Assembly: GCA_039795755.1 (NCBI GenBank) | Contig: JBDKLF010000054.1 | Location: forward strand, 1-30,136 | From: Candidatus Parcubacteria bacterium | GTDB lineage: Bacteria > Patescibacteriota > Minisyncoccia > Phycocordibacterales > CAIZIN01 | Length of the DNA stretch: 30,136 nt | Direction: 5' to 3' | Part shown: positions 1 to 30,136 of the stretch, one piece after another | Position numbering within the stretch: position 1 is the stretch's first letter | Layout: each line of letters begins with the position of its first letter | Program-made: the position numbers and the translations under genes | Notes under the pieces: generated by a model | Told to the model about the DNA's origin: nothing | Seen by the model: the letters and a program-made list of their open reading frames with translations, nothing else | Databases searched by the model: none

Positions 1-1162
1 CGAGAATACCATCAGCTCCAATTACCCAGCCAGCTTTTGCTAACTGAGCAATAATTTCTTCAGTGCTCAATTGAGAAGTGTTGAGTGTGCTTGTTCCTGT
101 GATTGATTCAAATGGGGGAATAGGACTATCAATTTCTGTTCCGTAACCTGCAAATATATTTTGTACAAGAAGTTTACGATCAACTGCTTGTGAAAGTGCT
201 GTTCGCAATTCTTTGTGTGCAAGTACGGGTGCATTATTTTGATTAAGAAATACACCAAAGATTCGATTGAGTGGTGAGGCGAGAATAGTAAGATTGTTCT
301 CTGAAGAAAGTGTGGTTGCTGCATCCTCGCTAATACCTGCTGCTGCAGTAATGTCACCAGATTGTAATGCGGTCAGACGTGCTTTTTCGTTTGGATAGAA
401 ATGAGCAACGAAAGTAGAAATATGTGGCTTACCAAGTGCAAAGTCGCTGAATGCTTTGAGTTTCATTGAAGTAGGAAGACCACTTTCATTAAGTACAACT
501 GATGAGAATTTGTAAGGACCAGATCCAATAGGACGAGTATTGAGTGTGCTAAAGCTCATTTCTTCTGCACTTACTCCAGACCACAAATGCTTCGGAACAA
601 TACCAACGGTGGTATTAGCAAGGAATCCTCCATACGGCTGGCGAATAGTGAATTGAATTTCCTTTGGACTCACCACGACAACCTGTACTCCTTCCCATAA
701 TGCTCGCTTCGGGCTTTTGAATTCAGGATCTTGTGCAACTGCAATGGTATAAGCAACGTCATCTGCGGTTACTTCTGTTCCATCATGAAATGTTGCATCT
801 TCACGAATCTTGAAATCATATGTCTTGCCGTCTTCGCTTATCGTATAGCTTTCTGCAAGGTCGGGAATCAGTGTTCCTTCAGCAGTTGCTCGCATAAGTC
901 CAGAGTAGACTAGTGATACGAGGTCTTTGTCAGTATCGGTAATTGCAAAGAGAGGATGAATTGATCGTGGTGCTCCAACGAATCCTTCAATATGCGTTCC
1001 GCCATCTTGAGGAACTTCTACCATGAATGATTCATTCACTTTGTAGGTAATAGCAAGAATTGAAATTCCCGCCAAAATTAGTGCAACAAAAAAGACCAAA
1101 CTCTCAGTAAGAGTGAATGCATCCAAGATGCGGAGAAATGTAGCTTTTATTGATTTGTACAT
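1..1162 (-). CDS. ABC transporter substrate-binding protein, family 5 (OppA/DppA-like); 3' end runs off the window
   Basis: Manual translation from the ATG at 1162: MYKSIKATFLRILDAFTLTESLVFFVALILAGISILAITY (TM anchor)...GGTHIEGFVGAPRSIHPL...LVYSGL...PDLAESYTISEDGKTYDFKIREDATFHDGTEVTADDV...PIGSGPYKF, typical SBP_bac_5 motifs. Absent from the ORF track. Confidence 0.9.
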   Translation of the reverse strand, partial: MYKSIKATFLRILDAFTLTESLVFFVALILAGISILAITYKVNESFMVEVPQDGGTHIEGFVGAPRSIHPLFAITDTDKDLVSLVYSGLMRATAEGTLIPDLAESYTISEDGKTYDFKIREDATFHDGTEVTADDVAYTIAVAQDPEFKSPKRALWEGVQVVVVSPKEIQFTIRQPYGGFLANTTVGIVPKHLWSGVSAEEMSFSTLNTRPIGSGPYKFSSVVLNESGLPTSMKLKAFSDFALGKPHISTFVAHFYPNEKARLTALQSGDITAAAGISEDAATTLSSENNLTILASPLNRIFGVFLNQNNAPVLAHKELRTALSQAVDRKLLVQNIFAGYGTEIDSPIPPFESITGTSTLNTSQLSTEEIIAQLAKAGWVIGADGIL

Positions 1163-1192
1163 AAGAATAGAAAAACCACACTCACGCTACGA

Positions 1193-1426
1193 TTAGTAGA
1201 TGAATGAAATGATTGAAGTGATGACGAACAGTATCGCTGCGATGATGGTAGCATTGAAAACAAGCTTTTCGAGACCTCGTCGTGTGTGTTCAATAGATCC
1301 AAAGCCATCTCCACCTCCGAAGGCTCCACCAGCACCTGATGAATTTGCTTGCAAAAGAATACCGACAGTCATAAGGACGGCCAGAACAATCTGTATATAA
1401 GGGAGTGCACCAATTACGATACTCAT
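1193..1426 (-). CDS. secG: Preprotein translocase subunit SecG
   Basis: Two TM segments flanking ILLQ...GAGGAFGGG...TRRGLEK, the SecG signature. Confidence 0.93.
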   Translation of the reverse strand: MSIVIGALPYIQIVLAVLMTVGILLQANSSGAGGAFGGGDGFGSIEHTRRGLEKLVFNATIIAAILFVITSIISFIY

Positions 1427-1433
1427 ACAAGTG

Positions 1434-1462
1434 ATATTAGCCTAAAGGGGGTAAAAAGTCAA
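1434..1462 (-). promoter_or_regulatory. Sigma70 promoter of secG
   Basis: TTGACT-17 nt-TAATAT; the -10 box ends 7 nt before the ATG. Confidence 0.7.
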
Positions 1463-1557
1463 AAAACCTAATTGAGGTAAATTATTGACGGCATGGGTGT
1501 ATATGTACTATAAGATATGGAATATTATGCTCTTTAACACAAATGAGCAACAGGGAA

Positions 1558-1612
1558 ATTGCTATAGCTACGAGATGCTAACAAATAGTTGGCGTCTGTT
1601 AGCTATGGCGAT
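1558..1612 (+). other. Long RNA hairpin upstream of the 1667 ORF
   Basis: 1558-1582 pairs with 1588-1612 (AAATA loop) with four G-U pairs and one small internal irregularity at 1571-1572/1598-1599. Confidence 0.6.
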
Positions 1613-1666
1613 AAGGTAGCCCAGCTAGCATTCAAAAAATAAATAACCAGACATGTTCAAAGTAAC

Positions 1667-2155
1667 ATGTCTATAACAGGAGAAGTTAAGTATATGTGTG
1701 AATTCATTGATCTCGATGAAAGTCCTGTATTACCTGATCGTGGTTGGACGGTCGTTGAGCATAGAAAAGGCGGTCGGTTCGAGTGGAATCCATCAAGGAT
1801 TGGGTTTTATGTGTCGAAGAGGCAAATCTTTGAAGGGGAGGATACTCGCTCGGTGGATGGTAATGGTCTCCGTGAAGAACTGCTGCATGTTCCCGTGTTC
1901 AACGCGAACCTGCTGAGTCATTTGCTGAAGCACCCACATCTTATTCCTGAAGAATGGAAGTTTTGTGATTCCAAGCATGAGGGTGAAAGTTGCCCCAGAC
2001 GTATTTGCTTCTGGGGAACAATTTACCAGTCTCCTGCTGGTAGTCAGTATGTCCTCTGTCTTGTCTGGGATATGGGTGAATGGCGACAGAACCTCGAATG
2101 GCTCGTTCCTGGTTTTCAGCCACAGCAGTGTGCTGCGTATGATCTGAACCAATGA
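1667..2155 (+). CDS. Hypothetical protein (resembles a family I recall from CPR genomes)
   Basis: 162-aa ORF with IDLDESP..P..GW.VVEHRKGG.FEWNP...NANLL..LLKHPHLIPEEWK...FWGTIY pattern; function unknown. Start may be the second Met. Confidence 0.75.
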   Translation: MSITGEVKYMCEFIDLDESPVLPDRGWTVVEHRKGGRFEWNPSRIGFYVSKRQIFEGEDTRSVDGNGLREELLHVPVFNANLLSHLLKHPHLIPEEWKFCDSKHEGESCPRRICFWGTIYQSPAGSQYVLCLVWDMGEWRQNLEWLVPGFQPQQCAAYDLNQ

Positions 2156-2159
2156 TTCG

Positions 2160-2205
2160 GTTACTATGGTCTCATTTGACCTGGTGACAAGAATCTTTTT
2201 ATTTT
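2160..2205 (+). terminator. Possible intrinsic terminator after the 1667 ORF
   Basis: Imperfect stem GTTACTA-T-GGTC/GACC-TG-GTGAC followed, after a short gap, by a T-rich tract. Confidence 0.35.
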
Positions 2206-2218
2206 GCGGGAATTATAT

Positions 2219-2247
2219 TTGCCAAAAATTCAATAGTAGGTTAGTAT
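2219..2247 (+). promoter_or_regulatory. Sigma70 promoter of rpmF
   Basis: TTGCCA-17-TAGTAT; ATG at 2257. Confidence 0.6.
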
Positions 2248-2256
2248 GTGAAAACT

Positions 2257-2469
2257 ATGGTAAACCACATGAGACATACGCGGGCACATACCGCGAATCG
2301 ACGAAGTCATCACGCTTTGAGTAAGCAAGGAGTTTCACTCTGTAAAGAGTGTGGACATCCGAAGCGACCACACACTATTTGCCCACACTGTGGAACTTAC
2401 AAGGGGAAGAAGATGGTAGATGTGAACAAGGTAGCAACTAAGAAAGCTAAGAAGACAAAGTCGAAATAA
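2257..2469 (+). CDS. rpmF: 50S ribosomal protein L32 (zinc-binding type)
   Basis: MVNHMRHTRAHTANRRSHHAL...CKECG...HTICPHCGTYKGK. Start moved from the GTG at 2248, which abuts the -10 box. Confidence 0.95.
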   Translation: MVNHMRHTRAHTANRRSHHALSKQGVSLCKECGHPKRPHTICPHCGTYKGKKMVDVNKVATKKAKKTKSK

Positions 2470-2504
2470 TACTCACTCAAGAACACCTTTGCACAGCAGA
2501 GGTG

Positions 2505-2533
2505 TTGCTTGTATATAAGCTCCTTGATAAGAT
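2505..2533 (+). promoter_or_regulatory. Putative promoter of the NusB-Nudix gene
   Basis: TTGCTT-17-TAAGAT with a TG extension. Confidence 0.5.
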
Positions 2534-2551
2534 AGATACAAATATAACGAT

Positions 2552-3463
2552 ATGGCAAACAGGCACCTTTCACGATCAGTTGTACTCCAAACACTCTTTG
2601 AGTGTGACTTTATGCACCTTGGTCATGATAGTGCCTTAGAATCTCTCGATCGTAATACAAAAGAATTCGCCCCTGAAATGGCAGATGTGCCCTTTATGAA
2701 AGGCATTTTCCAGGGAACACTGGATAAGCAAGCTGACCTCGACAAGATTATTACCAAGGCTGCTCCTGAATGGCCTTTGGAAAAAATTTCAAACGTTGAT
2801 CGTAATGTGCTTCGATTGGGACTCTATGAGCTTTTATTTGCACCACGCAACGAAGTACCACCAAAGGTTGCTATTAATGAAGCGATTGAACTTGCTAAGA
2901 CATTCGGAGGAGAGAATTCAGGAAAGTTTGTAAACGGAGTGTTGGGAGCGGTATACAAAGAAATCGGTGAACCAGGTAAGGCTGATGTCTCAAAAAAGAA
3001 AAAGATTGAAGATATTCCTTATGAGCAAATGCCGATTCAACATCTCGTTGGTGCGATTGTGTATGCATTCTATTGTGATGACGTCTACGTAGCACTCGTT
3101 CATGATGTATTTGGTCATTGGACACTTGCAAAAGGCAAAGTGAAGCCAGAAGAAGCGATTCTCGATGCAGTAGTACGAAAAGTAAAAGAAGAAATCGGTC
3201 TCGATGTAGAAGTTCAAGATGAACTCGGAAATAATGAATACATTGCTTCAGATCCAGAGCTCGGTAAGCTTCGTAAGCAAGTAAATTATTTCCTTACACA
3301 ATCTGAATACAAAGAATTAACACTTGAGAAGAAGGGAGGTCTCGATGATGCTAAATGGTTCAAGCTTTCTGAAATAGTTGACTTGAACCTATATAATGAT
3401 ATTGTGCCCATGTTTACCAAGGCGGTGAATATCCTCCTTGCAAAGAAACAGCCTACAAAATAG
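2552..3463 (+). CDS. nusB: NusB antitermination factor fused to a C-terminal Nudix domain
   Basis: N-terminus RHLSRSVVLQTLFE...DRNVLRLGLYEL...VAINEAIELAKTFGGENSGKFVNGVL (NusB); C-terminus HWTLAKGKVKPEEAILDAVVRKVKEEIGL (Nudix box). Confidence 0.92.
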   Translation: MANRHLSRSVVLQTLFECDFMHLGHDSALESLDRNTKEFAPEMADVPFMKGIFQGTLDKQADLDKIITKAAPEWPLEKISNVDRNVLRLGLYELLFAPRNEVPPKVAINEAIELAKTFGGENSGKFVNGVLGAVYKEIGEPGKADVSKKKKIEDIPYEQMPIQHLVGAIVYAFYCDDVYVALVHDVFGHWTLAKGKVKPEEAILDAVVRKVKEEIGLDVEVQDELGNNEYIASDPELGKLRKQVNYFLTQSEYKELTLEKKGGLDDAKWFKLSEIVDLNLYNDIVPMFTKAVNILLAKKQPTK

Positions 3464-3479
3464 GCACTATTTAACTCAC

Positions 3480-4172
3480 GTGAAAGAATTTCATATATTT
3501 GAAGAAAAAATCAATATTCGATTCAATAATCCTGACCTTTTGGAGCAGGCTTTTGTTCATAGATCATACTTGAATGAGAACAAAGAAGTGAAGCGTGAGC
3601 ACAATGAGCGTCTTGAATTTCTTGGTGATGCAGTACTCGAACTCGTGGTTACACATTTTTTATATGAAAAGTTTCCACAGAAGCCTGAAGGTGAATTAAC
3701 TGCCTTCCGTTCAGCGTTGGTGAATGCGGTGACATTGTCACAAGTTGCTTCGAAGCTTGAGGTAAATGAATACTTGCTCCTTTCAAAAGGTGAAGCAAAG
3801 GATACTGGTCGTGCACGATCATATATTCTCGCTGATGCACTCGAGGCGCTTATTGGAGCAATTTACCTTGATCAAGGATATGATGCTGCCAAGCGATTCA
3901 TCTATGCACATATCACTACACTCCTTGATGAGATTATGGCAAAGGAATTATGGATTGATGCAAAGAGTAAATTCCAAGAAATTGCTCAGGACGAAGTAGG
4001 AATTACTCCGTCGTATAAAGTAGTAAAAGAAACAGGTCCTGATCACGACAAGCATTTCACTGTTGCGGTATGTCTCGGTGCCAAAGAGGTAGCTGAAGGA
4101 ACTGGAAAGAGTAAGCAAGAAGCAGAACAAGAAGCTGCTCGTCAGGCACTCAATCAAGAGAAGTGGAAATAA
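3480..4172 (+). CDS. rnc: Ribonuclease III
   Basis: QAFVHRSY...NERLEFLGDAVL signature, DALEALIGAIYLDQG, C-terminal dsRBD (DAKSKFQE...GPDHDKHF...GKSKQEAEQEAA). In-frame GTG at 3480 preferred over the TTG at 3438 inside nusB. Confidence 0.96.
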   Translation: MKEFHIFEEKINIRFNNPDLLEQAFVHRSYLNENKEVKREHNERLEFLGDAVLELVVTHFLYEKFPQKPEGELTAFRSALVNAVTLSQVASKLEVNEYLLLSKGEAKDTGRARSYILADALEALIGAIYLDQGYDAAKRFIYAHITTLLDEIMAKELWIDAKSKFQEIAQDEVGITPSYKVVKETGPDHDKHFTVAVCLGAKEVAEGTGKSKQEAEQEAARQALNQEKWK

Positions 4173-4180
4173 AATATTTG

Positions 4181-4189
4181 TGCTAAAAT
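4181..4189 (+). promoter_or_regulatory. Extended -10 promoter of smc
   Basis: TGcTAAAAT, 7 nt before the ATG at 4197. Confidence 0.55.
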
Positions 4190-4196
4190 ATTTCTA

Positions 4197-6464
4197 ATGT
4201 ATCTCAAATCGCTAGAAATCAATGGATTCAAGTCTTTTGCAAAGAAAGGCTTACTTGAGTTTACGTCTCCCATATCTGCGATCGTAGGCCCAAATGGATC
4301 TGGTAAGTCCAACGTAGCTGAGTCATTCAGATTTGTACTCGGAGAGCAGTCAATTAAATCGATGCGAGGAAAGAAAGGTGAAGATCTTATCTTTAACGGT
4401 TCTGATGCTGCAGGGAGATTGAATCGAGCGTCAGTGAAATTGGTGTTCGATAATAATCGCCGAATGCTTCCTATTGATTTCGATGAAGTGATGATTGAAC
4501 GACAAGTGGCACGAGATGGAGTAAATGACTACTTCATCAACGGTTCTCCTGTGAGACTCAAAGATATTCAAGAATTATTGTCACATGCACATATAGGAGC
4601 ATCAGGACATCATATCATTTCACAAGGTGAAGCTGATCGAATTCTTTCTTCAAATCTCAAAGAGCGCCGAAGTATGATCGAAGATGCATTGGGACTCAAA
4701 GTATTTCAATATAAGAAAATCGAAAGTCAGAAGAAACTAGAAAAGACCGAAGAGAATATGAAGCAAGTAGAATCATTACGACGTGAGCTTGCTCCACATT
4801 TGAAGTTCTTGAAGAAGCAGGTGGAGAAAATCGAAAAGGCAGTTCAGCTCAAAGAAGAATTACGTACTAAGTTCAAGGAATATCTCAAGCGTGAAGATGA
4901 ATATATCAAAGCCACCAAGACACGGCTGGATACTGAGCTCCTTGCTCCAAAGGCAGAACTTGCAACATTACATACTAAGCTCGAAGCAATTCGTGCGCAG
5001 CTTGCCGCAGCAGGTGCGGAGAATGAGCATAAAGTTGCATTGATTGAAGCAGAATCAAAGATTCAAAAAGCTCGTGGAGAGAAGCAGCAATTGCTTCATG
5101 CAATGGGACGACTCGAAGGAGAAATTGCTTCTATTCGAAGAATGGTTGAGCGCGAAGAACGAAAGGCTCATGAGGCAGACGATACTACTGTGTACCTGCG
5201 TGACGTGGAAGGAATTCTTACTAATGTTGAAGCCACATTGCAGGCAGCGCGTCTCACTGGATTGTTCGATGAATTAGTAAAAGCATGTGATGCAGTCAGT
5301 GGTTCACTCAAGGAATTTATTCAATCTCGCAAAGCAACAGGATCAGTGAGTACTACTGATCATTATGTAGAAGATATTACTAAACTCGATGTAGAAAATA
5401 CTGCACTCAAGGAAAAGTTCGCTGTTGCAGAACAGGCAGAGCAATCATTGGTAGAAGAAATCAAACAGCTCAATCAACGTATTGAAGAATCAAGTAAGGG
5501 AAGTCGCGAAGCTGAACGTGAAATGTACAGTGTGATGTCACGACAAGGAGAAGTGCAGTCACAGATTGCAAAGCTTGAGTCAAAGAAGTATGAGATCTCA
5601 CTTGAAGAAACTGATTTCAAGCGTGAGCTTGGTGAAGCTTGTATGCTTATTGATCGTGATATGGCAACCTATGAATCAGTAGTAATTACTGACCTTGATG
5701 TGCATGAAGATCGAAGTAAGCAACATGAACGACGTCGTGAAGTAGAAAAGATGAAAATCAGATTGGAAGAATTGGGCGGTGGATCATCTGATGAGGTGAT
5801 GAAAGAATTCCGTGAGACAGAAGAGCGAGATGTGTTCCTTGCTCGTGAAATTCTCGATTTACAAGCATCAGGTGAAGCATTGCAAAAGCTTATTAAAGAG
5901 CTTGAAGAAAAAATTGATATTGAATTCAAGAGTGGCATTACCAAGATCAATACTGAATTCCAGAAGTATTTTGAATTACTCTTTGGAGGTGGTAAGGCTG
6001 CACTCAAGGTTGTTCGTGAAGAAAAGCGAAAGAAGAAGGACACTGACCTCGATCTCGATGGTGAGATGGATACTACAGATAGTACTGACGATGAAGAAGG
6101 GTTGCTTGCTCCAGAAGGAATCGATATCAGCGTAGACCTTCCAAAGAAAAAAGTGAAAGCACTCATGATGCTCTCAGGGGGCGAGCGAGCGCTTACTTCT
6201 ATTGCATTACTCTTTGCAATGTCTCAAGTGAACCCACCGCCATTTATCATTCTTGATGAAACAGATGCAGCACTCGATGAAGCAAATTCACGCAAATATG
6301 GTGACATGATCGAGAATCTTGCAAAGTATTCTCAGCTTATTGTGATTACTCACAATCGAGAAACGATGTCTCGTGCAGGAGTACTCTATGGAGTGACTAT
6401 GATGCAAGGTGCTTCGAAGCTCCTCTCAATCAAGCTTGATGAAGCAGTACGAGTAGCGAAGTAG
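4197..6464 (+). CDS. smc: SMC-family ATPase, short (755 aa), hinge not recognisable
   Basis: Walker A GPNGSGKSN, Q-loop IISQG, signature LSGGE, Walker B/D-loop ILDETDAALD, H-loop ITH; two coiled-coil arms; next to rnc as in many bacteria. Confidence 0.88.
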   Translation: MYLKSLEINGFKSFAKKGLLEFTSPISAIVGPNGSGKSNVAESFRFVLGEQSIKSMRGKKGEDLIFNGSDAAGRLNRASVKLVFDNNRRMLPIDFDEVMIERQVARDGVNDYFINGSPVRLKDIQELLSHAHIGASGHHIISQGEADRILSSNLKERRSMIEDALGLKVFQYKKIESQKKLEKTEENMKQVESLRRELAPHLKFLKKQVEKIEKAVQLKEELRTKFKEYLKREDEYIKATKTRLDTELLAPKAELATLHTKLEAIRAQLAAAGAENEHKVALIEAESKIQKARGEKQQLLHAMGRLEGEIASIRRMVEREERKAHEADDTTVYLRDVEGILTNVEATLQAARLTGLFDELVKACDAVSGSLKEFIQSRKATGSVSTTDHYVEDITKLDVENTALKEKFAVAEQAEQSLVEEIKQLNQRIEESSKGSREAEREMYSVMSRQGEVQSQIAKLESKKYEISLEETDFKRELGEACMLIDRDMATYESVVITDLDVHEDRSKQHERRREVEKMKIRLEELGGGSSDEVMKEFRETEERDVFLAREILDLQASGEALQKLIKELEEKIDIEFKSGITKINTEFQKYFELLFGGGKAALKVVREEKRKKKDTDLDLDGEMDTTDSTDDEEGLLAPEGIDISVDLPKKKVKALMMLSGGERALTSIALLFAMSQVNPPPFIILDETDAALDEANSRKYGDMIENLAKYSQLIVITHNRETMSRAGVLYGVTMMQGASKLLSIKLDEAVRVAK

Positions 6465-6465
6465 T

Positions 6466-8442
6466 TTAATCCACAAACTCAAAGTCCAATGACTTCTTGT
6501 CGAGATCTGCTCCAATGAGTTTCATTTTTACCTTATCTCCAAGAGAGATTTTCTTGCCAGTCTTTTGGCCAATAATAGCGAATTGCTTTTCATTGAGCAC
6601 ATACTGATCATCTTTCATTGCCTTGAGTCTGATCATACCTTCTGCCTTGGTCTCATCTTCTTCGACGTAGACACCCCATTCAGTCACACCAGAGATAACC
6701 CCATTGAGTACGGTTCCAATTCGTGGAGCCCAGTATTCAACTTGTTTGTATTTGATAGATGATCGTTCTGCATCTGATGCACTGATCTCTCGCTCGGTCG
6801 AGCTTGCTGCTGCTTCTGCAAAGAATGCAACGTCCTTGTTGGTGAGCTTCTGACCAGTGAGATATGCCTGCATGATGCGATGCACGAGGAGATCAGGGTA
6901 TCGTCTGATTGGCGAAGTGAAGTGAGTGTAGTATTCGAATGCGAGACCGAAGTGTCCGGTGTTGGCGGTAGTATAAATCGCCTTTGACATTGATCGTACT
7001 GATGCGGTTCGAATAAGGTTTTCTTCTGGGGTTCCTTCGATTTGCTTGAGGAGCATGTTAAGTGCCTTTGCGGTAACTTCACCTTCTTTGCTTAATTCGA
7101 GATTATACCCAAGTGCACGAACAAGCATTGCGAGATCTTTGATCTTTTCTACCTTTGGCACATCATGTGTTCGATAGATGAGACCTGCTTCTTTGCCTTT
7201 CATTTTTTTATCCTCATTCCACATGTACTCAGCAACTTCTTTGTTGGCAAGGAGCATGTACTGCTCAATCATTTTGTGAGTATCGAGCCGATGTTTCTTA
7301 ATCACACGGAGCGGTACACCTTGTGCGTCGAGTTCGAATTTCACTTCTTCAGTCTCGAAGTTGATAGCACCTGCATCACGATTATCTTGTATATAAATCT
7401 TTGCAATACAGTTCATAAGAGGAAGACAGAATTCGAGGTCTTGCTTGAAAGGATTTCCTTCAATAGATGATGAATCACCATTGATCACATCCTGAGCATT
7501 CTCATAAGTGAAGCGCTGATGTGAATGAATCACGGTCTTGCCGAACCACTTACTAAATATCTGACCCTTTGCATCCATTTCAAATACTGCAGAGAATGCC
7601 ATTCGGTCTTCATTAGGATTGAGTGAACAGATGTCATTTGAGAGTGCGTGAGGAAGCATTGGGATAGTCCGGTCAACAAGATAGACAGAACAACCACGCT
7701 TAATGGCTTCTTTATCAAGGGCTGATCCTGGAGTCACATAATGTGATACGTCTGCAATATGTACACCTATTTCATAACGATTGTCTCCGATTTTTTTAAA
7801 TGAAAGTGCATCGTCGAAGTCCTTTGCATCCTTTGGATCGATAGTAAAAGTAAGTGTAGTTCGGAAATCTCTTCTTCGGGCAAGTTCTTCAGGAGTCACA
7901 GGGAAGGCAGCTTTTGCTTTTTCATCTGCCTCTTTTTCTACTTCAGGAGGGAATCCTGATTCAAATCCTTTTTCGAGGATAATTGATTCCATTTCGGTAT
8001 TATGTTCACCTTTTTTACCAATGACCTTGAGTACTTTGGCAGCAGGATTCTTTCCTTTTACCCATTCGAATATTTCTACTAATACTTTGGTGCCGTTTTC
8101 AAGTCTTCCTACGGTTGATTCCTTTGGCAAGAGAATATCCATATACATTCGACGATCATCAGGCATGAGCCATACTGCTTTGCTTTCTGGTTTGATATCA
8201 ACTGTTCCAACGAATTGCATTTTTTCTCGAGTAATCACTCGTACTACTTCACCCTGAATTCGATTGAAGAGTCGATCGGGAAGTACTGCAACTTCAACCA
8301 TGTCACCGTGTAATGCAGTGTTCATTTTGCTCACATCAATCATAATATCCTCACCCTTGTATTCACTCTCGAGCGGGCTTTGGACGAATCCAGTACCCTT
8401 TGAGTTCACACTGATCTTGCCTTCAAAAAAGTTTTTATTCAT
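6466..8442 (-). CDS. rnr: Exoribonuclease R (RNB family)
   Basis: N-terminal cold-shock domains, TIDPKDAKDFDDALS catalytic motif, HFGLAFEYYTHFTSPIRRYPDLLVHR, C-terminal S1 domain. Confidence 0.93.
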   Translation of the reverse strand: MNKNFFEGKISVNSKGTGFVQSPLESEYKGEDIMIDVSKMNTALHGDMVEVAVLPDRLFNRIQGEVVRVITREKMQFVGTVDIKPESKAVWLMPDDRRMYMDILLPKESTVGRLENGTKVLVEIFEWVKGKNPAAKVLKVIGKKGEHNTEMESIILEKGFESGFPPEVEKEADEKAKAAFPVTPEELARRRDFRTTLTFTIDPKDAKDFDDALSFKKIGDNRYEIGVHIADVSHYVTPGSALDKEAIKRGCSVYLVDRTIPMLPHALSNDICSLNPNEDRMAFSAVFEMDAKGQIFSKWFGKTVIHSHQRFTYENAQDVINGDSSSIEGNPFKQDLEFCLPLMNCIAKIYIQDNRDAGAINFETEEVKFELDAQGVPLRVIKKHRLDTHKMIEQYMLLANKEVAEYMWNEDKKMKGKEAGLIYRTHDVPKVEKIKDLAMLVRALGYNLELSKEGEVTAKALNMLLKQIEGTPEENLIRTASVRSMSKAIYTTANTGHFGLAFEYYTHFTSPIRRYPDLLVHRIMQAYLTGQKLTNKDVAFFAEAAASSTEREISASDAERSSIKYKQVEYWAPRIGTVLNGVISGVTEWGVYVEEDETKAEGMIRLKAMKDDQYVLNEKQFAIIGQKTGKKISLGDKVKMKLIGADLDKKSLDFEFVD

Positions 8443-8452
8443 ATTAACAACG

Positions 8453-8458
8453 ATTATA
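8453..8458 (-). promoter_or_regulatory. -10 box of rnr
   Basis: TATAAT 10 nt before the ATG; no clear -35. Confidence 0.45.
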
Positions 8459-8478
8459 CATCATTTTTATCCTTTTGA

Positions 8479-8487
8479 TGATAAAAT
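8479..8487 (+). promoter_or_regulatory. Extended -10 promoter of the 1386-aa ORF
   Basis: TGaTAAAAT, 7 nt before the ATG at 8495. Confidence 0.55.
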
Positions 8488-8494
8488 AATATAA

Positions 8495-11400
8495 ATGTCA
8501 GAAAAGCAGCAATCTACCATAGAGCAGTTAAAAGCGCATCAGCAAATCAAAACGCCTGAGCAGCTTGCTGCAAAGAAAAAGGAAATGGTAGTGGCTATTC
8601 AGAATGCTACAAGCCCTGAGATTCAAAGAGATGCGGTAAAGCGAGTTTCATGCTATTCGATAGATGATGCGATTGAAATAGTTGAAGCCTTAAAACTTAA
8701 GGACGCTCTAGGTTTCCTTAAAGGGGAAAGTGAATATGTTATGCATCGACACCAGCATTTTTTTAGTGCACTTAGCGATCGAATGGAGTGGTTAGCCAAT
8801 TCATGTTCTGATCCTGATGTGTCTGAAAAAATGGAAAGACAAGCTATTGCTCTTCGTCCGTATTCACAGCTTGGGGACCGCATTCAAGTTGATATTGAGC
8901 CTGAAGTACAGAAAGCAATTGATGAGTATTACTCTGTACTCATATCGCAAAGACCAGGAATCAAGTCACCTAAAACAGAAGACAACAATCATGACTACAG
9001 CAAGGCAGAGCAACAGGCAGTAGATTTCATGCAAACAGCATATGAAACTATTGAGCCACACATGCACGCTTCGGCACTTACAAGATTTTTGAAAAGTCTT
9101 GTTGTAGAAGATACAGATCAGGACCCACGAGAGGTGGATCCTTGGAAAGACAAAAATGTTGAGTTTATAAGTAAAGTATATATAAGCAGAGGATTATTTA
9201 ATCCTTATGGAGCAAAAGTCCCCATTGATATAGCAAAAAATATTGTGCAGTTTGTTCTGCCGCACAAGCAGAATCTCAAACGGTCTAATGAGGAAATTAT
9301 GAATGAGTGGGAAGCTGTTGAGAAGAAGTATCGATATAAGCCACTTGATGCTGTTTATAATGTTCGTCGAACAAAAGTTGAAAAAGATCTCAAAGATCAA
9401 CTGAAGGAAACGCTCGCACGAGAAGGGTATGAAGCAGAGGTGTTTCTTGATCCAGAGAAAAAGGCATACAAAGTAAAACTCAAAGCTGCTCCTGGTGAAT
9501 CAAATGAACAACTTGCAGTGAATTGGCAAGAGCTTAGTAAAATAGAAGAATGGGTGGCATTTAAACCAGGTACTGCTGTGGAGTACAAGACAGAAGGCCC
9601 TCAAGGTGAGGTTATTATGTATAGTTACAAGGATAAGAAGAAAGGTACGGTTCAAGCAATTGCGTCAAAAAAAATCAATGAGGATTTCCCGGAAGAGCCT
9701 ATTATGGCCTTTGACCTCGAAAATAATAAATTTTATTCAAAGGTTGCTGGTGATCAGGAGGTTACAGTAAGAGAACTAACTGGTAATGATTCTGTAATAG
9801 AAAAAGTTTTTAGTATTAAAGGAAACGAGACGATAAAAGAAATGTCCGTAGTAAAAGGAAAATTGTTATGTCTCGTTGGGGTAAAAGGTGGTGGTGAACT
9901 GTTGTATGTTGATGGTAAAACTGCAGATTACTCAGTAGGTCAAGAGAGAATACTTCTCGATAAGAAATTCGATGTAAATAGTCAATTGGTATATGGTCTA
10001 CAGTTTGCAAAGAATTTACAGATGCTCAAAATAAATGGTGTTACGTCTAACCAGCAACAGTTCGATGTTTCTCCAAAGGGGATTGTCGACATTGTTCCAG
10101 TTGGAGATGATGATTTTCTTGCGGTAGGGTACTTAAACAAGAAACCTATCGCTTATACAAAAGACAACCAGTATGACCTTACTTCGATGCAGCAAAGTGA
10201 TAGTAGTAATGGCATCAGATCAGTGTCAGTTTCAGAAGATGGATTTACGGTAATTGCTGATTATTCTGATGGTGAGTACGTTCCGTTTGATAAAAAGAAA
10301 AAACATGAAGTAAAACGTAATTTAGTGGATAAAAAGGATTTTGGTGAGATTTCGCTCACTGCGTCAAATAATGGAGGTGAAACAGTTCTTGGATTTTCTA
10401 TAGATAAAGGACCTTCAAGTGAATTTACTTTTCCAAATAAAAGTCATTTATATGATTCTGTAAAGATGGTAAATGGTACCCCTTTACTCACGGTAAAGTT
10501 AAAAAACGTTGGTGCGTACGCGATTGTACCACTTTATGAATTTAGACAGGGTGGTAAATATGAAATAAAAATCGAAAGTCCGCGTGCCATCTTTTCATCA
10601 TCTTACCCACAGGTGCTTGATCAGCAAGACAGAGTTGTTGTGGTAATTGAAGAACATGGAGTGCTTCGTACCCATGAATGGAAAAAAGAAGCTAAAGAAA
10701 AAGTAGTTGAAGGTGACGAAGAGGTTGTATTGGATGTAAGTGAACTTTCAAGGATACTAGATCAAAGATCACTTCGCCCAATAGATATGCTCAATGCGAT
10801 AGAACGTGCAGAGGTGGATGAAATGAAAGAATTTGGAAAGGAATATCGAACTGCAACAAAAGAATCAAAAGATCATTCAAGTGTTCTTGCTCAGTCAAAG
10901 GCATTTATTTTTTCTTTGAATCGAATGCTTAAATCTGATCCACAATTATTTCTTGATTCGGTGGTAGCAAAAACTGACAGAACAGATAATCCGTATCTCG
11001 ATAGTATTATTCGTAAGCTTGTACCTGAATACAAAGCAGAAGAAAAAGCAAAAGAAAACGGTCTGATTAAGTATGCTCGCCTGTTAATTGGAGCACTTGG
11101 ACTATACAGACCATCTCCAAAAGATTATTTCGGCGTACTCCATAAAAGAGACATGTTGGGTGGTGATCCATCAGAAGGGAACAAAGAGAGGTTGTTTTCG
11201 GTACAAGGAGATGAGACGGGGGGAATATATCTTACCTCAACATATTTTGGTTTTGATAATAAGTCGGGAATGTTTAGCCAGCTTGCTGTTCCTATAGATA
11301 ATACACCAACTGGCCCAACAACAGAGTTGACCGGTGAAATACTTCTTGGTTCACATATAGGAAGCACTACACTGCTCCCACAGCGAATGGGTGCGGCAAT

Positions 11401-12655
11401 TATTCCTGAACGTGTAAAGATTGTATATAAAGATGGTAGAGAAGAAAGAATTCCAGTTGAACAGAGCGAAGATGGTCAGTATTTTGTACGGATTAATTAC
11501 GATAAGAAAATGAAATCACTTGTATGGAGTCAGGAGGTTCCCGATGCTCCATATGTACCTTCTAATATTTCTGAAGATGAGTATGCAAAAACTGTCAAAA
11601 AAATACTCCCAACAGAAAAAGAGAATCAAGAAAAATTCAAACGTTTACTTGAGGATCCGATAGTGGCACTTCCTGCTGAAGAAATGTTTTTTGTTCAAAG
11701 TATCAAGGATATGTCTCCAAAAGAAAAGTTATATGCCATTGAAGCTTATGTTCACTCTGTGTGTTATTACGATTGGGATAATGGTGAGGTGAAAGATAAG
11801 AAAGAGGGACTCACACCACAAGAGCAGCTTTCGTTCATGCAAGTAAGGTGCAAAGAATTGGCAGAAAAGAATAAGACACTCGCCGTAAGTAATAAACGCT
11901 ATGCAGGAGTATGTGCTGACTTTGGAGTACTCACTACTGCACTAATGAGAAGTGCTAGTCTTGTGGCTGGTGTTGGTACCGGTGCAGTCGTCCGTGATGG
12001 GGTTGCCACAGTGGCTCAAGCACATGCCGTTTCTGTAACACCTTGGCCAGAGGGTTCAAGTTTCAAACTTACGTATATTGATGGAACACCAACTATTGGT
12101 CTTACTGAAGAAGAAACCAAGAAGCTTGCTGCAATACGATTTCCAACTCTAAGAGAACGTGAAAAGATGATTGAACAGGTTGAAGAGAAATATAAAGTAG
12201 ATTCTGAACGAATGATAAAAGAATTAGAAGAGAGGCTTGAAGCAGGAGAAGACTTTGCGATTGAAGAGCTACAGAATGGAGAACTTGAAAAGATGCTCAA
12301 TGTAGTGCTCAAGTATGAAATTGAGCCACAACATACACAGGTGATTGAAGGGCTTCTTAACGCGGTGCGATACAGTGGTTTACCTGTATTTTCTGAAGAA
12401 ATTGACAATCAGATTGTTGTCAAAAGATTCCTTGAAGCTGAGATCAAACGTGAGCGAAGTACAAGTATTCAAGTGTCTCCAAGTACTGATTCAGGAACAC
12501 ATCTCTTTGATATTTCAAGAGAATATGTGAGTCAGGATGGTATTAATAATCTTAGTAAAGTGATTAAGCTGGTAGAACCACACTTGCAAAAGACAGAACG
12601 CCGAGCACTCATGCTTCTGGTTAAATATCTCAAAGCTGAAAAGATGAAGCGATAG
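8495..12655 (+). CDS. Large multidomain protein with a C-terminal transglutaminase-like (Cys-His-Asp) domain
   Basis: YAGVC(1140)ADF...AH(1177)AV...ID(1196)GTP follows the transglutaminase-like order; beta-rich central part; no obvious signal peptide. Confidence 0.8.
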   Translation: MSEKQQSTIEQLKAHQQIKTPEQLAAKKKEMVVAIQNATSPEIQRDAVKRVSCYSIDDAIEIVEALKLKDALGFLKGESEYVMHRHQHFFSALSDRMEWLANSCSDPDVSEKMERQAIALRPYSQLGDRIQVDIEPEVQKAIDEYYSVLISQRPGIKSPKTEDNNHDYSKAEQQAVDFMQTAYETIEPHMHASALTRFLKSLVVEDTDQDPREVDPWKDKNVEFISKVYISRGLFNPYGAKVPIDIAKNIVQFVLPHKQNLKRSNEEIMNEWEAVEKKYRYKPLDAVYNVRRTKVEKDLKDQLKETLAREGYEAEVFLDPEKKAYKVKLKAAPGESNEQLAVNWQELSKIEEWVAFKPGTAVEYKTEGPQGEVIMYSYKDKKKGTVQAIASKKINEDFPEEPIMAFDLENNKFYSKVAGDQEVTVRELTGNDSVIEKVFSIKGNETIKEMSVVKGKLLCLVGVKGGGELLYVDGKTADYSVGQERILLDKKFDVNSQLVYGLQFAKNLQMLKINGVTSNQQQFDVSPKGIVDIVPVGDDDFLAVGYLNKKPIAYTKDNQYDLTSMQQSDSSNGIRSVSVSEDGFTVIADYSDGEYVPFDKKKKHEVKRNLVDKKDFGEISLTASNNGGETVLGFSIDKGPSSEFTFPNKSHLYDSVKMVNGTPLLTVKLKNVGAYAIVPLYEFRQGGKYEIKIESPRAIFSSSYPQVLDQQDRVVVVIEEHGVLRTHEWKKEAKEKVVEGDEEVVLDVSELSRILDQRSLRPIDMLNAIERAEVDEMKEFGKEYRTATKESKDHSSVLAQSKAFIFSLNRMLKSDPQLFLDSVVAKTDRTDNPYLDSIIRKLVPEYKAEEKAKENGLIKYARLLIGALGLYRPSPKDYFGVLHKRDMLGGDPSEGNKERLFSVQGDETGGIYLTSTYFGFDNKSGMFSQLAVPIDNTPTGPTTELTGEILLGSHIGSTTLLPQRMGAAIIPERVKIVYKDGREERIPVEQSEDGQYFVRINYDKKMKSLVWSQEVPDAPYVPSNISEDEYAKTVKKILPTEKENQEKFKRLLEDPIVALPAEEMFFVQSIKDMSPKEKLYAIEAYVHSVCYYDWDNGEVKDKKEGLTPQEQLSFMQVRCKELAEKNKTLAVSNKRYAGVCADFGVLTTALMRSASLVAGVGTGAVVRDGVATVAQAHAVSVTPWPEGSSFKLTYIDGTPTIGLTEEETKKLAAIRFPTLREREKMIEQVEEKYKVDSERMIKELEERLEAGEDFAIEELQNGELEKMLNVVLKYEIEPQHTQVIEGLLNAVRYSGLPVFSEEIDNQIVVKRFLEAEIKRERSTSIQVSPSTDSGTHLFDISREYVSQDGINNLSKVIKLVEPHLQKTERRALMLLVKYLKAEKMKR

Positions 12656-12661
12656 GGTAAG

Positions 12662-12690
12662 TTGACCAATTAGATGCTTTCTGTTAGTAT
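12662..12690 (+). promoter_or_regulatory. Sigma70 promoter of rpsP
   Basis: TTGACC-17-TAGTAT with a TG extension, 7 nt before the ATG at 12698. Confidence 0.7.
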
Positions 12691-12697
12691 TGCTTTC

Positions 12698-13000
12698 ATG
12701 TTAAAAATTCGATTACAGAGAGTAGGACGCAAGCATATCCCGACTTTTCGGGTTGTTTTGACTGACTCAAAAAACGCAGCAAAGAGTGGTAGATTCCAGG
12801 AAATTCTTGGTTCACATGATCCACGAAATGAAAAGGATACAAAGATTAACGGAGCTCGAATTAAGGAACTTGTTTCTAAAGGTGCTCAGGTAAGTGAGAC
12901 AGTGCACAACCTCCTTGTGTCACACAAGATTATTGATGGAAAGAAAATCAACGTTCTTCCAAAGAAGACTCCTCAGAAGAAAGAACTAGCAGCTGCATAA
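12698..13000 (+). CDS. rpsP: 30S ribosomal protein S16
   Basis: MLKIRLQRVGRKHIPTFRVVLTDSKN...GRFQEILGSHDP...GAQVSETVHNLL. True start is the second Met of the track ORF. Confidence 0.97.
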   Translation: MLKIRLQRVGRKHIPTFRVVLTDSKNAAKSGRFQEILGSHDPRNEKDTKINGARIKELVSKGAQVSETVHNLLVSHKIIDGKKINVLPKKTPQKKELAAA

Positions 13001-13005
13001 GCTTG

Positions 13006-13033
13006 TTGCACTGGAGAGGGTGGGTGATATAAT
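13006..13033 (+). promoter_or_regulatory. Promoter of the KH-domain gene
   Basis: TTGCAC-16-TATAAT with a TG extension. Confidence 0.6.
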
Positions 13034-13062
13034 TATACTGAATTAAAAGATAAGATAATACG

Positions 13063-13371
13063 ATGAACGAGAAAGACGCACAGTTTCTAGATTTCCTTAT
13101 TAAATCATTAGTTGATAAGCCAGAAGCAGTAAAGATTAATCGAACTGTTGATGAAATGGGAGTTCTCATGACTCTTGCGGTAGATCCTACTGATATGGGT
13201 AAGATCATTGGACGACAGGGTAATACTGCAAAGGCAATCCGAACACTCCTCCGAGTAGTAGGAATGAAGAACAATGCCCGAGTGAACCTCAAGATCAACG
13301 AACCAGAAGGTGGACGAAAGGAATCAGGTGCCAAGTCAGTTGACGAAGCTATCGGAGACCTCGACCTCTAA
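13063..13371 (+). CDS. khpA: KH-domain RNA-binding protein (KhpA/YlqC family)
   Basis: KSLVDKPEAV...DMGKIIGRQGNTAKAIRTLL (GxxG KH loop), directly downstream of rpsP. Confidence 0.9.
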   Translation: MNEKDAQFLDFLIKSLVDKPEAVKINRTVDEMGVLMTLAVDPTDMGKIIGRQGNTAKAIRTLLRVVGMKNNARVNLKINEPEGGRKESGAKSVDEAIGDLDL

Positions 13372-13384
13372 TATTTCTAAAATA

Positions 13385-13424
13385 CAAAACAAAAACCTCA
13401 TAGCAATATGAGGTTTTTGTTTTG
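13385..13424 (+). terminator. Intrinsic terminator after khpA (symmetric, possibly bidirectional)
   Basis: Perfect 18-bp inverted repeat CAAAACAAAAACCTCATA / TATGAGGTTTTTGTTTTG with a GCAA tetraloop. Confidence 0.85.
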
Positions 13425-13450
13425 ACAAAATTCTTTCTCTTTTGTAAGCT
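13422..13450 (+). promoter_or_regulatory. Sigma70 promoter of the 32-aa ORF
   Basis: TTGACA-17-TAAGCT; the -35 overlaps the terminator tail. Confidence 0.65.
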
Positions 13451-13489
13451 TATTTTCGGCATAGACAACAAACAACCAGCACATCACCC

Positions 13490-13588
13490 ATGGCTAAAAC
13501 CATAATTAAAAAAGGTCAAAAATTGGCAGGCGGTCGTCAGTATAACGGGGACAAAATGATTCCCAAAGGTAAAAAGAAAAAGCCTTAG
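13490..13588 (+). CDS. Putative 32-aa Lys-rich small protein
   Basis: MAKTIIKKGQKLAGGRQYNGDKMIPKGKKKKP*, flanked by its own promoter and a terminator-like hairpin; below the track cutoff. Confidence 0.6.
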   Translation: MAKTIIKKGQKLAGGRQYNGDKMIPKGKKKKP

Positions 13589-13595
13589 CAAAATT

Positions 13596-13626
13596 GGGAC
13601 AGTTTAACTGGCCTTTTTATTTTTTT
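13596..13626 (+). terminator. Putative terminator after the 32-aa ORF
   Basis: GGACAGT-TTA-ACTGGCC (one mismatch) followed by TTTTTATTTTTTT. Confidence 0.5.
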
Positions 13627-13635
13627 AAACACTGT

Positions 13636-13664
13636 TTGATTTGTACATATAAATATGGTATAGT
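13636..13664 (+). promoter_or_regulatory. Promoter of trmD
   Basis: TTGATT-17-TATAGT with a TG extension, 8 nt before the ATG. Confidence 0.65.
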
Positions 13665-13672
13665 TTGTAGTA

Positions 13673-14359
13673 ATGAATTTTCATATCGTCACACTCTTTC
13701 CTGAAAGTATGAGCTCGTATCTAAGCGAGTCTATTCTTGCACGTGCACAAGAGAAGAAATTGATTTCAGTTAAGTTCTACAATCCACGTGATTATGTAAA
13801 ACCTACCAAAGCTCAGAAAGGCAAAGATAAGCCATATCTGAGAGTCGATGATAAGCCCTACGGTGGTGGTCCAGGAATGATTATGGAAGCATTACCAATT
13901 CTTAAAGCGCTTGAAGCAATTAAGAAAAAAATAAAAAAAGGAAAGATTAAGATAATTCACCTCTCACCAAGTGGAGAAAAGTTCACTACTGAATATGCAA
14001 AAAATGCGGTAAAGAAATTCCAGCACGTGATTATTATTTGTGGACGATATGAAGGCATTGATGCTCGAGTCAAAAAGATTTTCAAAGGTGATGAATTATC
14101 TGTTGGTGACTATGTGCTCACTGGTGGTGAATTGCCAGCAATGATTATGATTGATTGTATGTCACGTCAGGTGAAGGGGGTGCTCGGTGACTTCAACTCT
14201 CTCGAAGAAACACGTGCTGCATCGGCGGATGTCTACACTCGTCCAGAGGTGTTGAACTACAAGAACAAGAAACACAAAGTTCCAGAAGTATTACTCTCAG
14301 GAAATCATAAGCTCATTGAAGAATGGAGAAAGCAGCAAAGCGAATCGCAACAGGTATAA
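13673..14359 (+). CDS. trmD: tRNA (guanine-N1)-methyltransferase TrmD
   Basis: IVTLFPE, VDDKPYGGGPGM, ICGRYEGIDAR, SVGDYVLTGGELPAM, VPEVLLSGNH. Confidence 0.97.
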   Translation: MNFHIVTLFPESMSSYLSESILARAQEKKLISVKFYNPRDYVKPTKAQKGKDKPYLRVDDKPYGGGPGMIMEALPILKALEAIKKKIKKGKIKIIHLSPSGEKFTTEYAKNAVKKFQHVIIICGRYEGIDARVKKIFKGDELSVGDYVLTGGELPAMIMIDCMSRQVKGVLGDFNSLEETRAASADVYTRPEVLNYKNKKHKVPEVLLSGNHKLIEEWRKQQSESQQV

Positions 14360-14365
14360 TTCTTG

Positions 14366-14374
14366 TGATAGAAT
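14366..14374 (+). promoter_or_regulatory. Extended -10 promoter of the EamA gene
   Basis: TGaTAGAAT, 6 nt before the ATG at 14381. Confidence 0.55.
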
Positions 14375-14380
14375 AATCGC

Positions 14381-14797
14381 ATGCCTTGGTATGTATATGG
14401 AATTCTCTCTGCGTTTTTTGCAGGACTAGTAGCGGTCTTTGGTAAGCTTGGCCTCAAGAATGTTGATTCAACATTGGCGACTTCAGTACGTGCAGTGATT
14501 ATGGCAGTATTTCTCGTCATTGTTGCAACAAGTCTCGGTAAGTGGCAGCAGATTGGAACAATCTCTGGGAAGGCTTTGTATTTTATTATTCTCTCGGGTG
14601 TTGCAGGTGCACTGTCATGGCTATTTTATTTTTATGCATTGAAGCAAGGAAATGTTGCAGGTGTTGCGGTGGTTGATCGAATGAGTATTATCTTTGCGGT
14701 ACTATTTGCCGCATTATTTCTCGGTGAAGCAATTACCCTCAAATCAGGAATTGCATTAGTGCTCGTGCTTGCAGGCGCTGTCTTGATGATTATATAA
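14381..14797 (+). CDS. EamA/DMT-family membrane protein (single repeat)
   Basis: Multi-TM protein with KLGLKNVDSTLATSVR, SWLFYFYALK, VVDRMS, LFLGE motifs. Confidence 0.88.
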   Translation: MPWYVYGILSAFFAGLVAVFGKLGLKNVDSTLATSVRAVIMAVFLVIVATSLGKWQQIGTISGKALYFIILSGVAGALSWLFYFYALKQGNVAGVAVVDRMSIIFAVLFAALFLGEAITLKSGIALVLVLAGAVLMII

Positions 14798-14829
14798 AAA
14801 GTCATATCAGATCCAGTTAGGATGATGAC

Positions 14830-15240
14830 TTAGGAAATCCCTAGTGCCTTGTGAATAACATCGACAAGACCTATAGGTGATCTCCAGTCGGTGTATTGGT
14901 GAGTGTGACTACACCCAGCCTCACTTGCCTTTCTGAGAGCTTCATCGTTTGTGCAAGTGGCAATCATTGGAACTTGGTCAATGATATTTTTCTGCCCAAT
15001 GGCTCGTATCAGATCGACACCCTCAGGGGTGCTTTGCATGGTGAGGAATGCACTTACAACCACTGCACCGAGCTTTCCAGTTTGCTTAAGTTTCTGGAAT
15101 TCTGTGACAGCAGCCGTGAAGTCTTCTGGACCACGACAATGCATTTCCTTTACACAGAAGGTTTTTTTATTGTTCCTTTCGCGAAGATAGTCGCCAATAA
15201 TGGTGTTCGCTGCAAATACGAGGATAGTAGATTTTGCCAT
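14830..15240 (-). CDS. Hypothetical protein; degenerate receiver (CheY-like) domain
   Basis: ILV...AVVVSAF...EGVDLIRAI...VPMIAT...ASEAGC spacing matches the receiver fold, but the acidic residues are missing. Confidence 0.6.
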   Translation of the reverse strand: MAKSTILVFAANTIIGDYLRERNNKKTFCVKEMHCRGPEDFTAAVTEFQKLKQTGKLGAVVVSAFLTMQSTPEGVDLIRAIGQKNIIDQVPMIATCTNDEALRKASEAGCSHTHQYTDWRSPIGLVDVIHKALGIS

Positions 15241-15275
15241 ATAAATGATCGTTTGTTACACATTACTCCAATCTT

Positions 15276-15284
15276 TGCTAAAAT
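15276..15284 (+). promoter_or_regulatory. Extended -10 promoter upstream of the SDR gene
   Basis: TGcTAAAAT; the next ATG (15291) is 6 nt downstream and opens an 11-codon ORF. Confidence 0.45.
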
Positions 15285-15337
15285 CAATGTATGCAGGCAT
15301 TACCCCATAACAACAGCGCGTTCTGAGTACTCATTCT

Positions 15338-15997
15338 ATGAAAGATAAAGTTATTGTAATAACAGGTGCAAATGGTGGACTCGGGAGTGTGCTAACCGAA
15401 ATGCTTACTTCGAAAGGTGCGATTGTTGTAGGTCTCAATAAAAACGAAGTTGATATTACCAAAGAACAGGAGGTTGAGTTGTTCGCACAAAAAGTGTTGC
15501 AAACATACGGGCATGTAGATATATGGATCAACAATGCTGGAGTATGGCTTCCGCCAGAACGAATAGTTGAGGTAGATATGAAGAAAGTAAGAGAACTTTT
15601 TGAAGTGAATGTCTTTGGAACGATACATGGTACTCGATCATCTGCACGTCTTATGGCGAATGCAGGTGGTACTATTGTAAATATTATTTCTACTACAGCA
15701 TTCGATGGAATGAATGGTTCGAGTGGATCGTTCTATGTGGCATCAAAGTACGCATTAAGAGGTTTTACAAATGTACTTCGAGAGGAGCTAAAGTCAGATG
15801 GTATCAAAGTAATCGGAGTATATCCTGGCGGATTCAAGACTGAGCTATTCAAAGAAAAAGTTCCTGCAAATTTCGATCAATTTATGACTGCTGAGTATGT
15901 TGCTCAGTGTATTGTTTCAAATTTAGAAAATGAAGATTCAAAGCAAGAATTAATCATTCCTCGTCCAGGACAAACATTGCCAGATCGTATGGTATAA
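15338..15997 (+). CDS. Short-chain dehydrogenase/reductase (SDR)
   Basis: ITGANGGLG (TGxxxGxG), NNAG, YVASK (YxxxK), PGGFKTEL. Confidence 0.93.
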   Translation: MKDKVIVITGANGGLGSVLTEMLTSKGAIVVGLNKNEVDITKEQEVELFAQKVLQTYGHVDIWINNAGVWLPPERIVEVDMKKVRELFEVNVFGTIHGTRSSARLMANAGGTIVNIISTTAFDGMNGSSGSFYVASKYALRGFTNVLREELKSDGIKVIGVYPGGFKTELFKEKVPANFDQFMTAEYVAQCIVSNLENEDSKQELIIPRPGQTLPDRMV

Positions 15998-16008
15998 ATA
16001 AACCTAAT

Positions 16009-16848
16009 ATGAAAAACTTACCCGACAAATATTCAGCAGTATGGGTATCCCATTCATCAATGGGGGATTTTTTGAAATGTCGGCGTCTGTATTACTTACA
16101 TAATATGTATAAGAATCCCAAGACAGGGAAGAAGCTTTCAATTGTCTCTCCACATATGTCACTTGGAGTTGCGGTACATGAAGTATTGGAAGGTCTTGGA
16201 CAATACAAGGCAGAAGATCGTATGAAGCGAGATTTGCTCGCTGATTATGAGAAGGCGTGGTCAAAGGTCACCGGAAGAATCGGGGGATTCAAAACTCCTG
16301 AGGAGGAAGCTGAGTTCAAAGCTCGTGGAAAGCGTATGATTGAGAATGTAATCAAGGATCCTCGGATGCTTCCGAACAAGATTGTGAAGCTTCCAAAAGA
16401 AAAGATGAATCCAAATTTCTATATTGATATTGAGCAAAATATTATTCTCAACGGTCTTGTCGATTGGATTGAGTATCTTCCAGAAACAGATTCGATACAT
16501 ATTGTAGATTTCAAAACAGGGAAGAACGAGGAACAAGAAGCTTCACTACAATTGCCTATTTACCTATTGCTTTGTAATGCATTACAAAAAAGAAAAGTAA
16601 GCAAAGCAACCTATTGGTATCTTGAATCAGATAAGTTGGTGGAGAAAGAACTCCCTGATGCTGATAAGGCAAAAGTGGACGTACTTGAAGTCGCTCGAAA
16701 AGTAAAAGCCTTCCGAACTGGTGGTGATTTCACTTGTGCAAATGGTCCCGCTGGCTGCTTCCATTGTGAGCAGTATGAAAAGATTCTCCGTGGAGAAGCA
16801 GAATTCGTTGGTGTCGGGAACTTTGGTCAGGAGTTGTATTTATTGTAG
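16009..16848 (+). CDS. PD-(D/E)XK nuclease, AddB/Cas4-like with a four-Cys cluster
   Basis: SHSSMGDFLKC(24)RRLYY, GVAVHEVLE, LNGLVDWI...IVDFKTG, QLPIY, C-terminal CANGPAGCFHC. Confidence 0.88.
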   Translation: MKNLPDKYSAVWVSHSSMGDFLKCRRLYYLHNMYKNPKTGKKLSIVSPHMSLGVAVHEVLEGLGQYKAEDRMKRDLLADYEKAWSKVTGRIGGFKTPEEEAEFKARGKRMIENVIKDPRMLPNKIVKLPKEKMNPNFYIDIEQNIILNGLVDWIEYLPETDSIHIVDFKTGKNEEQEASLQLPIYLLLCNALQKRKVSKATYWYLESDKLVEKELPDADKAKVDVLEVARKVKAFRTGGDFTCANGPAGCFHCEQYEKILRGEAEFVGVGNFGQELYLL

Positions 16849-16867
16849 GACTAACGCTTAAGTATAT

Positions 16868-17146
16868 TTAAAAAAAGATTCTCATCATTAGGTATCCTAA
16901 GGCAACCATTATAATGATCAATCCAATCACAAGAAATACTCTGCGAACAGTAGAATAAGGTGTGGCTGAATTTGAAAAAGCTCCCACAATCAATAGGACC
17001 GCAAGAATAAAAAGGGTTGATGAAAACAAATTTGTGAGTGTTTTGTTACCACCACCTAGAGCTTGAGCGAAAAGCAGATACATTGATAAGAAGATGAGTA
17101 TTGTTCCGAGTACCATCGACACTACATGTGAAAGAAATTGTCGCAT
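16868..17146 (-). CDS. Hypothetical membrane protein (3 TM)
   Basis: Three hydrophobic segments. ATG at 17146 preferred because the track's GTG start runs through a TATAAT box (17153-17158). Confidence 0.7.
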   Translation of the reverse strand: MRQFLSHVVSMVLGTILIFLSMYLLFAQALGGGNKTLTNLFSSTLFILAVLLIVGAFSNSATPYSTVRRVFLVIGLIIIMVALGYLMMRIFF

Positions 17147-17152
17147 AATCAA

Positions 17153-17158
17153 ATTATA
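17153..17158 (-). promoter_or_regulatory. -10 box of the 3-TM gene
   Basis: TATAAT, 6 nt before the ATG at 17146. Confidence 0.5.
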
Positions 17159-17179
17159 CACTACAGTTGTATCTTTGTA

Positions 17180-17214
17180 ATAAAATAGACCGCACCCAAA
17201 TTTAGGATGCGGCC
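17180..17214 (-). terminator. Terminator after the 57-aa ORF
   Basis: Minus strand GGCCGCATCC...GGGTGCGGTC stem (G-U pairs work only on this strand) followed by TATTTTA. Confidence 0.65.
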
Positions 17215-17242
17215 TGATGTCGTCGGGTGAAGGTGGAGATTG

Positions 17243-17416
17243 TTATTTCAACTCATTTTCTGAATAATACACAATCTCGATAAGCCTGCCGCTATTCACG
17301 GGAGTGCTAACTGCTTGCCAGTCACCTGGCCGAATGTTGTTTTTGTTGAGAAACTCAAGGAGTTGTGCACCCGCAGTTTCACCTCCGAATGTTATGCCGA
17401 ACCATTGCTTATTCAT
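17243..17416 (-). CDS. Putative 57-aa small protein
   Basis: MNKQWFGITFGGETAGAQLLEFLNKNNIRPGDWQAVSTPVNSGRLIEIVYYSENELK*, with a consensus promoter upstream and a terminator downstream; below the track cutoff. Confidence 0.75.
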   Translation of the reverse strand: MNKQWFGITFGGETAGAQLLEFLNKNNIRPGDWQAVSTPVNSGRLIEIVYYSENELK

Positions 17417-17424
17417 ACTCAATT

Positions 17425-17453
17425 ATTATAAAGCAATAATTTGGTTATGTCAA
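17425..17453 (-). promoter_or_regulatory. Consensus sigma70 promoter of the 57-aa ORF
   Basis: Exact TTGACA-17-TATAAT, 8 nt before the ATG. Confidence 0.8.
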
Positions 17454-17478
17454 TAATCTATAAAATAAAAAATCCTTT

Positions 17479-17886
17479 TTAGGATTGAGGTTCAACAAAT
17501 GAAAATGTTTGATCATCTGTGTTGAAAATGACTTCTTTAGGATGATCGAACAACACACTACTTGGTCGTAGTGGATCAAATTGATCGTTGATGATATTCC
17601 AGATTGTTACTTCGGCATCGTCCGCTATTCGAAGCCAATTTGTGTCGAAGTAAGCTACTGAATCTGATGGGACAAGGCAATTTCTGACTCGATGATCCTG
17701 ATCTCTAGAAAATGGTTTTTGACGCCAGAATCCGGTATCAACAAGCAACCTCATGTTGTGTTCATCTGTAAATGGAGCAAGTAATCCGTGACCATAAATC
17801 AGAATGCGCTTATATAAACTAGGACTTCGTAGTATATCTAAACGCAATTCTATAAATACTGGCATGTCAAAGTATGTAATTATCAT
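17479..17886 (-). CDS. Hypothetical protein
   Basis: 135-aa ORF filling the gap, with its own promoter; no motif recognised. Confidence 0.65.
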   Translation of the reverse strand: MIITYFDMPVFIELRLDILRSPSLYKRILIYGHGLLAPFTDEHNMRLLVDTGFWRQKPFSRDQDHRVRNCLVPSDSVAYFDTNWLRIADDAEVTIWNIINDQFDPLRPSSVLFDHPKEVIFNTDDQTFSFVEPQS

Positions 17887-17897
17887 AATCTATAGCG

Positions 17898-17925
17898 ATA
17901 TTAGCACTACGTACATTCATGTCAA
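17898..17925 (-). promoter_or_regulatory. Promoter of the 135-aa ORF
   Basis: TTGACA-16-TAATAT with a TG extension. Confidence 0.65.
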
Positions 17926-17943
17926 TTTATGTGTATAACACCC

Positions 17944-17971
17944 TTGACTTATACGGGGAATCCATTATACT
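17944..17971 (+). promoter_or_regulatory. Promoter of rpoBC
   Basis: TTGACT-16-TATACT, about 220 nt upstream of the rpoB ATG. Confidence 0.65.
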
Positions 17972-18049
17972 TACCCTCGATTGTCATGAATGAGTCTTGG
18001 CTGGTGCAATCGCCATTAATCGCGCGCTACTCTAAATAAAATATCTTTA

Positions 18050-18171
18050 CCTGTGTCATTCAACATAGGAAACGCTTTTTAATAGACGAGGCAAACCTTC
18101 AGTAACACTGAGGGTATTTTGTGTTTTTAATAGTTTTATAAACAGCCGCGCCGAAAGGACGTTGCGCGGCA
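18050..18171 (+). promoter_or_regulatory. Structured rpoB leader (three hairpins, one terminator-like)
   Basis: Stems 18050-56/18063-69, 18095-103/18107-115 (followed by ATTTTGTGTTTTT) and 18146-52/18165-71. Confidence 0.55.
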
Positions 18172-18189
18172 TAATTTTCGAAAAATTAC

Positions 18190-21100
18190 ATGAAAAGAGC
18201 AAAGAAAGTATTCGGAAACTACAAAGAACCATGGGTAGATATGCCGAACCTTGTAGAAGGTCAGGTACATTCATACGAATGGCTTCGAAAGTTTGGTCTA
18301 GGTGAAATTTTCAAAGAATTCGCCGGTATCAAGGATTATTCAGGTAAGAAGTTCGAACTTTCATTCACCGACTTCAAGCTTGAAGAGCCAAAGTACGATG
18401 AGGAATATGCAAAGGAGAACAAGATGAACTATGAGGCTCCTCTCAAGGCTATGATTCGTCTCACGAACAAGATTGTTGGTTCTACAAAAGAACAAGAAAT
18501 CTTCATGGCTGATTTCCCTGTAATGACAAAGAACGGTACCTTCATCATCAACGGTATCGAACGAGTTATCGTTCCACAGCTCGCACGATCATTCGGTATT
18601 TTCTTTACCGAGAATGAAGTTCGAGGAAAGCGATACTTCGGAGCAAAGATCATCCCAGCACGAGGTGCATGGATCGAGATCGAGACCGAAGCAGATGACG
18701 TCGTATATGTACGTATCGACAAGAACCGAAAGTTTGCAGTCACCACACTCCTTCGCGCGATGGGAGCACCAACTGATGCAGATATTCTTGCACTTGGAGC
18801 AGGTAATCCTGAACTCAAGCATGCACTCGAAGTAAGTCTTGCAAAAGACCCAATCAAGACTCAAGACGAAGCATTTATCGAAATCTACAAGCGACTCCGA
18901 GATGGAGATCTTGCAACTGTAGAAAACGCAAAGGACTTTTTCCGATCTATTTTTGAAGCAGAACGATACGATATTCACCGTGTAGGACGATTCCGATTCA
19001 ATCGACGATTCGGTAAGTCACTCGAAGAAAAGGAACTCGAACGAAAGACATTGTCACTTGATGACATTGTAACTACTGTTGCATATGCAGTATCACTTAA
19101 CCATAACCCAGACGCCGTAGCGGACGATATTGATCACATGGGATCACGACGCGTACGATTCGTAGGTGAAATGATTCAGCAGAAAATGCGCGTAGGTATG
19201 ACCCAGATGAAGCGAAACATTCAGAACCGAATGTCTACTATTGATACTGATGCAGTATTGCCAGTACAGTTCATCTCACCACGACCATTGCAGGCTCGAA
19301 TCAAGGAATTCTTTACCACCAACCAGTTGTCACAGTTCATGCAGCAGACCAACTCTCTCGAAGAGCTTGAGCATATGCGAACTATTTCAGCCCTCGGTCC
19401 CGGCGGATTGTCACGAGAACGTGCAGGATTCGAAGTGCGAGACGTACATACTTCTCACTACGGACGAGTATGTCCAATCCACACACCTGAAGGTCAGAAC
19501 ATTGGATTGATTCTCCGATTGTCTACCTATGCAAAGGTAAATGAATTCGGCATGATCGAAACACCTTATATCAAGGTGAAGAATGGAAAGATTACTGACG
19601 AGGTTCAGTATATGAATGCGCTTGAAGAAGAAAAGTACAACATTGCACATGCTGCAGTTGATTATGATAAGGATGGAAAGATCAAGGCAGACGAAGTTGA
19701 AGTTCGACAGAATGGAAATCCAGCTATCGTTCCAGTGAATGAAGTACATTATATGGACGTGTCTACGAACCAGCCATTTGCGATCACTACTTCAATGATT
19801 CCGTTCTTGAATCACGATGATGCGAACCGAACACTCATGGGATCAAACATGCAAAAGCAGGCTGTTCCATGTCTTATGCCAGATGCTCCACTCGTTGCGA
19901 CTGGTATTGAAGAAAAGGCAGTTGCTGACACTGGACGAATTGTTGCTGCAGAAGCAGATGCAACAATTACCAAGGTAGACGGACGAACAATCGCGTACAA
20001 GGATGCCAAGGGTAAGGAACACGTACACAATCTCGTACAGTTCCAGCGAACAAACGGATTCACCGTACATCATCAGCGACCAATTGTAAGTCTCGGTCAA
20101 AAAGTAAAGAAGGGTGAAGTAATTGCAGACATGTCTACTTCTGATAATGGTCAGATGGCATTGGGGCAGAACTTACTCGTTGGATTCATGACATGGTCAG
20201 GAAACAACTATGAAGATGCGATTATTCTTTCTGAACGATTGGTGAAGGATCAAAAGCTTACTTCAATTCATATGGATGAATTCGTAGTAAACGTGCGAGA
20301 CACCAAGCTCGGGCCCGAAGTCACTACTTGTGATATTCCTAACGTTGGTGAAGCCAAGCTCAAGAACCTCGATGAAGACGGTATTATCCGAATTGGAGCA
20401 GAAGTACGACCAGGAGATATTCTCGTTGGTAAAGTAACTCCAAAGGGAGAAACACAGCTCACTCCAGAAGAACGATTGCTACGATCTATTTTCGGTGAAA
20501 AGGCAAAGGATGTGAAGGATACTTCAAAGCGTGTTGATTCTGGTAACCGAGGACGAGTAATCGGTATCAAGATCTTCTCACGAGAACGAGGAGACAAGCT
20601 TGAATCAGGTATTATCAAGCGAATTCATATCGAAATCGCTCAGCTCCGAAACATTTCTGTAGGAGATAAGCTTGCTGGACGACACGGTAACAAGGGTGTT
20701 ATCTCACGAATTCTTCCAGTAGAAGATATGCCATACGCAGCAGACGGAACTCCGCTCGATGTGATCCTTACACCACTCGGTGTACCATCACGAATGAACC
20801 TTGGACAGATTCTTGAATTGCACCTCGGTATGGCAGCTCATGAATTGAACTACCAAGCAATTGTTCCACCATTCACTGGTGCGACAGATGCCGAAATCAA
20901 GGAAGAATTGAAGAAGGCAGGAATGCCAGAAGATGGAAAGGTACAACTCTTCGACGGACGAACAGGAGAAGCCTTTGAACAAAAGACTGCTGTCGGATAT
21001 ATGTATGTCTTGAAACTGCACCACATGGTAGAAGACAAGATTCACATGCGATCTATCGGTCCTTACTCTCTCATTACTCAGCAGCCATTGGGAGGAAAGG

Positions 21101-21393
21101 CTCAGAACGGAGGTCAGCGATTCGGAGAAATGGAAGTATGGGCGCTCCTTGGTTATGGATCATCATACACATTGCGAGAAATGCTTACTTACAAGTCTGA
21201 CGATATTGTGGGCCGATCAGATGCCTTTGACTCTATTGTGAAGGGTGAACGAATCGAGCAGCCAAATATTCCTGCATCATTCCACGTAATGCTTAACACA
21301 CTTCGAGGGTTGTCACTTGATGTTGATTTGAAACAAGGTGACCAAGTAGTCGAGAAACCAAAGAAGAAAATTGTTGACGAACAACAATACTAA
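18190..21393 (+). CDS. rpoB: RNA polymerase subunit beta
   Basis: GTFIINGIERV, SALGPGGL, RTLMGSNMQKQAVP, GDKLAGRHGNKG, KLHHMVEDKIHMRS, GGQRFGEME. Confidence 0.99.
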   Translation: MKRAKKVFGNYKEPWVDMPNLVEGQVHSYEWLRKFGLGEIFKEFAGIKDYSGKKFELSFTDFKLEEPKYDEEYAKENKMNYEAPLKAMIRLTNKIVGSTKEQEIFMADFPVMTKNGTFIINGIERVIVPQLARSFGIFFTENEVRGKRYFGAKIIPARGAWIEIETEADDVVYVRIDKNRKFAVTTLLRAMGAPTDADILALGAGNPELKHALEVSLAKDPIKTQDEAFIEIYKRLRDGDLATVENAKDFFRSIFEAERYDIHRVGRFRFNRRFGKSLEEKELERKTLSLDDIVTTVAYAVSLNHNPDAVADDIDHMGSRRVRFVGEMIQQKMRVGMTQMKRNIQNRMSTIDTDAVLPVQFISPRPLQARIKEFFTTNQLSQFMQQTNSLEELEHMRTISALGPGGLSRERAGFEVRDVHTSHYGRVCPIHTPEGQNIGLILRLSTYAKVNEFGMIETPYIKVKNGKITDEVQYMNALEEEKYNIAHAAVDYDKDGKIKADEVEVRQNGNPAIVPVNEVHYMDVSTNQPFAITTSMIPFLNHDDANRTLMGSNMQKQAVPCLMPDAPLVATGIEEKAVADTGRIVAAEADATITKVDGRTIAYKDAKGKEHVHNLVQFQRTNGFTVHHQRPIVSLGQKVKKGEVIADMSTSDNGQMALGQNLLVGFMTWSGNNYEDAIILSERLVKDQKLTSIHMDEFVVNVRDTKLGPEVTTCDIPNVGEAKLKNLDEDGIIRIGAEVRPGDILVGKVTPKGETQLTPEERLLRSIFGEKAKDVKDTSKRVDSGNRGRVIGIKIFSRERGDKLESGIIKRIHIEIAQLRNISVGDKLAGRHGNKGVISRILPVEDMPYAADGTPLDVILTPLGVPSRMNLGQILELHLGMAAHELNYQAIVPPFTGATDAEIKEELKKAGMPEDGKVQLFDGRTGEAFEQKTAVGYMYVLKLHHMVEDKIHMRSIGPYSLITQQPLGGKAQNGGQRFGEMEVWALLGYGSSYTLREMLTYKSDDIVGRSDAFDSIVKGERIEQPNIPASFHVMLNTLRGLSLDVDLKQGDQVVEKPKKKIVDEQQY

Positions 21394-21419
21394 TTACTCA
21401 TCATTCAAACAACAACTAT

Positions 21420-24400
21420 ATGAATAAATTCAATTCAAAAGAGTCACAGGTGTTCGATTCAATCTCAATCAAGGTTGCATCACCTGATCGAATTCTCGAC
21501 TGGTCATTCGGAGAAGTGACAAAGCCTGAGACCATGAACTATCGTACACAGCGATCAGAAAAGAACGGTCTCTTCGATGAAAAAATCTTCGGTCCTGATA
21601 AGGATTACGAATGTTACTGTGGAAAGTATCGTGGTATTCGATACAAGGGTATTGTCTGTGAAAAGTGTGGAGTAGAAATCACACGATCAATTGTACGACG
21701 AGAGCGAATGGGTCACATCGAACTCTCAACTCCTGTTGCTCATATCTGGTTCCTCCGATCAACACCATCACGACTTGGTCTCATTCTCGGAATGGGTCAG
21801 GGTGATCTTGAAAAGGTAGTCTACTTCGCTGGATATCTCGTCACAAAGGTATTCGTTGAAGAACGTGATCGTTTCCTTGCAGACCTTGATTCTGAATTCA
21901 AGGCAAAGGTAAAGACATATCAAGACGAAAAGACAAAGGATGCCCTCAAGGAATTGCTTACTAACACTCGAAAAGAAATTGAGAGCATTGAAGTAGGACA
22001 AGTGCTCGATGAAGTGCAGTATCACAAGTACTCACTCAAGTATGGAACACTTTTTGAAGCAGGAATTGGAGCAGAAGCTATTTACACCATCTGTAAGAAT
22101 CTTGATCTTGCAAAGCTTCAGAAAGAACTCGAAGCAATTGTAGAAAAGGCTCCCGCACTCGAACGAGAAAAGATGAATCGACGAATTGGTCTCGTGAAGT
22201 CAATGCTTGCCTCTGGTGTACGACCAGAATGGATGTTCCTTACACGATTGCCAGTTATTCCAGCAGGTCTTCGACCGATGGTGGCACTCGAAGGAGGACG
22301 ACATGCAACATCTGATGTAAACGATCTCTATCGACGAGTAATCAATCGAAATAATCGATTACGAAAACTTATCGAAATTCATGCTCCTGATGTAATTCTC
22401 CGAAACGAAAAGCGAATTCTCCAGGAAGCTGTTGATGCTCTTATTGATAACTCAATGCGACAGGGTGGTGCTGCAACTGCAGGTGCTAATCCAGCACAGC
22501 GACGACCATTGAAGTCACTTGCGGATAACCTCAAGGGTAAGCGAGGTCTCTTCCGAGGAAATCTCCTTGGTAAGCGAGTAGATTATTCTGGACGATCAGT
22601 AATTGTGGTAGGTCCTTCACTTAACCTTGACCAGTGTGGATTGCCAAAGCACATGGCACTTGAACTTTTCAAGCCATTCGTGATCTCAGGATTGTTGAAG
22701 CGAGAACTTGCATTCAACATTGGAGGTGCACGACGAATGATTGAAGATGAGGCTCCTGAAGTATGGGAAATTCTCGAAGAAGTAATTAAGGGTAAGTATG
22801 TACTCTTGAACCGAGCTCCGACCCTTCACCGATTGGGTATTCAGGCTTTCCAACCAATCCTTATCGAAGGTAATGCGATCCAGGTTCACCCACTCGTATG
22901 TACTGCGTTCAACGCGGACTTCGACGGAGACCAGATGGCGGTACACGTTCCATTGTCAGAAGAAGCTCAGTGTGAAGCTCGAGAAGTAATGGCGGCAGAC
23001 AAGAACATCTTGAAGCCAGGAAATGGTGATCCTACTGTTTCTGCCAAGCTCCTCGACATCGTATTGGGATGTTACTGGATGACAAAGACATTGGTAGGAG
23101 AAAAGGGTGAGAACAAATTCTTCTCATCTCCAAACGAAGCAATTACTGCATGGAATTTCGGTGTAGTAAGTCTCCGAGCAAAGGTAAAGATTCTTGGAAG
23201 TGATGATGCTCGATACGGTAAGTTCGAAGGAAAGCCATTCGAAACAACCATCGGACGATTGCTCTTCAACGAAGTGATGCCTGAAGACTATCCATTCATT
23301 AATGAAGAAATGGATAAGAAGCGCATGGGAGTAATGGTAGATGATCTCATCACTCGATATGGAGTAGGACGAGTCGCTGCAATTCTCGATAAGGTGAAGT
23401 CATTCGGATTCAAGTATGCAACACATGCTGGTATCACATGGGGTATCGATGATGTACGAGATCCAGAAGAAAAGAAAATCATTATCGAAGACGCCAAGAA
23501 AGAAGCTGTTCGAGTGGTTGAACAGTACAACGAAGGTCTTCTCTCAGAAGATGAACGAAAGCGAAAGGTGATTGAAATCTGGCAGGACGCAAAGGTAAAG
23601 GTAGAAGGAGTGATGGACAAGGCCTTCACAAAGGATGGTCCAGTATATGACATGGTGAAGTCGGGTGCTCGAGGATCATTGGGTAACATTACTCAGATGG
23701 CTGGTATCAAGGGTCTCATTCAGAACACTGCCGGAGAGACAATTGAATTCCCGATTCTTTCTGCATACAAGTCAGGTCTTACACCAATTGAATACTTCAT
23801 TACTACTCACGGGGCACGAAAGGGTATGACAGATACTGCGCTCAACACTGCAAAGGCGGGTTACCTTACTCGACGATTGTTCGATGTTGCTCAGGATGTA
23901 GTGGTATCAGAAGTTGATTGTGGAACAAAGGAACATGTTGTTATCAATACTGACAGTGACTCAGGAATCACTATTCCAATCTCAAAGAAGATTCGAGGAC
24001 GTGTGGTTGCAGAAGATGTAGTGGATACAAAGGGTGAAGTCATCTTCAAGAAGGGATCATTGCTTTCTAAGCATGATGCAAAGAAAGTGGAAGATGCTGG
24101 AGTTGCAAGTGTTAATGTACGATCACCACTCGTATGTAAGAGTATTCAGGGAGTATGTGTGATGTGTTACGGACTTGATCTCGGTAAGAACAAGATGATT
24201 GATGTCGGAGAAGCAGTAGGAACTGTAGCCGCGCAAGCGATCGGAGAACCAGGAACACAGCTTACAATGCGAACATTCCACGCCGGAGGTGTGGCGGTAC
24301 AAGGAGGAGATATTACACAAGGTCTTCCTCGAGTAGAAGAAGTATTCGAAAAGCGAATGCCAAAGAACCCTGCGGTAGTAGCTCATACATCAGGAACAGT

Positions 24401-25112
24401 GACTGAAATCAAAGACATGGGCAAGGAACGAATGATGAAGGTACTTGCGGATGTTGAAGAAGGAAAGAAGAAGGGTGTAGCTGAAGCTGAATATTACTTC
24501 AGTCTCAAGCGAGCTCCAGTAGTACGTGTAGGAGACAAGGTTGAAAAGGGGCAGATCCTTACTGACGGTTCTGCATCAATTGATGAACTCTTCAAATATG
24601 GTGGAAAGGAAAAGGCACAGAACTACATCATTACTGAAGTAAACAAGCTCTACGAATTGCAGGGAGAAACCGTTTCTCGAAAGCATATCGAAATTATCGT
24701 GAAGCAGATGTTTAGTCCAGTAAAGATCAAGACTCCTGGTGATACTGAATTCGCAGTTGGTGAAATTGTGAACAAGTCTGACCTCGATCGTCTCAACAAG
24801 GAACTCAAGAAGAACGGAAAGGAAATTGCAGCAGGTGATGCAGCAGTACAGGGTATTACAGAAGTATCATTGTCACGACGAAGCTTCCTCTCAGCTGCTT
24901 CATTCCAACACACTAACCGAATCCTTATTCAGGCTTCAGTACGAGGTATCAAGGAAGAACTCATTGGTCTCAAGGAAAACGTGATCATTGGTCGCCTTAT
25001 CCCAGCAGGTACAGGTTGGAAGGGAAGTGAGAAGCATGCGATGATCGAAAAGCTTCAAGCAACACTCCCACAGAAGGCATCAGAGCGAGAACGACAACAA
25101 GCAAATTCATAA
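21420..25112 (+). CDS. rpoC: RNA polymerase subunit beta'
   Basis: N-terminal Zn site (CYCGK...CEKC), RVDYSGRSVI, NADFDGDQMAV, QLTMRTFH, LKENVIIGRLIPAGTG. Confidence 0.99.
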   Translation: MNKFNSKESQVFDSISIKVASPDRILDWSFGEVTKPETMNYRTQRSEKNGLFDEKIFGPDKDYECYCGKYRGIRYKGIVCEKCGVEITRSIVRRERMGHIELSTPVAHIWFLRSTPSRLGLILGMGQGDLEKVVYFAGYLVTKVFVEERDRFLADLDSEFKAKVKTYQDEKTKDALKELLTNTRKEIESIEVGQVLDEVQYHKYSLKYGTLFEAGIGAEAIYTICKNLDLAKLQKELEAIVEKAPALEREKMNRRIGLVKSMLASGVRPEWMFLTRLPVIPAGLRPMVALEGGRHATSDVNDLYRRVINRNNRLRKLIEIHAPDVILRNEKRILQEAVDALIDNSMRQGGAATAGANPAQRRPLKSLADNLKGKRGLFRGNLLGKRVDYSGRSVIVVGPSLNLDQCGLPKHMALELFKPFVISGLLKRELAFNIGGARRMIEDEAPEVWEILEEVIKGKYVLLNRAPTLHRLGIQAFQPILIEGNAIQVHPLVCTAFNADFDGDQMAVHVPLSEEAQCEAREVMAADKNILKPGNGDPTVSAKLLDIVLGCYWMTKTLVGEKGENKFFSSPNEAITAWNFGVVSLRAKVKILGSDDARYGKFEGKPFETTIGRLLFNEVMPEDYPFINEEMDKKRMGVMVDDLITRYGVGRVAAILDKVKSFGFKYATHAGITWGIDDVRDPEEKKIIIEDAKKEAVRVVEQYNEGLLSEDERKRKVIEIWQDAKVKVEGVMDKAFTKDGPVYDMVKSGARGSLGNITQMAGIKGLIQNTAGETIEFPILSAYKSGLTPIEYFITTHGARKGMTDTALNTAKAGYLTRRLFDVAQDVVVSEVDCGTKEHVVINTDSDSGITIPISKKIRGRVVAEDVVDTKGEVIFKKGSLLSKHDAKKVEDAGVASVNVRSPLVCKSIQGVCVMCYGLDLGKNKMIDVGEAVGTVAAQAIGEPGTQLTMRTFHAGGVAVQGGDITQGLPRVEEVFEKRMPKNPAVVAHTSGTVTEIKDMGKERMMKVLADVEEGKKKGVAEAEYYFSLKRAPVVRVGDKVEKGQILTDGSASIDELFKYGGKEKAQNYIITEVNKLYELQGETVSRKHIEIIVKQMFSPVKIKTPGDTEFAVGEIVNKSDLDRLNKELKKNGKEIAAGDAAVQGITEVSLSRRSFLSAASFQHTNRILIQASVRGIKEELIGLKENVIIGRLIPAGTGWKGSEKHAMIEKLQATLPQKASERERQQANS

Positions 25113-25113
25113 T

Positions 25114-26832
25114 ATGCAATCCAAAGGATCGGTTGAAGCAATCAAAGACCGATTACGAATCGAGGACCTTATCGGAAGCTATATCACGATCGAGAAATCG
25201 GGAATAAACTACAAAGCGCGGTGTCCATTTCACAATGAAAAGACTCCGTCGTTCTTTGTGTCTGCCGATCGAGGTTCGTATTACTGCTTCGGATGTGGAG
25301 CCAAGGGAGATATATTCAGCTTTGTGCAGCAATTCGAAGGAGTGGACTTCGTCGGTGCATTGAAGCTGCTTGCTGAACGAACGGGAGTTGAATTGAACTT
25401 CGACTCCTATCAGCATACTTCCAAGCGAGAGCGATTGCTTCGCATCATGGAAGCTGCGTGCAAGTTCTATGAGCTTGCTTTCACCAAGCACAAGGCTGCA
25501 AATGAATATCTCATTGCTCGAGGACTTACTCCTGAGACAATCAAGAGTTGGAGAATCGGTTGGGCGCCACTCGATTGGCGTGCATTGTCTGAAGTATTAC
25601 TTCAAAAAGGAATTACCAAAGAAGAATTGCAAGAAGTAGGACTCACCAAAGAAGGTGATAAAGGAATTGCATACGATCGATTCCGTGGAAGAATCATGTT
25701 TCCACTCTTTGATGCTGCAGGACGCGTCGTAGGATTCTCAGGACGATTACTCGCTGATGATCCAAATGCTCCGAAGTATCTCAATTCACCAGAAACAGAA
25801 TTATTCAAGAAAAGTGAAATACTCTATGGTCTCGATCGTGCCAAGCGTGCGATGCGTGAGAAAGGATTTGTACTTCTCGTTGAGGGACAAATGGACTTGC
25901 TCATGTGTCATCAGTCAGGATTGAACTTCGCACTCGCTACATCAGGAACCGCACTTTCTGAACAGCATGTTGATATGATTCGACGATTCGTACCAAAGAT
26001 CGTTATCTCATTCGACGCTGATAATGCAGGAAGAAAGGCATCAGAACGCGTGTGGAACATGGCATTACAAAAAGACATGGAGGTAAACATTATCTCGATG
26101 CCGCATGGTAAGGATCCAGCGGATGCATTACGTGAGAATCCGCATGCGCTCGATGAGGCATTAAAGAGTACAGGACATATTGTAAATGTCTTACTTGCTG
26201 CAATTAAGAAAGAATCCACGGATACCAAAATACTTGGTGAGCGATTGAACAAAGAAATTATTCCACTCATTGCAGCAATTCCTCAGGCAATGTTGCGTGG
26301 ACATTTCGTAGCAACGATTGCTGAAGTCATTGGTGTAAAGGAAGAAATAGTGTGGGATGATCTCAAGAGTTATCTCAAGACAAAATCTTCACCACAACGG
26401 CAATCAACAGCTGGTCAATCGTCAAGTCTTGCCAAAAAGTCGCGACAAGATATAATTAATCATCAAATCTGGGCATTGTTGTGGTACGCAGAAAAATGCG
26501 ACCCGAAGTTATTTGCTTCATTAGAACAAAAACTTATAACAATGCTTGGTTCGGAGCAATACACGATCACTGCATCTGCTCTCGAGTCAGAAAAAAACAA
26601 TCTCATCTTCCAGGCTGAGATTGAATATCAGGACAAAACAATACAAAAAGAGGCAGAAACGCTTCTTATGAACCTGGAACTCGAACTCATGCGATCTCTC
26701 TTTGCAGAGACCATGGAAAAACTCTCACATGCAGAAAAAGAACACAACAAGCAAGAAAGTGAACGACTCCTTGCCTTGTGTCATGACTATACTCGTAAGA
26801 TCAACGAGCTTAAGTCGAAGCTTTTAATATAA
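25114..26832 (+). CDS. dnaG: DNA primase
   Basis: CHC2 finger CPFHNEKTPSF...CFGC, DRFRGRIMFP, KYLNSPET, TOPRIM VEGQMD and FDADNAG. Confidence 0.98.
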   Translation: MQSKGSVEAIKDRLRIEDLIGSYITIEKSGINYKARCPFHNEKTPSFFVSADRGSYYCFGCGAKGDIFSFVQQFEGVDFVGALKLLAERTGVELNFDSYQHTSKRERLLRIMEAACKFYELAFTKHKAANEYLIARGLTPETIKSWRIGWAPLDWRALSEVLLQKGITKEELQEVGLTKEGDKGIAYDRFRGRIMFPLFDAAGRVVGFSGRLLADDPNAPKYLNSPETELFKKSEILYGLDRAKRAMREKGFVLLVEGQMDLLMCHQSGLNFALATSGTALSEQHVDMIRRFVPKIVISFDADNAGRKASERVWNMALQKDMEVNIISMPHGKDPADALRENPHALDEALKSTGHIVNVLLAAIKKESTDTKILGERLNKEIIPLIAAIPQAMLRGHFVATIAEVIGVKEEIVWDDLKSYLKTKSSPQRQSTAGQSSSLAKKSRQDIINHQIWALLWYAEKCDPKLFASLEQKLITMLGSEQYTITASALESEKNNLIFQAEIEYQDKTIQKEAETLLMNLELELMRSLFAETMEKLSHAEKEHNKQESERLLALCHDYTRKINELKSKLLI

Positions 26833-26837
26833 GGTTT

Positions 26838-26843
26838 TATAAT
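26838..26843 (+). promoter_or_regulatory. -10 box of rpoD
   Basis: TATAAT, 7 nt before the ATG at 26851. Confidence 0.5.
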
Positions 26844-26850
26844 TCGCATC

Positions 26851-28068
26851 ATGCCAAAAAAACAAACAAAGAAAGTGGTAAAGGTCAAAAAAGCTGCTCC
26901 TAAGAAAGTAGAGAAGAAAAAACCTGCAAAGAAAGAGGTGAAAGTAAAGAAAGCTCCTGCTCCAAAGAAAGTAAAGTTGAGTAAGAAAGCGGAAGTTGAA
27001 GATCAGAAAGCTCAAAAGATTATCAACAAAGGTAAGGAACGAGGTTTCATTACCTATGACGAAATTCTCAAGGAGTTTCCAACGATTGAAGATAATATTA
27101 TCTTTCTTGATGAACTCTATCAGAAGCTTCAGGTAGCTGGTATTGATGTACTTGAAGGAGGGGGATTGCTTGACACCAAGGATATGACTGATGATGTGAA
27201 GAAGTATGCCTACGATGGTCGTGGAGGTGATTCTGGATATGATTCAATTCAGATGTATCTCCGAGAAATCGGTCAGTACCCACTCATTCATGCTCATGAA
27301 GAAAAGGAATTGGCGAAGCGAATTGTTGCAGGTGATGATGAAGCGAAGAACTTGCTCGCAAAGGCGAACCTTCGACTCGTAGTATCGATTGCAAAGAAGT
27401 ATGTGGGACGATCACCAGACCTCACGTTGCTCGATCTCATTCAAGAAGGAAACCTCGGACTCTTCAAGGCAGTTGATAAATTCGATTGGACAAAGGGATT
27501 CAAGTTCTCAACTTATGCGACATGGTGGATTAGACAGGCTATCACTCGAGCACTTGCTGATCAATCTCGAACTATTCGAGTACCGGTGCATATGGTAGAA
27601 ACCATTGCCAAGTACAAGCAGGTGGTACGACGATTGTCACAAGACCTCGGACGAGATCCATTACCAGATGAAATTGCGGTAGAAATGGGACTTGATGTAG
27701 ACAAGGTATACATGATCGAGAAGATTGATCAATCAACCGTCTCACTCGAAAGTCCAGTAGGAGATGATGGTGATGATGGTAAGTCAGTGCTTGGAGACTT
27801 TATTCCTGATGACAAGATTCTCTCTCCTGATCAGGAATCTTCACGACGAATTCTCTCAGATCAAGTGAAAGAAATTCTCAATGACCTTTCAGAAAAGGAA
27901 CGACGAATTCTCGAAATGCGTCACGGTCTCGTTGATGGCATTCAGCATACATTGGAAGAAGTAGGGAAGAAATTCAATGTAACTCGAGAACGTATTCGAC
28001 AGATCGAAGCCAAGGCTCATGAAAAGATTCGAAACCACGATAAGGCAAATCGATTGAAGAATTACTAA
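26851..28068 (+). CDS. rpoD: Primary sigma factor (sigma70/RpoD) with a Lys-rich N-terminal tail
   Basis: Region 1.1 [13 protein letters not shown], 1.2 [11 protein letters not shown], 2 [13 protein letters not shown]...[13 protein letters not shown], 4 [20 protein letters not shown]. Confidence 0.98.
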
Positions 28069-28087
28069 GAAGGAAATATATAAATAA

Positions 28088-28126
28088 AAAATCACCCGTT
28101 ACTCTTCGCGAGAGGCGGGTGATTTT
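28088..28126 (+). terminator. Terminator after rpoD, overlapping the end of the convergent ORF
   Basis: Perfect 11-bp stem AAAATCACCCG/CGGGTGATTTT plus inner CTCT/AGAG. Confidence 0.75.
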
Positions 28127-28392
28127 GCTGTCTTCGGCACAATGAATCCAACTACCACATCGAATTCTTCACCGTTCTTTAATGTGGAGCTTGGGCGGTC
28201 AAAGGTGAAAATTGCGTTGTCAGATTTTCGTGCTGCTACAATGTGATACATTTTGCATGCGATAGTCTGCTCGTGGTAGATACCGACAACCTTGAATGTT
28301 TCTCCATGTTTCCTGAATTGATCACGGATATCAAGTGCGAATGAAAGACATAGGAAAATACCTGCTGTCCATACAAAGATCTGTTTAAACAT
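28099..28392 (-). CDS. Hypothetical protein with an N-terminal hydrophobic anchor
   Basis: 97 aa; IFVWTAGIFLCLSFAL followed by a small beta-rich domain; own promoter. Confidence 0.65.
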   Translation of the reverse strand: MFKQIFVWTAGIFLCLSFALDIRDQFRKHGETFKVVGIYHEQTIACKMYHIVAARKSDNAIFTFDRPSSTLKNGEEFDVVVGFIVPKTAKSPASREE

Positions 28393-28399
28393 AGCCGTT

Positions 28400-28429
28400 T
28401 TTATACCATGCTAGAGAGCGTTTGGTCAA
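28400..28429 (-). promoter_or_regulatory. Promoter of the 97-aa ORF
   Basis: TTGACC-18-TATAAA with a TG extension, 7 nt before the ATG. Confidence 0.5.
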
Positions 28430-28451
28430 TGTGGTGAAGGTGGGGTAAAAT
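28423..28451 (+). promoter_or_regulatory. Promoter of the helicase, overlapping the divergent promoter
   Basis: TGGTCA-17-TAAAAT, 6 nt before the ATG at 28458. Confidence 0.5.
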
Positions 28452-28457
28452 ACCCAT

Positions 28458-30136
28458 ATGGATAAAGTATTTCTCGAGCGATATAACAGACTCAACAAAG
28501 CACAGAAGGAGGCCGTGGATACCATAGAAGGCCCAGTAATGGTCATTGCAGGGCCTGGGACCGGCAAGACGAGTATTCTTACCCTTCGTATCGCTAATAT
28601 CCTCAGACAGACTGATACGCCGCCATCAGGGATTTTAGCCATTACCTTCACGGATTCAGGAGTAAAGTCGATGAAGCAGAAGCTTCGAGAGATTATTGGC
28701 AGTCGAGCGGATGAAGTTCGCATCCACACCTTCCATGGATTTGCTGCTTCGATCATAAGTGAGTTCAAAGAATATTTTGTACATCTCTCGGATGCAGTAC
28801 AAATGACTGATATTGATCAGGTGGAATTAGTGAAGCATATCCTTACTGACAATACCTACAAAGACTTAAGACCTTTTGGTAATGAAGATTTTTATGTTGA
28901 TCATTTATTAGGAATGATTCGTGATGCCAAGAAAGATGCGGTCACGCCAGAAATGCTTGCTGACTTTGCACAGACTGAGGTCAAGCGAATCGAGAGTGAT
29001 GAAGCCTCAATCTCTACTCGTGGTGCAACCAAGGGACAGCTCAAAGCAGATGCCAAGCGTGCAATTGATAAATGTAAGCGAACCATACTTGCAAGTGAAG
29101 TCTACAAGCAGTACGAATATCGCAAGCAGCATCCACTTGCTGGTGGCAAGAAGATGATGGATTTCGATGATCTGATTGTTGAAGTGCTCAAGGCATTACG
29201 CGAGCATGAAGTATTGCTTCGAAGTATTCAAGAAAAGTATCTCTATGTGCATGTAGACGAGCATCAAGATACAAATGATTCGCAGAATGCAATCATTACA
29301 CTTATTGCTGCGTTCTTTGATAGTCCAAATGTCTTTATTGTAGGAGATGAGAAGCAGGCAATCTATCGCTTTCAAGGTGCATCAGTAAAGAACTTTTTAC
29401 AATTTGAATCATTGTGGAGTGACATGAAAGTGATTTCACTCGAGCATAATTATCGGTCTCATCAATCAATTCTCGATGCGAGCTTTGCAATGATTGAGGC
29501 CAATTATGATGAAGGACAACACGAGCGACTTCGTGTTCGATTGCAATCAGGAAGCAATGACACTCAGAGACCTGTTGAAGTGGTCACTGCGGGTAATATC
29601 ACTGCTGCTGAGCAGTATCTCACTGAGACTATTAAGCAGATTCAGACCAATGATTCGCAAGCTACTATTGCGATTATTTCACGTACCAATGCAGACATTG
29701 AGCGTGTAGTGCGATCATGTGCTGCAGAAGGAATTAACGTTGCATCAGAGCGAAGTATTAACATCTTCAATCATCCAATCGGATTGTTATTCTTTGCATT
29801 GATTGAGTGTATTGAGAATCCACTGGCACTTGATGCGTGGTCACGAACGATTGTGGGAGGATTATGGAGTCTTGATTTCACTGCGCGCACTGAGATACTT
29901 CAAAAGATTCGCAAAGAAGGTATTGAGACAATTGGTAAAGATATTCCAGCATACGAGGCAATACGTAGTGAAATCGTACAAGATAGTCCACTTGAATTCT
30001 TTATGACATGTGCAGACAAGAGTGGGCTTATCGAGCGCGTGAGTACTGATCCGGTATATGTTGAAGTATGGAGAGGGATTTATACATTTGTTGAGTCGGT
30101 GATTCGTCAGAAAGGCTGTGTTGATCCAATTGAATG
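28458..30136 (+). CDS. UvrD/PcrA/AddA-family SF1 helicase; 3' end runs off the window
   Basis: Manual translation: LNKAQKEAV...VIAGPGTGKT...LAITFT...IHTFHGF...VDEHQDTN...VGDEKQAIYRFQGA...LEHNYRS. Absent from the ORF track. Confidence 0.95.
   Translation, partial: MDKVFLERYNRLNKAQKEAVDTIEGPVMVIAGPGTGKTSILTLRIANILRQTDTPPSGILAITFTDSGVKSMKQKLREIIGSRADEVRIHTFHGFAASIISEFKEYFVHLSDAVQMTDIDQVELVKHILTDNTYKDLRPFGNEDFYVDHLLGMIRDAKKDAVTPEMLADFAQTEVKRIESDEASISTRGATKGQLKADAKRAIDKCKRTILASEVYKQYEYRKQHPLAGGKKMMDFDDLIVEVLKALREHEVLLRSIQEKYLYVHVDEHQDTNDSQNAIITLIAAFFDSPNVFIVGDEKQAIYRFQGASVKNFLQFESLWSDMKVISLEHNYRSHQSILDASFAMIEANYDEGQHERLRVRLQSGSNDTQRPVEVVTAGNITAAEQYLTETIKQIQTNDSQATIAIISRTNADIERVVRSCAAEGINVASERSINIFNHPIGLLFFALIECIENPLALDAWSRTIVGGLWSLDFTARTEILQKIRKEGIETIGKDIPAYEAIRSEIVQDSPLEFFMTCADKSGLIERVSTDPVYVEVWRGIYTFVESVIRQKGCVDPIE

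Follow-up and report, generated by a model that had tools for sequence, protein, structure and literature searches.

What is left of an SMC protein that has no hinge, and what would hold two copies of it together, are the questions raised by a gene on the forward strand of contig JBDKLF010000054.1 of a Candidatus Parcubacteria bacterium (assembly GCA_039795755.1), within the 30,136-nt stretch analyzed here (the window). By textbook definition an SMC protein has a hinge, which is credited with dimerization, DNA binding, and DNA entry and is usually treated as indispensable. The initial annotation had read the 755-aa product as an SMC with intact ATPase heads, no recognizable hinge, and a different mode of dimerization. 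Rfam and tRNA scans of the window gave no matches.

The identity of the protein can be settled from its heads and its genomic neighborhood. The open reading frame and its length were confirmed, and every head motif was located as reported, i.e., Walker A (GPNGSGKS, aa 31 to 38), Q-loop (SQG, aa 142 to 144), signature (LSGGE, aa 659 to 663), Walker B (FIILDE, aa 683 to 688), D-loop (aa 687 to 694), and H-loop (ITH, aa 717 to 719), all of them invariant or nearly so across 150 relatives (Table 1). The bacterial Smc model TIGR02168 scored 530.6 bits, about 10 times the score of any other family; the curated cutoff of 567.35 bits is not reached because 519 model positions are unmatched. Pfam SMC_N gave 220 bits, and the best solved relative was the Bacillus subtilis Smc head (PDB 5xg3, E = 3e-90). 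Three other identities were rejected: RecN (TIGR00634, 48.6 bits versus a cutoff of 407.85), Rad50/SbcC (NF003034, 51.9 bits versus a cutoff of 700, with no SbcD partner found in the 81%-complete genome), and the archaea-specific SMC-related proteins (NF045487, 50.7 bits versus a cutoff of 300). The smc start lies 24 nt from the end of rnc, in the conserved rnc-smc gene order. The assignment of the heads to Smc and not to RecN/SbcC is borne out by these scores, by the match to 5xg3, and by the upstream rnc; judging from its sequence, the gene appears to be the ordinary chromosome-organizing Smc of a Patescibacteria genome, orthologous and single.

Table 1. Features of the smc locus, in window positions, with the residues of the 755-aa protein
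Feature	Residues (aa)	Positions (nt)	Strand	Basis
rnc (RNase III), directly 5' of smc		3438..4172	+	Pfam Ribonucleas_3_3 (5.5e-41) and dsrm
smc, hinge-less and short-armed, 755 aa		4197..6464	+	Pfam, NCBIfam, PDB-relative, and model-alignment matches
N-terminal head half (Walker A, nt 4287-4310; Q-loop)	1-167	4197..4697	+	5xg3 match, motif conservation
N-terminal arm helix (helices 168-271, 274-328)	168-328	4698..5180	+	AlphaFold2, block pLDDT mostly 78-93
Family-specific motif [LI]-G-[RK]-[LI]-E-G	303-308	5103..5120	+	Conservation in 150 relatives, dimer model
Tip in the hinge's place (loop, helix 334-354, turn, helix 357-378, loop)	329-383	5181..5345	+	AlphaFold2, TIGR02168 alignment, hinge searches
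C-terminal arm strand	384-596	5346..5984	+	AlphaFold2
Interrupted C-strand (helix 487-494, loop, helix 506-526, loop)	485-530	5649..5786	+	AlphaFold2 and TIGR02168 offsets
C-terminal head half (signature, nt 6171-6185; Walker B, nt 6243-6260; H-loop)	597-755	5985..6461	+	5xg3 match, motif conservation
Charged C-head insertion	610-637	6024..6107	+	pLDDT <50 at 612-637; gap versus 5xg3; net charge -8

The hinge is missing from this Smc. In the TIGR02168 alignment, aa 2 to 334 correspond to model positions 1 to 328 and aa 393 to 747 to positions 848 to 1181, so that about 58 residues stand in for 519 model positions, which cover the hinge and some 170 residues of each arm. The G-x6-G-x3-GG motif is absent, as had been noted for the middle segment, and a zinc hook is ruled out by the lack of a C-x-x-C, the only cysteines of the protein being C364 and C482. 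Pfam SMC_hinge (PF06470) did not match the protein, as anticipated in the initial annotation, nor did it match any of ten family tips even at E ≤ 10; searches for a hinge in six frames of the organism's own genome and in five fully complete genomes from its order found none. In the AlphaFold2 model, the segment is an all-helical hairpin of two helices flanked by loops at aa 329 to 333 and 379 to 383, with zero beta strands, and hhalign gave only 1.3% probability for the tip profile against a hinge profile built from hinge-bearing Patescibacteria Smc proteins. All this argues against a divergent hinge in the middle segment. Given the position of the loops and the size of the replacement, the connector of about 65 residues (aa 326 to 390) first proposed was correct to within a few residues.

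Beyond the apex, the AlphaFold2 model, in which the heads are predicted with poor confidence (mean pLDDT 74), shows a coiled coil that is antiparallel and has a joint pattern close to the head, with arms of about half the usual length. Arm length was estimated at about 170 aa when measured to the break and at about 195 aa when measured to the apex, with no clean fit to the published modes of 163 and 238 aa. In B. subtilis Smc, the joint has been defined at residues 922 to 1011 (PMC5526789); the interrupted part of the C-terminal strand fits the joint in position and pattern, and in the model the two would be equivalent. The C-head insertion consists of a basic stretch followed by a strongly acidic one, is predicted to be disordered, and is absent from B. 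subtilis Smc, the 5xg3 alignment blocks (517-605 and 637-750) leaving a gap over it.

The hinge-less form is widespread and conserved in Patescibacteria. More than 8,000 homologues were scored; length and architecture are shared by at least 150 clusters formed at 50% identity, and the best 150 cluster representatives are uniformly short (643 to 782 aa). Of 220 family members in which the distance between conserved head anchors was measured, about 210 have a spacing of 400 to 440 residues. Such uniformity of length and spacing indicates that the short form is not an effect of chance or assembly. In a sample of 301 genomes of the phylum, just 6 of the 118 that carry Smc retain the Pfam hinge. 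In 5 of 265 close relatives, the glycine motif described below is kept and the hairpin is swapped for a short CxxC loop; these sequences are nested inside the same clan of an unrooted head tree of Patescibacteria sequences. The swap identifies the apex as an exchangeable module. One alternative, the CxxC loop, shares its two-cysteine pattern with a known dimerization device.

Across the 150 relatives, tip length is tightly kept (54.0 ± 3.4 aa); the sequence is poorly conserved, the hydrophobic pattern alone being retained. This pattern forms a broad stripe (positions 332, 337, 340/341, 344, 348, 357, 360, 363/364, 367, 371, and 374/375), and mostly hydrophobic positions make up about 31% of the tip helices versus 16 to 19% of the arms. 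With a mean net charge of -1.8, the tip is slightly acidic and therefore cannot stand in for the basic surface with which a hinge binds DNA. In the N-terminal arm helix, two glycines of the family-specific motif are nearly invariant, G304 being found in 129 and G308 in 131 of the 150 relatives. Both occupy outer, solvent-exposed heptad positions (b and f), where a two-stranded coil standing alone would not readily account for such conservation. The motif is present in 187 of 265 family members and in 1 of 112 hinge-bearing Smc proteins; all other hinge-less classes sampled lack it.

A homodimer model of aa 262 to 445 reached an ipSAE of 0.47, versus 0.01 for the best of three controls (range, 0.00 to 0.01). 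This is just above the tool's mark of 0.42, which in calibration was reached by 20 of 30 proteins with structures solved as pairs and by 1 of 23 with structures solved as single chains; up to 19 of 100 single chains may reach it. The calibration is only roughly valid for this score because the model was run on an alignment of our own, and solved Smc/Rad50 rods could bias the model toward side-by-side arms. The three runs agreed in at least 95% of contacts, with a partner pLDDT of at least 79. The predicted contacts are two-fold symmetric (304-304, 308-308, 331/332, 337, 357, 360, and 364), the model placing the Gly-x-x-x-Gly motif on the two-fold axis. The different dimerization mode proposed in the initial annotation gains support from this passing model and from the sequence arguments, dimerization itself being what we infer from them; the tip would then be a replacement dimerization module.

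The remaining components of a Smc complex are encoded elsewhere in the genome. The initial annotation had pointed out that no scpA or scpB lies in the window, which is correct for the window and does not extend to the genome, where both genes are found adjacent to each other on contig C32 (ScpA, 67 bits; ScpB, 127 bits); parB is on contig C64 (ParB_N, 98 bits). One palindromic parS-like site, AGTTTCACGTGAAACT, differs from the consensus by 1 mismatch, with about 0.06 such sites expected by chance by our own estimate; control patterns yielded comparable numbers when up to 2 mismatches were allowed. The assembly is a bin broken into 73 contigs and is 81% complete; a second, partial smc copy (91% identity) is carried by a 3.1-kb contig. 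Searches of this 81%-complete genome for RecN and for SbcD (TIGR00619) were negative, the only weak recN matches being smc and its partial second copy. Across the phylum, Smc and ScpB are kept or lost together: among the 301 genomes, 118 have Smc and 120 have ScpB, the two counts coincide in the 30 families that were listed one by one, and a manual comparison of the lists places the two together in 117 of the 121 genomes with either, just one being present in the other 4.

We consider it likely that the protein is a single orthologous Smc working with ScpA, ScpB, and probably ParB/parS, in which hinge and outer arms were symmetrically deleted and a helical hairpin cap serves as the dimer contact. 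The kept core would comprise the ATPase head, neck, joint, and about 100 residues of coiled coil per strand distal to the joint. Symmetrical deletion would have removed the hinge together with the outer half of each arm, leaving a shortened arm capped by the 55-residue hairpin. Two hairpins may come together in parallel orientation as a four-helix bundle, which would be prolonged where the N-terminal arm helices meet closely at the conserved Gly-x-x-x-Gly, and bundle and glycine contact together would provide the constitutive dimer contact that normally comes from the hinge. The outcome would be a rod or ring of about 28 nm, compared with 47 to 49 nm, the ring still being closed through heads and kleisin. 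We infer a ring topology, and loop extrusion or DNA entrapment, for such a hinge-less Smc. A further proposal, in our view rather unlikely, is that of a core-only motor, in which head, neck, joint, and one short coil, closed by a plain helical or CxxC apex, would be enough for Smc-ScpAB to do its essential work, hinge and outer arms being accessory, e.g., for obstacle bypass; in its strongest form, the weak non-covalent tip bundle would open as a DNA gate, or there would be no topological entrapment.

Among the alternatives to a dimerizing tip, it seems unlikely that the hairpin merely caps the coiled coil, the pair being held together solely by the ATP-engaged heads and by a ScpA bridge between neck and cap, with a kleisin compartment and no closed Smc compartment, hence a clamp and not a ring. 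A variable, net acidic tip would suit this arrangement, as would a dimer score near a mark that up to 19 of 100 single chains may reach, but the near-invariant glycines at exposed b/f positions, the broad hydrophobic stripe on the tip helices, the tightly kept tip length, the swap of the hairpin for a CxxC loop in relatives, and dimer-model controls of just 0.00 to 0.01 argue against it. We think it improbable that the tip is a shrunken hinge remnant, homologous to the first helix-strand-helix of the hinge and no new module at all. One MAFFT alignment does pair G-R-L-E-G with the glycine-rich hinge start of a hinge-bearing relative, a superficial pairwise similarity, and the hinge-bearing short Smc P0271, with an anchor distance of 540, would on subtraction of a hinge of about 170 residues have arms about equal to those of the 755-aa Smc. 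The motif, however, is located inside a long, confidently predicted helix, the tip has no beta strand, TIGR02168 assigns the motif region to arm positions ~298 to 302 and not to the hinge, the hhalign probability is 1.3%, and the Pfam search of ten tips gave no hinge match.

A shift to a repair role, with loss of chromosome organization, would make the protein a counterpart of the short-armed, hinge-less RecN or Rad50/SbcC, whose architecture it resembles and neither of which (as RecN or SbcD) was found in the 81%-complete genome. We hold this to be very improbable in view of the ten-fold score margin of the Smc heads, the kept rnc-smc synteny, the strict co-occurrence of Smc and ScpB in 301 genomes, the presence of ScpA and ParB, and the failure to find a nuclease partner in that 81%-complete genome. 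There is hardly any likelihood that the gene is an artifact, i.e., a misassembly or a pseudogene that has suffered an internal deletion; the fragmented 73-contig bin and the partial second copy might suggest as much, but the frame is open, more than 8,000 homologues were scored, and the same length and architecture recur in at least 150 clusters at 50% identity.

The preferred reading, a hinge-deleted Smc with a dimerizing hairpin, can be set against known SMC systems. With bacterial Smc-ScpAB of the B. subtilis type (TIGR02168; PDB 5xg3, 3zgx) the protein shares the orthologous head, ATPase motifs, neck/joint pattern, rnc-smc order, and the ScpA, ScpB, and ParB in its genome; it differs in having no hinge, about 170 fewer residues per arm strand, a 55-residue hairpin apex, the Gly-x-x-x-Gly arm motif, and a charged C-head insertion of about 25 residues. 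B. subtilis Smc is reported to remain functional when a Rad50 zinc hook replaces the hinge, and some shortened arms work too (PMC5344682). The Mini-Smc and Smc(Zh) chimera of that study (Burmann et al. 2017) resemble the natural protein in their shortened arms and in an unrelated small dimerization module in place of the hinge, respectively, but Mini-Smc keeps its hinge, Smc(Zh) has a zinc hook where the present protein has a helical hairpin (a CxxC loop in 5 of 265 relatives), and both are laboratory constructs, whereas the 755-aa form is natural and fixed in a large clade. Rad50/SbcC likewise has an ABC head, an antiparallel coiled coil, and at its apex a very small element for dimerization, and some relatives of our protein have an apical CxxC; the 755-aa Smc itself has no CxxC, and its partners are ScpAB, not a nuclease. 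RecN, also a short SMC-like protein without a hinge, dimerizes via the end of its coiled coil. It differs from the 755-aa Smc in gene context and partners, and in the dimer model of the latter the chains run parallel next to each other instead of meeting end to end.

A full-text literature search found no paper describing a hinge-less Smc in Patescibacteria. The nearest was an ocean-metagenome cluster of "hinge-less SMC" that its authors consider a new kind of SMC and place near the class Actinomycetes (Sussfeld et al. 2025, PMC12153180). Compared by description only, it has SMC heads, an antiparallel coil, and neither hinge nor CxxC, like the protein studied here; it differs in its Actinomycetes-near assignment, and partners and dimer contact were not part of that study. 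The hinge channel, a proposed bypass gate for tethered obstacles, is absent in MukBEF, Wadjet II/III, and Acetobacter Smc, and channel-less SMCs tend to have longer arms, which the authors read as compensation for the missing channel (PMC12647877). The 755-aa Smc also has no hinge channel but goes in the opposite direction: those complexes keep a hinge domain and tend toward longer arms, whereas here there is no hinge and the arms are shorter. A hinge-less, short-armed Smc goes against this published trend.

Overall, the data reveal a natural minimal version of the Smc machine, with no hinge, a short helical tip, and arms of about half length. At 755 aa and with a rod of about 28 nm, it would make an attractive object for structural and single-molecule work, and the glycine motif and the hairpin/CxxC exchange offer direct handles for mutagenesis. 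It also lets one ask, in a naturally occurring system, which parts of an SMC are required for loading, for translocation, and for closing the ring. The results point to a whole bacterial radiation, the ultra-small Patescibacteria, in which Smc-ScpAB operates with half-length arms and no hinge, the kleisin and kite partners being strictly retained along with Smc.

Translation of the smc ORF yielded 755 residues with heads of the Smc rather than the RecN/SbcC type. The bacterial Smc model TIGR02168 ranked top among the NCBIfam profiles (530.6 bits), followed by an archaeal-type Smc model (288 bits), as against 51.9 bits for Rad50, 50.7 for an archaea-specific SMC-related family, and 48.6 for RecN; Pfam SMC_N matched residues 2-738 with 220 bits. 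The closest solved structures were the Smc heads of Bacillus subtilis and relatives (E 3e-90), with Rad50 far behind (about 1e-11). The full set of Smc head motifs was located and found to be invariant or nearly so across 150 relatives, in agreement with the intact heads reported in the initial annotation. In a search of the genome, residues 2-334 aligned with TIGR02168 positions 1-328 and residues 393-747 with positions 848-1181, about 58 residues standing in for 519 model positions. The hinge has been lost together with about 170 residues per arm strand, a deletion that is near-symmetric between the strands. The C-head carries a charged insertion that B. subtilis Smc does not have, and a charged stretch is also visible at this site in the 40-sequence family consensus.

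Positions of features of the smc gene, its product, and related loci (window coordinates, except for contigs C47 and C72 of the source genome, G000)
Feature	Nucleotides (strand)	Residues	Remarks
NusB-NUDIX fusion ORF	2552-3463 (+)	NusB 7-136; NUDIX hydrolase 186-282	26-nt overlap with rnc start
smc	4197-6464 (+)	755 aa
N-strand		helices 168-271, 274-328	AlphaFold2 model
Glycine motif		303-308	[LI]-G-[RK]-[LI]-E-G
Tip (apex)		loop 329-333; helices 334-354, 357-378; loop 379-383	AlphaFold2 model
C-strand		helices 384-431, 437-484; interrupted 485-530; helix 531-596	AlphaFold2 model
C-head insertion	6024-6107	610-637	basic then acidic; predicted disordered
1386-aa ORF	8495-12655 (+)		no Pfam match at E<=0.001; flanked by RNase R and rpsP
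Partial second smc (P0003)	G000:C47:184-1704	576 aa	91% identical; 3.1-kb contig
parS-like perfect palindrome	G000:C72:2210-2225		AGTTTCACGTGAAACT; one mismatch from parS consensus

The canonical hinge is a mixed alpha/beta domain of about 170 residues. An AlphaFold2 model built from a 40-sequence alignment, with pLDDT averaging 74 overall and mostly 78-93 in the coiled-coil blocks, shows no beta strand between the heads, and the apex is a 55-residue helical hairpin, therefore not such a domain. A divergent hinge, which the initial annotation had considered as an alternative, is likewise not what the searches point to: the 755-aa protein has no Pfam SMC_hinge match and neither a G-x6-G-x3-GG motif nor a CxxC, ten tips sampled across the family gave no SMC_hinge match even at E<=10, and hhalign of the tip profile against a profile of 57 hinge-bearing Patescibacteria Smc (gathered with the relative P0271) returned a probability of 1.3%. 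The hinge HMM search was thus as empty as predicted, and the description of a protein with neither hinge nor zinc hook is correct. No hinge domain is encoded elsewhere in the 81%-complete assembly, which rules out a split hinge within the assembled part. By position and pattern, and judging from model offsets, the interrupted portion of the C-strand would correspond to the Smc joint (residues 922-1011 in B. subtilis; PMC5526789).

The short form is common to the relatives. A word-indexed search scored 8000 candidates, every one at E<=1e-10, the best 120 of which measure 735-793 aa save for one contig-end fragment; an exhaustive search of 50%-identity representatives gave, among the best 150 matches, lengths of 643-782 aa and identities of 42-55%. 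Among relatives reaching 690 aa or more, 265 in all, the median length is 752 aa (5-95% range, 721-770). The spacing of two conserved head anchors, measured in 220 family members, is 400-440 residues in about 210 of them; so narrow a range speaks for selection on arm length. Close homologues come from sources named Patescibacteria or Paceibacterota, which puts the genome in that group. The hinge-less, half-length Smc is a real, conserved, and widespread form, a variant that fails one family-defining feature and retains all others.

Across 301 genomes of the phylum, all 70% complete or better and 255 of them 90% or better, Smc was detected in 118 (TIGR02168, E<=1e-20) and ScpB in 120, tallies that take in one unpublished genome, G153, on which nothing else here depends. 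A Pfam hinge above cut-off was present in 6 genomes from two families, and one further genome had a weak match, off its smc contig. Of the 118 genomes with Smc, about 112 have no detectable hinge (open frames of about 670 to 1105 aa), among them all five genomes of the same order, each scored 100% complete, where Smc and ScpB are both present. Smc and ScpB tallies were identical in each of the 30 families listed individually; manual comparison of the lists gave 117 genomes with both, 1 with Smc only, 3 with ScpB only, and about 180 with neither. Retention or loss of Smc therefore goes along with that of its kite partner, which argues that the hinge-less proteins still work as Smc-ScpAB. Most genomes with neither are at least 90% complete, and absence is clean per family (e.g., 0/15, 0/14, and 0/7 versus 9/9 and 10/10), such that entire Patescibacteria lineages seem to do without Smc-ScpAB.

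The hinge-bearing Patescibacteria Smc come from sources with names such as Magasanikbacteria. In an unrooted head tree without outgroup, the family of the 755-aa protein forms one clan (support 100/100) and the hinge-bearing Smc a separate one (100/100), the latter among other hinge-less classes. Some hinge-bearing proteins of the Magasanikbacteria type (P0271 at locus L015, genome G018, and relatives) measure no more than about 870-890 aa. The head anchors of these proteins lie 540 residues apart; once about 170 are set aside for the hinge, the arms come out roughly as short as those of the hinge-less family. With short arms and yet a hinge, they indicate that arm shortening and hinge loss are separable events.

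Four lines point to the apex as the dimer contact. A homodimer model of residues 262-445 (150-row alignment) scored an ipSAE of 0.47, whereas none of three controls exceeded 0.01; in the calibration of the tool this mark was reached by 20 of 30 solved pairs and 1 of 23 solved single chains, counts that are only a rough guide because our own alignment was used. Three runs agreed in at least 95% of contacts with partner pLDDT of at least 79, albeit with a possible bias from solved SMC and Rad50 rods. The modeled interface is parallel and two-fold symmetric, with self-contacts at 304, 308, 312, 331-332, 337, 357, 360, and 364. It includes the glycine motif, the best-conserved element of the arm, in which G304 and G308 are conserved in 129 and 131 of 150 sequences, as are R301, R305, and E307. 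With hydrophobic a/d positions at 303, 306, 310, and 313, both glycines fall at b and f, on the outer face of the two-stranded coil. Exposed conserved glycines one turn apart are a classic mark of tight helix-helix crossing; a lone arm would give little reason for such conservation, and the motif looks like a helix-helix contact. Of 265 family members 187 have it, compared with a single one of 112 hinge-bearing Smc; the other hinge-less classes, as far as sampled, lack it.

The tip, 54.0 +/- 3.4 residues long in 150 relatives, has about 31% mostly hydrophobic positions versus 16-19% in the arms, V332, V337, and F374 being hydrophobic in 90-100% of sequences. A broad hydrophobic stripe is expected of a four-helix bundle, which the tip helices resemble in sequence. 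In 5 of the 265 relatives (P0143, P0157, P0166, P0167, and P0229; 693-719 aa) the glycine motif is kept and the hairpin replaced by a short C-x-x-C loop, e.g., S-C-P-V-C-G-Q, the two-cysteine pattern seen in the hook by which Rad50 is known to dimerise. The four that could be placed in the tree are nested inside the same clan and require one to three switches, in what looks like a natural hook-for-hairpin swap of an exchangeable apex. The basic face of the hinge is credited with binding DNA, a role that the tip, being slightly acidic (mean net charge, -1.8), cannot take over. The different dimerisation mode proposed in the initial annotation stands as a well-supported prediction; the underlying observation is confirmed.

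The partner genes lie outside the window, which covers housekeeping genes of a small bacterial chromosome; no RNA genes were found in it. Its gene order is solute-binding protein, NusB-NUDIX fusion, rnc, smc, RNase R (opposite strand to smc), 1386-aa ORF, rpsP, KH protein, trmD, EamA transporter, short-chain dehydrogenase, PD-(D/E)XK nuclease, rpoB, rpoC, dnaG, rpoD, and UvrD-type helicase. The initial annotation was right that scpA and scpB are missing here, but the genome has both, adjacent on contig C32 (243 and 182 aa) and exceeding Pfam cut-offs; parB is on C64. The single parS-like palindrome, for which we estimate a chance expectation of about 0.06, is only suggestive as a candidate loading site. 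Neither RecN nor SbcD was found in the 81%-complete assembly (663,578 bases, 73 contigs, 2.6% contamination). The partial second smc is most likely the copy of another strain in the bin, rather than a paralogue.

By homology, and beyond the identity of the parts, a four-helix bundle and the glycine contact would hold two protomers together constitutively at the apex, giving a short rod of about 28 nm (our figure, taking about 0.148 nm for each of the 188 residues from 168 to 355), compared to a published 47-49 nm for B. subtilis Smc. The heads would be engaged by ATP, ScpA, carrying ScpB, would connect neck and cap, and loading of the complex at parS would fall to ParB.

No description of hinge-less Smc in Patescibacteria was found in the full-text literature searched. 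Ocean metagenomes have yielded a hinge-less SMC cluster that is similar by description (Sussfeld et al. 2025; PMC12153180); it was placed near Actinomycetes and reported without partner or dimer-contact analysis. The hinge has been proposed as a gate to bypass tethered obstacles, and arms tend to be longer in SMCs without a hinge channel (PMC12647877); here the hinge is gone and the arms are shorter, the opposite direction. Hinge-bearing Smc arms have length modes of 163, 238, 341, 423, and 515 residues, some shortened arms work, and an Smc with a Rad50 zinc hook replacing the hinge is described as functional (Burmann et al. 2017; PMC5344682). The hinge-less Patescibacteria family seems to combine in nature what these two manipulations did separately.
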